Positions 1-64,000 of a stretch of 64,000 nucleotides of DNA are shown here, piece by piece. The first letter of the stretch is position 1. Every line of letters starts with the position of its first letter. The stretch is from NCBI GenBank assembly GCA_964517135.1, contig CAZFBA010000002.1, positions 89,267-153,266 on the forward strand. The letters are read 5' to 3'. Position numbers and translations under genes: made by a program. The notes under the pieces were generated by a model. That model was given only the letters and a program-made list of their open reading frames with translations, did not search any database and was not told the DNA's origin. The DNA is from an uncultured Gammaproteobacteria bacterium. Its GTDB lineage: Bacteria; Cyanobacteriota; Vampirovibrionia; JBFMGH01.

Positions 1-492
1 CTTGATCCGATGTTCTTTGCTGCTTACAGTAATCTTGGTCTGGCTTATACCAGAATCAAAAAATATAGAAAAGCTGTTGAAGCTTTTCGTTCAGCTTTAA
101 CATATAATTCAAGCCATATAACATCAATTAATGGCCTTGCAGACGCTCTTTATAGAATGGGTGAACCGGAGCTTGCTATTAAACAATGGAATGAACTTCT
201 TGAAATAGACCCGGATTATGCCCTTGCTTACTACAATATTGGGGTTGCATATCAGTCAAGAAAAAAGTTTGAAGAAGCTAAAGATGCCTATAAACAGGCT
301 ATCTCTATTGATACTGGTTTTTCTGAAGCATATTATAACCTGGCCTTGCTTTATGAACGTGATAAAGATATTGAAAAGGCAATGTTAATGTATCAAAAAG
401 CTGCCAGCACAAAACCCGGTGCTTCTTATGCTAAAAAAGCAAAAAAAATAGCTGAAAAATATCAGAAAAAGCTTCAAAAAGACAAAAAATAA
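1..492 (+). CDS. TPR-repeat protein, 5' end truncated by the window edge (the frame is open from position 1)
   Basis: Repeated 34-aa TPR signatures (AYxNLGxAY / ALxYYNxGVAY / AYYNLALLY) and a Lys-rich C-terminal tail. The ORF has no upstream stop inside the window. Confidence 0.7.
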   Translation, partial: LDPMFFAAYSNLGLAYTRIKKYRKAVEAFRSALTYNSSHITSINGLADALYRMGEPELAIKQWNELLEIDPDYALAYYNIGVAYQSRKKFEEAKDAYKQAISIDTGFSEAYYNLALLYERDKDIEKAMLMYQKAASTKPGASYAKKAKKIAEKYQKKLQKDKK

Positions 493-530
493 ACTTTTGT
501 GTATACCCTCAATAAGGTGGTGACAAGACG

Positions 531-1646
531 TTGCAAGTTTTAATGAATATTCAAAAAAACCTGGCACGGGTGGTCGTCTTCAACAGGATTTTTTCTATGG
601 CGATGTTCATCTGTTTAATGCTCTATATAGTACAGTTGAACCAAAATACCAGCTTGATACCCTTTGTGTTGCTGGTTTTTGCTCTGGTATTGCTTGTATT
701 TCATATTCTTTTGATAGAAGTAATAGGCCAGATAATAAGAAAAAAAGCTATTCTCACAGAAGATGTTTGTAGCTGGATAGCTAAAGTAGTTACAATCTCT
801 ATTGCAGTGGTAATAACATCCACCTGCCTGCTGACAGGAAACCTTTATATTGCCAGCTTTTATGCAATACCAATAATTATTGGTAGTTTTCTGGGTGATT
901 TTTGTCTCAAAAGAGTAGGTGTTATGGCTGTTGTATTTGTTTTATTATTTCAGCATTCAGGTCTTTTAACTTTTGATTTGTTAATTAACAATAATGTTAG
1001 CTATGAACCGTCTTCAATTATTCAGGCATTAGCAATAGCCTGTATAGTGTTTCTTGCAGGTGTGATTCTCAGTACTACCAGACAGGCCAGCCAGAAAACA
1101 AATATGCTTCAATCTATGGCAACAACTGATGTGCTAACAGGATTAATTAATCGTCGCTATTTTGACAGAAGACTTGCTGAAGAAATAGCCCGCTGTAACC
1201 GCCATAACTCAAATCTTGCCCTGGCTCTATTCGATATTGATCATTTTAAAAGAATTAATGATACATATGGACATACAATCGGTGATAAGATATTAAAAGA
1301 ACTCGGTGAATTGATACTCTCTAACACAAGAGAATGTGATATTTCTGCCCGCTATGGTGGTGAAGAATTTGCACTTATTCTTCCTGAAACAACACAGATC
1401 GAAGCCTCTGAATTGCTGGAAAGAATCAGGCAGCTGATTGAACAGCATACCTTTGTGAAAGAAGAGATGCCTGTAATGGTAACGATCAGTGTTGGCATTG
1501 CCCAGTATGACCCTGAATACACGCCAATAGATTTTATAGAGCAAGCAGATGCCGCATTATACAGAGCTAAAAAGACAGGAAGAAACAAAGTTATTTATGG
1601 TACCTTTACAACACCGAAATTAAACCTTCAAAAGATAACTAATTAA
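531..1646 (+). CDS. Membrane-anchored diguanylate cyclase: ~5 N-terminal transmembrane helices plus a GGDEF domain
   Basis: A hydrophobic N-terminal half followed by a canonical GGDEF domain with the RYGGEEF active-site motif and the LTGLxNRR region. The TTG at 531 has the aaggtgg RBS upstream. The alternative ATG at 543 has none, being only 7 nt downstream of the TTG. Confidence 0.8.
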   Translation: MQVLMNIQKNLARVVVFNRIFSMAMFICLMLYIVQLNQNTSLIPFVLLVFALVLLVFHILLIEVIGQIIRKKAILTEDVCSWIAKVVTISIAVVITSTCLLTGNLYIASFYAIPIIIGSFLGDFCLKRVGVMAVVFVLLFQHSGLLTFDLLINNNVSYEPSSIIQALAIACIVFLAGVILSTTRQASQKTNMLQSMATTDVLTGLINRRYFDRRLAEEIARCNRHNSNLALALFDIDHFKRINDTYGHTIGDKILKELGELILSNTRECDISARYGGEEFALILPETTQIEASELLERIRQLIEQHTFVKEEMPVMVTISVGIAQYDPEYTPIDFIEQADAALYRAKKTGRNKVIYGTFTTPKLNLQKITN

Positions 1647-1672
1647 CAGTTTAAAAGAATTGAGGTAATGAA

Positions 1673-2047
1673 ATGCTCAGTAAAAGAGAAATTGTTTTAA
1701 TAGTATCCCTGGCTTTTTGCGCAGGTGTTATTGTATCAGATATGCTAAAGCCTGTTCCTCTTAAAGCAGAAGTAACTAACATTGTTTATGATACTCTGGA
1801 TAAGAAAATTCTAGAGCAGGCAAGGAGAATTGATAGTCTGCAATCAAGAGTGTCTTCATTGGAGAAAAATGCAGGGTCTTATGAGGCTGATATAAATAAA
1901 GTTGCACTTTCAGTGAAAAAGCTGGGCTCAGCTTTAAAAGATTCACTGGCTGATACTGCCAGCAAAAAAGATCTGAAAAAGCTTGAAGAAAAGGTTTCAG
2001 AATTACAAATGCTTATGAATACCTCTGGTGGAGCTTATCAAAGATAG
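1673..2047 (+). CDS. Hypothetical membrane-anchored coiled-coil protein (124 aa)
   Basis: ATG with a gaggt RBS. An N-terminal hydrophobic helix is followed by heptad-like Leu/Lys/Glu-rich sequence. No recognisable catalytic motif. Confidence 0.5.
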   Translation: MLSKREIVLIVSLAFCAGVIVSDMLKPVPLKAEVTNIVYDTLDKKILEQARRIDSLQSRVSSLEKNAGSYEADINKVALSVKKLGSALKDSLADTASKKDLKKLEEKVSELQMLMNTSGGAYQR

Positions 2048-2182
2048 TGTTTCTTTAAAAGTTTCTCTTTATTTACTCAAAAACTTGCTAATATTAAGTT
2101 GTTCAGGTTTTTTTGTTCTGACTGTTAAGAATTATAAAAAAATAGACCTCTTTAGACATGAAATATATGATTATCATGTAGT

Positions 2183-2569
2183 TTGAGAGGGTTAATGTCA
2201 GTTTCTATGCAAAATTCATACGTTAGCCGGCCGGTAAATCAAAAAAACCTGGCAGTAGAAAAGAATACTATTGAAATAACCTGCAAAGAGTTAGCTTTAG
2301 AGCATAGGCAGATAAAAAATACTATTAATAGCCTCTTTTTCGAGGTCAATAAAAAAGAAATATTACTTCAAGATGATTCTTTAGATACTGCACAGAAGTC
2401 TATGTTAAAATATGATTATGCTCTCTCTCAAAAAGAGCTTGAAAAGGCAATCTATCAAAAAGAATTGTTAAGAAAAGATATAGCGATCCTTCAGCATAGA
2501 ATAAGATATCTAGAACATGAAGTTAGAAAAACAAGGCCCTGGTGGCAAAGAATTATCCCTTTTGTATGA
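2183..2569 (+). CDS. Hypothetical coiled-coil protein (128 aa)
   Basis: Open frame with a TTG start at 2183 and an alternative ATG at 2195. It overlaps the next ORF by 53 nt in a different frame. Function unknown. Confidence 0.35.
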   Translation: MRGLMSVSMQNSYVSRPVNQKNLAVEKNTIEITCKELALEHRQIKNTINSLFFEVNKKEILLQDDSLDTAQKSMLKYDYALSQKELEKAIYQKELLRKDIAILQHRIRYLEHEVRKTRPWWQRIIPFV

Positions 2570-3320
2570 TAAGTTAGGTTTGATGCCAGATCAAAAGATT
2601 GTTGCTATGTGGGGATACCCTGATCCGGAGGTTCTTGCAGCTGTTAGGGCTCAATATCCTAGCTGTAATGTAGTTGATATTGATATAGATTATTGTGCTC
2701 CTGAAAGTAAAATACTTCCAGATAATTATTGTCAGATAATTACTAATATAATTGATAATGCTGTTTTCTTAAAGGATAAAATTGAAGTTATAGTTGCATC
2801 TACAGGTGAAGAAAAGTGTGATCAGGGTCGTTTTGCCGCCTATGTGCTGGAAAAATTAGGCTTTAACCTTGTAAAAACAAGATACACTGAATATAAAAAC
2901 CTGCCACAGGAGCCTTTGATATCTGTAAGCTCCTTACCTTTAAAAAAAAAGTTTCTGCTTATTATGGATTCTCTGTTACAGCCGGAACTCATCAAAGAAT
3001 ACAAAATAGAAAAGGTCATACCAACACATGGTTTCTGGGGTGTGCCTCCAAATGACCTGAGTATTCTGGAGCTATTCCCTGACACAACGCATGTTTTTGG
3101 CTGGACACGTGCCGTAGAAATGAAAAGACCTGCTGATCTTGATATTGAAATGTATGTTGAAGATGGCCTTCCGACGGTATTTTTTGCCCAGACGTTTTGT
3201 GCCAAGATGCAACTGGCTAAATTTCTGGCGAAAAAATATGATGGGCTTTATGTTGATGTTGATGATTTTATGAGTGTCTCAGTGAGGGCCAAGATAGAGG
3301 CTTTTTTAAGGTTCTCTTAA
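2517..3320 (+). CDS. Hypothetical protein (267 aa), no recognisable domain
   Basis: Long ORF with AT-rich codon usage consistent with its neighbours. The start is uncertain: ATG at 2517 or ATG at 2583. It contains an A9 homopolymer at 2942-2950. Confidence 0.45.
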   Translation: MKLEKQGPGGKELSLLYDKLGLMPDQKIVAMWGYPDPEVLAAVRAQYPSCNVVDIDIDYCAPESKILPDNYCQIITNIIDNAVFLKDKIEVIVASTGEEKCDQGRFAAYVLEKLGFNLVKTRYTEYKNLPQEPLISVSSLPLKKKFLLIMDSLLQPELIKEYKIEKVIPTHGFWGVPPNDLSILELFPDTTHVFGWTRAVEMKRPADLDIEMYVEDGLPTVFFAQTFCAKMQLAKFLAKKYDGLYVDVDDFMSVSVRAKIEAFLRFS

Positions 3321-3322
3321 AC

Positions 3323-3338
3323 TAACACATATGTGTTA
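3323..3338. repeat. Copy 1 of a dispersed palindromic 16-mer TAACACATATGTGTTA at the convergent junction of 2517..3320(+) and 3336..3920(-)
   Basis: Perfect 16-bp palindrome. It starts 2 nt after the plus-strand stop codon and contains the minus-strand stop codon. Confidence 0.8.
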
Positions 3339-3920
3339 ACACTTCTCTATACACCTGAGAATTTCTTTTTTCCAGTCGTCATTTTTTTCTACGAAGGTTC
3401 TGGCGCCGTTGTTGAGGCAATATTCTACACTGGAGGCATTTGCAGTTCCTGACATAACAATAATTTTAGTTGGCAGGTTTTCCATATCGATTTTATTTTT
3501 GAGTGAGCTTAAAAGAAATAGCCCGTCTTCTTTTTCTGGCAGGTATAGATCCATCAGCACATGGGAAAACAGATGTGATTTAAAGTGTGAGATGGCTTCT
3601 GGTGCGCTTCTTGCAAGTGTTACTTTGTAGCCCATTTTAGAGAGTAAGATGCTTAATTGATAGGTTACCATTACCAGGTCGTCGACCACCAGGATGTTGT
3701 TTTTTACTTTTTCGTCTCTTTCGATGGGGTCAAGTGCGAGAAGGTTTCGTATAGGCTCAAAATGGTCTTTTTCTATGGTTGATAATTTTTCTCTTATTGT
3801 TAATACGAGTTGTTGCAATTCTTCTTCTGTTGGTGGTATAGAGTTTTTAATTCCTGCGCTGAGGAAAAGCTCTTTTAAAAGGTTATAGTTGACGTTTACT
3901 TTTTCTGGAATGTTATCCAT
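3336..3920 (-). CDS. Single-domain response regulator: CheY-like receiver domain preceded by an ~80-aa N-terminal region of unknown function
   Basis: C-terminal receiver-domain signatures: the acidic pocket ILVVDD, the phospho-acceptor region VLMDLYLPEKDG and the T/K motifs IIVMSG ... K. There is no DNA-binding output domain. Confidence 0.7.
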   Translation of the reverse strand: MDNIPEKVNVNYNLLKELFLSAGIKNSIPPTEEELQQLVLTIREKLSTIEKDHFEPIRNLLALDPIERDEKVKNNILVVDDLVMVTYQLSILLSKMGYKVTLARSAPEAISHFKSHLFSHVLMDLYLPEKEDGLFLLSSLKNKIDMENLPTKIIVMSGTANASSVEYCLNNGARTFVEKNDDWKKEILRCIEKC

Positions 3921-4015
3921 TCTTTTTTAACCCGTATAATAAAAAATTATTCTATGACCTGTTTATAGTATAGATGATTCTGTTTTGTTATGGAAATAGA
4001 AATTGTGAATTTAGT

Positions 4016-4044
4016 AAAAGCCCTTCTGAAAAGAGAGGGCTTTT
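4016..4044. terminator. Bidirectional rho-independent terminator hairpin between rpmA and the response-regulator gene
   Basis: aaaagccct..agggctttt: a GC-rich 9-bp stem flanked by an A-tract on one side and a T-tract on the other. Confidence 0.6.
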
Positions 4045-4102
4045 ATTAGTTTTTTAGTAATTTTTTAGTGTATTTTTTCAATATTAGCCTGAATTAAGCA
4101 GA

Positions 4103-4366
4103 TTAATTTTCTGCTGTTTCGTACACGCTAACTTTTTTACGATCTTTTCCATAGCGTTCAAAAGTAACTATACCGTCGATGAGAGCAAAAAGTGTGTCGT
4201 CTCCGCCTCTTTCAACATTGTTGCCCGGGTGTATTTTGGTTCCACGCTGGCGTACAATGATGTTGCCTGCACGGACGACTTCGCCACCATATTTTTTAAC
4301 GCCGAGACGTTTTGATGCGCTATCACGGCCGTTTCTTGTTGAGCCTACACCTTTTTTGTGTGCCAT
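4103..4366 (-). CDS. rpmA: 50S ribosomal protein L27
   Basis: [24 protein letters not shown]...[18 protein letters not shown] is the canonical bL27 sequence pattern. Confidence 0.95.
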
Positions 4367-4390
4367 TTATCTTTACCTCTTGTTATCGGG

Positions 4391-5062
4391 TTATGACTCT
4401 TTTTCTTCTTTTGTTTCTTCTGTTTGGTCAGTGGTCTCAGCGGTCTCAGGTGTCTCAGTTGTTTCCTGTGTTTGTGTTATTTCAGTATTTCCGGTTGTTT
4501 CAGCTGTTTCTATAGTTTCAGTTGTTTCGTCAATAATTGTTTCTTCGAGTTCTTCTGGTTCTGGTGTTTCAGTTTTCTCTGGTTTTTTAGTTTTTTCAGG
4601 TTTTGCTACTTTTTTTCTGGCTTCTTTTTTAGCTTCTTTTGCTGCCAGTTTCTTTTCGTATGCTTTTTTAATTTTATCTTCTTTTTCCTGTTGTTTCTTT
4701 TCAACTTGTTTTTGCTGTTCTTCGTCGTATTTTACGGTATCTTCTTTATTTGGAAATTCTATTTCTTCGATGAGTATTCTTGTATAGTCCTGTCTGTGCC
4801 CTTTTTTAAGGCGATAGCCTTTTTTACGTCTCATTTTATAGGCAATAACTTTTTTGGTTTTGTCGTGTTTAAGAACTTTTGCTTTGACTGTTGCGCCATT
4901 AATGTAAGGTTGACCTATTTGAGAGTGTTCACCTGCTATTATGGCAACAACTTTATCAATATTTATATTGGTATCAGGGGTGACGTTTAAGAGATCGACG
5001 TCAATATATCTGCCTTCCTGAACCTGGTACTGTTTTCCACCTGTTTCAACTACAGCGTACAT
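4391..5062 (-). CDS. rplU: 50S ribosomal protein L21 with an unusual ~120-aa low-complexity C-terminal extension rich in Lys, Glu and Thr
   Basis: The N-terminal 103 aa ([23 protein letters not shown]...[18 protein letters not shown]) are canonical bL21. The tail is poly-K/E followed by TETxET repeats. Confidence 0.9.
4400..4560. repeat. Short tandem and near-tandem repeats (GGTCTCAG / GTTTC units) encoding the Thr/Glu repeat tail of rplU
   Basis: cagtggtctcagcggtctcaggtgtctcag and repeated gtttc motifs are visible in the nucleotide sequence. Confidence 0.6.
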
Positions 5063-5259
5063 TGTATTATTCCTTTGCTTCTAGTGATTATAAATTAATT
5101 GTACCAATATATCCCCTTCTCAGAGGGACGCAACCTAATATAACAACATAAAAATTCCTTGTCAACAAATAAACTCATGGCTCTTTTCTCTTTAAATAGG
5201 TAAAATAGATATAAGACAAAATGTTTCGTATTTTTAAGTGTGCATGAGTTTTTGTAATA

Positions 5260-5997
5260 ATGCGAGATAATTCTGTTATTTATCTGTCGGTTGTTATTCC
5301 AGCTTATAATGAAGAATTAAGATTGCCTCCAACTCTTGATTCAATATTTAATTATCTTGATTTAAGAGATTATGACTATGAAGTGATTGTTGTTGATGAT
5401 GGAAGCAATGATAGTACGGTTGATATTGTAAAGCGTAATCCACGTTATGGCAGTCAGTTAAATCTTATAGAGCTTAATAATAACTATGGTAAGGGTTACA
5501 CTGTAAAAAAAGGTTTTGAAGTTGCGAAAGGCGACTATATTATTTATACTGATGCGGATGGTGCTGCTCCTATTGAAGAGTTAGAGAAGCTTTTAAAGGC
5601 TATAAATGATGGAGCTGATATTGCAATTGGTTCTCGAGCTTTAAAAGATTCTCAGGTCAAAGATCTCTGGTACAGGAGAATCATGGGTATTACTTTTAAT
5701 ACAATGATAAAGATAATAGTCATTGGTGAGTATGATGATACACAGTGTGGTTTTAAGCTTTTTAAGGCTGAATGTGCCAGAAAAATCTTTGATAAATTGA
5801 AATTAAGAGGTTTTAGTTTCGATGTAGAGTTATTATTTCTGGCTAAAAAGCTGGGTTTTAGTGTATCAGAAGTCCCTATTGTCTGGAATTCTATACCAGG
5901 AACCAAGTTAAATCTTTTAATTGATTCACCTTTGATGTTTCTGGCTGTTTTAAAAATAAGAATAATGGCTCTTCTTGGCTGGTATCGATTCAAATAG
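5260..5997 (+). CDS. GT2-family glycosyltransferase, polyprenyl- or dolichyl-phosphate sugar synthase type (DPM1 / ArnC / GtrB-like)
   Basis: The VVIPAYNEE start, the VDDGSxDxT and YTDADG (DxD) motifs, and a C-terminal membrane-association segment. Confidence 0.8.
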   Translation: MRDNSVIYLSVVIPAYNEELRLPPTLDSIFNYLDLRDYDYEVIVVDDGSNDSTVDIVKRNPRYGSQLNLIELNNNYGKGYTVKKGFEVAKGDYIIYTDADGAAPIEELEKLLKAINDGADIAIGSRALKDSQVKDLWYRRIMGITFNTMIKIIVIGEYDDTQCGFKLFKAECARKIFDKLKLRGFSFDVELLFLAKKLGFSVSEVPIVWNSIPGTKLNLLIDSPLMFLAVLKIRIMALLGWYRFK

Positions 5998-6199
5998 TGC
6001 TTTATAAAATTTTTTTATTGATTCTACTCTATTTAATTGGTTCAATTTCAGTCTATTCGTTCTAAAATTTTTGTAAGAGTCAGTATAAACCTTAATCTTT
6101 TAATATGACTAAAAAGCTTGTTAAACGGGAGATAGTGAAGAAAAAAGTTCTTTTTTGCTTTTTATATAGCTTTTATCTGCAATTCATGAGGTGTTGTTT

Positions 6200-7498
6200 A
6201 TGAAACTTGCAGTTATAGGAGGGGGTTTCTCTGGCGTTATGCTAACCAGGCTCCTTCAGGAAAAAGGATATGAATGTCACCTTTATGAAAAGGAGTCATC
6301 TTTAGGTGGTTTGTGTCGCTCAAAGCGTATTAAAAACTTTATATATGATCTTTCCGGTGGGCATATGCTCTATTCAAAGAATGAAAAGACATTAGAATAT
6401 ATTTTTAACCTTACAGGAAAAGAGAACTGGAATAAAATTTCTTGCAATGCCAGAATATACTTTGAAGGAGATTATATAAGATATCCTTTTGAGGCAGGCT
6501 TAATTGATTTGCCGAAAGAATTGCATTATGAATGTTTGCTGGGTTACATTAATGCCAGTTATGAGCGCAAATATTATCACAGGGGAGATCCAAAAAACTT
6601 CTATGACTGGCTTTTGTATATGTTTGGCAAAGGTATTTCAAGTCATTTTATGATTCCGTTTAACCAGAAAAAGTGGAATTATAACCTGAAACATATAAAT
6701 ACCGATTGGGTTGAAGACAGAGTTCCGTCAATACCTGTAGAAGAGGTTATTAAAGCCTCTATTGGTATTCATACCTCTGCTTGTACAGATAAGCTTGTAC
6801 TTTACTATCCTGAAAAAGGCGGTTTTCAGTTTCTTATTGAAAAAACAGCCTCTAATCTCAAAGATATTCATCTTTCTACACCGGTTAATGACCTTAAGAG
6901 GCAAAAGAATAAATGGATTATAAATGATACTGAGGTTTATGATGATATCATATCGACGGTTCCTTTACGTGAATTGATTCATATAATAAAAAATACACCT
7001 CCATTTGTGACGAGTACCCTTGAATCACTGTGGTATAACGGAGTTGCAACTGTCTTTGTTGGTCTTAATAAACCCTTTGAGCATAATTATAGTTGGGTTT
7101 ATCTGCCGCATAAAGAAAATGGCTTGTGTGATACTGTTACTTTTTTGTCAAATTTCAGTCAATACAATGCTCCTGCAGGGGCTGGCTCGCTTGTAGCTGA
7201 AATTACATATAAAGCCAAAACATTGCCTGAAAAATCTGAAACTCTTGTCAATACGGTTTTGAGTTCACTTGAAACCTGTAAAATTATTGATAAGAAAGAT
7301 GTTATCGTAACTGATAGCTATTTTTCTCCCTATGGATACCCTGTGTATGGCCTTAAGTATAACGAATTTAAGCAGATTATAAATAATTATCTTAATGAAG
7401 TAAGGCTAAAACGCTTTGGCAGGCTTGCTACACATTCTTACTATAACGTGGATACTATTATAGAAAAGGCGTTTGAGTTTGTTGAACAGTGGTATTAG
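6200..7498 (+). CDS. FAD/NAD(P)-binding flavoprotein resembling UDP-galactopyranose mutase (Glf / UGM)
   Basis: An N-terminal Rossmann motif (MKLAVIGGGFSGVMLTRLL..YEKxxxLGG), a GGHMLYS region and a C-terminal GRLATHSYYNVDTIIEKA, all UGM-like. The ATG at 6200 has a gaggtg RBS; the track's start at 6191 is a TTG. Confidence 0.55.
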   Translation: MKLAVIGGGFSGVMLTRLLQEKGYECHLYEKESSLGGLCRSKRIKNFIYDLSGGHMLYSKNEKTLEYIFNLTGKENWNKISCNARIYFEGDYIRYPFEAGLIDLPKELHYECLLGYINASYERKYYHRGDPKNFYDWLLYMFGKGISSHFMIPFNQKKWNYNLKHINTDWVEDRVPSIPVEEVIKASIGIHTSACTDKLVLYYPEKGGFQFLIEKTASNLKDIHLSTPVNDLKRQKNKWIINDTEVYDDIISTVPLRELIHIIKNTPPFVTSTLESLWYNGVATVFVGLNKPFEHNYSWVYLPHKENGLCDTVTFLSNFSQYNAPAGAGSLVAEITYKAKTLPEKSETLVNTVLSSLETCKIIDKKDVIVTDSYFSPYGYPVYGLKYNEFKQIINNYLNEVRLKRFGRLATHSYYNVDTIIEKAFEFVEQWY

Positions 7499-7499
7499 C

Positions 7500-9350
7500 A
7501 TGGAATTATTGCTTAAATCTCAAAAAAGAAGACTTTATATATACCTGATTATTTTAATAATCGTTTCTTCGATGGCTCTTCGTCTTTATGGTATTAATTT
7601 GAGACCAATCTTTACAGATGAAGCTGTCCATTATAATTTTATTCATCAACTCTGGGAAACTCAAAAGTATCAATATAAAGATGTTATAACTCCTGTAAGT
7701 CTGGAATTTATAAACGATGGGCTTAATCTGTATTCCTCAATAGTGTTATCACCAGATTCAGAATCTTCCCTGGAAATAAATGATACAAAATACAGGTTAT
7801 TTCTTACAAAGTCTTTGTTTCTGAAGCCGGTTAATGATGCCCTTCAGTCATATTATTATTTTAAACATATTATAAAGAATCCTGCTTATGTTTATGACCC
7901 TGTTTATCATGGGCCTTTTCTTTATTACCTGGGAGATGTGGTTTTTAACCTTGCAAATGATCATAATTTATACCTTTTAAGGTTACCTGTCGTAATATCT
8001 TCTATTCTGGCTATATTTTGTCTTTTTCTTTTTCGTGAATCTCTCGGCAAATGGGGCTTTCTATTAAGTTTGCTTCTTGTTAGTCTTTCACCTGGCCTGA
8101 TTTACTTTTCTAATCTGGCTAACTATGAGAATTATTTTGCGACCGGGTCGATACTGGGGGTCGGGTTGCTTTTGATGGGTATTAAAAAACGCAGTCCGGC
8201 TATATTGTTTAGTTCTGGATTTGTTTTGCTGGCATTGATTACCATAAAAGAAACGGCTCTTGTGACCTGGTTTGCTATTGTTGTGGCTACGATACTAACT
8301 TATATTACTCTGTATCTGCCTAAAAGACCTTCAAGATGGTTAAAAAAGCTTGAAGATATGGTGCTTAATCTGGCTGAAGGTAAGTATACTGATTCTATAT
8401 TGCGTTATTTATTGCCTGCTCTTTTGTGTTTTGCTTTGTCTGGCCTGTTTTTTGTCTTGATGTATTCTTCTTGTGGCTCTAATCCGCACGGTATTCATGA
8501 TGGCCTGACCAGCTGGATGTACTGGAAAAACACAGGTGCACAGAGTGGTCACGTTAAACCTTTTGGCTTTTATACTGATATACTGTTGACATATGATTTT
8601 ATGCTGATATTCCTGTTTTTTACCGGTGCAATTTATACGTTGTATATGACTAAAGATAAATATAAGATTTTTATTGTCTACTGGGCTCTTGTAGTATGGT
8701 TAGTGTATGCTTTTATTCCTTATAAAACACCATGGCTCATAATAAACTTCATTTATCCTTTTGCTATTGTTGCTGGCACTGGCTGGGATATGATAATTAA
8801 AAGAATGAAAAACAAGTTATACAAATACTTAATGGCATTCTTTATTGCCCTGCTTGCTATGAATACAGTTTTTATAGCTGTTAAGGTAAAGTGGATCGAT
8901 CACGATAAAGAAGCCAATAAAATGGCATATGTTCATACTTATAGAGATTTTGAAGAAGAAATTAAGGCTCTTTATAGTCTTATTCTTGCATCACCAGATG
9001 GAGATAATACAGAGATTACTGTAGCAGCTCCAGAATACTGGCCCTTGCCAGCTTACCTGCTTGATTACAGGGCTGTTGGATATTTTGGAGGAGTTAAAGG
9101 TAGGGACCTCAACACTAAAGCCCCTATTATTATAAATGATAAACGTGATAATCCCGAGCTTAGAGAGCTTTTGCTGGAGTCTGATGTCAATGATTACTTT
9201 AAACTTAGAGACTTTGAAGTGAGACCCGGTGTCATACACTCAATTTTTGTAAGCCATCAGCTAATGAAGGCTTATCTTGAATCAGGTTATTACAAACTTT
9301 TGATTTCTCCCGGGCGGAGTTATCTACTTCAAGAACCCCCCTGGGATTAA
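7500..9350 (+). CDS. GT-C fold polytopic membrane glycosyltransferase (ArnT / PMT / dolichyl-phosphate-mannose-protein mannosyltransferase-like)
   Basis: More than 10 predicted transmembrane helices. An N-terminal RLYGINLRPIFTDEAVHY loop matches the GT-C first periplasmic loop (DE motif). The ATG at 7500 begins 1 nt after the upstream gene's stop. Confidence 0.7.
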   Translation: MELLLKSQKRRLYIYLIILIIVSSMALRLYGINLRPIFTDEAVHYNFIHQLWETQKYQYKDVITPVSLEFINDGLNLYSSIVLSPDSESSLEINDTKYRLFLTKSLFLKPVNDALQSYYYFKHIIKNPAYVYDPVYHGPFLYYLGDVVFNLANDHNLYLLRLPVVISSILAIFCLFLFRESLGKWGFLLSLLLVSLSPGLIYFSNLANYENYFATGSILGVGLLLMGIKKRSPAILFSSGFVLLALITIKETALVTWFAIVVATILTYITLYLPKRPSRWLKKLEDMVLNLAEGKYTDSILRYLLPALLCFALSGLFFVLMYSSCGSNPHGIHDGLTSWMYWKNTGAQSGHVKPFGFYTDILLTYDFMLIFLFFTGAIYTLYMTKDKYKIFIVYWALVVWLVYAFIPYKTPWLIINFIYPFAIVAGTGWDMIIKRMKNKLYKYLMAFFIALLAMNTVFIAVKVKWIDHDKEANKMAYVHTYRDFEEEIKALYSLILASPDGDNTEITVAAPEYWPLPAYLLDYRAVGYFGGVKGRDLNTKAPIIINDKRDNPELRELLLESDVNDYFKLRDFEVRPGVIHSIFVSHQLMKAYLESGYYKLLISPGRSYLLQEPPWD

Positions 9351-10046
9351 TTGATTAAGACTATAAGGGTCAAGAGGATCATAAGAGGCTTTTTGCTGGC
9401 CAGGATTTAAAGACATTGCGGCTTGATTTGCACGTGATGGAGCTGTCCCCGCAAATGGACTGAAGTGCGGGCTAGTTGAATCACCTATTCTATATTCTGT
9501 ATTAAAGCTGTTTAAAGCTGGTGTTAAATTATTTTTAGTGAAAAGCGGTACCACCTTTTGTTTTACAAAATGAGAAACGAGTGGACCTGCTACAGATGCA
9601 CCAACTGCAAAGGCACAAATACTCTGGAATGGCCCTTTAAGGTTCATTAGCTTAGCAGCACCCTGCGCAGCCATACCGCTGAACCACCATGTCGCATGAT
9701 TAATAGCGGTATCTCTTTTCTCCTGTGGAGTATTTTTCTGTGCTACCTGATAAAGCCCTATCGTACCTGCAATAGCAGGTAGTAAATAATATGGAAGTAC
9801 CTTATTTAAATGCATTGTTGCTAGTGCTGCACCTCCAGCCCAGCTAACAAGAGTGTTTGTAAGTAAATCATTTCTTTTTTGCGGATCCTTCTCAGTGCCA
9901 AGCTTATAAGCCATATTGCCAATAATCAGCCCAGGCAAGACAAGTCTGCCAGGAGGTATGTTATAAAGACCTGATGCTGCCTGTCTCACTGTTTGTGAGG
10001 AGGCAGTTAATCCTGCTGCTGCTGGTATCTTGCTTACACTGACCAT
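9324..10046 (-). CDS. Hypothetical protein (240 aa), Gly/Ala-rich with possible membrane segments
   Basis: ORF with an ATG start that overlaps the 3' end of the GT-C gene convergently. No recognisable motif. Confidence 0.4.
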   Translation of the reverse strand: MVSVSKIPAAAGLTASSQTVRQAASGLYNIPPGRLVLPGLIIGNMAYKLGTEKDPQKRNDLLTNTLVSWAGGAALATMHLNKVLPYYLLPAIAGTIGLYQVAQKNTPQEKRDTAINHATWWFSGMAAQGAAKLMNLKGPFQSICAFAVGASVAGPLVSHFVKQKVVPLFTKNNLTPALNSFNTEYRIGDSTSPHFSPFAGTAPSRANQAAMSLNPGQQKASYDPLDPYSLNQLIPGGFLK

Positions 10047-10158
10047 ATGAGAGAGAATTTCCTTTTACTCGTTTCAAGTATATAATGATTGTGAAACTAA
10101 AAAATTGCGCTAAATCGTTAATTCTTACCCGTTATTTTAACTTATTTTAACATTTGTT

Positions 10159-10806
10159 ATGAAAGAAGAAGCCTCTACAAACAAAAGAGAACAGCTTGTT
10201 AAGAGCCTGAAACTTAAAGGAATCAGAGATAAAACTGTGCTGGATGCCATGATGAAAGTTCCCAGACATGCTTTTATAGATGAAAGCATCTGGATTGATC
10301 CATATGAAGATGCCCCCCAGCCAATAGGAGACGGACAGACTATATCACAACCCTATATTGTGGCTTTGATGACTGAATATTTAAAACTAAAAGGCAATGA
10401 AAGGGTTCTTGAGCTCGGTACGGGCTGTGGATATCAAACAGCCATTTTATGTGAACTGGCAGCAGAAGTTTATTCCATAGAGAGGATAAATAATTTATAC
10501 AAAAAGTCTAAAATCAATTTAGATAAATTAGGGTACTCTAATTATTATCTTAAGCAGGATGATGGTACAACAGGCTGGGCAGAAAAAGCACCTTTTGATG
10601 CAATTATTGTTACAGCAGCTTCTCCTGAAGTGCCACCACCCCTTCTGGAACAATTAAATATAAATGGCCGGCTGATTATACCTGTAGGCAAAGGCTCACC
10701 ACAGGACCTTATAGGTATTATACGGCATTCTGATGGCTATAAGAAAGAATACATATGTGGTGTCTATTTTGTTCCATTGATTGGCGAACATGCTTGGAAA
10801 AAATGA
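10159..10806 (+). CDS. pcm: Protein-L-isoaspartate O-methyltransferase
   Basis: DGQTISQPYIVALMTEYL and VLELGTGCGYQTAIL (SAM-binding motif I) are typical of PCMT. Confidence 0.9.
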   Translation: MKEEASTNKREQLVKSLKLKGIRDKTVLDAMMKVPRHAFIDESIWIDPYEDAPQPIGDGQTISQPYIVALMTEYLKLKGNERVLELGTGCGYQTAILCELAAEVYSIERINNLYKKSKINLDKLGYSNYYLKQDDGTTGWAEKAPFDAIIVTAASPEVPPPLLEQLNINGRLIIPVGKGSPQDLIGIIRHSDGYKKEYICGVYFVPLIGEHAWKK

Positions 10807-11195
10807 ATACATCTCTTTTTAAAGTGGCTATTTTTTTGATACAATTAAAACTTAATTGATCTTATAGTTCTTGTTGTACGGGTTTTGTTTTCTGAGAAAA
10901 TTTTTTCACCTCCCAAACATTATTTTTAATATTAATAGCACTAAGATTGTCATATAAAATGGTAAAAATTTAATAATATTTTAATTTTTCCTCTTATAAA
11001 ACGGTTTAAAAATTTACTATTCTTAAAATCTACTAAATTTGTAAAAAATAATTAAAATTTTGTATAAATGTGGAATAGAAATTATCGTTTCAGATCATTT
11101 GGCTTTATACTAGATATAGATATCAAAATTTTGATAATTTTGAAAATCTCTTTAAAACAAACTGGTTTGAATTTTTTTAGGAGGTTTATAATAAT

Positions 11196-11564
11196 ATGGA
11201 GCTTAAACAGGGCGACCTTGAAAATATTATACTTAATGCACTCTGGTTAATGGAAGAAGAAGATCAGGAAAAGATCGATGTCAGAGATGTTCAGGAAAGA
11301 ATAAGAACTGAAGATCAAAGCTGGGCTTATACTACGGTGAAAACCGTCCTTGACAGACTCGTTGACAAAGAACTGGTTCTAAGAATGAAAGATGGTAAGA
11401 AATACCTTTACCGTACTGTGATTACACGTGAACAAGCTGGCGAGGATGCTATTAAAAAGCTCGTTAAACAATACTTCCGCAATAATTTTACAGACCTGAT
11501 TTCATGCGCTGAACGCGTGGGTTTTACTCAGGCAGAGGCTAAGTCATTAGTCTCTATGTCTTGA
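11196..11564 (+). CDS. BlaI/MecI/CopY-family winged-helix transcriptional repressor; orphan (no BlaR1-type sensor adjacent)
   Basis: The LExxIMxxLW ... AYTTVxTxLxRLxxKxxV ... GKKYLY pattern of the penicillinase-repressor family, and a length of 122 aa. A 14-bp perfect palindrome ATCAAAATTTTGAT lies 60 bp upstream. Confidence 0.65.
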   Translation: MELKQGDLENIILNALWLMEEEDQEKIDVRDVQERIRTEDQSWAYTTVKTVLDRLVDKELVLRMKDGKKYLYRTVITREQAGEDAIKKLVKQYFRNNFTDLISCAERVGFTQAEAKSLVSMS

Positions 11565-11629
11565 TAAAAGATAATTTTTATTTATTGTTCTCTTTCTATG
11601 ACTCAATTTAAAGGCTATTAACCGTTAAC

Positions 11630-11836
11630 ATGAAGCGTTATGTTAACAAAATGAGTTTATTACTGGGTATTCAGCATCCAGAAGCTGGATGTAGCTGTTA
11701 TAGTGACTTTGAAATGGAAGAAGAATTCCTATGTGATCTGTGTCTTGCCCGGTTAAAGAAACATAGAGCACGGGTTAAACATGAACTGCGTAGAGAGGCA
11801 AAACATAAGTATAAAAAGAGATTTTCTGAAAGCTGA
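11630..11836 (+). CDS. Small Cys-containing basic protein (68 aa), possible zinc-ribbon protein
   Basis: CSC..x14..CDLC spacing and a Lys/Arg-rich C-terminus. Confidence 0.35.
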   Translation: MKRYVNKMSLLLGIQHPEAGCSCYSDFEMEEEFLCDLCLARLKKHRARVKHELRREAKHKYKKRFSES

Positions 11837-12207
11837 TGTTGAATATACTTGTTATACCACCTGATGTAGCTTTTTATGCTAAAGATATTCTTTCTTTAAT
11901 TGAAGAAATTAAAGCAGTGTATCCTGAAAGTTCTGTATCTGTTGTAGTTAGCCTTTCTACGTATGACAGTTATTACAATAGTCAGTATGTGGATGGACTT
12001 ATAATAGAACCAGAGTCTTTACTTAAAAGGCTTAGCTGCATTTTGACCTCTCATTATCCGCTGGCTCTGGTAGCAAGAGATGATTTTATCTGGAAAATTA
12101 TTCTTTTTAAAGCCCGGATAAAGTACAGGTTAAACTTAAAGAGCTATCTGGATAATACCAACAAAAAAGCTGTTATTAATTCTATAACAGCCTTAAATCT
12201 TACTTAG
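11836..12207 (+). CDS. Hypothetical protein (123 aa)
   Basis: Translationally coupled to the preceding small ORF through an ATGA overlap. No confident homology. Confidence 0.35.
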   Translation: MLNILVIPPDVAFYAKDILSLIEEIKAVYPESSVSVVVSLSTYDSYYNSQYVDGLIIEPESLLKRLSCILTSHYPLALVARDDFIWKIILFKARIKYRLNLKSYLDNTNKKAVINSITALNLT

Positions 12208-12221
12208 TTCTTTTGATAGTG

Positions 12222-12815
12222 CTAGTATTGTGTAGCTTTTAAGAATTCTACTATTCTTTTCCCTAACAATGCAGCAGTATTAGAGGATATCTCATATTCA
12301 TTAGAGCCTATCTGTGAATTTGTTATGGTGTCGACACCTCCAAGGTATACCATATTACAGAATTTGGCGCTTTCTTCCATCATTTTGAACACAGGATAAG
12401 ACATTGAATAACTGGGGTTAGCATGTGATGTAACTATAGCAAGACCTTTGCCATCAAGGTTAAGTTTACCCTTGGTGTCTGAAAAGTCATACCAGCGATC
12501 CATAAAGTTTTTCATCATTCCACTGACGGTGAACCAGTAGATCGGTGTTGCCAGAATGACTACTCTACTGGTCATTATCATGGGTATAAGTTCTTTCATT
12601 CCATCATCTGGTATTGTTTGCTCTGTGCTTTCAACGAAACTTCTTGCCAGTGGCTTTATTTCAAAGTTATAAAGATCTACCCTGTTAAGGTTCATATGTT
12701 CTTCTTTATGTGCGTTGAAACCGTCTATGACTCTATTGAGCAGCCAGCTGGTTGAACCGCCTGATCTTGCTGAGCCAAGAAATGCTGTAACATTTTTTAT
12801 CGTGGAATCTGACAT
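12222..12815 (-). CDS. Flavodoxin-fold NAD(P)H-dependent FMN reductase / NAD(P)H oxidoreductase family protein
   Basis: The N-terminal FLGSARSGGSTS pattern and overall ~200-aa flavodoxin-like organisation. Confidence 0.6.
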   Translation of the reverse strand: MSDSTIKNVTAFLGSARSGGSTSWLLNRVIDGFNAHKEEHMNLNRVDLYNFEIKPLARSFVESTEQTIPDDGMKELIPMIMTSRVVILATPIYWFTVSGMMKNFMDRWYDFSDTKGKLNLDGKGLAIVTSHANPSYSMSYPVFKMMEESAKFCNMVYLGGVDTITNSQIGSNEYEISSNTAALLGKRIVEFLKATQY

Positions 12816-12900
12816 GTTTAAACCTCTCTTTTATTTGATTCTGTTTTCAATATGATACCATTGAACCTGTGATAACTAAAAAAACTTAACATTTTGCGGT

Positions 12901-13437
12901 TTAAAGAAAGAGTATCTGACATATGAATAAAGAAGCCAGTATGCCTGTTACATCAGCAATAAGCCCGGCCGGAACAGCATGCCTCGTTTTGTATATACCG
13001 ACAGCACCGAAATAAACAGCCAGAACGTAGAAAGTAGTTTCAGTACTGCCAGTCATAGTTGCGGCTAACCAGCCTATATATGAATCTTTAGGGTTAGATT
13101 CAACAATATGGCTCATTATAGCAAAAGATCCGTTGCCTGAAAGAGGTTTGACAATCGCCAGAGGAAGAGCATCTACTGGCATGCCTATAATACTAAGTAC
13201 TGGTGATAGCCATGTGGCAAGAAGTTCAATAGCTCCTGATGCTCTAAACATCCCTATTGCAACCAGTATAGCAACCAGATAAGGTATAATTCTTACAGCA
13301 ACATTAAAGCCATCTTTTGCACCTTCAACAAATGATTCATACACTTTTACTTTCATAAAAGAAGCATATATAAGAACGATAGTAATAATGAATGGTATGG
13401 CAAGTAAAGATATTGTATTTAATACTTCTCTAAACAT
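12901..13437 (-). CDS. spmB: Spore-maturation-protein-B-like membrane protein (nucleoside-recognition / Gate domain)
   Basis: A polytopic membrane protein that overlaps the upstream spmA-like gene. SpmB-like hydrophobic pattern. Confidence 0.6.
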   Translation of the reverse strand: MFREVLNTISLLAIPFIITIVLIYASFMKVKVYESFVEGAKDGFNVAVRIIPYLVAILVAIGMFRASGAIELLATWLSPVLSIIGMPVDALPLAIVKPLSGNGSFAIMSHIVESNPKDSYIGWLAATMTGSTETTFYVLAVYFGAVGIYKTRHAVPAGLIADVTGILASLFICQILFL

Positions 13438-14047
13438 TGGCTTTTTCTTCTGTATAATTTGAAACGCTAAATAAAGGTAGTTTTTCCAGTAATTTTACAG
13501 CTATAATAGCTGCTATGGTCGAAACTACACTGGCAAAAATAGTTGCTCCTATTAGCTGTGTAGGATTTGTGTAGCCTGCCTGTCTCAAAATACCTATGGC
13601 CATAATGGGTATTAGCTGAACACTGGATGTGTTAATAGCCAGGAAGGTACACATAGAATTTGTAGCTATGCCTTTATGCTTGTTAAGCTTGTTAAGGTCT
13701 TCCATGGCTCTGATTCCAAGCGGTGTAGCAGCGTTACCCAGCCCCAGCATATTGGCAGTGATGTTCATAACCATTGAGCCTATCGCAGGGTGATCAGAAG
13801 GGATATCGGGGAACAACTTAACAGCAATGGGTTTAACCAGTTTGCTTATAAGCGTTATGAGCTTTGCATCTTCAGCTATTTTCATTATACCCAGCCAGAA
13901 AGCCATTAACCCGATCAGCCCTATTGCCAGTGTGACTGCCGTTGATGCTGATTCAAAGGCGGCTTCTGTTACCTCTTCTATACGTCCGTTTAAGGCTCCA
14001 AAAATAATTGCGCTGAGTATAAAGAAAAGCCAGATATAATTGAGCAT
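13430..14047 (-). CDS. spmA: Spore-maturation-protein-A-like membrane protein (nucleoside-recognition domain)
   Basis: The MLNYIWLFFILSAIIFGALNG start and Gate-domain hydrophobic pattern. It forms the classic spmA-spmB pair. Confidence 0.6.
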   Translation of the reverse strand: MLNYIWLFFILSAIIFGALNGRIEEVTEAAFESASTAVTLAIGLIGLMAFWLGIMKIAEDAKLITLISKLVKPIAVKLFPDIPSDHPAIGSMVMNITANMLGLGNAATPLGIRAMEDLNKLNKHKGIATNSMCTFLAINTSSVQLIPIMAIGILRQAGYTNPTQLIGATIFASVVSTIAAIIAVKLLEKLPLFSVSNYTEEKANV

Positions 14048-14187
14048 TTCGTTTTTCCTGCTTTAATTTTTCAGGGCTTCATTATAATATACTAAAAAAT
14101 GATATTTGAAAAAAACTTTTTTTGATACCTTTTAAACAGTTTAATTTGAGGAGTTAAAAACTGTTTTCTCATTTCTGGAAATATGTT

Positions 14188-14790
14188 TTGCTGATTTTGT
14201 TTTTGCCGTTGATTATTATAGCGGCTAAAGGGCAGGTTCATATAGAAGTAACACCCTCTTCTCCCTTTGAAAAACAGCTTCCTGAGCTCAGTAGACCTGC
14301 TGAAGATATGGTATATGACCCGGAATACGTAAATTTAAAAAAGGGTGAAAAATTGTTGCAAGATCATCAGCAGGGCTCTAAAACATTTGTTTATCAGCCA
14401 AAAGAAGCTTTTAAACTTGTTGTTACTAAAAGAAAATATCCTAAAATATTGCCCGGCAAAGATATACAAGGTGTTGTTTCTTTGAGAATTACGCCTGATT
14501 ATCTTGCTACAAGTGAGGTTATCTTTCAACGCAAACCATACAGATTTGATAGACTTAGCTGGGCTATAAAAACTGGCTGGAACGATACAATACCATATTT
14601 TAGCAGGTTGTCATCCTTTAAAAAATATCTGAAACCATTTGATGTACCTGTATATGCTCATTTTTACATACGGGGAGTAAAAGAGTATCCTGAATATCCT
14701 GGCCAGTACTATCACTGGCCACGTGAGGCTCTTGAAGACTACTATCTGTACATATTAGAGAAAATTGATACCGTTGCATCTCAAAATTAG
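14188..14790 (+). CDS. Hypothetical exported protein (200 aa)
   Basis: TTG start followed by a hydrophobic signal-like N-terminus. Tyr/Pro-rich C-terminal part with no known motif. Confidence 0.4.
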   Translation: MLILFLPLIIIAAKGQVHIEVTPSSPFEKQLPELSRPAEDMVYDPEYVNLKKGEKLLQDHQQGSKTFVYQPKEAFKLVVTKRKYPKILPGKDIQGVVSLRITPDYLATSEVIFQRKPYRFDRLSWAIKTGWNDTIPYFSRLSSFKKYLKPFDVPVYAHFYIRGVKEYPEYPGQYYHWPREALEDYYLYILEKIDTVASQN

Positions 14791-14866
14791 TTTGTTTGTT
14801 AAGCGTAATAATCATGATATAATTTTTTTACGTATGGATACTATAGAAAGGGTTGGAATAACTGTT

Positions 14867-15709
14867 ATGAGAGGAATTAAAGACTTTTTGGTGCCTAACA
14901 GTCTTGACTATGCACTGAAACTTCTGGATATTAATCAGGGTAATGCTCTTGTCCTGGGCGGAGGAACTCATCTTGCACTTGTTAAAAACTCAAGCCATGA
15001 GATTATTATAGATATTAAAAGAGCTGGTTTAGGCTATATAAAAGAGGAAAACAACTACATATGTATTGGTTCGGCTGTCAGGGCTGTTGATATAATCAAT
15101 TGTGATCTTTTGAAAGACTTTGCTGGTGATATTTTACAGAATGCTGCTTCTAAGATTGGTTCTCCTTTAACGCAGAATTTGGTTACGGTTGGTGGAAATA
15201 TTTATAGTATGTTTCCATGGTCGAACCTGCCTCCGGCAATGCTTGTGCTTGGTGCTGAAGTTGTGCTGACATCACAGAGTGGTTCCAGAAAAGTCTCTCT
15301 GGAAGAGCTTTTAAAAGCAAACCCCCGTACGTTTGTTAAAAAAGATGAGCTTATTAAAGAGGTATTAATTCCTAAATCTGCTAAGAATATGAAAACAAGC
15401 TATAAAACATTCAGTACGACAGAAAATGACTACGATATGGCTATAGTTGCAGCTGGTTTAGACTTTGATGGCAAACAATGTAAGAAAGCCAGTATTGCGG
15501 TTGGGGCAGCTGTGTCTCCTGCTTCGCTTTTGAAAACATCTGGTGTTATTCTGGAAGGCAAAGAAATAACTTCTGAGCTTATTAAAGAATCTTCTGAAAA
15601 GGCTTTTTCAGATGTTAAACTTGTTAAAGATTTTAGAACATCTCAAGAACAGATTGAAGCAACTGTTAAAACTCTTGTAAAAAGAACGTTAGAAGAATGT
15701 AGCAAGTAA
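14867..15709 (+). CDS. FAD-binding subunit of a xanthine-dehydrogenase-family molybdoenzyme (CoxM / XdhB-like)
   Basis: MRGIKDFLVPNSLDYALKLL...LGGGTHL matches the medium-subunit N-terminus. The ORF is open from 14765, so the start is uncertain (14834 or 14867). Confidence 0.75.
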   Translation: MRGIKDFLVPNSLDYALKLLDINQGNALVLGGGTHLALVKNSSHEIIIDIKRAGLGYIKEENNYICIGSAVRAVDIINCDLLKDFAGDILQNAASKIGSPLTQNLVTVGGNIYSMFPWSNLPPAMLVLGAEVVLTSQSGSRKVSLEELLKANPRTFVKKDELIKEVLIPKSAKNMKTSYKTFSTTENDYDMAIVAAGLDFDGKQCKKASIAVGAAVSPASLLKTSGVILEGKEITSELIKESSEKAFSDVKLVKDFRTSQEQIEATVKTLVKRTLEECSK

Positions 15710-15720
15710 AGGTTTCGAAC

Positions 15721-16188
15721 ATGAAAGTTAAATTGAATATTAATGGTGTTGATAAAGACTTAACTATTGAACCTGGGGAAATATTATTACATACATTGAG
15801 GAATAATGGTTATTATGGTCCAAAGCATGCTTGTTCTACTGGTGATTGTGGTGCATGTACAGTAATTATGGATGGAGAAGCTGTTAATTCTTGTCTTGTT
15901 TTTACGGCAAGTGCTGAGGGCAAAAAAATAACCACTATAGAGGGCATTGGAACAGTCTCTAATCCTCATCCACTCCAGCAGACTTTTGTTGAAGAAGGTG
16001 CTGTGCAGTGTGGTTACTGTATTCCTGGTATGATATTATCTGCTAAAGTCCTTCTGGATAAGAATATTAATCCGTCAGAAGAAGAGGTTAAAACAGCTTT
16101 AAGCGGTAATCTATGCCGTTGTACAGGTTATGTAAAGCAGATAAAGGCTGTTATTAAGGCTGCTGAAACAATGAGAGGGGGGCAATAA
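15721..16188 (+). CDS. [2Fe-2S]-binding small subunit of a xanthine-dehydrogenase-family molybdoenzyme (CoxS-like)
   Basis: Cysteine motifs CSTGDCGACTV, CGYCIPGM and CRCTGY. Confidence 0.9.
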   Translation: MKVKLNINGVDKDLTIEPGEILLHTLRNNGYYGPKHACSTGDCGACTVIMDGEAVNSCLVFTASAEGKKITTIEGIGTVSNPHPLQQTFVEEGAVQCGYCIPGMILSAKVLLDKNINPSEEEVKTALSGNLCRCTGYVKQIKAVIKAAETMRGGQ

Positions 16189-18506
16189 TGCTAAACAAGT
16201 TTAAAGTTGTAAATAAAAGCGTTAAAAAGGTTGATGGCCTGTCTTTAGCCTGTGGGAAACCAGTATTTGCAGGAGATATGGACTCAAGAGGCTTGTTATG
16301 TGTTAAAATTCTCACATCAACAAAGGCTCATGCAAGAATAAAACATATTGATATTTCTAAAGCAGAGGCTTTACCTGGTGTTTATTGTGTTCTATGTCAT
16401 ACAAACGTTCCCCGTGTGCCAAGGACAACGGCAGGACAGGGTTATCCGGAGCCTTCTCCATATGATTCAGTTATGTTTGATAATAAAGTCAGGTTTGTTG
16501 GTGACAGGGTTGCAGCTGTAGCAGCAGAAACAGAAGAGATTGCAGAAGAAGCACTCAAGCTTATTGATGTAGAGTATGATATTTTAGAGCCTGTTTTAGA
16601 TCCAAAGAAAGCTATGGCTGATGGTGCACCTGTTATTCATGATCAGGATGACTGCAAGGTAATTATTCCAATTGCCTATGAGCCTCAAAAGAATATTTGT
16701 GCATACGTTGATGCCGTAGTTGGAGATACAGAAAAAGCATTTGCAGGGTCAGATTATGTTTTTGAAGGTGAATTTCATGCTCCTAAAGCCCAGCATTGTG
16801 CTACTGAACCTCATGTATCATCTGCACATCTCGATGATAAAGATAGAATAATTATTGTTACCAGTACACAGGTGCCTTTTCACGTTCGTCGTATTGTGGC
16901 ACAGACGCTTCAGCTTCCTATAAAGAAAATTAGGGTTATAAAACCCCGTGTTGGTGGTGCTTTTGGTAGCAAGCAAGAAATGTGTTTTGAGGATATTGTT
17001 GCCATGGTGACCCTGCGTACAGGGCGTTCATGTATGCTTAAATACACACGTGAAGAGGTTTTTGTTTCTTCTCGTATACGTCATGAGCAATATGTGACCC
17101 TTAAAGGTGGCCTTAATAAAGATGGTAAAATAACAGGCTTTGATATGTATGTTTTAAGTAACACAGGTGCCTATGGTTCACATGGTTTAACAGTTATGTG
17201 TAACTGTGGAAGTAAGGTTTTACCGCTTTATCCTGCTGAAAATCTGACTTTCAGGGGGCATGCAGTTTATACTAATTCTCCTGTTGCTGGTGCATACAGA
17301 GGGTATGGTGCTACACAGGCTGCTTTCGCTATGGAAGTTATAATTGACCAGATGGCTGAAAAGCTTGGTGTTGATCCTGTTGATTTCAGGCTGTCTCATC
17401 ACATTAAAGAAGGCCAGGGTTCACCTATTTTTCAGGCTCTAGGAGAAGGAAGAGAAGGCGTTGAGCAGAAAGTTAAATCTTGTGGTCTGCCAGATTGCAT
17501 AAAGCTGGGGGCAGAAGAGATAAACTGGAAACAAAAATACTATAAATCAAAAGATAACGGTACTATTAAACGAGGTATTGGTATGGCAGCCCTGATGCAG
17601 GGTTCATCAATACCTGAAATTGACATGGCTTCAGCTTCTATTAAGATGAATGAAGATGGTTCATTCAACCTGCTGGTAGGTGCAACAGATCTTGGTACTG
17701 GTAGTGATACTGTATTAGCGCAGATTGCTGCTGAAAATCTTGGTATAAGTGAAGAAGATATTATTGTTTATTCTTCTGATACAGATATGACGCCTTTTGA
17801 CGTTGGGGCTTATGCTTCTTCAACTACCTATCTCTCTGGTATGGCAGTTAAAAATGCTGCTGATATCGTTAAAGCACAGATTATTAGTGTTGTTAAAGAA
17901 ATGCTTAATGAAACTGACTCTGAATTTGAGTTTGATGATGGCATGATCAAGTCACTGACTTCAGGGAAAGAACTTGCGATGTCAGATGTAGCATTAAGGG
18001 CAATGTATCAAGAGAATCAGTTTCAGATTGGTGCTATTGGCTCTGCTATAAGTCATTCTTCACCCCCCCCATTTGCTGCGCACTTTGTAGAGGTTGAAGT
18101 AGATACTGAAACAGGTAAAGTAACGGTACTTAAATATGTTGCTGCTGTAGATTGTGGTACTGCTATTAATCCTAAACTGGCAGAAGGACAGACTGAAGGA
18201 GCTGTTTTAAATGGTATTAGTTATGCATTGACTGAAAATTACATATTGAATGATCAGGGCCGTATGTTGAATCCGAATTTCAGACATTACAAAACTCTAA
18301 GGTCAAATGATATTAAAGAATTAAAGACTATTATGGTTCCAACGTATGAGCCTACCGGGCCATATGGTGCAAAAAGTGTATCTGAAATTTCTATAAATGG
18401 TGCTATGCCTGCGATTTCAAATGCTATTTACCATGCGACCGGCGTAAGGCTTTATGACGCTCCATTTACACCTGATAAGGTGTTGAAAGCGCTGAATCAA
18501 AAGTAA
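16188..18506 (+). CDS. Molybdopterin-binding large subunit of a xanthine-dehydrogenase / aldehyde-oxidoreductase-family enzyme
   Basis: A 772-aa protein with the aldehyde oxidase / xanthine dehydrogenase a/b hammerhead and Mo-cofactor-binding regions (GGAFGSK, AYRGYG). Its ATG overlaps the stop of the preceding gene. Confidence 0.85.
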   Translation: MLNKFKVVNKSVKKVDGLSLACGKPVFAGDMDSRGLLCVKILTSTKAHARIKHIDISKAEALPGVYCVLCHTNVPRVPRTTAGQGYPEPSPYDSVMFDNKVRFVGDRVAAVAAETEEIAEEALKLIDVEYDILEPVLDPKKAMADGAPVIHDQDDCKVIIPIAYEPQKNICAYVDAVVGDTEKAFAGSDYVFEGEFHAPKAQHCATEPHVSSAHLDDKDRIIIVTSTQVPFHVRRIVAQTLQLPIKKIRVIKPRVGGAFGSKQEMCFEDIVAMVTLRTGRSCMLKYTREEVFVSSRIRHEQYVTLKGGLNKDGKITGFDMYVLSNTGAYGSHGLTVMCNCGSKVLPLYPAENLTFRGHAVYTNSPVAGAYRGYGATQAAFAMEVIIDQMAEKLGVDPVDFRLSHHIKEGQGSPIFQALGEGREGVEQKVKSCGLPDCIKLGAEEINWKQKYYKSKDNGTIKRGIGMAALMQGSSIPEIDMASASIKMNEDGSFNLLVGATDLGTGSDTVLAQIAAENLGISEEDIIVYSSDTDMTPFDVGAYASSTTYLSGMAVKNAADIVKAQIISVVKEMLNETDSEFEFDDGMIKSLTSGKELAMSDVALRAMYQENQFQIGAIGSAISHSSPPPFAAHFVEVEVDTETGKVTVLKYVAAVDCGTAINPKLAEGQTEGAVLNGISYALTENYILNDQGRMLNPNFRHYKTLRSNDIKELKTIMVPTYEPTGPYGAKSVSEISINGAMPAISNAIYHATGVRLYDAPFTPDKVLKALNQK

Positions 18507-18516
18507 TAGCAAGAAT

Positions 18517-18532
18517 AATACATATGTGTTAT
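18517..18532. repeat. Copy 2 of the dispersed palindromic 16-mer (TAATACATATGTGTTA) at the convergent junction of 16188..18506(+) and 18574..18813(-)
   Basis: Starts 10 nt after the plus-strand stop codon. 15 of 16 positions are palindromic. Confidence 0.8.
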
Positions 18533-18573
18533 GTTCGCCCGGACTGCTTTCGAGGTTCGGGCTTTTAGTTTAT

Positions 18574-18813
18574 TTAGCCTCCACCAGCAGGAAGAAACAA
18601 TGTAATGGCAACCTTGTTTATTAGCTTTGTTTCCAGTGTGGCCCGTTCTCCATTTATAGTTGCCAGTATGAACTTATGATGATCTTCTTTGTATCCGAGC
18701 TGTGTAAGAAGGTCTTTTACAGTTGCATTTTCTTCTATTGTTATCCATTCTTGCTTTTTACCAGAGTGCGATCTGATAACGCCTGAATAGTCTACAAGTA
18801 TCTTGGTGCTCAC
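18574..18813 (-). CDS. MoaD/ThiS-family ubiquitin-like sulfur-carrier protein
   Basis: A 79-aa protein ending in a Gly-Gly C-terminus (PAGGG). GTG start with an aagga RBS. Confidence 0.6.
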   Translation of the reverse strand: MSTKILVDYSGVIRSHSGKKQEWITIEENATVKDLLTQLGYKEDHHKFILATINGERATLETKLINKVAITLFLPAGGG

Positions 18814-19242
18814 TTGATTTATTCCTTTGCTGGCTACTTTATGTAAGTTGATGGTTCAAAACCTGATTTGGTGGTTTGTTTATCATATCACATTATCTAA
18901 AGAAATGTTAAGTTTAAGTCGTCATGTAGCAACAATTTCTTTTCTGGATGTTTTTTACAGTTAGATTTTCAATGTTTTTGTGTTCTTAAAATCTGATAAA
19001 AACCATTATAATCAACTTAATTATGGTTTTTTAATGGGGAATCAACTGTAATAGAACACCTTAGAAGTAATTTTTTAAATTTAATCTGGAGGAAAAAACA
19101 TACAGCTTTTGAATTTACTTTTTATCACTAGATTAAAGGATTAACGTTTTTTCAAGTCAGATAATTTTCTTAATCAGGTTATTTTCAAATATTTAATTTC
19201 TATTATGTACATGATATCAGTTTTACAGCAAATAGTTCATAT

Positions 19243-20766
19243 GTGGGGATCTTTATGAGTTTGAGTTTAATGAACGTGCATGGCTTAAAGATTAACTCTC
19301 AAAATAAAAGAAGTCAGTTAATTACTAAAAATGATTCATTTGTTGCATTTAGAGGAAATAGTGTTCCCTCCTTAACTCCTCAGCTTGATGGTGACGTAGT
19401 CCAGTTTTCTAATAAGGCTTCTTCAAAAGATAAATTAAATAAGATTACACCTGAATTGCACCAGTTATTTGAGAAATTGCCTAAGACAGAGCTGCATATG
19501 CACCTTAGTGGCTCTACTCCCTTGAGTACAATTAGAGAAATAATGCGTGAAAACGGTATGTCAGAAGAAGAAATCGCAGAAGCTACAGATATAGACCCTA
19601 ATTTTGAAGGTTTGGATGATTTCTTAAAGACTTATTACAAGGTTGCATGGGTTGTGCAAAAGCCAGAACACTTTAAAAAAGCTGCATATCAGATTTGTAT
19701 GGATGCAGCAGAAGAAAACGTACGCTATCTAGAGATTAGAACCAGTGCAATAGGCAAAGGCGCACCAGCAGATGATATTTTACAGGCAGTATCTGATGGT
19801 ATTAATCAAGCCAGAAAAGAACTTTCAGCAAAGGGTTTTGATCAGAAAGCCAGGATTATTGTATTGTCTCAAAGACATCATTCACCTTTGGAATCTATGA
19901 AACATGCTGTCCTGGCAGAAGAATGGGCGAAAAAACCGGGCAGCCTTGTTGTAGGCTTTGATGTTGCAGGTCCAGAAGATGGATATCCTATTAGCTTCCA
20001 CGAAATGGCAATCAAATATGCTGCTAATAGTCCACATCTCAAAGTAACTGTTCATGCTGGCGAAACCCCTGGTTCTAAACTGGTTGCACCAAAGAAAAAA
20101 CCTGGTGAAGAGCTTTCAGAAAAAGATCAGAAAAAGCTTGAAGCTTTTGGTAATCTGGAAGTAGCTACAATAAATGAGCTGGCAGGTGCTAATGATGCTG
20201 CAAGTGATATAAGAAAAGTTAATAAAGGTATAGATGTTCAGTATGTACCTTCAGAATCAATGAAAAAAGCTATTCAGTATGGCACAGATAGGTTGGGGCA
20301 CGGCGTTCATATATATGATGATCCTGAAGTTTTCAGAACGATAAAAGAAAAACAGATTCCAATTGAGTCTCCACCCTGGTGTAACGTGCAGCTGGGTAGT
20401 GTTGATTCTTATCAGGCCCACCCAATTAAGAAGATGCTGGATGATGGCATTAATGTAAGCCTTTCAACAGATAATAGAACGATTTCTTCAACTACTTTAA
20501 CCAGAGAGTATGAAGAGCTTTATGCTAATAAGGTGGTTACAGACTGGAATGATATTAAAAACCTCGTTATTAATGGTGCTAAATCAGTCTTCCTGCCACC
20601 TCATGAAAGAGAGCAACTGGTTAAAGACTTTGAACAGGACCTAGAAAATATAGAAAATAACCCTGTTTTCAGTGAAGCCATTGATAAATATTTATCACCA
20701 GCCAGAAAAGCTATTACATTTGCAGGTAGAAAGCTTGCTGATGCTATCAAAACAAAAGCAGCGTAG
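19243..20766 (+). CDS. Adenosine / adenine / AMP-deaminase-family metal-dependent hydrolase carrying long insertions
   Basis: PKTELHMHLSGS, VHAGE, LGHG and SLSTDN match the adenosine-deaminase-superfamily signatures. It is 507 aa long, with an N-terminal extension and a ~70-aa insert between the HAGE and LGHG motifs. The start is GTG at 19243 or ATG at 19255. Confidence 0.7.
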   Translation: MGIFMSLSLMNVHGLKINSQNKRSQLITKNDSFVAFRGNSVPSLTPQLDGDVVQFSNKASSKDKLNKITPELHQLFEKLPKTELHMHLSGSTPLSTIREIMRENGMSEEEIAEATDIDPNFEGLDDFLKTYYKVAWVVQKPEHFKKAAYQICMDAAEENVRYLEIRTSAIGKGAPADDILQAVSDGINQARKELSAKGFDQKARIIVLSQRHHSPLESMKHAVLAEEWAKKPGSLVVGFDVAGPEDGYPISFHEMAIKYAANSPHLKVTVHAGETPGSKLVAPKKKPGEELSEKDQKKLEAFGNLEVATINELAGANDAASDIRKVNKGIDVQYVPSESMKKAIQYGTDRLGHGVHIYDDPEVFRTIKEKQIPIESPPWCNVQLGSVDSYQAHPIKKMLDDGINVSLSTDNRTISSTTLTREYEELYANKVVTDWNDIKNLVINGAKSVFLPPHEREQLVKDFEQDLENIENNPVFSEAIDKYLSPARKAITFAGRKLADAIKTKAA

Positions 20767-20767
20767 C

Positions 20768-22159
20768 TTATTTGCCAACGCAAAATTGTGAAAAGATCCT
20801 GTCAATGATGCTTTCTGCTACTACCTCGCCAACGATTTCGTCGAGTGCAATCAGGGCTGCTTTTATGTCTATTGATATGAGATCATGCATTTCTTTGTGG
20901 TCTGTAGCTTCTATAGCTAATTTAATGTGCTTTAAAGCTGTTTGAAGGCATTCCTGATGTCTGAAGTTGATGTAAACCTCGTCTTTATTCGTTTTGAAAT
21001 CTTTTCCCAGAACAGTTTCTTTTATTTTTTGTTTTAATAACTCTATTCCTGTTCCTGTGGTGGCTGATATATTTATTTGCTGGCTGTCATGTTGGATGGA
21101 ATCCTTTAACAGGTCTATTTTGTTCCCTGCCTTAAGGAGTGGTTTACCTGTTTTTATGGCTTCTTGAAGGATAATGTTATCATCTTTACATAATTCTTTT
21201 GAGGCATCGAAGATAAATAAGATTAAATCGCTTTCAGTCATGCTTATTCTGGATCGTCCCACTCCTATTGATTCTATATAGTCGTTTTCTGACCCTGTTA
21301 GTATATCTCTAATGCCTGCTGTATCTGTTAGTATGACAGGTATACCATCTATATCTATAGTTTCCTGAAGTATGTCACGGGTTGTGCCAGGTATATCTGT
21401 AACAATAGCACGTTCGGACTTAAGTAGATAGTTAAAAAGCGATGATTTGCCGACATTAGGCTTTCCGATAATTGTAACTTTTATACCCTGCTTGAGTATA
21501 TTGCCATCTGTTGCCTGAATAAGGACATTTTGAATCGTTCTTTTAATTTTCATAAGTTTTTTATGAAGTTCCTTGTGGCTTATTTCGTCAACTTCATCAG
21601 GGAAGTCAAGGCTTGCTTCAATTTGTGCAAGAAGGTTAGTAAGAGAAATCCTTATTTTATTGATCATTTCTGAAAGTTTGCCAGACAGGTTATAGGCAGC
21701 AGCTGAAGAAAAGAGTTCTGTTTTAGCTGAAATAATGTCCAGGACAGCTTCTACCTGGGTCAGGTCGATTCTGCCACCAATGAAAGCCCGTTTAGTAAAT
21801 TCTCCCTGTTCGGCCTGTCTTGCGCCCTGTTGCAGGCATATTTCAAGTATTTTTTTAGTAACGTTAATGCCTCCGTGGCATTGAATTTCTGTTACATCTT
21901 CTGTGGTGTAACTTTTAGGGGCTTTAAATGCCAGAACAATTGCTTCGTCGATTAAACTTTGATCCTGTGGGTTTATAATCCAGCCATAGTAAAACTTTGA
22001 ATGTTCAAGTGACCTTACAATTTTTTTGTCAGCTGATCTGAATATTTTAAGTGTTATGTTCCAGGCTTCAGTGCCGCTTATTCTAATGATGCTTACGCCT
22101 GCTGTACCTGTAGGTGTTGTTATTGCAGCTATAGTATCCTGTTTTATAATTGTTTTCAC
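20768..22159 (-). CDS. mnmE: tRNA-modification GTPase MnmE
   Basis: MKTIIKQDTIAAITTPTG start, the G-domain motifs GKPNVGKSS and DTAG, and the C-terminal CVGK. Confidence 0.95.
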   Translation of the reverse strand: MKTIIKQDTIAAITTPTGTAGVSIIRISGTEAWNITLKIFRSADKKIVRSLEHSKFYYGWIINPQDQSLIDEAIVLAFKAPKSYTTEDVTEIQCHGGINVTKKILEICLQQGARQAEQGEFTKRAFIGGRIDLTQVEAVLDIISAKTELFSSAAAYNLSGKLSEMINKIRISLTNLLAQIEASLDFPDEVDEISHKELHKKLMKIKRTIQNVLIQATDGNILKQGIKVTIIGKPNVGKSSLFNYLLKSERAIVTDIPGTTRDILQETIDIDGIPVILTDTAGIRDILTGSENDYIESIGVGRSRISMTESDLILFIFDASKELCKDDNIILQEAIKTGKPLLKAGNKIDLLKDSIQHDSQQINISATTGTGIELLKQKIKETVLGKDFKTNKDEVYINFRHQECLQTALKHIKLAIEATDHKEMHDLISIDIKAALIALDEIVGEVVAESIIDRIFSQFCVGK

Positions 22160-22164
22160 CTTCT

Positions 22165-23373
22165 TTAGCTTTGTTTTTTGCCTCGTTGTTTTTTCTTTTT
22201 TCGTGCTTTGCGGCTCAGGTTTTTATTTTGTTTTGCTTGAAGTGTTTGTGAGTCTGGCTGTGTAACTTCTTTGCTTTCTATATCGATTATCTGATCTGAG
22301 TAATCTTCTTTTTCTAGGGGTTGTACTATTGCTGTTTTGTTTTTTGCGTCTTCTATTTCCAGGTATTTGTTTATAGCTACAGTTTGTCCGACCTGGAAGA
22401 TGTTGCTTATTACCATATATAGCAAGACACCAGCAGGTATAGGTATTATAATAAACATAGCCATAATCATAAAGGGCATCATTTTGGTCATAGATTCTTG
22501 CATGGCTTTTTGTTGGGGATCCATGGCAGCAGTTGATGCCATGCTTGTCATAATTTTCTGTGATCCATACATTGTAACGCCAAATAGTACAAGCAATAGT
22601 ATGACATCAAAGTTGAATTTTGTCTTGCCGTGTTTGGTGTTTACGGTTACGCTAAGTTCTTCTTTTTCTGATACGGGCTTAAATGTCAGGTGTTCAATTT
22701 CTTTTGTTGCATCATTTAAAACAGGTATAACAGCAGATATGATCTGGTTTTTATCCACTGTTTCATCGGGGAATTTAATTTCTTTAAAGGCTATTTCAAG
22801 CGTTAGAGGTTCTCCTGGTGTTATTTTTTCGGGTTCATAGGTAATTGCATTTCTGTAATTGTCTATTATTGCTTGAATTTCACCTGATGGCATTTTGACT
22901 TTTATTTTTTTACCGGTGATAAACTTGTCTTTTTCTTTGACGTTAAATGTACCATCGTCGATAGGGCCACCGTATGATTGCAGTGTTCCGTCCAGCCTGT
23001 GTATAAACATAAAGGAACTCTGACCGGCCACCTGTAGAAATGTTACGCTTATCAGAGTTGTATAAAGCAGTATAAATACAGGCATCTGGAGCAATAATGG
23101 TAGGCAGCCTCCCAGCGGGTTGAATTTATGCTCTTTATAGAATGCCATCATCTTTTGCTGGAGTTTTTGCGGGTCATTTTTGTATTTATTTTGTAGCTGT
23201 TTTAATCGGGGGGCGAGTTCCTGCATCTTTTTCATTGAGCGTTGCTGGGAGATGCTTAGTGGTAACAATGCAAGTCTGACAATGATTGTTAAGAGCACAA
23301 TTCCCATTCCCCAGCTTCCGCCGATATTTTTTAGAAATTCCAGTATGTCAATTGTAAATTGTGTCCAGTCCAC
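22165..23373 (-). CDS. yidC: Membrane-protein insertase YidC/Oxa1 with a Lys-rich C-terminal tail
   Basis: The conserved core LLPLSISQQRSMKKMQELAPRLKQLQNKYKND...GGCLPLLLQMPVFILLY, plus a ~100-aa insert between the core transmembrane regions and a basic tail. Confidence 0.9.
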   Translation of the reverse strand: MDWTQFTIDILEFLKNIGGSWGMGIVLLTIIVRLALLPLSISQQRSMKKMQELAPRLKQLQNKYKNDPQKLQQKMMAFYKEHKFNPLGGCLPLLLQMPVFILLYTTLISVTFLQVAGQSSFMFIHRLDGTLQSYGGPIDDGTFNVKEKDKFITGKKIKVKMPSGEIQAIIDNYRNAITYEPEKITPGEPLTLEIAFKEIKFPDETVDKNQIISAVIPVLNDATKEIEHLTFKPVSEKEELSVTVNTKHGKTKFNFDVILLLVLFGVTMYGSQKIMTSMASTAAMDPQQKAMQESMTKMMPFMIMAMFIIIPIPAGVLLYMVISNIFQVGQTVAINKYLEIEDAKNKTAIVQPLEKEDYSDQIIDIESKEVTQPDSQTLQAKQNKNLSRKARKKKKQRGKKQS

Positions 23374-23390
23374 AGCAAATACCTTTCATA

Positions 23391-23615
23391 TTATGCTTTA
23401 TGGTTGATGGGAACAGGGTCATATCCCCCTGGATGAAAGGGGTGGCAACGGCAAATACGCTTTATACCCATCCATGATCCTTTAAAAAAGCCCCATTCTA
23501 TTATAGCAACTTTTGTATATTCTGAGCATGTAGGCTCAAACCTGCAAGTACGTGGTTTAAAAAATACCAGCTTCTGATATATACGTATTAATGTTACTGC
23601 AATTGTTTTAAGCAT
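23391..23615 (-). CDS. yidD: Membrane-protein-insertion efficiency factor YidD
   Basis: [10 protein letters not shown]...[11 protein letters not shown]. Confidence 0.9.
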
Positions 23616-23988
23616 CGTTATTATCTATATATTTTTGTGCCTTTTTCAGGCATTTGTCAACACTTTTCTCTATTTCAAAATAGTCTTGTTCCAGAATAGG
23701 TGGCCTTGCAATAAATATTATATCCTTAAAGCTTATAACCAGGTGTGGTTTCTTGTCTCTTAATGATCGGTATGCCTCTCTTAATCGCCTTTTAACCTTG
23801 TTTCTTTTAGTAGCTTTTTTATGGATTTTTTTACCAACAACAAAGCCTATCCGGGGTAATGTGTTGTTATTAGTCTCCTTTTTTATAGCGATATAAGCGA
23901 CTAATAGTGGTGTTGATACAGAACATTTCAGCTTGAAGACTTTATTGAAATCTGTTTTTTTTCGCAAGCGTTCATGTTCTGGAAGCAC
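23608..23988 (-). CDS. rnpA: Ribonuclease P protein component
   Basis: The RnpA RNR-motif region [29 protein letters not shown]. Confidence 0.9.
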
Positions 23989-23992
23989 GTTA

Positions 23993-24130
23993 TTACCTGA
24001 TGCCTATTCTTTTGCGGCCTTTGGCTCTTCTGGACTTCAGTACTCTTCTGCCACCCGGTGTTGACATTCTTTCTCTAAAGCCACTTACTCGTTGTCTTTT
24101 CTTTCTGGTACCTTCAAGAGTCCTTTTCAT
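23993..24130 (-). CDS. rpmH: 50S ribosomal protein L34 (45 aa); not in the ORF track because it is under 60 aa
   Basis: Manual reverse-strand translation gives [45 protein letters not shown], the canonical bL34 pattern. It sits in the classic rpmH-rnpA order. Confidence 0.85.
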
Positions 24131-24295
24131 TGTTTTATCCTCTTTTTCATGTTTTGAAGTTTCTTTTAGCTTCTTACTATACTATAATCATGATTTATCA
24201 TCAATTAAAATTAACATCCGCTTAATGTAATAAAGATTTAAAGCAACTTTTAAGATACTATTATTAAGTTCAGGAAATTTCAACTTTTTTTAACT

Positions 24296-25618
24296 ATGTG
24301 GGATAAAATTGTAAATAATTTGTCAAATAAGCTGACACAGCCACAATATGAGAGCTGGATTAAACCAATAAAGTATGTTGGTTCAGATGAGCAGAAAATT
24401 TATCTGGCTGTGCCTAATGAATATTTTAAAAACTGGATATCAAGAAATCTTTCTGCCAATATTATTGAGGCTGCTGAAGAAGAATCGGGCCAGAAGTTTT
24501 TGATAGATATTCAAATAGATATTGATCTTGAACATAAAATACCATCAGTAGATGATAGTAGGTTTAAATCTTCTGAAAACCATTCTGATAAGGCAGTTAT
24601 GCCTGATCAACCAGTTAATCAGAATTTTAAATATACATTTGATAGTTTTGTTGTTGGGCCTAATAATACGTTTGCATACAATACTGCAATAGCAGCAGGG
24701 GAAAAGCCAGGCAGGGCATATAATCCTCTTTATCTATATGGAGGAGTTGGTCTGGGCAAAACACATTTGATGCGTGCTATTGGACACAGAGTTTTGCAAA
24801 AATACCCATCTAAAAAGGTACGTTATCTAAGTGTTGAGAAGTTTACTAATGAGCTTATTGACTCTATCAGAAGAAATACATCAAGTGAGTTTAGAATCAG
24901 ATACAGGGAAATAGATGTTTTGTTGCTTGATGATGTTCAATTTCTAGGGGGTAAACAGACAACCCAGGAGGAATTGTTTAATACTTTTAATACGCTTCAT
25001 GAAGAGGGTAAGCAAATTGTATTATCCAGTGATAGACCGCCGAAACAGATAAAAGGCCTTGAAGAAAGACTGGTATCAAGGTTTGAATGGGGTATTACAG
25101 TTGATATTCAACCACCAGAATTTGAAACCCGTATTGCTATATTAAGAAATAAAGTTCAGTATGATAATATGAATGTGCCATATGAGATTCTAGAGCTGAT
25201 AGCAGCAGCTTATCAGAATAATATTAGAGAACTTGAAGGAGCACTCAATAAAGTAGTAACTTATGTTGCTGTAACAGGCTGCCCTATGACAGCTGATGCA
25301 GTTAGAAACCTTATAGATTCTACCAGTAAAGTAAAAAAGCAATCACCGGATCAGATTATAGAGGCAGTATCAGAGTATTTTAAAGTATCTCCGGCAGAAA
25401 TAAAAGGTTCAAGCAGGATGAAAGAAATTTCACATGCCAGACAGATAGCGATTTATCTTACCAGAGAGATTACCAGGCAGAGTTTCCCCAATATTGGCGA
25501 AGCCTTTGGAAAGAAGCATTCCACTATTATTTATGCTTACGATAAAATCAAAGAAGACATAAAGTCGGATCCCTCTTTATCAGCTCTCGTATCGGATATT
25601 ATGCGCAAGGTAACTTAA
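24296..25618 (+). CDS. dnaA: Chromosomal replication initiator protein DnaA
   Basis: The N-terminal MWDKIVNNL...YESWIKPI, the AAA+ Walker A motif GGVGLGKTHL, box VII, and the C-terminal DNA-binding helix region (IAIYLTRE, HSTIIYA). Confidence 0.95.
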   Translation: MWDKIVNNLSNKLTQPQYESWIKPIKYVGSDEQKIYLAVPNEYFKNWISRNLSANIIEAAEEESGQKFLIDIQIDIDLEHKIPSVDDSRFKSSENHSDKAVMPDQPVNQNFKYTFDSFVVGPNNTFAYNTAIAAGEKPGRAYNPLYLYGGVGLGKTHLMRAIGHRVLQKYPSKKVRYLSVEKFTNELIDSIRRNTSSEFRIRYREIDVLLLDDVQFLGGKQTTQEELFNTFNTLHEEGKQIVLSSDRPPKQIKGLEERLVSRFEWGITVDIQPPEFETRIAILRNKVQYDNMNVPYEILELIAAAYQNNIRELEGALNKVVTYVAVTGCPMTADAVRNLIDSTSKVKKQSPDQIIEAVSEYFKVSPAEIKGSSRMKEISHARQIAIYLTREITRQSFPNIGEAFGKKHSTIIYAYDKIKEDIKSDPSLSALVSDIMRKVT

Positions 25619-25624
25619 AAAAAA

Positions 25625-25640
25625 CAATACATATGTATTT
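25625..25640. repeat. Copy 3 of the dispersed palindrome (CAATACATATGTATTT; 14-bp perfect core AATACATATGTATT) at the convergent junction of dnaA(+) and the MscS gene(-)
   Basis: Located 7 nt after the dnaA stop. The core contains TACATATGTA. Confidence 0.8.
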
Positions 25641-25646
25641 GTATCT

Positions 25647-27506
25647 CTATTCAAATTTATTGCTTTGCTGATTAGAATCATATCCGATGTATTGTGGCAT
25701 ATAGACAGTTCTGTGCGGGAATGGTATTTCGATGTTGTTTTGATCAAATGCATACTTGATTCTTCGCCTGTATTGTCTTTCTATAAACCACTGCTGGGCT
25801 GGTGCTGTGTTCATAATAAGTTTTATTATTACTGCACTGTCAGCAAATTCATTAACTCCGAGTACTTCAGGTTCAGCAATAATCTTCTCAGGGAACTCAT
25901 GCCACATCTTATCGGCTGTTTCTTTAATAATTTTAATAGCAGTATCAATGTCTTCTTTATATGCTATGCCGATATCGAGGTGAGCTCGTGCCCATGTTTT
26001 GCTGAGGACAGAAACCTGTGTTATTTGACCGTTAGGAATAATATGTGCTTTGCCTGAAAGATCTCGCAGCACAGTCACACGGAGAGTCATATCTTCTACT
26101 ACTCCTCCTGTGCCTCCGATGGAGACTATATCTCCTATGCCAAACTGGTTCTCTATAAGTATAAATATACCTGTGATGATGTCTTTTACCAGGCTCTGTG
26201 CACCAAAGCTAACAGCTAGGCCTATGATACTTGCACCAGCTATTATTGGTGTAACATCAATACCGATTTCGCTTAGTACCAGTATTACAGCAAGTGCTAC
26301 TACAGCTATTTGTACTGTTGTTTTAATGATTTTAGCGAGAGTCTGAACCCGTTTTTCTCTGGCTGGAGCTTTTTCAAGGAATACCTGAATGATATTTTTA
26401 ATAGCTGAAGAGATTATATTGATAGCTGTATTTATAAACATAGTTGCAAGAATTATAAGTAATATTATTCCTAAGCTTTGCCAGGTCTGTTTTGAGAGAA
26501 TCCAGCTTTTAAGTGATTCTTTAAGTACTTTATAAACACTGATTTCAAAGTGTGTTAAGTCTACTAAATAAGGGTGTGTTATAGGTAGTATATAGAGAGA
26601 ATAGTTAAAAAAAGCAACTATCAGGATTATTTGAATGGTTCCTATAATAATATTTGAAATTTTTGATGTTTCACTGGCCAGAATGTTTATTTTTTCATCA
26701 AGCCGATCGCTTTCAGGTTCTTCATCTTCTTTTTGCTTCTTTTTTTCATCTATTGGTTCTTCTTGATATTCACTGGTGATAATTTTCTTTTCTAATTCAT
26801 TATTTTCTATTGCTGTTTTTATGGCTTCTTCAGATTCTTCTGGCTGCTCTATAGCTCTTGTTTTGCTGAGTTCCTTGACTGTCTTATTAAATTTTTCAAT
26901 TATTCTGGTTGAGATGAGCATAATGAAGTTGCTAATTTGTTTTTTTAGTATTTCTATTATGATTAGTAGAATTATCAGTAAAGCAAGGGCAATACCGATA
27001 TCTATAAGTGGATGTTTCTCTGGTGTTATGGCTTTATCTTTTAATCTTGTATCTATAAGCTCTTTAATATTGTACTTCCATGTTTTTATAAGTTTTTCAA
27101 GTTCAACCTCATTGACTTTTGCATCTATGTCAGTGGCCTTTAATACTTCTTCTCCTGCTATTGTAAACAGGTAGTGGTCATCTTTAGCTATAATATCTAT
27201 TTTTACAGGATCAATGTTATTTCTAATAGCTTCTTTGATTGTATTATTGATAGTTGTTTTTATGCTCAATACCCTGTATTCTGAGGCAATAGAGTCTTTT
27301 GCTCCTATATAAAGTATTGTTTTACCGTCTATTATGACGGGTTTTTTCTCAAGTTTTATTTCAGGTTCAGTTTCTTCTGTATGTGTTTGTTCTTGATTTT
27401 CTTGCTCAGGTGGCATTTGTTGTGCATATACTGACTTAAAACAGCTCATTGAAAGCATTATAATTATCACAGTAATAATTATATATGCTGGTAAGAATCT
27501 TTTCAT
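25647..27506 (-). CDS. Mechanosensitive ion channel, MscS / MscK-like, with a large N-terminal periplasmic and transmembrane extension
   Basis: A signal peptide, a coiled-coil / acidic region, multiple transmembrane helices, and a C-terminal MscS core (pore-lining GAxSxxxG-type helix, then the beta domain). Confidence 0.75.
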   Translation of the reverse strand: MKRFLPAYIIITVIIIMLSMSCFKSVYAQQMPPEQENQEQTHTEETEPEIKLEKKPVIIDGKTILYIGAKDSIASEYRVLSIKTTINNTIKEAIRNNIDPVKIDIIAKDDHYLFTIAGEEVLKATDIDAKVNEVELEKLIKTWKYNIKELIDTRLKDKAITPEKHPLIDIGIALALLIILLIIIEILKKQISNFIMLISTRIIEKFNKTVKELSKTRAIEQPEESEEAIKTAIENNELEKKIITSEYQEEPIDEKKKQKEDEEPESDRLDEKINILASETSKISNIIIGTIQIILIVAFFNYSLYILPITHPYLVDLTHFEISVYKVLKESLKSWILSKQTWQSLGIILLIILATMFINTAINIISSAIKNIIQVFLEKAPAREKRVQTLAKIIKTTVQIAVVALAVILVLSEIGIDVTPIIAGASIIGLAVSFGAQSLVKDIITGIFILIENQFGIGDIVSIGGTGGVVEDMTLRVTVLRDLSGKAHIIPNGQITQVSVLSKTWARAHLDIGIAYKEDIDTAIKIIKETADKMWHEFPEKIIAEPEVLGVNEFADSAVIIKLIMNTAPAQQWFIERQYRRRIKYAFDQNNIEIPFPHRTVYMPQYIGYDSNQQSNKFE

Positions 27507-27742
27507 TTTTCAATATCCCTTATAAGCTTTATGTTTACGGTTTAAGTTAGTTTCGGATGTTTTATGATTATACATAAAGCAAGAATATATGTCTAATATA
27601 CTCTATTAAAGGTTATATAAATATTTTAAGCAAAACATCAGCTTTATTACTTATGATTAAAGCTTTTAAAAATTTGAAGACAAAACTAACCTGCTTTTAT
27701 TAATCCATAAAAGGATTTGATACAAATTAAAGCAAAAATAGG

Positions 27743-28180
27743 CTAATTTTTAGCGTTTTGACAATCTGAACAGAGCCCTGTGAAAACTATTTCACAGGAT
27801 ATATTAGTGTAGTTGTATTCTTTTTCTACATTATTTTTGAGCTTTTCCTGCACTTCGCATTCGGTAGAAGCAACTACATCTTCTATTTTGTGACAGTTAT
27901 AGCACATAATATGATGATGTTGATGTGTATTGGCATCATAGCGAGTGACGTTTGGTTGTAATGAGAGCTCTCGAATAATATTTTCTTCTGTAAGTATGTT
28001 CAGATTTCTGTATACAGTGCCCAGACTGATGTTAGGAACCTTTTTACTGACTTTTTTATAGATCCAATTTGCATCAGGATGAGTATAAGTGGTTTTTAAT
28101 GTTTCGAGAATAGCCTGTCGCTGTTTGGTAAAGCGTTTTGTTTTTCCTATAGGTTCTTTTTTCGTACTAGTATTTATCAT
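27743..28180 (-). CDS. fur: Fur-family metal-dependent transcriptional regulator
   Basis: A winged-helix N-terminus, then the metal-binding HHHIMCYNCHKIED and CxxC motifs. Confidence 0.85.
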   Translation of the reverse strand: MINTSTKKEPIGKTKRFTKQRQAILETLKTTYTHPDANWIYKKVSKKVPNISLGTVYRNLNILTEENIIRELSLQPNVTRYDANTHQHHHIMCYNCHKIEDVVASTECEVQEKLKNNVEKEYNYTNISCEIVFTGLCSDCQNAKN

Positions 28181-28677
28181 ACCTTTACCCTAATACCTTA
28201 CTTTATTATTATTGTTGAATTTTTATGATAGTGTTTTTTATTTTTAATTAATATTATCCATATAATAGAAAACTTTGTTATATTTTAAGAGAAGATGATA
28301 AAAAAATAAACAAATAGCAGATATAAAAGTTAACAATTAGAGTTTAAAAGCAAATTTATTTCTGGGTTGAGAATAAGAACTATTATTATTATATCTTGAA
28401 AAGCTTGAAATAGTGATCCCTAAATTTTAAAAATTTTATTTGTTGGTGATATTATAATCTTTATTAATAAATATTTTTGAAATATAAAATATATCAACAT
28501 TTATTAAAATTAATCATAGATCCGGATAAAAAAATGACTAATATTCATACTAAATAATTAAAAGGATTCTTTTAGTTGTTTTATAGACTTTATTTATAAG
28601 AGTTTCAATGGTAGAAAAGAGTCTTTTAACATTCTTCAGGGAGATAAAACATATTTGTATCGATGATTTTTCTTACT

Positions 28678-28800
28678 TCATCGTGTGTATATTCTTTGCA
28701 ATTGCATTTTTCCTGATAGATAGAGATGATAGAGAGTATATCATCAGTTGATAGTCTAATCATTCTGCGCCCCCTGGGATTTTCGATTATTTTAGCCATT
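28678..28800 (-). CDS. Small ORF (40 aa) with a strong RBS, inside the long non-coding region; doubtful
   Basis: GGGAG lies 8 nt upstream of the ATG. The product MAKIIENPRGRRMIRLSTDDYTLYHLYLSGKMQLQRIYTR ends at a TGA, and its SGKM..IY stretch is weakly reminiscent of IF-1. Confidence 0.2.
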
Positions 28801-29242
28801 TTCAACTCCCTGTTAAAATTTGAAAGATCTCTGAAACGCTTTCAGGTTGTATGTTTTATTAATCGGCAGTAATGTTTAATAGTTTAGTAAAATAATCTAA
28901 ATAAATGCAAACTTTTTTCCCCCTGTATTATCTGAATTTGAGTTTTGTTTAATACTTGAATTTACTCTGAATGGGTTCTTTTATAGGTATTTTTTTTAAA
29001 TTTTATTTTTCTTGCTATTGTTCAGGCATTTTAACCTCTTAAAGTGCTTTTAAGATAGAAAAACCATTTGAATCATGTTTAAATTCCCTGTGGGATTAGT
29101 GATAGAGCGTTTTTTTGATCTGTTTGAAATTTGCTGTAATATTCCTTTTAAAATGATTTCTATTTATGTTATAACCCTTGCTAAGAGATCTTACTTTTAT
29201 GATTAATTTTCCAGATATAGATTGTTTAGAGAGGTAAGAAAA

Positions 29243-31294
29243 TTGCTGCAAACCTACGTTCCTCTTTATAGAAAGTATCGTCCTCAAAGCTTTAAAGACC
29301 TGGTAGGCCAGGAAGCTATATCCAGAACTCTCTCTAATGCAATAAATCATAATAGAGTGGCTCATGCATACCTTTTTACAGGGCCACGTGGTACTGGCAA
29401 AACTTCTACAGCAAGGATATTAGCTAAATCTCTTAACTGTGAGAATGGACCGACAACAGAACCATGCGGCATATGCTCTAGCTGTCGTGATATTACAACA
29501 GGAAACGCTCTTGATGTTATTGAAATTGATGCTGCTAGCAATAATAAGGTAGAAGATGCCAGAGATCTTATTGATAGAGTGCAGTTTGCACCGGTGGCTG
29601 GCCGTTATAAGGTTTACATTATTGACGAAGTTCATATGCTAACTTCACAGGCTTTTAATACATTGCTCAAAACACTTGAGGAACCACCGCCAAATCTGGT
29701 CTTTATCCTTGCTACTACCGAAGCTCATAAGGTTTTAGATACGATTATTTCTCGCTGCCAGCGTTTTGATTTTAGAAGAATCTCTCAAGATGCCATGGTA
29801 AAAAGGCTTGAGGAGATTGCCATAAAAGAAATGATTGATATTAATCAGGAAGCCCTTAACCTTATAGCAAGACGTTCTGCTGGTGGACTTAGAGATGCTC
29901 TGGGCCTTCTTGATCAAATAAGTGTTCTCTCTAACGCAGGGCAAACTATAGATGCTAAAGATGTTTTAAACCTTATAGGTGCATTACCAGAAGATATGCT
30001 GGTTTCTTTGTCTGATGCTATAGCTCAAAAAAATGGTTCTCAGGTACTACAAATTATCAATGACCTTATGTCAATGGGTAATGAACCTCTTCAGATTATA
30101 AAAGAGCTTACAATACACTTCCGGAATCTTTTGATTGCCTCAACGGTTGATAAAAACCTGAAAGATGTTATCTATGCTTCTGAAGAGTTTTTTGATGACC
30201 TGAAAAGAATTGCTAAAGAGTTTAAAACTGTAGAGATAGCACAGATTATAGATAAACTCTCATACTCTGAAAGAATGGTAAGAAACTCAACACAGCCTAT
30301 TCTGTGGCTTGAAGTAGGTTTGGTATCTATTTGTTACAGGCATGAAATATTTGCAGTAGAAGAACTGCAAAAACGTGTGGATGATCTGGAGTGTATTGTT
30401 GCCACAGGTAAAGTGCCTCCTGAGATGACATTTGCCTGTCAAAAAGACACTGTAAGCAAAACAACTGTAATGCCTGCTAGAAAAGCACAGCCGCAAGAGA
30501 AAACACTGCCTGTACCAGATAAGAGTCTTGAAACTGCCACTTCCCCTTCAAAATCCAGGACTGAGACACTAAAGCCTTCTATGAATCTTTCTGAGCCTGA
30601 AGTAAAGCAGGAAAATACATTACCGGTTACTGAAAGTATCACCGAAAAGAATGAAAACGAGACAGAACTTTTAAGTAAACCTATAGAAAAAGAAAAAGCT
30701 GTAAAAACTGACCTAAAACCTCTGTCAGACAATGAAGAGACTAAATCTTATCCTGTTGATGCCACATGGCAGGCTATTGTAAATGCTATTGATAGTCCAT
30801 CTACAAAAGGAATCCTTACTAGTCTTGCTATTCCAATGGCTGTAACCTCTGAGGAGATAGTTCTGGGCTTCTCTCAAGAATGGATTATATCTGATATGAA
30901 TAAATCTAATAGAAAAGCTATTCTGGAAAGTGCTGTAAAACAGGCTATTGGGGCAACTCCACGTCTCGTTTATAAACTTATATCAGATAAAGAGTATAAA
31001 TCCTCACAAAAAGTTGCTGCTAAAGATATTTCTAGCAGTGAAAATACTTCAACGTCAACTTTAAAAACCAGCCAGAAAAATAATTTGTCTGCTTCTGTTG
31101 CAGTAAAAGAACCAGAGCAAAAGATAAATCAAGAAACTGTCTCTGAAAAAGAAGAAAAAATAACACCAGAGCTATCTGCTACGTCTTCAATGGATATGCA
31201 ACAGGCAATTCATAAACAGGTCACACAGGAATATTCCGAGCAGGCAAGACTGGTGATAGATATTTTTCAGGGGAAAATTCTTAATAATGATTGA
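29243..31294 (+). CDS. dnaX: DNA polymerase III subunit gamma/tau
   Basis: LYRKYRPQSFKDLVGQE, the Walker A motif GPRGTGKTS, a Zn-finger region CxxCxxC, and SRC. The TTG at 29243 has a gaggt RBS; the track's start at 29222 is an upstream TTG. The C-terminal half is long and low-complexity. Confidence 0.9.
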   Translation: MLQTYVPLYRKYRPQSFKDLVGQEAISRTLSNAINHNRVAHAYLFTGPRGTGKTSTARILAKSLNCENGPTTEPCGICSSCRDITTGNALDVIEIDAASNNKVEDARDLIDRVQFAPVAGRYKVYIIDEVHMLTSQAFNTLLKTLEEPPPNLVFILATTEAHKVLDTIISRCQRFDFRRISQDAMVKRLEEIAIKEMIDINQEALNLIARRSAGGLRDALGLLDQISVLSNAGQTIDAKDVLNLIGALPEDMLVSLSDAIAQKNGSQVLQIINDLMSMGNEPLQIIKELTIHFRNLLIASTVDKNLKDVIYASEEFFDDLKRIAKEFKTVEIAQIIDKLSYSERMVRNSTQPILWLEVGLVSICYRHEIFAVEELQKRVDDLECIVATGKVPPEMTFACQKDTVSKTTVMPARKAQPQEKTLPVPDKSLETATSPSKSRTETLKPSMNLSEPEVKQENTLPVTESITEKNENETELLSKPIEKEKAVKTDLKPLSDNEETKSYPVDATWQAIVNAIDSPSTKGILTSLAIPMAVTSEEIVLGFSQEWIISDMNKSNRKAILESAVKQAIGATPRLVYKLISDKEYKSSQKVAAKDISSSENTSTSTLKTSQKNNLSASVAVKEPEQKINQETVSEKEEKITPELSATSSMDMQQAIHKQVTQEYSEQARLVIDIFQGKILNND

Positions 31295-31994
31295 TAACCG
31301 TAAAGTATATGCCTTAATACCTGCCAGGGGCGGTTCAAAAGGTATACCTTATAAATCTATTGCACTGCTTAATAACAGACCACTTTTATCTTATGCTATT
31401 CATAATGCGCTGAAATCCTCTTATATAGATAGAATTATTGTATCAACTGATGATGAAAAGATTGCAGCAGTTGCGAAACAGTATGATGCAGAAGTTCCAT
31501 TTATGCGCCCTGCCTGTCTAGCTCAGGATGATTCATCAGCTTATGATTATATAATTCATGCATTAGAGTTTTTTAGAGATGAAGAGCTCTATTTGCCTGA
31601 TGTTATTGTTATATTACAGCCTACCTCACCTTTTTTATTGCCTGAAGATATTGATAATGCCTTAAAACTTTTTGTAGACAGGTCAGCTAATGCTTTAACT
31701 AGCCTGTATAAGCCTGATATCTCACCATACTGGTTTAAAAAAGTTAATGAAAACAACATTGTAAAAGATTTGATGCCGCAGCCGGCTTCTTACATCAGAA
31801 GACAGGATAATGAAGGTATTTTTCTCCTGAATGGTGCAATATATATTTATAACGTGAGTGCATTTTTAGAAAACTGTAGTAAAATAAATAATGAGAGGCT
31901 GGCTTATATTATGCCTTCCTCACGATCAATAGATATTGATACAGAAGAAGACCTGCAATTTGCAGAATTTCTGTTAAAGAAGGGTACAAATTGA
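31287..31994 (+). CDS. CMP-nonulosonic-acid synthetase (acylneuraminate / pseudaminate cytidylyltransferase, NeuA-like)
   Basis: The LIPARGGSKGIPxKxI ... IIVSTDD cytidylyltransferase motifs. Its start overlaps the dnaX stop (ATGATTGA). Confidence 0.8.
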   Translation: MIDNRKVYALIPARGGSKGIPYKSIALLNNRPLLSYAIHNALKSSYIDRIIVSTDDEKIAAVAKQYDAEVPFMRPACLAQDDSSAYDYIIHALEFFRDEELYLPDVIVILQPTSPFLLPEDIDNALKLFVDRSANALTSLYKPDISPYWFKKVNENNIVKDLMPQPASYIRRQDNEGIFLLNGAIYIYNVSAFLENCSKINNERLAYIMPSSRSIDIDTEEDLQFAEFLLKKGTN

Positions 31995-33040
31995 TTAAAA
32001 TAGGTAATAAACGAATAGGCCCCGGTAATCCGGTGTTTATAATAGCCGAGGCAGGCGTTAATCACAATGGAGATGTGGGTCTTGCCCGTAGGCTTATTGA
32101 TGCAGCCTACAATGCTGGTGCTGATGCTGTTAAGTTTCAAACCTTCAAGGCTAATAAGTTGATTAGTTCCAGAGCACCAAGCGGAGATTATAAATCTACA
32201 GGTGTGGATATTGCTCTTATAGAAAAGCTTGAGCTGTCATTGCAACATTATATTGAGCTTATTGCTTATTGTGATGATCTGGGTATTGAGTTTCTGGCTA
32301 CTCCTTTTGACTTTGGTAGTGTTAATTTGCTTGAAAAACTTCAGGCTAGGGCTTATAAAGTTTCTTCCAGTGACCTGAATAATATTCCCCTTCTCAGGCA
32401 TATTGCTTCAAAGAATTCTCCAATACTTCTTTCAACGGGTATGGGTTATTTAAGTGACATTGAAGAGGCTCTTATGGCGATCAGTGATACGATGAATACC
32501 CAGCTAATGGACCTTCCGCTTGTTTTAATGCACTGTGTTTCACGTTATCCTGCGCCGATGGAGCAGTTGAATCTCAATGCAATAAGAACACTCTATAATA
32601 CTTTTAAGCTCCCTGTAGGGTATTCAGACCATTCAATGGGGGTAGAAGCTGCCATGGCAGCTGTTGTTATGGGTGCATGTGTTATAGAAAAGCATTATAC
32701 ACTGAATAGAAACTTTCCCGGGCCTGATCATAAGTCTTCTATTGAGCCTGATGAGCTTGTGTTTCTTGTTGAATCTATAAGGAATATTGAATCTTCACTG
32801 GGTGATGGTATAAAAAGACCTGCTAAATGTGAGCTTAATACAATTGTGCTTAATAGAAAAAGTCTTGTAGCTGCTCAGGATATTAAAGCCGGACAGATTA
32901 TTACTGGAGAGATGCTTGAAATAAAACGTCCCGGATCAGGTATTGAGCCTAAATATTATGGGCTAATAATTGGAAAGACTCCGATAGTTGATATACCTGA
33001 AGATGAGATTATTACGTGGGATATGTTTCTTAAACATTAA
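31991..33040 (+). CDS. Nonulosonic-acid (sialic / pseudaminic / legionaminic acid) synthase, NeuB-like, with a C-terminal SAF domain
   Basis: The N-terminal IGNKRIGPGNPVFIIAEAGVNHNGD and the TIM-barrel NeuB pattern. TTG start that overlaps the end of the neuA-like gene. Confidence 0.8.
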   Translation: MIKIGNKRIGPGNPVFIIAEAGVNHNGDVGLARRLIDAAYNAGADAVKFQTFKANKLISSRAPSGDYKSTGVDIALIEKLELSLQHYIELIAYCDDLGIEFLATPFDFGSVNLLEKLQARAYKVSSSDLNNIPLLRHIASKNSPILLSTGMGYLSDIEEALMAISDTMNTQLMDLPLVLMHCVSRYPAPMEQLNLNAIRTLYNTFKLPVGYSDHSMGVEAAMAAVVMGACVIEKHYTLNRNFPGPDHKSSIEPDELVFLVESIRNIESSLGDGIKRPAKCELNTIVLNRKSLVAAQDIKAGQIITGEMLEIKRPGSGIEPKYYGLIIGKTPIVDIPEDEIITWDMFLKH

Positions 33041-33948
33041 CTCTTTAAAAGATTTTGTAGTGCTTGATCTAATGCAGGATACCTGAATTTATAATTTTCA
33101 GTGGTAAGCTTTTCCGGTATTACCCTTTGACCTTTAAGAATGACATCTCCAAGTTCGCCAAGTACTGGTTTAATAACAAATCCGGGAATAGCCGGTAATA
33201 TTACGGGTCTATTAAGTGCTTTTCCCAGTGCTTTTGAGAACTCTCTGTTCCTTACAGGTTCAGGTGCTGTGCAGTTTATGGACCCTGTTATATGTCTGTT
33301 TTCTATTAAAAAGCAGATAATTTCGCAGAGGTCTTCTATGTGAATCCAGCTGAACCACTGTCTGCCGCTGCCCAGTGCACTGCCTGCACCCAGTTTAAAG
33401 GCCGGTAACATGGTTTTTAATGCGCCACCGTCTTTTCCCAGCACTATGCCAAACCGGCATATTGTTACCTTTTTCCCTGTTTTTTCTGCTTGCAGGGCTT
33501 CAGATTCCCAGTCTTTACATACACTGGCAAGAAAGTCATTACCTGATGGGGCCTGTTCATTTAATATCAGGTCATTATCATGTGTTCCATAAAACCCTAT
33601 TGCAGAGGCGTTAATTAGATGTATATCCCTGTTTGTTTCCTGAAGAGTGTTGACAATATTTTTAGTCATGTTGATACGGCTATTTCGTATTTGCTGTCGG
33701 GCTTTTTTAGTCCATATTTGAAAAATAGAAGCTCCAGCGAGGTTAATTACTGCGTCATGGTTGATAAGTTCAGCCTGCCAGCTGTAAGGCTTGCCAGGGG
33801 AGCTTTGTATGTAATTGATATTGCTTGTCTGGCTACCAATACTTATGTATTGCCTTGTCAATATACTTATTTGATGGCCTTTATGGCTGAGCACTTTAAC
33901 CAGATTTGAACCAATAAACCCGGTACCACCGGTTATAAATATCTTCAT
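33037..33948 (-). CDS. NAD-dependent epimerase/dehydratase-family protein of the TIGR01777 (YfcH-like) type
   Basis: MKIFITGGTGFIGSNL Rossmann motif. Its length and C-terminal DUF1731-like region fit this family. Confidence 0.7.
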   Translation of the reverse strand: MKIFITGGTGFIGSNLVKVLSHKGHQISILTRQYISIGSQTSNINYIQSSPGKPYSWQAELINHDAVINLAGASIFQIWTKKARQQIRNSRINMTKNIVNTLQETNRDIHLINASAIGFYGTHDNDLILNEQAPSGNDFLASVCKDWESEALQAEKTGKKVTICRFGIVLGKDGGALKTMLPAFKLGAGSALGSGRQWFSWIHIEDLCEIICFLIENRHITGSINCTAPEPVRNREFSKALGKALNRPVILPAIPGFVIKPVLGELGDVILKGQRVIPEKLTTENYKFRYPALDQALQNLLKS

Positions 33949-34000
33949 AGTTGAAATACTACTTATATTCTTGTAAATTGATTACTTTGATAATAAAAAC

Positions 34001-34074
34001 TGCGCCCGGCGGGATTTGAACCCACGACCTACGGCTTCGGAGACCGTCGCTCTATCCAACTGAGCTACAGGCGC
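34001..34074 (-). tRNA. tRNA-Arg (anticodon CCG)
   Basis: Manual cloverleaf on the reverse strand: acceptor GCGCCTG / CGGGCGC, D-arm AGCTCAGTTGGATAGAGC, anticodon loop CTCCGAA, and the GGTTCAAATCC T-loop. Confidence 0.8.
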
Positions 34075-34214
34075 ATTCTTTAATATAAATCACTTTTAAA
34101 TTAACAGATTCTATCTTATAAAGCAATTCTTTGTGATTGATTGTTTGCGGGCATGTTAACTCTTTTGTACAGTTAAATTTGTCCGAACGCATTAAAAATA
34201 ATGCATCACGTCGC

Positions 34215-34250
34215 TAAAAAACAGGTTTACCCTTTGTTGAGAACCTGTTT
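34215..34250 (-). terminator. Rho-independent terminator downstream of tRNA-Arg(TCT)
   Basis: Inverted repeat AAACAGGTT...AACCTGTTT followed, on the minus strand, by TTTTT. Confidence 0.45.
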
Positions 34251-34283
34251 CAGAATTTTGATTGTGAATACTCTTTAAAGAAG

Positions 34284-34357
34284 CACCCTGGGTTGGACTC
34301 GAACCAACGACCTAACGCTTAGAAGGCGCTTGCTCTATCCACCTGAGCTACCAGGGC
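34284..34357 (-). tRNA. tRNA-Arg (anticodon TCT)
   Basis: Manual cloverleaf: acceptor GCCCTGG / CCAGGGT, D-arm GCTCAGGTGGATAGAGC, anticodon loop CTTCTAA, and the GGTTCGAGTCC T-loop. Confidence 0.75.
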
Positions 34358-34546
34358 CTAGAATTTATTTTTGCACATAAATTTTTAAATGGAAATATTC
34401 CAGGGGAAATTTTTATAACATTTGTTAACTATCCATGATTTATATTATCTCTGAGGCAATTATCGTTTGAGTTTATACCTATTGCAAAGCGTTAACATCC
34501 TTTTGTGAATGTTTAAATATTGCATTGAGATTATAAAATGTTTTTA

Positions 34547-36103
34547 TTAGCTAAACTGCATCATTTGAGTACCAAACATCTGTAGCATATTTGGTGTTTG
34601 GCCTGCAAAAGTGTTGAGTTGTTGCTGTGTTGCCATAACTTTTTGATAGGTTTCTGTATCACTGAGGTTATTTTGTCCTCTGGGGTTTGCACCTGTATTC
34701 ATTGATCCTGTTGTTGAGTTGTTGAGCTTACCTATCTGGTTAAAAGCATTTATATTAGAGGGGTTTGTTTTGTTAACTGCAATGTTAGAAAGAGTATTAA
34801 CAGCCTCTTTGGAAGTTGAACCTCCTTCTGATGCAATGTTGCCGAGTAAACTAACGGCGTTATTTCTTACTTTACCGTTAGTACCAGGATCCTGGGCTAC
34901 TGATCTGATAGTTTCCATACCTTCTTGAGCACTGGCACTGCCGGATTTGGCTATTTCTCCAAGCTCTGAAAGGGCTAACTGTGCTCTTGATGGGTTATTA
35001 TCTTTAGAGAGTTTCTGGAGTCCACTTAGTGCATGTCCATTACCATTAAGGGCAGCTTCTTTGAGCATTTGTGCAGCTCTGGTTGCAATTTCTACAGGTT
35101 CTGAGTGGACTGCCTGGGTGAGTCCTTTGGCGGCTTCTTTACTTCCTGCCCCTGTTGGAGATTCTTTTGCAATTTCTCCCAGTATATTGACTCCTCCCAT
35201 GCGGTCTTCTTTAGAAAGATTACCTCTTTTCATCAGTGTATTAATAGCTGATGCTGTTTGTGCAGGGTCTTTATCCTTGGCTTCGCTGGCAACTTTAGTA
35301 AAATTAATGGCACCTTTCTTTAACAGGCCTTCAAAGGCTTCCTGTGCTCTGGGGTTTCTATCTGTCAAATGTAGCAATTTGGTTGCAGCTTCACCTGATC
35401 GTTCTGTTGGAGTGCTGGCTATCATTTCCAGAACTTGAGGTCTACCTTCTGCTCCGGCAATTACCTGATCTATACCTTTTCCTGCGTTCTCTTGCAGCTT
35501 TTCAAAGGGGTTTTTGCTGTAGTCATTTAACTTGATAAATGCTTTTTTATTGCCCATTAAAGCCTGTTCAACAAGAGCATCAACGGCTTTTTGAGGATCC
35601 AGGAGGGCTTCTGGCTCAACTGTTTTCATCAGGTCTCCGATATCCGGTCTGTCCTTGAGGTCCTGTGGAAGTTGTTTAAAGAGTGGATCCTGTTTGACTT
35701 CTTCTGGTATCTGCTTTAGATAGGTTTGGTCAGGTTTTTTGTTAGATAAGCGTTTTTCATGCTCCTGTATTTCTGCTTGTGCCTGACTTATTTGAGGCAG
35801 TATATCAGGTTTTTGTGGGTTATTGTTTTGTGGTTGCAGTGATTGGAAAGCGGTTTGTTTTTGATCTTTTGATAAAGATTCGTTAGCATAAAGGTTATAG
35901 GCAGCAAGGTTATTTAAATTGTTTATGATCTTTGACGGATCTTGTGTTTGTTGTTGCTGCTGTTGTTGTGTTTGATTTTCCTTTTCATTGTCTGCTTCCC
36001 GGGGAGCCAATTGTTGTTGAAGTTTTTCAACACGACATTGAGCAGCTTTGAGTTGCTGCGTTATTAACATTTGTTGATTTTGAGAGTTTAGGTGTACTGT
36101 CAA
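34547..36103 (-). CDS. Gln-rich low-complexity protein (518 aa) with a C-terminal array of ~30-aa Ala/Leu-rich repeats (HEAT / PBS-lyase-like); unknown function
   Basis: N-terminal polyQ region (QQQQQQQTQ, encoded by CAA/CAG runs at 35940-35975) and repeated xxAxxALxxIAxxG units in the C-terminal half. No signal peptide. The start is uncertain: the track's start is a TTG, and the first ATG is 11 codons downstream. Confidence 0.5.
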   Translation of the reverse strand: MTVHLNSQNQQMLITQQLKAAQCRVEKLQQQLAPREADNEKENQTQQQQQQQTQDPSKIINNLNNLAAYNLYANESLSKDQKQTAFQSLQPQNNNPQKPDILPQISQAQAEIQEHEKRLSNKKPDQTYLKQIPEEVKQDPLFKQLPQDLKDRPDIGDLMKTVEPEALLDPQKAVDALVEQALMGNKKAFIKLNDYSKNPFEKLQENAGKGIDQVIAGAEGRPQVLEMIASTPTERSGEAATKLLHLTDRNPRAQEAFEGLLKKGAINFTKVASEAKDKDPAQTASAINTLMKRGNLSKEDRMGGVNILGEIAKESPTGAGSKEAAKGLTQAVHSEPVEIATRAAQMLKEAALNGNGHALSGLQKLSKDNNPSRAQLALSELGEIAKSGSASAQEGMETIRSVAQDPGTNGKVRNNAVSLLGNIASEGGSTSKEAVNTLSNIAVNKTNPSNINAFNQIGKLNNSTTGSMNTGANPRGQNNLSDTETYQKVMATQQQLNTFAGQTPNMLQMFGTQMMQFS

Positions 36104-36516
36104 ACTACCAACTCCAACAATTGTGGCAATTGTTTGTTGCCCTGAACCAGTTTTATCTTATGTGTCAGATATGCTCCAGTTTTCAGAGTCTTTGATAGTG
36201 GTTGTTTTAGTGTTTAGGCCGGTATACCCGGTAAAAGCATGCTAAAATGCTCTATTTTTATAAAAACACATGGTGCTGTCAAATTACCTGAAATTTTTTG
36301 TTTTGCAAATAAAATTTACAAATGTTAACTTTTTGTCTGTTGTGAGGCTTATTTTTTATGGAATCCCTATTGGGGTAATGTTTTTGCTCTGTCAGGTGCT
36401 TGAAGCTCTGTTATGAAATGATTTTGCTTAAATCTGAATTGGTGTGTGTTTGTAAACTCCTAGTTTTATAACATTTATCCTGTATAATAGATTATTAAGT
36501 AGGTTGTTTTGAAAAT

Positions 36517-37905
36517 TTGAGGAACAAAGAGGTGAATTACAAGGTTCTGAGTGCGATTTTATCTGTAGTAATGGTTATGTTGCTTTTGCCGCAAGCTGTT
36601 ATGGCACAGGGATCTGTGAATTCGTTAAACAGTGTTAAGGTACAATCAGCTGGTGATAATGCTGTTGTTGTTGATGTGTATGTGAATTCTAGTGATGCAG
36701 TGGCAAAGCCTCAGATAAGTTCCAGAAAATATTCTAAAGATAAGTTTATTATAGATCTAATCAATGTTCAGGATCAGGGTGGGGCAACTAAAGATACTTC
36801 AGGATCAGCAGGGCTCGTTAATAGTTCAAGTTTAAAGATTGGTAACCTTCCTGGAGGCTCATCTTCAAGGGTTTTAATTGATCTTGATAATCCTGATATT
36901 AATGTAAAAGAGGTCAGGTATCATGTTGTTAGTCAGAGCAGCTTACCTACTACAACCGTAGCAAGTAAGCCTGAAGAGAAAGCTTCTCAGGTACAGCCTT
37001 CAAAGCCAGAGCCTGTTGTTAAACCCGAGCCAAAACCGTCAGTAAAGCCTGAGCCAAAACCACAATCACAACCTAAGGCTGAACTAAAGCCAGAGACAAA
37101 GCCTGAACCAGAGAATCAATCTCAATCTCAACCTCAAGCAAAAGCGGAATTATCTGTAGTAAAATCTTCACCTGAAAAGAAATCCGGACCGGTAGTAGTT
37201 CATAAGACTGATAAGCCAGCTGTTACACCTGAAAAAACTTCGGCTCCTCCTGTAAAGCCTGAATCTAAGGATAAATCAGAGGCAAAACTTACAATAGATA
37301 AAAAGACCATAGTGCAGGCAAAGCCAGAAGAAAAGCCTGCTGAACTATCGTCAAAACCTTCTGAACCATCTGCCCCTGAAAATATTGAGCAGGTACCGAT
37401 TAATCTCGGGGATGATCCACCAGCAGGAAGAAATATCAGGTCTATAGATGTGAAAGATGATGAATTAGATTATGGTCAGATGATTACAACATTTGGCTGG
37501 GCTCTTTTGATTGTTATACCTTTGATTCTGGTAGTTATCTGGGTTATGAGTATGGTATATAAAGGTGGAGAGCCTATGGGGCTTAAATCACTTGCCGCAG
37601 GCGGTGGTAACAGGTTTAAGATCATATCTTCTACTTCACTCGGCCAGGGTAAAAGTGTTCATCTTGTTGAAATAAAGGGCAGGCAGCTTGTTATAGGATG
37701 CACAAATAATAGTATTAATATACTGACAGAGTTTGACGAGTTTGATGAATTTGTTGAAGATAATAAGTCTGTTGATACCCATACTGCTCAGTCTTCAAGG
37801 CACGATAAATACAGAAGATCAAGACCTCCTACAGGTAGTTTTTCTGATTTATACAAAGATTATAAGAAACGAATAGATGAAAACGACCTCGAAGACGAGT
37901 ATTAG
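36517..37905 (+). CDS. fliO: Flagellar-biosynthesis FliO-domain protein with a long N-terminal extracytoplasmic extension (signal peptide + AMIN-like domain + Pro/Lys/Glu-rich linker)
   Basis: The TM helix plus FKIISSTSLGQGKSVHLVEIKGRQLVIGCTNNSINIL matches the FliO core. E. coli FliO, recalled from memory, reads LKISASASLGARERVVVVDVEDARLVLGVTAGQINLL. The N-terminus has a cleavable-looking signal peptide and a beta-rich AMIN-like segment. Confidence 0.6.
   Translation: MRNKEVNYKVLSAILSVVMVMLLLPQAVMAQGSVNSLNSVKVQSAGDNAVVVDVYVNSSDAVAKPQISSRKYSKDKFIIDLINVQDQGGATKDTSGSAGLVNSSSLKIGNLPGGSSSRVLIDLDNPDINVKEVRYHVVSQSSLPTTTVASKPEEKASQVQPSKPEPVVKPEPKPSVKPEPKPQSQPKAELKPETKPEPENQSQSQPQAKAELSVVKSSPEKKSGPVVVHKTDKPAVTPEKTSAPPVKPESKDKSEAKLTIDKKTIVQAKPEEKPAELSSKPSEPSAPENIEQVPINLGDDPPAGRNIRSIDVKDDELDYGQMITTFGWALLIVIPLILVVIWVMSMVYKGGEPMGLKSLAAGGGNRFKIISSTSLGQGKSVHLVEIKGRQLVIGCTNNSINILTEFDEFDEFVEDNKSVDTHTAQSSRHDKYRRSRPPTGSFSDLYKDYKKRIDENDLEDEY
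37006..37150. repeat. In-frame PEPKP-type short tandem repeats (AAGCCTGAGCCAAAACC units) forming the linker of the FliO-like protein
   Basis: The repeats are visible in both the nucleotide and protein sequence. Confidence 0.6.
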
Positions 37906-37908
37906 TCT

Positions 37909-38577
37909 CTATTTTGAACATTTAATATAGAATGAGCAGAAATCGACGCCGCTGCTTTTGTTTGTTTCTATTTTGCAGTCGAGTTCAGCAGATTCAAGTA
38001 TTTTGTGGAGAATTTTAAGTGCAAATTTGCTTAAAAGGTTATATTTAAGGATAGAGTTATAGAAATCGCAGTTATACTCTCTGATAACGTAACTATAGTC
38101 ATCGATTTTTTCCCACTCTGCCATAGAACCCCAGGCCCTGACCAGTGAAGTCATTGTATCTACTTTTTCATCAAGGGTTTTATCTTCTAATTCATATTTG
38201 CAGAGGGCATAAATACGTTCTGCAATGTTGTCAAAGATTAGATCTACTTTTTCAGGGCCGTCAATTCTTTCTATTTCGTTTAGTATCATACTGAGAAGAA
38301 AGTCATATCTTTTAGGAAACAGGTTATTGGCCAGCTCTGTTAAAGAATAAAGTATTTTAGGCCTGCCTGCTCCGTGTCTAATGGTTATAGATTTGATTAA
38401 TTGGTCTCTTTCAAGGGCTGCAAGATGCTGACGTATACTTGTAGGCGCCAGTGACAGGCTTTTACTTATATCATCAACCGTGGCACCACCCTGCTTTTTG
38501 ATGATACGCAAGATCTCATTTTTAGGAGGCTTTAGTACGCTCCGGTTGAATATGTCAACTTGTTCTCTTTCCTGCAT
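37909..38577 (-). CDS. Winged-helix (ArsR-type HTH) transcriptional regulator with a C-terminal domain of unknown function
   Basis: ILRIIKKQGGATVDDISKSLSLAPTSIRQHLAALERDQLI...GRPKILYSLT is an ArsR / HTH_20-like recognition helix and wing. Confidence 0.55.
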   Translation of the reverse strand: MQEREQVDIFNRSVLKPPKNEILRIIKKQGGATVDDISKSLSLAPTSIRQHLAALERDQLIKSITIRHGAGRPKILYSLTELANNLFPKRYDFLLSMILNEIERIDGPEKVDLIFDNIAERIYALCKYELEDKTLDEKVDTMTSLVRAWGSMAEWEKIDDYSYVIREYNCDFYNSILKYNLLSKFALKILHKILESAELDCKIETNKSSGVDFCSFYIKCSK

Positions 38578-39524
38578 GAATATGGCCTGTTATATAGAAT
38601 TAAGAAGTTTAAATTTTTAAAGGGGTGTTTTTTTGCTTCTATCAATGAATAAATTTTAGTCTATCATAAAATGCAGTGCGTGCTTAATAATTCAATCAAC
38701 TTTGAAGTTTTGTTATTGAAGAAACTTAAGCTTCTGGTTTCTGAAAATACCTTGTAGTGTGCTTGTTTGCACTTTTTATATTTCCTTAACTTATCTTATT
38801 ATTGTTTATAGTATTAGTTGTTAGTTTTTTTTGCTTGAGCTATAAATTTATTATATTTTTTACGTAATTTAGCGTTAAAATAATCTAAACTCTTTTTAAT
38901 CTGTATTTTGAATTTTTTTGGTCGAAAAGATTATCTATGAGAGTAATATGTTGTTGAGTTCTACTGAGTATTCTCTCTAAATGTTATTTTATATTTATGT
39001 ATTGATTATAACTGAATATTGATCAAATGAAGGAGGTTGAGAATATATAAAATCCATGTTCTATCTTATTTTTACAGATTAAGCAGGTTGAAACTCCTTA
39101 AGCAGGATCTGTTTTCAATGTCAGGGCTATGCAAGTAGTACTTAAGAAAGAAGCATCATAAACAGTGATAAGACATGATACAAGAAAAATAAGAGCGTTG
39201 AAGTTTACCGGCAGTGTTTGGCTTTGCAGTAATTTGACTTCAAAACCTCTGAGCATACATGCTGTAAGTATGATGAATATTGAGCAAATTGAGAACAGTT
39301 TCTGTTAATTAATTTTAAGTTAAGTTTGTGAGGTAATTTTTAAGTTTAAATAAAAGGAAACAAGCCTATTTTAATATTCCTTAAATTTGACAGTTGCGTT
39401 TTTACCTGTACACTTTAGTTCTAGAAAGATAAAATCATCTGCACTGACTCCCCCAAAAGATTTATGCACAAATGAAACTTAAAAGTCGACTTAATGAAAC
39501 AATAATATGAGGAATGAATAAAAG

Positions 39525-40535
39525 ATGTCTAAAAAAGTTTTCTTAGGAATAGATGTAGGCAGTGTTACCACAAAATTGGCTTTGATAGACGAGAAAGCAG
39601 AGCATGTTGACAGCAATATGTTGCGTACGTCAGGTAGACCGGTGATTGCAATCCAGAAAGGTATGAATTATCTTATGGATAATGCAAATGAAGACTATGA
39701 AGTAATAGGCGTAGGTACAACAGGCGGCGGCAGGCAGCTTGCAGGCGCTGTAGTTGGGGCTGATATAATTAAGAATGAAATTACGGCACATGCTGTTGCT
39801 GCTACCCAGCATAATAATGACGTTCAGACTATTCTTGAAATAGGTGGCCAGGATAGCAAAATTATTATCTTAAGAGATGGTATTGTTACGGATTTTGCTA
39901 TGAATACTGTTTGTGCTGCCGGAACAGGAAGCTTTTTAGATCAACAGGCCAATAGATTAAACGTGCCTATAGAAGATTTCGGTGACATGTCTCTGGAATC
40001 AACTGCACCAGCAAGGATTGCAGGTCGCTGTGGAGTTTTTGCCGAAAGTGATTTAATCCACAAACAACAACTTGGCTTTCCTGTTCCTGACCTATTATAT
40101 GGCCTCTGTCAGGCACTTGTCAGAAACTATCTTAGCAATCTTGCTCTGGGCAAAGAAATTCTTCCTGAAGTAGCCTTTCAGGGTGGTGTTGCAGCAAATA
40201 AAGGAATGGTTAAGGCCTTTGAAGAGGCTCTTGGTGTACCTATTATAGTACCGGATAACTTCCAGACGATGGGTGCTATCGGCGCAGCACTGCTTGCACT
40301 GGAAAATTATGAGTTTACCCAGAAGCCTACCAATTTTCATGGCTGGGAAATAAGAGACCTCAAGTTTACTTCGCTGACTCACGAATGCGCTGATTGCTCT
40401 AATAACTGTGAAATTATTACAATCGTTGAGGGAGAACTTGAAAAAGAAGCCCCTAAATCACCTAAAGAAGTCAAAGGGCATATTGTGGCAAGATGGGGCG
40501 GCACCTGCGGCAAGTGGGATCAGGTCGTATCTTAG
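39525..40535 (+). CDS. BadF/BadG/BcrA/BcrD (HgdC-like) ASKHA-fold ATPase, i.e. a CoA-substrate-specific enzyme activase, with a short Cys-rich C-terminal segment
   Basis: An LGIDVGSVTTK phosphate-1 motif. Conserved bridging-cluster cysteines in the CAAGTGSFLD and RCGVFAESD contexts, as in HgdC. C-terminal CADCSNNC ... CGKW. Confidence 0.7.
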   Translation: MSKKVFLGIDVGSVTTKLALIDEKAEHVDSNMLRTSGRPVIAIQKGMNYLMDNANEDYEVIGVGTTGGGRQLAGAVVGADIIKNEITAHAVAATQHNNDVQTILEIGGQDSKIIILRDGIVTDFAMNTVCAAGTGSFLDQQANRLNVPIEDFGDMSLESTAPARIAGRCGVFAESDLIHKQQLGFPVPDLLYGLCQALVRNYLSNLALGKEILPEVAFQGGVAANKGMVKAFEEALGVPIIVPDNFQTMGAIGAALLALENYEFTQKPTNFHGWEIRDLKFTSLTHECADCSNNCEIITIVEGELEKEAPKSPKEVKGHIVARWGGTCGKWDQVVS

Positions 40536-40558
40536 GTTTCACAAGTAAAGGATAGTTT

Positions 40559-41608
40559 ATGCAAATTGGTATTCCCAGAGCTTTAGGCTATTACATGTAT
40601 TATCCATTCTGGTATGGCTTCTTTTCAGACCTGGATATAGATATTATTCTCTCAAACAGGTCTACTAAAAGAATTCTGGCTAATGGAAGTGCACTGGTAG
40701 TACCTGAAACCTGTTTGCCTGTTAAGGTGTATATCGGTCATGTTATAGATCTTCTGGATAAAAAGAAGGCTGAAAATATCTATTCTCCAAGTATTCAGTC
40801 TATAGCACATAAAATATACAATTGCTCAAAACTAAGAGGTCTGCCTGATCTGGCTAGAAACGTTGTAAAACGTGATTTTATGCTGATTGAACCAACCCTT
40901 GATAAGTCAGTGAAAAACCAGGGCCTTTATGAATATCTCTATGAGACAGTTCAGCCACTTGGTATAACTGATAAGAAGCGTATTAAAAAGGCTTCTAAAG
41001 CAGGTTGGGCAACTTATAATAAATTTAATGAGCTATGCCAGCAGGGTGTCAGATATAATGATGCAATAGATTTTATTACAGGCAAAAAACAGGATGTTCA
41101 ACCGGCAGAATTTGATAAACCAGTAACGGTAGCGGTTATATCTCATCATTATAATTTGTTTGACGAATATTTAAGTATGAGGTTGCTGCAAAAGCTTGAA
41201 AAACTTAATGTAAATGTGGTAACACATTTGTGTTTGTCAAGGGAACAGCAACTTGAGGGCATTAAGAATCTTGAAACTGTTTTATACTGGTCGAATGAGT
41301 ATGAGATGACAGGTGCCGCAGGGTATTTCCTGAAGTCTGATAATATTGATGGTATTATTACTCTTACTGCCTTTGGTTGTGGTCCTGATTCACTGGTAAT
41401 AGAACGTATTATCAGGTATGCCAAGTATAGCAAAGTACCACTACTTAACCTTACTATAGATGAACATACAGGTGAGGCAGGTATAGTTACCAGAATAGAA
41501 GCTTTTACAGATATGCTTGTCAGAAGAAAGCGTATTCAGAGTGGTTTTATACCGACACATATGCGTTCATCTTCTACCTCTAACCTTGAAAAGGAACTGG
41601 TGCAATAA
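40559..41608 (+). CDS. DUF2229-family partner protein of the activase (YjiM-like, 2-hydroxyacyl-CoA-dehydratase-related, uncharacterised)
   Basis: The N-terminus MQIGIPRALGYYMYYPFWYGFF...ETCLPVKVYIGHV matches the DUF2229 start pattern. It lies immediately downstream of the activase. Confidence 0.55.
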   Translation: MQIGIPRALGYYMYYPFWYGFFSDLDIDIILSNRSTKRILANGSALVVPETCLPVKVYIGHVIDLLDKKKAENIYSPSIQSIAHKIYNCSKLRGLPDLARNVVKRDFMLIEPTLDKSVKNQGLYEYLYETVQPLGITDKKRIKKASKAGWATYNKFNELCQQGVRYNDAIDFITGKKQDVQPAEFDKPVTVAVISHHYNLFDEYLSMRLLQKLEKLNVNVVTHLCLSREQQLEGIKNLETVLYWSNEYEMTGAAGYFLKSDNIDGIITLTAFGCGPDSLVIERIIRYAKYSKVPLLNLTIDEHTGEAGIVTRIEAFTDMLVRRKRIQSGFIPTHMRSSSTSNLEKELVQ

Positions 41609-41714
41609 TTACCCTGACAGAAGCTATGAGCTGTGTTACTATAGCTCAGATTACAGGTATTCTTAAAGTTTATAGTATAATGAACGAAGTTCTATTGTAA
41701 TAGAAGCTTAGCCT

Positions 41715-41999
41715 ATGCCACAATATATAAGAAATACAAATTGTGATATCGATTTTCTCTCTTCAGAAGGAGTTTATGAATACCTTGAAGATTCTCTTAC
41801 ATTACTACCACCGCCTGTTATGAATACTGAGGCCGCAAAGCTCCTTTTTGAATGCCTGAGAGAAAAAAATGTACCAGAAATTATTAAAAATAAAACACAA
41901 AATATCAGCTGGAAACACCAACCCTTTGAACTTCAATCTATTGCGGTAGGGTTAAAGTTGTATAAGCCAGAAAGTCAAAATATTGAGCAGGAGAATTGA
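41715..41999 (+). CDS. Hypothetical protein (94 aa)
   Basis: ATG ORF directly upstream of nnr. No recognisable motif. Confidence 0.3.
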   Translation: MPQYIRNTNCDIDFLSSEGVYEYLEDSLTLLPPPVMNTEAAKLLFECLREKNVPEIIKNKTQNISWKHQPFELQSIAVGLKLYKPESQNIEQEN

Positions 42000-42000
42000 C

Positions 42001-43566
42001 ATGAAAGTTTTAACTGGAACACAGATGGCAGATGTGGATAAGAAAGCCATACATGACCTGGGTATAGATGGCCTTATACTTATGGAAAATGCAGGTATAA
42101 AGATATTTCAGCGTATAAAAGAAATTATAAAAGACCTGACAGAAAAAGATAATATGCCGTTTAGTTATGTTTTGATCATAGCAGGCAAAGGAAACAACGG
42201 CGGAGATGGCTTTGTTATTGCCCGCCACCTTCTTTCTGAAGGTTATTCTGTTAAGGTTTATGCTATAGCAGAAGAATCTGAGTATAAAGGAGATGCCTTA
42301 AAGACTTATAAAGCACTGAAAAACTTTTGTGAAATTACGACAATTACTGAAGAAATTAAAGATGAGCTTGAGAACGATATTCAAGAAGCCAGTATAGTAG
42401 TTGATGCACTTCTTGGTACAGGCTTTAAAGGCCCGGTAAAAGGCTTTTATTATGATGTTATTGGCTTAATAAATGAATCTGATGGTATTGTTTTTTCTGT
42501 GGATATACCTTCAGGGGTTGAGGCTGATACAGGTAAGGTTAATAATATAGCTGTGGAGGCTGATTATACAGAAACTCTTGCTGCTCCTAAGCTTGGTCTT
42601 CTTGTTATGCCTGGTACTGAGTATACTGGTGAGCTTGGTATATCTGATATTGGTATACCTGATTATTTGATAAGGCAAAGTAAAAGTAATGTATATCTGA
42701 CAACTGATGACTATATTTGTGATCTGATGCCAATAAGGGTTGACGAAAGCAATAAAGGTACTTATGGTAAAGTTTTAACCATTGCTGGAAGTTATACAAT
42801 GACTGGTGCTGCCCTCTTAACTTCTTATAGTTCTCTCAAGATAGGTTCAGGTATGAGCATTCTGGCCTGTCCGGGGTCGATGGTTCCTTATTATGCAGGT
42901 ATTTATCCTGAATTAACCTATGTAGCATTGCCTGAAACTTCTGCAAAGACTATTGCTTCCAGTGCTTCAAGTATGCTTATTGATAAGCTTGAAAGCTATG
43001 ATGTTGTTGCTATTGGTCCGGGTATTGGTGTTGATGATGAAACAAAAAGACTGGTTAGTGATATTTGTATTGAGGCAAAGAATAAAGATATTCCACTGGT
43101 GATTGATGCTGATGGTTTGAACTGTCTTGCTGAGCTTAAAGGTGTAAAACTTTTTAATAATGCTATTTTAACACCTCATCCAAAAGAACTGTCAAGGTTG
43201 CTGGATGTTTCACTGGATGATGTTCTTGCTGATAGGCTTAGTATGGCTAATAAGGCAGCAGACCGGTTCGGTTGTAGTGTCGTTTTAAAGGGATCAAAGA
43301 CGCTTATTGTTTCAAAAGATGCAGTATTTATTAATCCGACAAGTACGTCTGCTCTTGCAACTGCTGGAACAGGTGATGTTTTAACTGGTATGATAGCAGG
43401 GCTTGTAGCACAGGGTCTTTCAGTCTATGATGCAGCTGTTTGTGCTGTATATATTCATGGTCTTGCAGGAGAACTGGCAGCTAAAAAGCTCACAGAATAC
43501 TCTGTAGTGGCGTCAGATGTTATGAATTGTATTCCTGAAGCACTTATAGAGTTAGGAGTTCTGTAA
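42001..43566 (+). CDS. nnr: Bifunctional NAD(P)H-hydrate repair enzyme Nnr (YjeF_N epimerase + carbohydrate-kinase-like dehydratase)
   Basis: LIIAGKGNNGGDGFVIARHL (YjeF_N) and the C-terminal GKVLTIAGS ... VLKGSKT ... GTGDVLTG motifs. ATG at 42001. Confidence 0.9.
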   Translation: MKVLTGTQMADVDKKAIHDLGIDGLILMENAGIKIFQRIKEIIKDLTEKDNMPFSYVLIIAGKGNNGGDGFVIARHLLSEGYSVKVYAIAEESEYKGDALKTYKALKNFCEITTITEEIKDELENDIQEASIVVDALLGTGFKGPVKGFYYDVIGLINESDGIVFSVDIPSGVEADTGKVNNIAVEADYTETLAAPKLGLLVMPGTEYTGELGISDIGIPDYLIRQSKSNVYLTTDDYICDLMPIRVDESNKGTYGKVLTIAGSYTMTGAALLTSYSSLKIGSGMSILACPGSMVPYYAGIYPELTYVALPETSAKTIASSASSMLIDKLESYDVVAIGPGIGVDDETKRLVSDICIEAKNKDIPLVIDADGLNCLAELKGVKLFNNAILTPHPKELSRLLDVSLDDVLADRLSMANKAADRFGCSVVLKGSKTLIVSKDAVFINPTSTSALATAGTGDVLTGMIAGLVAQGLSVYDAAVCAVYIHGLAGELAAKKLTEYSVVASDVMNCIPEALIELGVL

Positions 43567-44229
43567 TACAGCTTCTTTATTGTCTGATTCTGCTCGTGTC
43601 TCTTCTAAATCTTTTGATTTAAAGCCGGTAAGCTCTTCTATTGCTTCAAGCCATTGTGTTTTCATTTCTTCTGGCTTTAATGTATAGTCAATAGGCTTGC
43701 CAATCTTTACGGTGATTGGTCCCCTTTTTGTTGATGACCCTACAATGCCCAGTGGGAGTACTCTTGTTTTGGTGGTCTTTGCTAAATAACTTATTCCTTC
43801 GTGTATTTTTCCTATAGAACCTTCTGTTCCACGTGTGCCTTCAGGGAATAGTGATACATGCCATCCTTTTTGAATTATGCCTTTAGCTGTTTTAATGGTT
43901 GAAATCTCTAATTTCTTTCTGTCTACAGCAAAGGCTCCATACATTAAGATGAATTGTTTTAAAACAGGAATCTGGAAGAGTTCTTCTTTTGCCATATAGG
44001 CAACAGGTGCTAATGTAGTTAATGATATAATTGTAGGATCAAAGTATGAAAGGTGATTTGATGCAATCAGAAGGTTTTCTCCTTTAGGTATATTTTCTCT
44101 TCCATATATTTTAATCCTGAACCATATCTTATAAAAAGGATACAGGAAAAAATAAATTGTTATATAGTGTGGTATCTTTCTTAACCAGTTATATGTATTG
44201 ATATTTTTTTTAGAATACTTGCTTGCCAT
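43552..44229 (-). CDS. plsC: 1-acyl-sn-glycerol-3-phosphate acyltransferase
   Basis: The NHLSYFD (HxxxxD) and FPEGTRG acyltransferase motifs. Confidence 0.85.
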   Translation of the reverse strand: MASKYSKKNINTYNWLRKIPHYITIYFFLYPFYKIWFRIKIYGRENIPKGENLLIASNHLSYFDPTIISLTTLAPVAYMAKEELFQIPVLKQFILMYGAFAVDRKKLEISTIKTAKGIIQKGWHVSLFPEGTRGTEGSIGKIHEGISYLAKTTKTRVLPLGIVGSSTKRGPITVKIGKPIDYTLKPEEMKTQWLEAIEELTGFKSKDLEETRAESDNKEAVLQNS

Positions 44230-45535
44230 ATTCTTTTTCTCTTAAATCTGTTAAAATCATACCAAATTCAGGGAATGAAATTTTTATCCAGCTGGCGTTT
44301 TCAATAGTTACCGGGTTTTTAGCAGCCAGAGAAGCTATAGACAAAGCCATTGCTATTCTATGATCAAAGTGACTATTGCACATACAGCCGCCATCGATTT
44401 GTTCTTTTCCATTAATAATAAGCCCGTCTTCAGTTTCGGTGATATCAACTCCCATTTTTTTAAGTTCAGTAGATGTAGCTTTAAGCCGGTCAGATTCTTT
44501 ATGTCGGAGGTCCTGGGCGTCTTTGATGACAGTATTGCCTTCGGCGAGGGCAGCTGCAACAGCTATGATAGGTATTTCATCAATAAGAGTAGGTATTATT
44601 TCTCCTTCAATAGTTATGCCTTTAAGGTTTGATGATTTTACAATGATATCTCCAACAGCTTCTCCGCAGGTTTCTCGTTCATTTTCAAGTACGATATCAG
44701 CTCCCATTCTGGTTAATACAGATATTAGACCAGTTCTTGTAGGGTTGATACCGACATTTGTAAGTCTTATTTCAGATCCTTCTATTATTGTTGCAGCAAC
44801 AATAAAGAATGATGCAGAAGATATGTCTCCTGGTATCTTAATTTCTTTAGGTTGAAGTTCTGTTTGGCCTGTTATTTCAATTGTTAAACCGTCAACTTTT
44901 ATATCGACACCCAGGTATTTTAGGAATCTTTCAGTATGATCACGTGATTTTGCAGGTTCTATAATTCTTGAAGTGCCATTAGCATATAGCGAAGCCAGTA
45001 AAATAGCTGATTTAACCTGTGCTGATGCCAGAGGCATACTATATTCTATTGCATTTAGGTTTCCACCACAGGTTGTAATAGGTGCAACAGTGTTATTTTT
45101 GCGTGCATTAATCTGGGCTCCCATCATTTTCAGAGGCTTTATTACCCTTCCCATAGGTCTGTTTCTAAGGCTTTCATCACCTGTTAGAACACTGTAAAAT
45201 GACTGACCGGCTAGTATACCCATTATCAGTCTCATTGTTGTACCAGAATTTCCTGCATCCAGTATAAATTCTGGCTCTCTAAGTCCTTTTAATCCTTTGC
45301 CATTTACCAGTAAAGTTGATGAAGTTATAAATTCTATTTCTGCGCCTAGACTTTGCAGTATATTTACAGTGTTACGGCAGTCTGCACCAGAAGAAAAGTT
45401 CTTGATGTGAAGTTTACCATCGCATATAGCACCCAGTATGGCTGCTCTATGAGATAATGATTTATCTGATGGTATTTCAACAGAGCCTTTCAGGGGTGAA
45501 TTGGCGGGTATGATGTTTAATGTATCTATCGTCAC
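44210..45535 (-). CDS. aroA: 3-phosphoshikimate 1-carboxyvinyltransferase (EPSP synthase)
   Basis: LKGSVEIPSDKSLSHRAAILGAICDG and the overall 441-aa EPSPS pattern. GTG start. Confidence 0.9.
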   Translation of the reverse strand: MTIDTLNIIPANSPLKGSVEIPSDKSLSHRAAILGAICDGKLHIKNFSSGADCRNTVNILQSLGAEIEFITSSTLLVNGKGLKGLREPEFILDAGNSGTTMRLIMGILAGQSFYSVLTGDESLRNRPMGRVIKPLKMMGAQINARKNNTVAPITTCGGNLNAIEYSMPLASAQVKSAILLASLYANGTSRIIEPAKSRDHTERFLKYLGVDIKVDGLTIEITGQTELQPKEIKIPGDISSASFFIVAATIIEGSEIRLTNVGINPTRTGLISVLTRMGADIVLENERETCGEAVGDIIVKSSNLKGITIEGEIIPTLIDEIPIIAVAAALAEGNTVIKDAQDLRHKESDRLKATSTELKKMGVDITETEDGLIINGKEQIDGGCMCNSHFDHRIAMALSIASLAAKNPVTIENASWIKISFPEFGMILTDLREKEYGKQVF

Positions 45536-45859
45536 GTTATTCTATGCCTCAAATTCTCTGTATTAAATGTTAATCGGTGATTTATTTAATAGTTTGGCCT
45601 TGGTTGCCCTTATTTTAAGCTAAAAGAATATCTCTGTCTATTCATTTGAAAAAAAAGATAACAAAATGAATTAAATCTGTAAATTGTTGTTACAAAAGAG
45701 TTATCACTATTGTATGGCGTATATTCTGGTAAAAATTTGTAAAAAAAATCTTATGTGCTCTTTTAAACAGAGTCATGCTATACAATAATACCAATTGAAA
45801 GCTGTTTTTTATAGAAATCAGATAGTTTTCAAATTTTAAGCCCTAAAAACGCCATGTTG

Positions 45860-45888
45860 TTGACAGTAGATAATATTAGGGCTATTAT
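45860..45888 (+). promoter_or_regulatory. Sigma-70-type promoter upstream of rpmG (TTGACA-17-TATTAT)
   Basis: A near-consensus -35 and -10 with a 17-bp spacer, 34 nt upstream of the rpmG ATG. Confidence 0.5.
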
Positions 45889-45921
45889 TTAGTTCTGAAT
45901 TAGACCAAAAAGGTAAGAAAA

Positions 45922-46089
45922 ATGGCTGCTAAAAAAGAAAATAGAGTAGTAATTACTTTAGCTTGCGAAGATTGCAAACGCCGTAATTATTCTACGATGA
46001 AGAATAAAAAGAATACTTCAGGTCGTTTATCCGTTAAGAAGTATTGTCCCTTTGATAAAAGGCATACAGTACATAAAGAAACAAAGTAA
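45922..46089 (+). CDS. rpmG: 50S ribosomal protein L33 (55 aa); not in the ORF track
   Basis: Manual translation gives [55 protein letters not shown], a bL33 with its CxxC ... C Zn ribbon. Canonical position before tRNA-Trp-secE-nusG. Confidence 0.85.
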
Positions 46090-46100
46090 TAACCCTGCAG

Positions 46101-46173
46101 GCGTCCTTAGTTCAGTTGGTAGAACGTCGGTCTCCAAAACCGAATGTCGGGGGTTCGAGTCCTCCAGGGCGCG
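46101..46173 (+). tRNA. tRNA-Trp (anticodon CCA)
   Basis: Manual cloverleaf: acceptor GCGTCCT / AGGGCGC, D-arm GTTCAGTTGGTAGAAC, anticodon stem TCGGT / ACCGA with loop CTCCAAA, and the GGTTCGAGTCC T-loop. Confidence 0.8.
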
Positions 46174-46212
46174 ATCCTTTGTGTAGAATGATAAAATCAA
46201 GGTAAAATAACT

Positions 46213-46473
46213 GTGGTAGCGAAAAGTAATAATTCTCAATCAATCAGTAAAAAGCAAAAGAAAGATAAAGTGCAGGAGGTTTCTTTTCCGGAGCAAGTTG
46301 TAACTTATTTTAAAGGTGTGCGTTCAGAGTGGCATAAAGTTACATGGCCGGATAGACAACAAATATTAAGGGAAACTTTAGTAGTCATCGCTGTTACTAT
46401 TTTTGTTACGGTTTTGATCTATCTAATAGACATCATTTTAAGATTTCTACTGGGGTTTATTACGGTTAATTAA
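46213..46473 (+). CDS. secE: Preprotein translocase subunit SecE
   Basis: An 86-aa protein with a single C-terminal TM helix and an FxxGVRSEWHKVTWP region. GTG start. Canonical position. Confidence 0.85.
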   Translation: MVAKSNNSQSISKKQKKDKVQEVSFPEQVVTYFKGVRSEWHKVTWPDRQQILRETLVVIAVTIFVTVLIYLIDIILRFLLGFITVN

Positions 46474-46482
46474 TAGATAGGT

Positions 46483-47250
46483 ATGAGCATGGTAGAAGAA
46501 GAATTAAAGAAAGATCAGCAAGAAAACATAGTTGATGATATAAATGATCAGTCTGACCTGGATAATACACTAGTAGATGATGCTGAAAGCCGTTCAGATC
46601 AGGATGAAATGCTTGAAGAAGAATTCTCTGAATCTCCAGATGCTTTTGAAGAACCAGATTTAGAGGCCAAGGATAAAAAGTTTAAAGAAGAGGCTAAAGA
46701 AGCCAGAGAGAAAAAAGAAAAACCTAAAAAGAAGCGCTGGTACGTTGTTCATACGTATTCAGGGCATGAAAATAAAGTAAAAGTCAATCTTGAGAAACGG
46801 ACAGAATTTATGAATATGGGGCACAAGATTTTTCGTGTCGAAGTGCCTGAAAAAACTGTTTCTAAAGTTAAAGACGGAAAACGGGTTGACAGAGAAGAAA
46901 GACTGTTCCCGGGTTATGTTCTGGTAGAAATGATTATGGATGATGATAGCTGGTATGTTGTCAGACATACTCCTGGAGTTACCAAATTTGTCGGTGCTGC
47001 CAGAAAACCAATACCTGCAAGAGATTCTGAAATAAAGAAAATTCTGCGTCGCTCACAGACGAAAGTCTCTAAAGTAGAGATTGATATACAGGTGGGTGAT
47101 AAAGTAAGAATCATTAGCGGGCCTTTTGCTGATTTTGTTGGTGATGTTACTGAAGTATACCCGGATAAAGAGAAGTTACGTGCGAATGTTTCTATATTTG
47201 GCAGGGATACCCCTGTTGAATTAGAATACAGTCAAATACAAAAAGTCTAA
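46483..47250 (+). CDS. nusG: Transcription termination/antitermination factor NusG with an ~85-aa acidic N-terminal extension
   Basis: WYVVHTYSGHENKV (NGN domain) and the C-terminal KOW region GDKVRIISGPFADFVGDV. The N-terminal extension is strongly acidic (D/E-rich). Confidence 0.9.
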   Translation: MSMVEEELKKDQQENIVDDINDQSDLDNTLVDDAESRSDQDEMLEEEFSESPDAFEEPDLEAKDKKFKEEAKEAREKKEKPKKKRWYVVHTYSGHENKVKVNLEKRTEFMNMGHKIFRVEVPEKTVSKVKDGKRVDREERLFPGYVLVEMIMDDDSWYVVRHTPGVTKFVGAARKPIPARDSEIKKILRRSQTKVSKVEIDIQVGDKVRIISGPFADFVGDVTEVYPDKEKLRANVSIFGRDTPVELEYSQIQKV

Positions 47251-47275
47251 GCTGATTTAGGAAGGAATAAAAACC

Positions 47276-47701
47276 GTGGCTAAAAAAGTACTGGCTAAAA
47301 TAAAATTACAAATAGATGCAGGTAAAGCAAATCCATCTCCGCCAATTGGCCCTGCCCTGGGTCAGCACGGTGTAAACATAATGGATTTCTGTAAACAGTA
47401 TAATGCTAAAACACAGGATCAAGCAGGCAGTGTTATACCGGTTGAAATAACTGTTTTTGAGGATAGGTCATTTACTTTTATCCTTAAAACTCCGCCTGCT
47501 GCCGTTTTAATAAGAAAGTATGCCGGCCTTGAAAAAGGATCTTCCAGACCAAATACAGAGAAAGTCGGCAAACTGACCAAAGCACAGGTGGCAGAAATAG
47601 CTAAAATTAAAATGCCTGACCTTAATGCTACAACTCAAGAGGCTGCCGAGCAAATGATCCTTGGTACAGCAAGAAGTATGGGCGTAACACTAGCAGAATA
47701 G
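47276..47701 (+). CDS. rplK: 50S ribosomal protein L11
   Basis: [30 protein letters not shown] start with a ggaagg RBS. Confidence 0.95.
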
Positions 47702-47747
47702 CTATAATAAGGGGAGTCGTAAGGCGTTAATACCCTGAGGAGGAAAG

Positions 47748-48476
47748 ATGTCTAAATTAACAAAAAGAAAACAGGTAATACTGGAACTTCTGGAAGAAGT
47801 TGAACAGCCATGTAACCCTTTAGATGCTATTAAATCTTTGAGAGCAATCAGTGAAAAGGTTTCAAAATTTGATGAAACAGTTGAAGTGCATATGCGTCTC
47901 GGTATAAATGTTAAGCATGCTGATCAGCAGGTAAGAAGTACCGTCGTCCTGCCTGAAGGAACCGGTAAGGTGATACGTGTAGCCGTTGTAGCAAAAGGTG
48001 AAAAGGTTAAAGATGCTGAAGCTGCAGGCGCTGATGTCTCGGGTGGAGAAGATCTGATCGAAAAAATTAAAGAAGGTTTCCTTGACTTTGATACTTTGAT
48101 CGCTACACCGGATATTATGGGTCAGCTCAGTAAATTAGGTAGAGTTCTGGGGCCTAAAGGCCTTATGCCCAGTCCAAAAACAGGAACTCTAACTTTTGAA
48201 ATAGCAAAAGCTGTTAAAGATGCCAAGGCCGGTAAAGTCGAGTTTAGAGCCGATAAACAGGGTATGATCCACGTACCTATAGGAAAAATGAGTTTTACCG
48301 ATGATTCTTTAATCAAAAACTTTGCTGCTTTAACAGATGCTGTTATCAGGGTTAAGCCATCAGCAGCCAAAGGTACCTACATGAAAACGGTTTATCTCAC
48401 AACTACAATGGGCCCCGGTATTAAAATCGAGACAAACCAGCTGGCAAATGAAATTAAGCAATATTTAATTACTTAA
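47748..48476 (+). CDS. rplA: 50S ribosomal protein L1
   Basis: The uL1 pattern ([10 protein letters not shown] ... GKVIRVAV ... [13 protein letters not shown]). An aggagg RBS. Confidence 0.95.
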
Positions 48477-48479
48477 AAT

Positions 48480-48495
48480 TAATACATATGTGTTG
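48480..48495. repeat. Copy 4 of the dispersed palindrome (TAATACATATGTGTTG) at the convergent junction of rplA(+) and the sugar-transporter gene(-)
   Basis: Starts 4 nt after the rplA stop. Over its first 15 nt it has the same sequence as copy 2. Confidence 0.8.
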
Positions 48496-48551
48496 TTTGC
48501 TGAAAGGCTGCCATAATAGCAGTCTTTCTTGCTGGTTTCAGGAACTATAAG

Positions 48552-50597
48552 CTATGAATTGATCCCGGTATTCTTCTTTTTAAAGTGTTTATAAAGGATG
48601 CACTGTTCATCTTTTATGAATTGGAAGGCTATAATGGATAATAGTATGGATCCGGCACCGACTAAAAAGGCTATTGACCAGTTATGTGTTTCTCCAAGCG
48701 GTGTCATCATTGGTAACTGTGATATTATCCATCCTACAATGGTTGCAGATATGAGTTGTGGCCCTGCTATGAATAGGTTAAATATACCCATAAAGGCACC
48801 TTCTTCACCTTCGACCATGTGATCACATAGATATGAGTAAGGTATTGACAGTATAGTTGCCCAGGCCACGCCGGCGAAAGCCATCATCGTTATAACTCCT
48901 GTGTGACTTTGTACCAGTGGTGCGCATGCAAAGGCACCAACCATGAAAAGCAATGATACAGAATAGACAATCTTTTTACCTGTTCGTAAACAAATGTATC
49001 CTATAGGTATTGACAGGATAAGGCTTATCAGATTAAAGGCTACCAGGCCTGATTGAGCTGTATTTGTTGCTTCAAGATCCAGTATTCTGATTTTTCTGTA
49101 GTTATCTATTGTGAGAAACTTTTTAAATATGGCTGGCAGGGTTGTTATTGAATCTTTCTGGTATTTGAAGATCTGTTTTTTGACTAATTTTTCACTGATT
49201 TTTTCCTTCATCTCTTTTTCTAGCGTTCTGTTCATTGTTGAAAGTTTCTGAAGATCACTGGATTCGCTTTCAAAATTTATTTTTCCTGCCAAAGTAATAT
49301 TATTATTTTTAAAAGTGTTGCTCAGTGCTGAATATTGGATTAGCATTGTTTGGTAGTCGAAAAGTTCTTTTGCTTCAACTAGATTCAGAAGACTTTTTTG
49401 TGTTTTATTGTCCAGAGTTGATGTTTGTATCTTATTGGTGAGTGTAGATTTTTCAGTGGACTTTTTAGCCAGAGATTTAATTTCTTGTCGGTACTTATTC
49501 TGGTAGATTTCAGGATCGGTTAATAATCCTTTTATCAGTATATTAAGCTCTTTATTATGATTATTAAGTGTTGTTTCTTCTGAATTAATCATTTTACGTT
49601 GCGTTTCTGATATTTTGCCTTTTGATAGAGTGGTTTTGATAGTTTGTTTTACATCAGGTACATTATTGAATCTGTTTGTTATGGTGTTTAACTGCTTAAA
49701 AGTATTATCTGACAGCTTATCAGATGAATTGATCTCGTTAATTATCGGGTTTAAAGTTTCATATTGGTGTTCAATTTGTTTATATTCTTTAGTAGATAGA
49801 TCTGGTATGTGGTATACATAGTGAACTGTATATGGCGTAAGGTATATGAACATACACATGATACCCATCCATGTTAATAGCTGTATCAGGCATATTTTAT
49901 GTATCTCTCTATCAGCTTTGAGAAACTTTTTATAGAATGTTAATATTGATTCTTTTTTCTTTGAGTCTTGAATAGCTTTTGATTTTGGATATTCTCTTAT
50001 TGTTAGTGAAGTATATATAATGAAGAATAGGAAAGCAATAGCAGCCATTATGTATTGCTGGCCAATAGTCATCTGAATATCGAAAAAACGGAGGATTGGT
50101 GCTACTGAAAGAGCGATAACGCTTCCTGCGCCGAAGGCAAAGTTTATATAAGCGTTGGCTACAGGGTGCTGCTCAGGTGGAACGTTATCAGGCACAAGGG
50201 CTCTGTATGGGCCCTGTGAGATATTTACGCATGCGTCGATGATCCATATGAAGAGAACAGCGACCCATAGATAAGGCGAAAAGGGGAAGAATATAAGTGC
50301 TATAGCTCCTAAAAATGCACCAACAAGCAGAAATGGTCGTCTTCTGCCTATTCGTGTCCAGGTTTTATCTGATATAGCCCCTACTATTGGTTGTACCAGC
50401 AAGCCTGTAATTGGTCCTGCACACCATATAAGGCCATATAAAAATGGGTTGGCTCCTAGTGGTTCTAAGACTCTGTTAGATAGTGCTATTTGCATGCTCC
50501 ATGTGAACTGGATACCTATGATGCCAGCACATAAATTAAAGAGTTGAAAAGTTGTTAGACGTGGAAGCCTGGTTTCTTTCTCCTTAGAATCGCTCAT
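48552..50597 (-). CDS. MFS / GPH-family sugar:cation symporter resembling sucrose transporters (SUT / SLC45-like), with a ~260-aa coiled-coil-rich insertion in the central cytoplasmic loop
   Basis: The N-terminal six TM helices carry a TWTRIGRRRPFLLVG motif (RxGRR in the loop between TM2 and TM3). A long hydrophilic Lys/Asn/Gln/Glu-rich insert is followed by six more TM helices. Confidence 0.65.
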   Translation of the reverse strand: MSDSKEKETRLPRLTTFQLFNLCAGIIGIQFTWSMQIALSNRVLEPLGANPFLYGLIWCAGPITGLLVQPIVGAISDKTWTRIGRRRPFLLVGAFLGAIALIFFPFSPYLWVAVLFIWIIDACVNISQGPYRALVPDNVPPEQHPVANAYINFAFGAGSVIALSVAPILRFFDIQMTIGQQYIMAAIAFLFFIIYTSLTIREYPKSKAIQDSKKKESILTFYKKFLKADREIHKICLIQLLTWMGIMCMFIYLTPYTVHYVYHIPDLSTKEYKQIEHQYETLNPIINEINSSDKLSDNTFKQLNTITNRFNNVPDVKQTIKTTLSKGKISETQRKMINSEETTLNNHNKELNILIKGLLTDPEIYQNKYRQEIKSLAKKSTEKSTLTNKIQTSTLDNKTQKSLLNLVEAKELFDYQTMLIQYSALSNTFKNNNITLAGKINFESESSDLQKLSTMNRTLEKEMKEKISEKLVKKQIFKYQKDSITTLPAIFKKFLTIDNYRKIRILDLEATNTAQSGLVAFNLISLILSIPIGYICLRTGKKIVYSVSLLFMVGAFACAPLVQSHTGVITMMAFAGVAWATILSIPYSYLCDHMVEGEEGAFMGIFNLFIAGPQLISATIVGWIISQLPMMTPLGETHNWSIAFLVGAGSILLSIIAFQFIKDEQCILYKHFKKKNTGINS

Positions 50598-50758
50598 TTT
50601 AAAAATTACCTTCTGGTTACTTTTTTACAGAGGGCTTTTTGTTTATGCCCATAACGAAATCTATTTTATATTCCTTATTAACACTAACACCTGCTGTTCT
50701 GGAATGAAAGTAAGCTTGTTGAGAAATTTACATTTTTATTCAATAGTGTTAAAACACT

Positions 50759-52105
50759 TTATTCAAGGTAGAAAAAAGGTTTTTGTGTATCTTTAAAAAC
50801 TTCCAGTGCCATAAGGTAGGTTGCTGCGCTCCATGTTTGATTAGCGTTAGAGATATTTTCTACGAATTGACCGCTATTCCCATCTACCCATTCGGGCATG
50901 TTATCTTTTAAGCTTTCTGTAATTACTTTAAGCTTTTCGTATGCGTCTTTAGTGTTCTTGTTTTTTATTAGAATAGTTATGTATATGTTTCCGATGAATG
51001 GCCAGATCCCGCAGTTCTGGTAATAATATGGATCGGAGGTTTCATCGGCTGGTACTAGCTCTTGCAGTTCATATTTTGATAGTGCTGGCCATAGTATCTT
51101 CATTGGATATGGCTTATCAATATCGTTTATTTCTATATAATTTAGTATTTGTTCAGTTTCTTTATCTGTTGTAATACCAAATGCTATAGCCATGAGGTTG
51201 GCAAGACTGTCAAACCTGTAATCATAATAGCCTGTTCTGACTGATGCTATAAAATAGCCACTATTTTTGAGTGTTCCTCTGTGTTCACTTTCTGTTGTTT
51301 TGATGTTAAAGGGGTTTTTCTGTCTGTATGAAAATTCATCGTTGCGGTGAAAGCTTTTTGGTATTATGGTATTTAACTTATCCAGTTTTGTCTGGTTGAT
51401 CCAGAAGTATTCTTTAATAAGAGCTTTAATTTTAGAGGCATAATCCTGGTATATTTTTCTGCTATCCTCAGAAAAAAACTCTTTAAGGTCTGAAGCAATT
51501 CGTAAAGCTCCGTAGAGTAAGACCTGGTTATATGCAACATATCCATAAAGCTTGTGCGGCCTGTCAATATGAGTAGTACAGTCTATTGAAGCTATAAGAG
51601 GACATGGATCAAACAGATTATTTTCTATTGAAAGGTTTAATGCGGCTTTATAGGCGGTTTTGATATTGTCATAAAAATCTTTGTTACTGGTTTTTTTAAG
51701 AAATTCACCAGTTAGAATCAGGTAAAGAAGAGTTGAATCGATAGAATGTATATGTCCTATAGTACTGGTTGTACCTTCAATAAGGTTATCGTTATCTGGA
51801 TTAATAGAAATAGGAACTCTTCCACACTGGTTAATTTTTTTTGATAACATCAGGAGGTAGTTTTCAGGATGTTCGTACGTTCCTGCTGTCAGGTCATACA
51901 GCAAAGAGTATATGTTATCCCTTGTCCATAAAAACTTATAGTCAGGATGTTTGATTTCACTAGTACCTAGTGCCATATATCCCTGAAAATTACCGTTTTT
52001 AGTGAAGATAGTTGCATTATTTAAAACCTCTCTCGCTTTTTGTGCTGTTTTATCAAATATACTAAGGTCTAGATGCTTTGTATAATGCTTATATTGTCTG
52101 TTCAA
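50759..52105 (-). CDS. Six-hairpin (alpha/alpha)6 glycosidase-like protein, probably GH100 (neutral/alkaline invertase-like)
   Basis: TIGHIHSIDSTLLYLILTGEF resembles the GH100 IGRVAPVDSGLWWIIL motif as recalled from memory. It also has a C-terminal QNCGIWPF. TTG start with an aaggag RBS. Family assignment is tentative. Confidence 0.45.
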   Translation of the reverse strand: MNRQYKHYTKHLDLSIFDKTAQKAREVLNNATIFTKNGNFQGYMALGTSEIKHPDYKFLWTRDNIYSLLYDLTAGTYEHPENYLLMLSKKINQCGRVPISINPDNDNLIEGTTSTIGHIHSIDSTLLYLILTGEFLKKTSNKDFYDNIKTAYKAALNLSIENNLFDPCPLIASIDCTTHIDRPHKLYGYVAYNQVLLYGALRIASDLKEFFSEDSRKIYQDYASKIKALIKEYFWINQTKLDKLNTIIPKSFHRNDEFSYRQKNPFNIKTTESEHRGTLKNSGYFIASVRTGYYDYRFDSLANLMAIAFGITTDKETEQILNYIEINDIDKPYPMKILWPALSKYELQELVPADETSDPYYYQNCGIWPFIGNIYITILIKNKNTKDAYEKLKVITESLKDNMPEWVDGNSGQFVENISNANQTWSAATYLMALEVFKDTQKPFFYLE

Positions 52106-52269
52106 ATTTCAAATCTCCTTTATTTAAAGGTCTTTATGATCTTATCAGGTGTTTTCATTGATTAATATAATTCACTATCTTACCATAATTTATGAATAAT
52201 ATTAATAATAGAGCCTCCTTCATCTGTAAATCAGGAGGCTTTTCTTATTATAACCCTCATTTGCAGAAA

Positions 52270-54372
52270 TTATATTTTCAACCACATTTTCTGGTAAGGT
52301 TTAAGCATAATTTTAAGGCTGTTTTGATCTGATGTGATGCCTATTTGTTCCTTTGTTATAAGATCAATTGCTTTGTTATTATTCTTTTTAAGGTTTTTCA
52401 GGTTGTCAGGGCTAACATTAAAGCATGCTTCTAGTTTTTGATCAGACAGATTATTTATAACCAGAACTTTATCATCATCTTTTACTCTTATATAAGAAAG
52501 TATTTCAGGTTTATCAGATTCTACTTTGTTGAATGAGCCTCTTCTTAAAGCTATATTGTCTTTTCGGGCTTTGATCATGTCTTTAACCGTATAGAAAATT
52601 TTTGCTTTATAGGTATCTTTTTCTTCAAGAACTTTGTAGAATTCATCTTTTTCGATAGGGCCTCGGTTAATATCTCTGCTGTCATAGAAGCTAATGACTT
52701 CGATATCTTTATCTTTTTCTCTTTGAACACGTTCACGCTCTTCAGCTGCCATTTCAGCGTATTTAAGGTTGTTTTGGGCTCCGATTTCATCGCCATAATA
52801 GATTATAGGCATACCTGGCAGTGATAATAAAATAGAGTAGGCCAGAGTTATTCTGCTGGGGTCTTTATCAAGAAAATCTGCCATTCTTCCACTAACACCG
52901 AGGCCTTTTCTGAATTCTTTACCTTTTGAAATGAGCTTGTCATAAATGATTTTACGTGTTTCAATATCGACCATTTCAAGAGTAAGTTCATCATGAACTC
53001 TTAAAAACATTGCCCAGGTAGCAGATGGAGGTATTTCAGGTGTTATTTCATCAGCTTTCCAGAAAGGTTCGTTATTTTCTGTTATTAATGATGCCCATAT
53101 GGCAGGCATATATGGGAAGTGGTATCCTATTTGTACTTCATCTGTTCGAACAAGCTTTCTATCGGGCTGCACAAGTATCGAATTATCTTCTCCGTATTGT
53201 ATTTGAATGTTTCTTGGAGGCAGTGTATTTTCTGTTCCAAAGTATGGAAGAATATCTTCAGGCCACTGACAGGCTTCAGCCAGCATAATTGAACGAGGAC
53301 CTGTAGCCTGTAATGTAGAGCTGATAAGCTTAACTACTTCATGTGTTTCCGGTAAGTTCTCTGCATTAGTGCCTTCTTTCTTTATAAAGTAAGGTATAGC
53401 ATCGACTCTGAATATATCTACCCCAAGGTTATTCCAAAATGCAACTATTTTGAGTACTTCATACATTACTTCAGGGTTTTTCCAGTTGATATCAGGCTGA
53501 AATGGATAAAAAGTGTGGTACACATAGTAGTCTTTGTCGCCGATCATTATTTTTCTATAGTGGCTTTCAGCAATATCAGGGAATATAAGTCTTCTTGATG
53601 ATACTTTACCATCATCCTCATAATAATCAACGATAATACCTTTCTGTTCATCACGATATTTCTTATATTCCGGACGGTCTTCTCTGTAAACAAAATAATT
53701 TAGCTTGTCAAGGTCTCCGGCCAGTGCTTCCTGGAACCATTTATGCTGGTCAGAAAAGTGGTTCAGAATGAGATCTGCTTTAATTTTGAACCCTCTTTTG
53801 CGTGCTTGATAAATGAAATTTCTGAATTCTTCCATTCCGCCAAGTTCTTCACGTACATTATTGGGATCTCTAACGTCAAAACCTGCGTCACCCATAGGTG
53901 AATCCATAAAAGGCAGCATGTAAATGGTTGTTATGCCAAGCTCTTCCAGATAGTCAAGCATTTCAACCAGGTCGTTAAAAGTGCTGGGCTTATTATTGGT
54001 CCGGCCAAAGTGTTCGGTGTAAAACATATATACAATTTCATCTTTGTACCAGTCTGAAATTCTGTTGATATCGTTTTGATGAAGCTTTACCGGTCTTTTA
54101 TCTTTTGCGTTATTAATGATTTCCAGTACTTTTGGGTAGATTTCATCAACCTGGTTTTCTCCGTAAATTTTAGTCAGAGAGCTTTTAATATTCTCTTTTA
54201 GCTGGTCTGGTATTTCGGCAGATGGGTTAATAGAGATTTTTTGATCGGTAGTAATAGTCTCTTTTAAAGATTTCTGGGTAATTGTTTCTGCTATAGTGTT
54301 ATTAATGGTTAAGCAGGATACAATTAATAAACTTAAAATACTTGTAAGCAGGTGTCTTTTTTTAGTTTGCAT
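52270..54372 (-). CDS. Secreted GH13 alpha-amylase-family enzyme of the TreS / amylosucrase / sucrose-isomerase type (alpha-glucosyl transferase / hydrolase)
   Basis: A signal peptide (MQTKKRHLLTSILSLLIVSCLT). GH13 region I ADLILNH. Region II GVDIFRVDAIPYFIKKEGTNAENLPETH, which closely resembles TreS LFEREGTNCENLPETH as recalled from memory. Confidence 0.7.
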   Translation of the reverse strand: MQTKKRHLLTSILSLLIVSCLTINNTIAETITQKSLKETITTDQKISINPSAEIPDQLKENIKSSLTKIYGENQVDEIYPKVLEIINNAKDKRPVKLHQNDINRISDWYKDEIVYMFYTEHFGRTNNKPSTFNDLVEMLDYLEELGITTIYMLPFMDSPMGDAGFDVRDPNNVREELGGMEEFRNFIYQARKRGFKIKADLILNHFSDQHKWFQEALAGDLDKLNYFVYREDRPEYKKYRDEQKGIIVDYYEDDGKVSSRRLIFPDIAESHYRKIMIGDKDYYVYHTFYPFQPDINWKNPEVMYEVLKIVAFWNNLGVDIFRVDAIPYFIKKEGTNAENLPETHEVVKLISSTLQATGPRSIMLAEACQWPEDILPYFGTENTLPPRNIQIQYGEDNSILVQPDRKLVRTDEVQIGYHFPYMPAIWASLITENNEPFWKADEITPEIPPSATWAMFLRVHDELTLEMVDIETRKIIYDKLISKGKEFRKGLGVSGRMADFLDKDPSRITLAYSILLSLPGMPIIYYGDEIGAQNNLKYAEMAAEERERVQREKDKDIEVISFYDSRDINRGPIEKDEFYKVLEEKDTYKAKIFYTVKDMIKARKDNIALRRGSFNKVESDKPEILSYIRVKDDDKVLVINNLSDQKLEACFNVSPDNLKNLKKNNNKAIDLITKEQIGITSDQNSLKIMLKPYQKMWLKI

Positions 54373-54689
54373 GTTGTAATTCCCTTCTGTATGTGATTGA
54401 AAGTCATTTTGTATTTTTTGAGTATATCAATAATAACACAATCCGCATTACATTAAATTTAATGCAATACGCTTCTGTATCGACGTGGTCAATCCTGTAA
54501 ATGTAATTTTTACTAAAACAATAATAGTGTTTTACTTACCATGTTTTGATATGCTTAAATTCTTGCCTGGGTTTTTTATTTAGGGATGTTAATTTTTTAA
54601 AATTCTTGTGCTGTCTTGATTTACCTTTAAGAAACATTACACATCGTAACAATTAATAACTAAAATGATTCTTAATTGACAGGTAATAC

Positions 54690-54718
54690 TTGCATGGTCT
54701 TTTTCTCTTTGTTAATAT
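54690..54718 (+). promoter_or_regulatory. Candidate sigma-70 promoter for the rplJ-rplL operon (TTGCAT-17-TAATAT), followed by a ~160-nt leader containing stem-loops
   Basis: A -35 / -10 pair with a 17-bp spacer. The downstream leader has the inverted repeat TCTGTGA...TCACAGA at about 54822-54853, consistent with an L10 autoregulatory leader. Confidence 0.35.
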
Positions 54719-54881
54719 TACGCAAATAAACAGGAAAAGCCGCAGACAGCAGGTACTAAAAGTTTAATTGGTTTCCAAGCAGCCTGCCGAGGTAAATTTT
54801 AAAATTTAATCCTTGAATTCTGTGTTTCTGTGAGCTTTTCTTTTCACAGAAATTTTTTATGAAAGGAGGGTGATTAGCTGA

Positions 54882-55412
54882 ATGCCCATTACCAGAGAAC
54901 AAAAGGCGAATAAGATTGATAAAATTAAAGAAGAGATTTGTAAATCTTCAGTAGCTATAGTAACGGATTATCGTGGTTTAACAGTAGAAGAAATTACCGC
55001 TTTAAGACGTAGCCTTCAAGAAGTAGATGCTGAATATTCAGTGGTTAAAAATACTTTAGCTGATATAGCTGTAAAAGATACAAATTATGAAGCTCTTCAG
55101 GGCTTTTTAACAGGTCCTACGGCTTTAGTGCTTGGGCGTAAAGATCAGGTTGCACCAGCTAAAGTACTTACACAATTTATCAAAAAAGCAAAAAAAGTTT
55201 CTATAAAAGGTGGAGTTCTTGATGGAAGTGTGCTTAATGAAGATCAGGTTAAGCAACTTGCAGATATTCCATCTATTGAAGAGCTTTATGCCAAGATGCT
55301 CGGAAGTATTAACTCACCTGCTACTGGTATTGCTACATGTATAAACAACGTTATGAGAAATATGGTTGTTTGTATAGATGAAGTGAGAAAGCAAAAAGAA
55401 GCACAGGGATAG
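54882..55412 (+). CDS. rplJ: 50S ribosomal protein L10
   Basis: The uL10 pattern. A ggagg RBS. Confidence 0.9.
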   Translation: MPITREQKANKIDKIKEEICKSSVAIVTDYRGLTVEEITALRRSLQEVDAEYSVVKNTLADIAVKDTNYEALQGFLTGPTALVLGRKDQVAPAKVLTQFIKKAKKVSIKGGVLDGSVLNEDQVKQLADIPSIEELYAKMLGSINSPATGIATCINNVMRNMVVCIDEVRKQKEAQG

Positions 55413-55480
55413 TTAAAATCTCTGTAAAATCTGTGAATAAAAAGTAAGACATGTGATAAATAATAAGAGAGGAGTAAATA

Positions 55481-55861
55481 ATGAGCCCAGTTGTAGACGA
55501 AATCCTAGAAAAAATTGAAGGACTTACACTATTAGAAGCTGCAGACTTAGTAAAGAAAATGGAAGACAAGTTTGGTGTTAGTGCTGCTGCTGCTGCACCA
55601 ATGATGATGGCTGGCCCGGCTGCTGGAGCCCCTGCTGAAGAAGCTGAAGAGACAGATGTAGATGTAATTCTGGCTTCTGTCGGCTCACAGAAGATACCGG
55701 TTCTTAAAGAAATCCGTGCAATGACTGGCCTCGGACTTAAAGAAGCCAAAGAACTTGTTGATAATACTCCTAAGCCAATTAAAGAAGCTATTAAGAAAGA
55801 AGAAGCGCAAGAAATTAAGAAAAAACTTGAAGAATTGGGCGCAACTATTGAGATTAAGTAG
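55481..55861 (+). CDS. rplL: 50S ribosomal protein L7/L12
   Basis: The N-terminal dimerisation helix, an Ala/Pro-rich hinge ([20 protein letters not shown]), and the C-terminal domain [12 protein letters not shown]. Confidence 0.95.
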
Positions 55862-55878
55862 AGTCAATACTCTTTATT
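55860..55878 (+). terminator. Weak stem-loop (attenuator-like) immediately after rplL
   Basis: AGAGT-caat-ACTCT followed by a T-rich run. Only a 5-bp stem. Confidence 0.25.
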
Positions 55879-56135
55879 CTTTATGTTAAATTTTGTTTAA
55901 ATGGATTCTTGTCAATAAAATCCTAGTTTTAGAAAGCGCTTTATCCAATTAATGCTTGCTATATGCACCGTGCCTGTTATAATTCATGGGAATAATTTAT
56001 TATTCCCATGCATTGACTCTTTTGCTTGATGCTATAGTATGTAAATTAGTCGAATTTTACTTAATAATTAGTTATTTAATTGGATTATAATCAGTTACAT
56101 AGAACATAGTGCAGCACATATAGGCGAGGTAGGTA

Positions 56136-59100
56136 ATGTCTACTAAATTTAAACCCCGTGTAAACCCTTATGAAGGTATTACATTTTCTCATATTTCAGA
56201 ATTACCAGACTTGGCTGAAATCCAGAAGAATTCGTTCAACTGGTTTTTGACTGAAGGCCTGAAAGAAGAACTGCTTTCATTTTCACCTATTAAAGACTAT
56301 ACAGGTAAGCTAGAACTCCACTTCTTGCCCAGTTATACTTTTGATAATCCCAAGTATTCTATTGAAGAAGCTCGATTGCATGATGCCAGTTATACCAAAC
56401 AACTCAGGATAATGATGCGTTTGGTTAACCGTGATACTGGTGAAATTAAAGATCAAGAAGTTTATGTAGGTGATATACCTATGATGACTGATAAAGGCAC
56501 ATTTGTTATTAATGGTGCTGAAAGGGTTGTTGTCAGTCAGATTGTTCGTTCTCCTGGTATATACTATAAAAAGGATATTGCACCTAATGGTAAACGTATC
56601 TTTAATGCAACTCTTATACCTAACAGAGGTGCATGGCTTAAGTTTGAAACAGATGTTAATGATGTAGTTTTTGTTAAAATCGATAAAAACCGCAAGATTC
56701 TTGCTACAACATTACTTAAAGCTCTTGGTATCAGTACATCAGAGATGGGTAGCTTGTTCAGTCATTCTGAGTTTCTTAATAAAACCATTGATAAAGATGC
56801 TACAGAGACAATGGATGATGCCTTAATTGAAGTTTATAAAAAACTAAGACCGGGTGATCCTCCATCTGTAAGCGGTGGAAGAACTATTATTGAGAGCAGA
56901 TTTTTTGATGATAAACGTTATGACCTTGGCAGAGTTGGACGTTACAAGGTAAATAAAAAACTTGGGCTTAACCTCCCTGAAACTCAAAGAACGCTTACTG
57001 TTCAGGATATTGTTGCTTCAATAGACTATCTGATTGGCCTTTATTATGATGATGGTTATGTTGATGATATTGATCACCTTGGCAATCGTCGTATACGTTC
57101 AGTTGGTGAGCTTCTACAGAACCAGTTTCGTATAGGTTTAACTCGTCTTGAGCGTATTGTCAAAGAAAGAATGACACTGCAAGATTCAGATACATTGACA
57201 CCAGGTAATTTGTTGAATACTAAGCCTTTAGTTGCAGCTATTAAAGAGTTTTTTGGATCTTCTCAGCTTTCACAGTTTATGGATCAAACAAATCCGCTGG
57301 CAGAGTTGACACATAAACGAAGGTTATCAGCTTTAGGGCCTGGTGGTCTTGCTAGAGAAAGAGCAGGGTTTGCTGTTCGAGATATTCACCCCAGTCATTA
57401 CGGTAGAATATGTCCGGTAGAAACACCTGAAGGTCCAAATGCCGGTTTGATAGGTAGTCTTGGTACTCACGCAAGGGTCAACCCTTATGGTTTTATTGAA
57501 ACTCCTTATCGTAAGGTTAAAGATGGTATTGTAACTGCAGAAGTTCATTATCTTGCGGCTGATGAAGAAGATAACTTCAGGGTTGCACCCGGTGATGTAA
57601 AACTCAATGATGACAAGACATTTGCTGATGTCATTGTACCAAGTCGCTATAAATCTGAGTTTACACTTTCTGAAAGTTCAAGGGTTGACTATGTTGGTGT
57701 TTCTCCTATTCAGATTATCTCTGTGGGTACAGCATTAATACCATTTCTGGAACATGATGATGCTAACCGTGCACTGATGGGCTCAAACATGCAACGTCAG
57801 GCAGTTCCATTATTGCGTTCAGAAAGGCCTCTAGTTGGTACAGGTCTTGAAAAACGAGCTGCTCAAGATTCAGGGATGGTTATTGTCTCCAGAGACGAAG
57901 GCGAAATAATTAAAGTTACAGGTGAAGAAATCCATATCGACACAGGGATGGGTATTTCTAAATATCCATTAATGAAATATGTACGCAGCAATCAGGATAC
58001 CTGTTTGAATCAGCGTCCTATTGTATCAATGGGTGAAAAAATAAAAGTCGGAGATGTTATTGCTGATGGTGCCTCTACAGATCTTGGTGAACTGGCACTC
58101 GGACGTAATATACTGGCTGCTTTTATGCCCTGGGAAGGCTTTAACTATGAGGACTCAATATTAATCAGTGATAGATTGGTTCATGATGATGTATTTACAA
58201 GTATTCATATTGAAAAACTTGAAATAGATGCAAGAACTACAAAGCTTGGCCCTGAAGAAATTACCCGTGAGGTTCCTAATGTTTCAGAAGATAGCTTAAG
58301 ACATCTTGATGAGATTGGAATTGTAAGAATAGGTGCCAGAGTTTATGCAGATGATATCCTGGTAGGAAAGATTACACCGAAGGGTGAATCTGAACATCCA
58401 CCTGAAGAGAAGCTCTTAAGAGCAATATTTGCTGAAAAAGCTAGAGACGTAAGGGATAACAGTTTAAGAGTTCCTCACGGTGAAGGCGGGCGTGTGCTGG
58501 ATGTTAAAGTATTTGACAGAGAAAAAGGTGATGAGCTACCTCCTGGCGCAAATACAGTTGTTAGAGTGTATATTGCTCAAAAACGAAAAATCAGTGTAGG
58601 CGATAAAATAGCAGGCAGACATGGTAACAAAGGTATTATTTCTCAGGTATTACCAAAAGAAGATATGCCTTTCTTGCCTGATGGTACTCCTGTAGATATA
58701 GTTCTTAGCCCGTTAGGTGTACCCAGCCGTATGAATGTAGGTCAGACTTATGAAACAATGCTTGGTCTGGCTGCATATTTACGTGGTATTAGTTATGAAG
58801 TACCACCGTTTGATGAGATGTTTGGTGAAGAAGCTTCACGTAATATGGTCAACAAAGAGCTTAAAAAAGCCAAAGAGCAAACAAACATAGACTGGATACA
58901 CGATGATGGTAAGGTTGTATTATATGATGGTAGAACTGGTGAACCATTTGACTATCCGGTTTCTGTTGGTTATATCTATATGCTGAAATTAGTACACCTT
59001 GTAGATGATAAAATCCACGCTAGAAGTACAGGTCCTTATAGTCTTGTTACCCAGCAGCCGCTTGGTGGTAAGGCTCAGTTTGGTGGTCAGCGTTTCGGAG

Positions 59101-59447
59101 AGATGGAAGTATGGGCTCTTGAAGCTTTTGGAGCTGCATATACCTTACAGGAAATGCTTACCATTAAGTCAGATGATGTTCAGGGCCGCAGTAGAGCCTA
59201 TGAAGCTATTGTTAAAGGTGAAAACCTGCAACGGCCAGGTATACCTGAGTCGTTCAAGGTTCTGGTGAGAGAGCTTCAAAGTATAGGCCTTGACATTACT
59301 GTAGCCAAAAAAGGCGGTGTCGAGGTTGACCTTATGTCTGATACTGAAGAAGTTAAGAAAACTGCACCGAAGAGAACCCTGAGTGATATAGACTCTGAGC
59401 TTTTGAAGATTGATCTGTTCCCAACACCCCCTACTTTAGGTGAATAA
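56136..59447 (+). CDS. rpoB: DNA-directed RNA polymerase subunit beta
   Basis: A 1103-aa protein with conserved beta-subunit blocks ([35 protein letters not shown]). Confidence 0.97.
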
Positions 59448-59494
59448 ATTGGTGAAACTACTTCAGGGCAGAGATTAAGAAGGAGAAATAAGCG

Positions 59495-61213
59495 GTGAGT
59501 ACTAGCATAGATTATTTTGATTATATACGGATTGGCATTGCATCCCCAGAAAGAATACTTAAGTGGTCTTTCGGTGAAGTGACAAAACCTGAAACCATAA
59601 ACTATCGTACTTTAAAGCCTGAAAGAGATGGTCTGTTCTGTGAAAGAATTTTTGGACCTTCTAAAGACTGGGAATGTTACTGTGGAAAATATAAACGTGT
59701 CAGGCATAAAGGCATTATATGCGAACGTTGTGGTGTTGAAGTTACTGATTCTAAAGTAAGACGCCACCGGATGGGGCATATAAAGCTTGCAGCACCTGTA
59801 ACTCACATATGGTACCTTAAAGGTATACCAAGTTATCTAGGTCTGTTGCTTGATATGTCCTTAAGAGATCTTGAACAGGTTATCTATTTCAATGCTTACA
59901 TTGTTGTTGATGTTGGAAATACTTCTCTACAAAAGAAACAACTTCTTTCAGAAGAAGAATATGATAATGTTTATGAAGAAAACGAAGAAGCTGAATTTGA
60001 AGTAGGAATAGGCGCTGAGGCTATTAAAACGCTGTTATCTGAAATAGATTTGTCTCAATTAGCTGAAGAAATTAGAGATGAGCTTGATTCTACAGGTGGC
60101 TCAGTTCAAAAAAGAGCCAAGTTAATCAAACGTTTAAGGCTTTTAGAGGCTCTTGTTAATAGCAATACAGATCCTACCTGGATGGTGCTTGACGTATTAC
60201 CTGTTACCCCCCCAGATTTAAGGCCGATGGTTCAGCTGGATGGTGGACGATTTGCGACCAGCGATCTGAATGATCTTTATAGAAGGGTTATTAACAGAAA
60301 TAACCGTCTGCAAAGGTTGTTAGAGATGGGGGCTCCTGAAATTATTGTTAGAAACGAAAAGCGTATGCTTCAGGAAGCTGTAGATGCACTTATTGATAAT
60401 GGTCGTCGTGGCAGAACTGTTGTAGGGCCTAATAATAGACCTCTAAAATCGTTGAGTAACATTATAGAAGGTAAACAAGGCCGGTTTAGACAGAATCTGT
60501 TAGGTAAAAGGGTTGACTATTCAGGTAGAAGTGTTATTGTTGTTGGCCCCAAACTTAAATTACATCAGTGTGGTTTGCCTAAAGAGATGGCTATTGAATT
60601 GTTTAAACCATTTGTTGTAAATAAGCTTATTGAAAGAGGTATCGTTCAAAATATTAAGTCAGCCAAGAAAAAGATAGAGCGGGCTGAAACAGTTGTATGG
60701 GATATTTTAGAAGAGGTCATTGAAGGCCATCCGGTATTGCTTAACCGTGCACCTACTCTTCATAGGCTGGGTATTCAATCATTTGAACCTGTTCTTGTTG
60801 AAGGTAGAGCGATACAGTTGCATCCTCTTGTTTGTACTGCTTTTAATGCTGACTTTGACGGTGACCAAATGGCAGTACATGTTCCGCTATCTATTGAGGC
60901 TCAAACAGAAGCAAGAATGTTGATGATGTCTACAAATAATATACTCGTTCCTGCAACGGGAGCACCTATTATTACACCAACGCAGGATATGGTTCTGGGT
61001 ATTTACTATCTGACAATTGATAATCCAGTTTATGCTGATGATAATCCCAAGTATTTCTTCAGTTTTGAAGATGCTCTTGCAGCTCATGAAGCCGGGGTAA
61101 TTTCTATTCATAGCAAAATAATTGTCCGTACAGAAACGGGTGAAAGAGTCGAGACAACTCCAGGCAGGATTATTTTTAATCAAACTGTTAAAAATGCAGT
61201 TTTAAGTTCTTAA
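59495..61213 (+). CDS. rpoC1: DNA-directed RNA polymerase subunit gamma (N-terminal part of beta-prime, cyanobacterial-type split)
   Basis: The Zn finger [23 protein letters not shown] and the catalytic [12 protein letters not shown]. It ends at 572 aa, just after the active-site region. GTG start. Confidence 0.95.
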
Positions 61214-61259
61214 AACCTTTTTAGTTGTCAGATAATACAGATAAAAGAGGACTGTTTCA

Positions 61260-64000
61260 ATGAGCATGATTCCAAAAACACAAAAAAAATCTTTAGAATT
61301 TATAAATACTACAGTTAATAAAAAGGCCTTAAATCGCCTGTTGTCTGAAATATATTCAGAATTTGGGGCTGCTAAGACAGCATTTTTAGCCAATGCATTA
61401 AAAGATCTTGGTTTTAAATATGCTACAAAAGCAGGTGTAACCATTTCTATTGAAGATCTTAAGGTACCTGAAATCAAAAAAGAACTTTTATCAGCAGCTG
61501 AAGAAGAAATTGAAAAAGCTATGCACCGTTATTATAAAGGTGAAATAACTGAAGTAGAAAGATATACCAAGGTTATTGATACCTGGAGTGACACAACAGC
61601 CAGCTTAACAAGTGCAGTAGTAGAAAATTTTGACCGCTTAAACCCGATATATATGATGGCTTTTTCTGGTGCAAGGGGTAATATCAGTCAGGTTTCACAG
61701 CTGGTAGGTATGCGTGGCTTGATGGCTGATGCACAGGGACAGATTATTGACCTTCCTATTAAATCAAACTTTAGAGAAGGCTTGAGTGTTACAGAATACA
61801 TTATTTCCAGTTATGGAGCCCGTAAAGGCCTTGTTGATACAGCCCTTAAAACTGCAGACTCTGGTTATCTTACCAGAAGGCTTGTTGATGTTGCCCAGGA
61901 TGTTATTATTCAGAGCGAAGACTGCCAGACAGACAAATATATTGAGTTAACACCTATTTATGAGGGTGATAAAGAAATCGTTCATATTAATGAACGCCTG
62001 GTAGGCAGAACCTCATTTGAAGATATATATACAGATGATGGTGAGCTTATTATCGCTAAAAACGAGCTTTTTGACAGAAGTAATGTCAAAAAAATTGAAG
62101 CATATAACATAAAATCAGTAAAAGTACGTTCACCTCTGACTTGTGCTCTTGATTATGGTATTTGTCAGATGTGTTATGGCTGGGCTCTAACAAATAATAA
62201 ACTTGTTGATGTTGGTGAATCAATAGGTATTATTGCAGCTCAAAGTATTGGAGAACCTGGAACCCAGCTTACAATGAGAACATTCCATACTGGTGGTGTG
62301 TTTAGAGGCTCTTCTGCTAACCAGCAGATTAAAACGAATTTTAATGGAGAAGTTGTTGAAGTTGTTAAAACACGTGAATTTAGAACACGGCACGGTGATA
62401 TAGTTAATACGGCTGTTCGAGAAGGCAACCTTGTTGTAAAAACTAAAGATGATGAAAAGGTTTATCACGTACCTTACAATGCTGTAATCTTTGTTAAAGA
62501 AGGTGATCAGGTCGAAGAGGGTGCTGTTATCGCTGAATTTGACCCTACAGCTGCAAGAGGTGATGCCGGTCGTCTTACGGAGAAAGCCCAGAAAGATATT
62601 CAAGCAGATATTAGTGGGCAGATACTGTTTGAAGGGTTTGTAGCTGATGAAAAACGTGACAGGCAGGGTAACATTAGCAGGACAGCTACGAGAGGTGGTA
62701 TTATCTGGATATTGGCAGGAGATGTCTATAATTTACCGGCTGGTGCAACCCTTCGTGTCGAAAATGGAGATGAAGTCACTAATGGTGATATTCTGGCTGA
62801 AACGGTTACAGTTAGTGAACATGGCGGAGAAGTACGTGTTAACCCTGATATGGAAACCGAACTGATAGAAGAAGACGGCGAAGATATTAATGTTATTAAT
62901 GTTGGTAAAGAATTGACCGTTGTTATTGCTTCTATTAAGCCAGAAAATGCTCTTCTCGAAACAACTAAAAAAGAGCAAATGTGGATCTGTGAAGAAGAAG
63001 AAGAAACATACATTATTAAATCACCTGCTGGCACTGTTGTTGAAAATGGCATGATTATTGCTGAGCTTATAGATGATAAGTATTCTGTTCAATCCAGTGG
63101 TGAAATACGTTATGAAGATATAGAAGTTGATGAACGAAGAATAGTAACACATCCTGGCAAAGTACTATTTATACCTGAAGAAGTTCATCAGATAAGTAAA
63201 GACGTTGCTTTACAGCTTGTTGATTCTGGAACATTCGTTGAAGCCGGTACTGAAGTTGTTAAAGATCTGAAAACCCATATTGATGGTATTGTTGATATTG
63301 TTGTTGATAATGACATCATTCATGAAGTTATTGTGCGTCCTGGTGAGTTATATCGTGTTGATGATATAGCCAAGATTGAAGTGGAAGATGGTGAGATTGT
63401 TGAAGCAGGCACTAATGTAGCACCGGGAATTGTAGCACAGGATAAAAGGCTTATAAGCATTACCATTAAACACGATGTTGAAGACGATGAACTGGTTCTG
63501 GAAGACGATGATGACGATGAAAATGTTGATGTATCTGGAAAATACGCTGAAGTTCTTTTAAGACCGGTTCAGGAATATTTTATTGAACCTCAAAATGTTG
63601 CGATAAAGTTCAATTCTACAGAACCTGAAGATAATATGATCTCTATAGTTCCAGTTACTCAACTTCAATATAGAGATGGAGATAGAGTAAGACAGTTGAC
63701 GGGTGCAACACTGACAAGAGCTTCTCTTGTATTGCAGATGCATGGCTATTTATCACACTTAAAAGGTATGGTAGAACTTGATCCCAAGGAAGCTTCAGAA
63801 GAAGAGCAAAACCTTAAGATAGTAGTATTAGAAAATCTTATCGTTAGAAGAGAGGTTGTTGACCCGACCAGAGTTACAACAGCAACCAGAACACAATTGC
63901 TTGTCAAAGATGGAGACTTTATTGAGCCTAAAACTGCGGTTGCAAAAACACAGGTTCTGGCTGAACATACTGGTAAAATTTCATTTAACCTTTCTGAAGA
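61260..64000 (+). CDS. rpoC2: DNA-directed RNA polymerase subunit beta-prime (C-terminal part; cyanobacterial-type split), 3' partial at the window edge
   Basis: ATG with an aagagg RBS, 47 nt after the rpoC1 stop. MSMIPKTQKK...GARGNISQVSQLVGMRGLMAD (trigger-loop region). The frame is open to position 64000. It was not in the ORF track because no stop occurs inside the window. Confidence 0.93.
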   Translation, partial: MSMIPKTQKKSLEFINTTVNKKALNRLLSEIYSEFGAAKTAFLANALKDLGFKYATKAGVTISIEDLKVPEIKKELLSAAEEEIEKAMHRYYKGEITEVERYTKVIDTWSDTTASLTSAVVENFDRLNPIYMMAFSGARGNISQVSQLVGMRGLMADAQGQIIDLPIKSNFREGLSVTEYIISSYGARKGLVDTALKTADSGYLTRRLVDVAQDVIIQSEDCQTDKYIELTPIYEGDKEIVHINERLVGRTSFEDIYTDDGELIIAKNELFDRSNVKKIEAYNIKSVKVRSPLTCALDYGICQMCYGWALTNNKLVDVGESIGIIAAQSIGEPGTQLTMRTFHTGGVFRGSSANQQIKTNFNGEVVEVVKTREFRTRHGDIVNTAVREGNLVVKTKDDEKVYHVPYNAVIFVKEGDQVEEGAVIAEFDPTAARGDAGRLTEKAQKDIQADISGQILFEGFVADEKRDRQGNISRTATRGGIIWILAGDVYNLPAGATLRVENGDEVTNGDILAETVTVSEHGGEVRVNPDMETELIEEDGEDINVINVGKELTVVIASIKPENALLETTKKEQMWICEEEEETYIIKSPAGTVVENGMIIAELIDDKYSVQSSGEIRYEDIEVDERRIVTHPGKVLFIPEEVHQISKDVALQLVDSGTFVEAGTEVVKDLKTHIDGIVDIVVDNDIIHEVIVRPGELYRVDDIAKIEVEDGEIVEAGTNVAPGIVAQDKRLISITIKHDVEDDELVLEDDDDDENVDVSGKYAEVLLRPVQEYFIEPQNVAIKFNSTEPEDNMISIVPVTQLQYRDGDRVRQLTGATLTRASLVLQMHGYLSHLKGMVELDPKEASEEEQNLKIVVLENLIVRREVVDPTRVTTATRTQLLVKDGDFIEPKTAVAKTQVLAEHTGKISFNLSE

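Follow-up and report, generated by a model that had tools for sequence, protein, structure and literature searches.

Carbohydrate genes between rplA and rplJ in a Melainabacterium: an operon boundary with variable content

Introduction

In the DNA examined here, a metagenomic stretch of 64,000 nucleotides (the window), three genes related to sugar use lie on the minus strand between the ribosomal protein genes rplA and rplJ. The arrangement raises the question of whether these genes were recently inserted as one unit into an intact rplKAJL-rpoBC cluster or occupy an older gap between two transcription units, and of which sugar they might serve.

Results

Gene content of the window and support for its assembly

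The features of the region are collected in Table 1. The proteins L1, L10 and L7/L12 each exceeded the cutoff of their NCBIfam equivalog, and rplJ, rplL, rpoB, rpoC1 and rpoC2 are contiguous. To the left, orthologs of secE-nusG-rplK were present in 80 related loci, and the tRNA-Trp(CCA) gene was also found in the related loci L089, L090 and L095. A split rpoC is a cyanobacterial hallmark. Because of this split and of the closest rplA matches, which are MAGs of Gastranaerophilales/Melainabacteria with 62-73% identity, the host is placed in the Melainabacteria; it is an uncultured non-photosynthetic Melainabacterium (Vampirovibrionia), in or near the Gastranaerophilales.

Table 1 Coordinates of the rplA-rplJ region and its flanks in the window
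Feature	Position	Strand	Basis or remark
tRNA-Trp(CCA)	46101..46173	+	ARAGORN and Rfam; precedes secE, conserved left flank
secE	46213-46473	+	ORF; Pfam label from the identical L001 gene
nusG	46483-47250	+	ORF; Pfam label from the identical L001 gene
rplK	47276-47701	+	ORF; Pfam label from the identical L001 gene
rplA (L1)	47748-48476	+	TIGR01169, 304.8 bits (cutoff 216); final gene of the rplKA unit
rplA-rplJ gap	48477-54881		ORF list; 6.4 kb, three minus-strand genes inside
14-nt palindrome AATACATATGTGTT (copy 4)	48481-48494		5 nt past the rplA stop
Hairpin between convergent rplA and MFS genes	48503..48527		Sequence; fold -20.4 kcal/mol, z = -2.5 on +, weaker on -
MFS symporter, GPH/SUT/SLC45 type, 681 aa	48552-50597	-	Pfam MFS_1/MFS_2; best NCBIfam GPH_sucrose, TIGR01301
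Divergent GH100-like glycoside hydrolase, 448 aa	50759-52105	-	PF12899 Glyco_hydro_100, 181 bits (cutoff 23.6)
8-bp GC-rich hairpin AGCCTCCT...AGGAGGCT with U-rich tail	52212..52240	-	Just past the GH13 stop; fold z = -2.2
TreS-like GH13, 700 aa, N-terminal Sec signal peptide	52270-54372	-	Alpha-amylase domain; best NCBIfam treS_nterm
28-nt near-palindrome 5' of the GH13 gene	54444..54471		Inside a stretch absent from relatives
rplJ promoter	54690..54718	+	TTGCAT 54690-54695, 17-nt spacer, TAATAT 54713-54718
L10 leader RF00557	54722-54867	+	Rfam, 70.5 bits (gathering score 44)
rplJ	54882-55412	+	NF000955, 180.9 bits
rplL	55481-55861	+	TIGR00855, 144.7 bits
rpoB	56136-59447	+	ORF; Pfam label in L001
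rpoC1	59495-61213	+	ORF; Pfam label in L001
rpoC2	61260 to window end (64000)	+	ORF; Pfam label in L001

A first-pass annotation had described three minus-strand sugar genes splitting rplA from rplJ, and both the ORF list and an order repeated on at least 21 contigs bear this out. The metagenomic source of the DNA would allow for a chimera of assembly or binning, in which a sugar locus was fused onto ribosomal-protein contigs. However, the exact GH100-like protein is present on at least 21 contigs from ENA, Logan, NCBI and JGI, which represent several samples and assemblers; the gene order was identical in every one of the 21 contigs that is long enough to show it, and contigs with these junctions reach 693 kb. 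Both junction flanks are moreover common to related species. These observations refute the chimera, whose probability is negligible.

The rplKA and rplJL units meet at an ordinary operon boundary

We examined the start of the rplJ unit. The first-pass annotation had assigned to rplJL a promoter (TTGCAT-17-TAATAT at 54690) and a leader of their own. The promoter stands at exactly this position and is followed after 4 nt by the L10 leader; its TAATAT hexamer is directly preceded by TGT, which corresponds to an extended -10 arrangement (TG-n-TAATAT). L089 and L090 keep the two hexamers; in L095 and L096 the -35 hexamer reads TTGAAA. The terminator scan located within the leader a terminator-like hairpin (54824-54853) with a U-run after it, the stem and T-run of which are invariant across the alignment with relatives, and Rfam detected the leader in L089, L090, L095 and L022 too. 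Since promoter and leader are conserved in relatives, they are not newly acquired, contrary to what had been supposed.

The rplJL(-rpoBC) operon of E. coli and B. subtilis normally begins with such a promoter and leader, which is the ancestral state. The rplKA/rplJL junction of the window is therefore an ordinary operon boundary, and the sugar genes are not inside an operon. As in these two bacteria, two units meet between rplA and rplJ, and rplJ has its own promoter and a leader responsive to L10(L12)4; the B. subtilis leader is of the attenuation type, which the terminator-like hairpin of the window resembles. The rplA-rplJ intergenic region is short in E. coli and B. subtilis, whereas in the window it holds 6.4 kb of antisense carbohydrate genes. 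Most of the host order departs further from these models, with rplKA and rplJL units that are not even neighbours. Among 72 related species, counted as related loci with at least 1 kb of sequence past rplA, none had rplJ right after rplA. Where at least 9 kb could be followed (54 loci), rplJ lay downstream only once, at a distance of 9.2 kb and beyond tmk, map, adk, gyrB and further genes; the gap elsewhere in the order contained a LexA-like gene with trmFO, or valS. The window keeps the L10 leader 5' of rplJ and a contiguous rplJL-rpoB-rpoC, and rplA is not directly followed by leader and rplJ as in the conserved rplKAJL-rpoBC cluster. The idea of an insertion inside an otherwise universal cluster thus fails for this lineage.

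Hairpins and palindromes of the gap

The rplA end of the gap carries, as had been noted, the fourth intergenic copy of the AATACATATGTGTT palindrome, a 14-mer expected about once in the window and present 7 times. Four of these 7 copies sit just 3' of stop codons at convergent gene ends. The palindrome was absent 3' of rplA in the relatives examined, and an exact copy was found in the convergent GH13/trehalase junction of L090.

The adjacent hairpin at 48503-48527 is likely the rplKA terminator and possibly terminates the MFS transcript too; relatives show clear intrinsic terminators at the equivalent site. Past the GH13 stop, the hairpin at 52212-52240 is a candidate terminator parting GH13 from GH100-MFS, and no comparable hairpin appeared in the GH100/MFS spacer (RNA fold z = -0.8). 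The near-palindrome at 54444-54471 could be an operator. In the promoter and terminator scan of the sugar genes, sites were no more frequent than in shuffled sequence, and these predictions are to be read at consensus level.

An exported TreS-like GH13 is shared with four related species

The families first proposed hold for all three proteins: a SUT-like MFS symporter, a GH100-like enzyme and a secreted TreS/amylosucrase-like GH13. The closest solved structures of the GH13 protein were trehalose synthases (1e-93) followed by amylosucrases (1e-50), and its score against the TreS equivalog TIGR02456 was 389 bits, below the cutoff of 678. The protein has the catalytic Asp/Glu/Asp triad and the conserved regions I-IV of GH13; 10 orthologs show the motifs DLILNH, FRVDA (D324), AEAC (E366) and VHDELTLE (D461) without change and also keep the signal peptide and the FLRVHDELTLE motif. 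It resembles TreS in the catalytic residues and in this TreS-like region IV, and amylosucrases align to its N-terminal segment from query residue ~59-63, N-terminal to the start of the TreS alignments. TreS is typically cytoplasmic, whereas the signal peptide of the window protein indicates export, and hence a periplasmic or secreted location.

Four species are closer, with an L1 identity of about 83%, and their flanks from yjeF/aroA through rpoC2 are identical to those of the window. In their loci (L089, L090, L095/L096 and L101/L102) the order is rplA, trehalase, antisense GH13, rplJ, the GH13 gene being the ortholog of that of the window and its partner a periplasmic GH37 trehalase with a signal peptide instead of GH100+MFS. 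This neighbouring trehalase ties the GH13 only circumstantially to the interconversion of maltose and trehalose that defines TreS. The gap of L089 also contains an IS4 transposase. More distant GH13 orthologs lie in unrelated gene contexts. The GH13 of the window is 61-66% identical to those of the four relatives, which are 70-76% identical among themselves; housekeeping proteins, when concatenated, give 78-80% and 82-86% for these two comparisons. The divergence of GH13 thus tracks that of housekeeping genes, which counts against its recent acquisition.

The GH100+MFS segment (~48552-52105) is, at this locus, specific to the window species. The shared ancestral arrangement that had been named as evidence against acquisition was found for GH13 only.

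These data bear on a model of recent acquisition, in which one sucrose/alpha-glucoside cassette of three genes, gained by horizontal transfer or as a lineage-specific island, would have entered an intact rplKAJL-rpoBC cluster and forced a new promoter and leader on rplJL. The three genes do share one orientation, opposite to that of the cluster, and have related functions; the GH100-like gene is almost without relatives, and in none of 80 related species do the three lie up to 10 kb from rplA. But they were not acquired together as a unit, because the GH13 ortholog stands at the same site and in the same orientation in four species, beside trehalase. The MFS gene has orthologs within the lineage, promoter and leader are conserved and typical, and the rplA-rplJ adjacency that the insertion presupposes was found nowhere in the sampled order. 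The composition of the sugar genes, which had been proposed as a check against their flanks, is native and typical of the window, with GC of 0.35-0.37, GC3 of 0.31-0.33 and codon distances of 0.12-0.15, all within its range. No integrase, transposase or IS remnants were found in the rplA-rplJ gap of the window, no direct or inverted repeats flank it, and no trehalase or PfkB remnants were found at the locus; the gap shows none of these marks of a genomic island or mobile element. Conservation in relatives largely refutes the model as regards GH13, promoter and leader, and we consider it very improbable as a whole.

A divergent GH100-like enzyme without signal peptide

The GH100-like gene has a TTG start preceded by an AAGGAG ribosome-binding site, and its product, which lacks a signal peptide, is cytoplasmic. 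The PF12899 match spans profile positions 6-433 of 435, and PDB sequence matches were limited to InvB, InvA and AtCINV1. The AF2 model (pLDDT 90.4, pTM 0.92) shows the (alpha/alpha)6-barrel of GH100; in Foldseek it matched 5gop, 5z74 and 6ttj with E ~1e-21 and TM 0.82-0.84, the next family reaching TM 0.60. The catalytic residues of GH100 are given in PMC6995568, after Xie et al. 2016, as Asp188 and Glu414 in InvA numbering. D181 and E405 of the window protein, which align to the Asp of IDRR and the Glu of PEY, are invariant in 27 diverse homologs. The protein is thus like InvA, InvB and CINV1 in its full-length Pfam match, predicted (alpha/alpha)6 fold, catalytic Asp and Glu and cytoplasmic location; Anabaena InvA and InvB are cyanobacterial, and the window host is a cyanobacterial relative.

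The likeness has limits. Identity to characterised invertases is ~24-30%, and 22-25% in the fold alignments. The classical motifs IDRR and WPEYYD..GKQARxxQTW read IDRP and MPEW..SNxNQTW, and Arg430 of InvB, which assists the catalytic Glu and is retained at this position in classical GH100 proteins, is replaced by Asn in the window protein (Asn420) and its two close homologs. Only 2 matches at E <= 1e-30 were found among 1.84 billion representatives. This trio forms a subfamily of its own, with three known members and the Arg430 equivalent lost. An old horizontal transfer of this single gene would fit its near-orphan state.

A SUT/SLC45-like symporter with orthologs next to a fructokinase-like gene

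The MFS protein scored 82 bits against TIGR01301, below the cutoff of 511 and with only residues 26-253 matched; its closest solved structures were AtSUC1 (1e-19) and SLC45A4. In the alignment with 8bb6, GRRRPF is present, wiiDacvN pairs with WILDVANN and QGPyRA with QGPCRA, and both the RRRPF loop motif and the TM4 Asp of sucrose:H+ symporters are aligned; the acidic TM4 residue for proton coupling is Asp152 in AtSUC1. The N-terminal half, including RRRPF, the TM4 Asp and QGPxRA, is thus like that of plant SUT/SUC and animal SLC45 proteins, from which the window protein differs by a weakly similar C-terminal half and by the TIGR01301 score under cutoff. Hydropathy showed hydrophobic blocks at 20-255 and 518-660, in which the simple scan left some of the twelve helices expected for MFS proteins unseparated, on either side of a central hydrophilic loop of ~250 aa, long as in SLC45A4 and of differing length among orthologs.

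In relatives, the MFS orthologs lie elsewhere in the genome, behind a PfkB gene with fructokinase as its best family match. This PfkB-MFS locus was found in the same related assembly, GCA_040752795.1, and in one more distant relative as well; an ortholog from the same sequencing run, SRR30765736, is on a contig that begins ~200 bp upstream of MFS, with PfkB out of view. The neighbouring fructokinase-like kinase points to a fructose-yielding sugar. Shorter MFS orthologs carry the JGI label of maltose/maltooligosaccharide transporters.

Discussion

The content of the rplA-rplJ gap does not represent a recent foreign insertion and is of modest interest as an oddity of gene order. We find it probable that it is an old permissive gap in which GH13 is ancestral and into which a pair for disaccharide uptake and cleavage was swapped. 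The rplKA and rplJL-rpoB-rpoC1-rpoC2 units would long have been parted at a natural boundary, with carbohydrate genes occupying the space between. Each unit would retain its own controls, rplKA ending at its hairpin and rplJL starting at the conserved sigma-70-type promoter, which would lead into the L10 autoregulatory leader with its attenuator-like hairpin. The periplasmic TreS-like GH13, divergent from rplJ, would already have been in the gap in the ancestor common to at least five species (that of the window and four others). The rplA-proximal segment would then vary by lineage, as GH37 trehalase in the relatives and as the GH100-like gene with the SUT/SLC45-like proton symporter here. Among the five genomes sharing the locus, that of the window diverges most, so parsimony by itself leaves two candidates for the original GH13 partner, trehalase and GH100+MFS; given the PfkB-MFS locus in the sister group and in a more distant genome, and assuming orthology, we infer that MFS moved in. 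The comparison covers the window of this genome, and a further MFS gene, a trehalase or a PfkB gene may lie outside it.

By homology, the symporter may import a disaccharide of the non-reducing or alpha-glucosyl type, with sucrose the likeliest, and the GH100-like enzyme may cleave it in the cytoplasm; the pair thus probably acts on sucrose, and the sucrose/alpha-glucoside role suggested from the outset is plausible. The GH13 gene would be transcribed separately, its product acting on alpha-glucosides or alpha-glucans in the periplasm. Read-through from the ribosomal operons might be kept out of the sugar genes by their antisense orientation and by the two hairpins (48503-48527 and 52212-52240). 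When set beside the published cyanobacterial sets for sucrose catabolism (invertase, amylosucrase, fructokinase), the genes are alike in GH100, in the amylosucrase/TreS-like GH13 and in the fructokinase-like PfkB beside the transporter in relatives; they differ in the non-photosynthetic host, in the exported GH13 and in that no sucrose-synthesis genes were seen here.

The three genes might instead form one trehalose/alpha-glucoside pathway unrelated to sucrose. GH13 would make or trim trehalose or maltose, which the relatives would hydrolyse in the periplasm by trehalase and which the window species would import by MFS and hydrolyse in the cytoplasm by a GH100-like enzyme of shifted specificity. 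The module does vary at the same position beside the same GH13, trehalase and GH13 both have signal peptides, and GH100 and GH37 share the six-hairpin (alpha/alpha)6 architecture. Both families invert and cleave anomer-to-anomer alpha-glucosyl bonds. For GH100, inversion and this type of cleavage are supported by PMC6995568. The maltose label of the shorter MFS orthologs and the separate GH100-like subfamily without the Arg430 equivalent fit the same scheme. However, the model is far nearer to invertases than to other six-hairpin enzymes, no trehalase is among its top 50 fold matches, and the protein has no detectable sequence similarity to the trehalase of the relatives; the fructokinase-like neighbour of MFS and the hairpin between GH13 and GH100 also speak against it. 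We hold this scheme to be unlikely. Equally doubtful is its specific form, a new and very rare GH100-like subfamily acting on the disaccharide of GH13 (trehalose or a sucrose/maltose isomer), in which MFS and the GH100-like enzyme would be a non-orthologous cytoplasmic replacement of trehalase.

Slightly less doubtful, yet still rather unlikely, is that the gap is no more than a permissive site, bounded by terminators, at which unrelated genes gather and are exchanged, and that GH13, GH100-MFS and the ribosomal operons are functionally unlinked. The differing gap content across the order, the IS4 transposase, the candidate terminator between GH13 and GH100 and the unrelated contexts of distant GH13 orthologs are consistent with neutral co-location. 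But in the five genomes with GH13 in the gap, the other gap genes are all carbohydrate-active except for that one transposase, a content unlikely by chance, yet drawn from very few independent events. The preferred reading thus remains an old gap with ancestral GH13 and a swapped-in pair.

A break in a 'universal' cluster is here a natural operon boundary, old and shared or variable across the order, and such breaks should not be taken as recent insertion or regulatory innovation. Melainabacteria of the Gastranaerophilales type have generally uncoupled rplKA from rplJL, and one clade houses carbohydrate genes in the gap, swapping modules between a periplasmic trehalase and a transporter with a cytoplasmic GH100-like enzyme. 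Two uncharacterised proteins of this locus are reasonable subjects for enzymology, although no major question is opened: a GH100-like enzyme of a divergent and very rare subfamily, and an exported, TreS-like GH13 that is widely conserved among Melainabacteria. If the substrate of the GH100-like enzyme were not sucrose, GH100 would extend beyond invertase activity, and a deep GH100 branch in non-photosynthetic relatives of cyanobacteria would bear on the origin of cyanobacterial and plant neutral invertases.

Gene content of the rplA-rplJ interval

Genes coding for an MFS transporter, a GH100-like hydrolase and a GH13 enzyme were all located on the minus strand between rplA and rplJ, in an interval (hereafter the gap) spanning 48477-54881. 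The coordinates, gene calls, promoter position and palindrome reported for this locus in the first-pass annotation were all correct, and its labels of SUT-like symporter, GH100-like glycosidase and TreS/amylosucrase-like GH13 enzyme were reasonable, Pfam and NCBIfam assigning MFS, Glyco_hydro_100 and GH13 families. Assemblies in ENA, Logan, NCBI and JGI yielded 21 contigs, the longest of 693 kb, that encode the exact GH100-like protein, and each contig that reaches far enough has an identical gene order; a chimeric assembly was ruled out, the junctions being common to these 21 contigs and to related species. Two features point to an uncultured member of the Melainabacteria (Vampirovibrionia), belonging to Gastranaerophilales or close beside it, as the host: rpoC is split into rpoC1 and rpoC2, a cyanobacterial arrangement found here in a non-photosynthetic lineage, and rplA has its best matches in the GTDB species set (62-73% identity) among MAGs named 'Candidatus Gastranaerophilales' and 'Melainabacteria'. 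The rplJL-rpoB-rpoC1-rpoC2 genes are contiguous in the window; in typical oxygenic cyanobacteria they are not. The comparisons draw on the 64-kb window and on as much as 10 kb to either side of each retrieved gene.

Features of the rplA-rplJ locus and of related loci (window coordinates unless a retrieved contig, L-number, is named)
Feature	Coordinates	Strand	Basis or remark
secE	46213-46473	+	ORF list, 44-64 kb
nusG	46483-47250	+	ORF list
rplK	47276-47701	+	ORF list
rplA (L1)	47748-48476	+	ORF list; Pfam/NCBIfam above equivalog cutoff
MFS, 681 aa	48552-50597	-	ORF list; Pfam MFS_1/MFS_2
GH100-like, 448 aa	50759-52105	-	ORF list; Pfam Glyco_hydro_100
GH13, 700 aa	52270-54372	-	ORF list; alpha-amylase catalytic domain
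rplJ (L10)	54882-55412	+	ORF list; above equivalog cutoff
rplL (L7/L12)	55481-55861	+	ORF list; above equivalog cutoff
rpoB	56136-59447	+	ORF list
rpoC1, 572 aa	59495-61213	+	ORF list
rpoC2	61260 to window end (64000)	+	ORF list
14-nt palindrome copies	3324-3337, 18517-18530, 25626-25639, 48481-48494; also 10748, 15054, 33838		
Hairpin 3' of rplA	48503-48527		z = -2.5
Hairpin after GH13 stop	52212-52240		GC-rich, U-rich tail; z = -2.2
28-nt near-palindrome	54444-54471		CGCATTACATTAAATTTAATGCAATACG
Elements upstream of L10 leader	54690-54718		TTGCAT, 17-nt spacer, TG-n-TAATAT
L10 leader, RF00557	54722-54867		Rfam, 70.5 bits (gathering score 44)
Element inside L10 leader	54824-54853		hairpin then T-run
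Palindrome, exact copy	L090 12142-12155		GH13/trehalase convergent junction
IS4-family transposase	L089 14081-15250		between rplA and trehalase
MFS ortholog loci	L091 1691-9834; L092 214-7737		just upstream of rpsE-rpmD-rplO-secY-adk-map, CHASE2 gene between
MFS ortholog loci	L093 6920-12697; also L094		1.6 kb past rplL 3' end
rplJL upstream of secE	L049 1-10726; also L017, L018, L019, L042, L045, L057		classical cluster wholly fragmented
secE-nusG-rplK, two copies	L028 4545-5932 and 8471-9936		one MAG
GH100-like homolog P0003	L087 1-9589		44% identical

The rplA-rplJ boundary in related genomes

In most bacteria rplKAJL are contiguous, and the three genes had been read as splitting an intact universal cluster. 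This was not supported by an L1 scan of the genome collection, in which 80 species loci, each with no more than 10 kb of sequence to either side, were retrieved and searched with window proteins as tblastn queries. Wherever a locus extended far enough upstream, the order secE-nusG-rplK-rplA was kept. Among the 72 loci that continue for 1 kb or more past rplA, rplJ was never the adjacent gene; among the 54 that continue for 9 kb or more, it appeared downstream in L022 only, 9.2 kb off, beyond tmk, map, adk, gyrB, a pilin-like gene and a protease. In several gut Gastranaerophilales, rplJL was found ~8 kb upstream of secE-nusG-rplK-rplA, with AddAB-like helicase-nuclease genes between, and rpoB was not next to rplL. 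From these counts, the cluster is generally broken at the rplA-rplJ boundary in this order. Homologs of the three sugar genes were found by tblastn within 10 kb of rplA in none of the 80 loci. One MAG carried secE-nusG-rplK twice, ~3.9 kb apart, reflecting either a duplication or an assembly problem.

The rplJL genes had also been thought to have acquired a promoter and leader of their own upon separation from rplA. The L10 leader was found upstream of rplJ in the related loci L089, L090 and L095 as well as in the more distant L022. When five GH13-rplJ spacer sequences were aligned, the -35/-10 hexamers, the leader core and an attenuator-like stem with T-run formed conserved islands, the remainder being diverged. 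In E. coli, rplKA and rplJL-rpoBC have separate promoters and L10(L12)4 autoregulates via the rplJ leader; in B. subtilis, transcription attenuation takes place at the rplJ leader. The promoter and leader before rplJ therefore represent the ancestral state and not a consequence of the intervening genes, and with these controls conserved in relatives a forced gain was not supported. On the other side of the gap a hairpin follows rplA, and relatives show clear intrinsic terminators at the same position. A promoter/terminator consensus scan gave counts no higher than in shuffled sequence and supports nothing alone.

GH13 is an ancestral resident of the gap

Five loci of four species shared the flanks of the window: L089, L090, L095/L096 (GCA_040752795.1) and L101/L102 (GCA_050173485.1). 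The common left flank runs from yjeF/acyltransferase/aroA through rpmG-secE-nusG-rplK-rplA and the right flank is rplJ-rplL-rpoB-rpoC1-rpoC2. These species (L1 82-83% and RpoB 89-91% identical to the window) are far closer than any GTDB representative retrieved. In all four the GH13 ortholog holds the same position, divergent from rplJ, and the rplA-GH13 interval contains one gene in the orientation of rplA, coding for a GH37 trehalase of 584-620 aa (PF01204; TreF and TreA as best NCBIfam matches) with an N-terminal signal peptide. In L089 an IS4-family transposase is additionally present, so the gap accepts insertions. No remnants of the trehalase, the IS4 transposase or the PfkB of relatives were found in the window by tblastn.

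The GH13 of the window is 61-66% identical to those of the four relatives, which are 70-76% identical among themselves; the corresponding values for a housekeeping concatenate are 78-80% and 82-86%. GH13 has thus diverged in step with the housekeeping proteins, as would be expected if it was inherited vertically at the locus. Of the five genomes sharing the locus, that of the window diverges most, and GH13 was therefore certainly already in the gap in their common ancestor. The view of the three genes as a cassette acquired as one evolutionary unit is therefore largely unsupported, GH13 being at the same site in four related species. Its ancestral partner was either the trehalase or GH100 plus MFS, between which parsimony alone does not choose.

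GH13 orthologs of ~700 aa are numerous in Melainabacteria (52-67% identity), and in more distant members they lie elsewhere, beside valS (L097) or in an unrelated context in gut 'Adamsella' (L099). The best NCBIfam match of GH13 was treS_nterm (389 bits, under the cutoff of 678), and the nearest structures were trehalose synthases (1e-93), then amylosucrases (1e-50), whose alignments also reach part of the N-terminal region. The catalytic residues do not vary, nor does a TreS-like region IV. A signal peptide is present in every bacterial ortholog, and its 'LAQ'-type (signal-peptidase I) cleavage context is conserved; a lipoprotein, suggested by a lipobox-like IVSC motif in the window, was rejected, the Cys not being conserved in orthologs. 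A 28-nt near-palindrome, ~75-100 nt upstream of the GH13 start in a segment absent from related loci, could be an operator.

The GH100-like protein and the MFS symporter

The GH100-like protein matched Glyco_hydro_100 over its full length (Pfam, 181 bits), and its sole PDB sequence matches were Anabaena InvB and InvA and Arabidopsis CINV1 (E 1e-30 to 8e-27). The AlphaFold model, from a 27-sequence alignment (pLDDT 90.4, pTM 0.92), gave TM 0.82-0.84 against these three and only 0.60 against the next family, amylo-alpha-1,6-glucosidase. The idea of a diverged copy of the trehalase was rejected, as sequence similarity to the latter was not significant and invertases were far ahead in the fold search. 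The catalytic residues given for InvA are Asp188 and Glu414 (PMC6995568); their counterparts here, D181 and E405, are invariant across diverse homologs. The residue aligned with InvB Arg430 is Asn, and the subfamily motifs IDRP and MPEW...SNxNQTW differ from IDRR and WPEYYD...GKQARxxQTW of the classical enzymes. No signal peptide was found on the protein.

The GH100-like protein is nearly an orphan, with only two homologs above 40% identity in a 5.8-billion-cluster search. An exhaustive phmmer search of 1.84 billion representatives gave 282 matches at E <= 1e-3, of which only 2 reached E <= 1e-30, and a JGI metagenome scan with a three-sequence profile recovered only L087 again. Neither of the two closest homologs has GH13, MFS or ribosomal genes next to it; their contexts are unrelated, one lying near integrases (L087) and the other between unrelated genes on a short contig (L088). 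In L087 the homolog P0003 stands beside two phage-type integrases, HTH regulators and an rve transposase fragment; it may belong to a mobile island there. Literature searches on Melainabacteria invertase/TreS and on the sample accessions found nothing useful.

The best NCBIfam match of the MFS protein was TIGR01301 (sucrose/proton symporter), with 82 bits, well under the cutoff of 511. AtSUC1 (1e-19) and human SLC45A4 align to its N-terminal half, with GRRRPF, the TM4 Asp and QGPxRA inside the aligned region. The hydrophobic halves are parted, between predicted TM6 and TM7, by a hydrophilic, K/N/T/E-rich central loop of ~250 aa (residues ~266-515); a long central loop is likewise present in human SLC45A4. 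Lineage orthologs share 48-54% full-length identity, and the length of orthologs varies between 496 and 799 aa, for the most part because of this loop.

In GCA_040752795.1, which also has rplA-trehalase-GH13-rplJ, the MFS ortholog is on another contig, in the order PfkB-MFS-CHASE2-rpsE-rpmD-rplO-secY-adk-map. The MFS contig of SRR30765736, the run behind L090, shows the identical downstream order; it begins ~200 bp before MFS, so the PfkB position falls outside. PfkB-MFS is present as well in the more distant L093/L094 (L10 63% identical). The best family match of PfkB was fructokinase, with a score below the family cutoff. PfkB-MFS occurs in the sister group as well as in an outgroup, and the simplest reading is therefore that MFS holds a derived position in the window. 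MFS orthologs recur at the edges of other ribosomal-protein operons.

Composition and the palindromic motif

The three sugar genes were ordinary for the window, with GC 0.35-0.37, GC3 0.31-0.33 and synonymous-codon distance 0.12-0.15, inside the window range (means for genes of at least 200 aa, 0.377, 0.294 and 0.147; window GC 36.5%), and the acquisition proposed in the first-pass annotation thus has no compositional signature. Neither flanking direct or inverted repeats nor an integrase or transposase were found in the gap of the window.

The 14-nt palindrome AAyACATATGTrTT occurs in 7 copies in the window against ~1 expected, four of them 4-11 nt past the stop of a + strand gene at convergent gene ends. 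The motif could serve as a binding site for a protein or be an element associated with terminators. The copy just past rplA was considered as an insertion site or recombination scar and rejected, several copies lying window-wide at convergent ends and none after rplA in relatives; no link between this copy and the cassette was found.

Proposed function of the locus

GH13 would be an exported alpha-glucoside/alpha-glucan enzyme with its own predicted transcription unit. Since the GH100-MFS spacer has no structure comparable to the hairpin after GH13, GH100 and MFS may be co-transcribed, or MFS may be read from its own promoter. By homology, the MFS protein would act as a proton symporter that takes up a disaccharide, to be cleaved in the cytoplasm by the GH100-like enzyme. 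Sucrose is our best guess for the substrate because of the GH100 fold and catalytic residues, the SUT/SLC45 signatures and the fructokinase-like neighbour of the transporter in relatives. The convergent rplA/MFS and divergent GH13/rplJ arrangements and the hairpins would shield the sugar genes from the strong ribosomal promoters.

The main rival explanation is that MFS and the GH100-like protein functionally replace the periplasmic trehalase, which in sister species holds the same slot beside the same GH13; this would imply a shifted GH100 specificity.

The gap is long-standing and lies at a natural operon boundary, in a lineage with generally uncoupled operons; one resident gene is ancestral and one ~3.7-kb module probably came in by a swap, for which neither a mobility nor a compositional signal was detected. 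The families concerned are all known already; what is new is a rare GH100 subfamily, together with an exported TreS-like GH13, uncharacterised and widespread in Melainabacteria.
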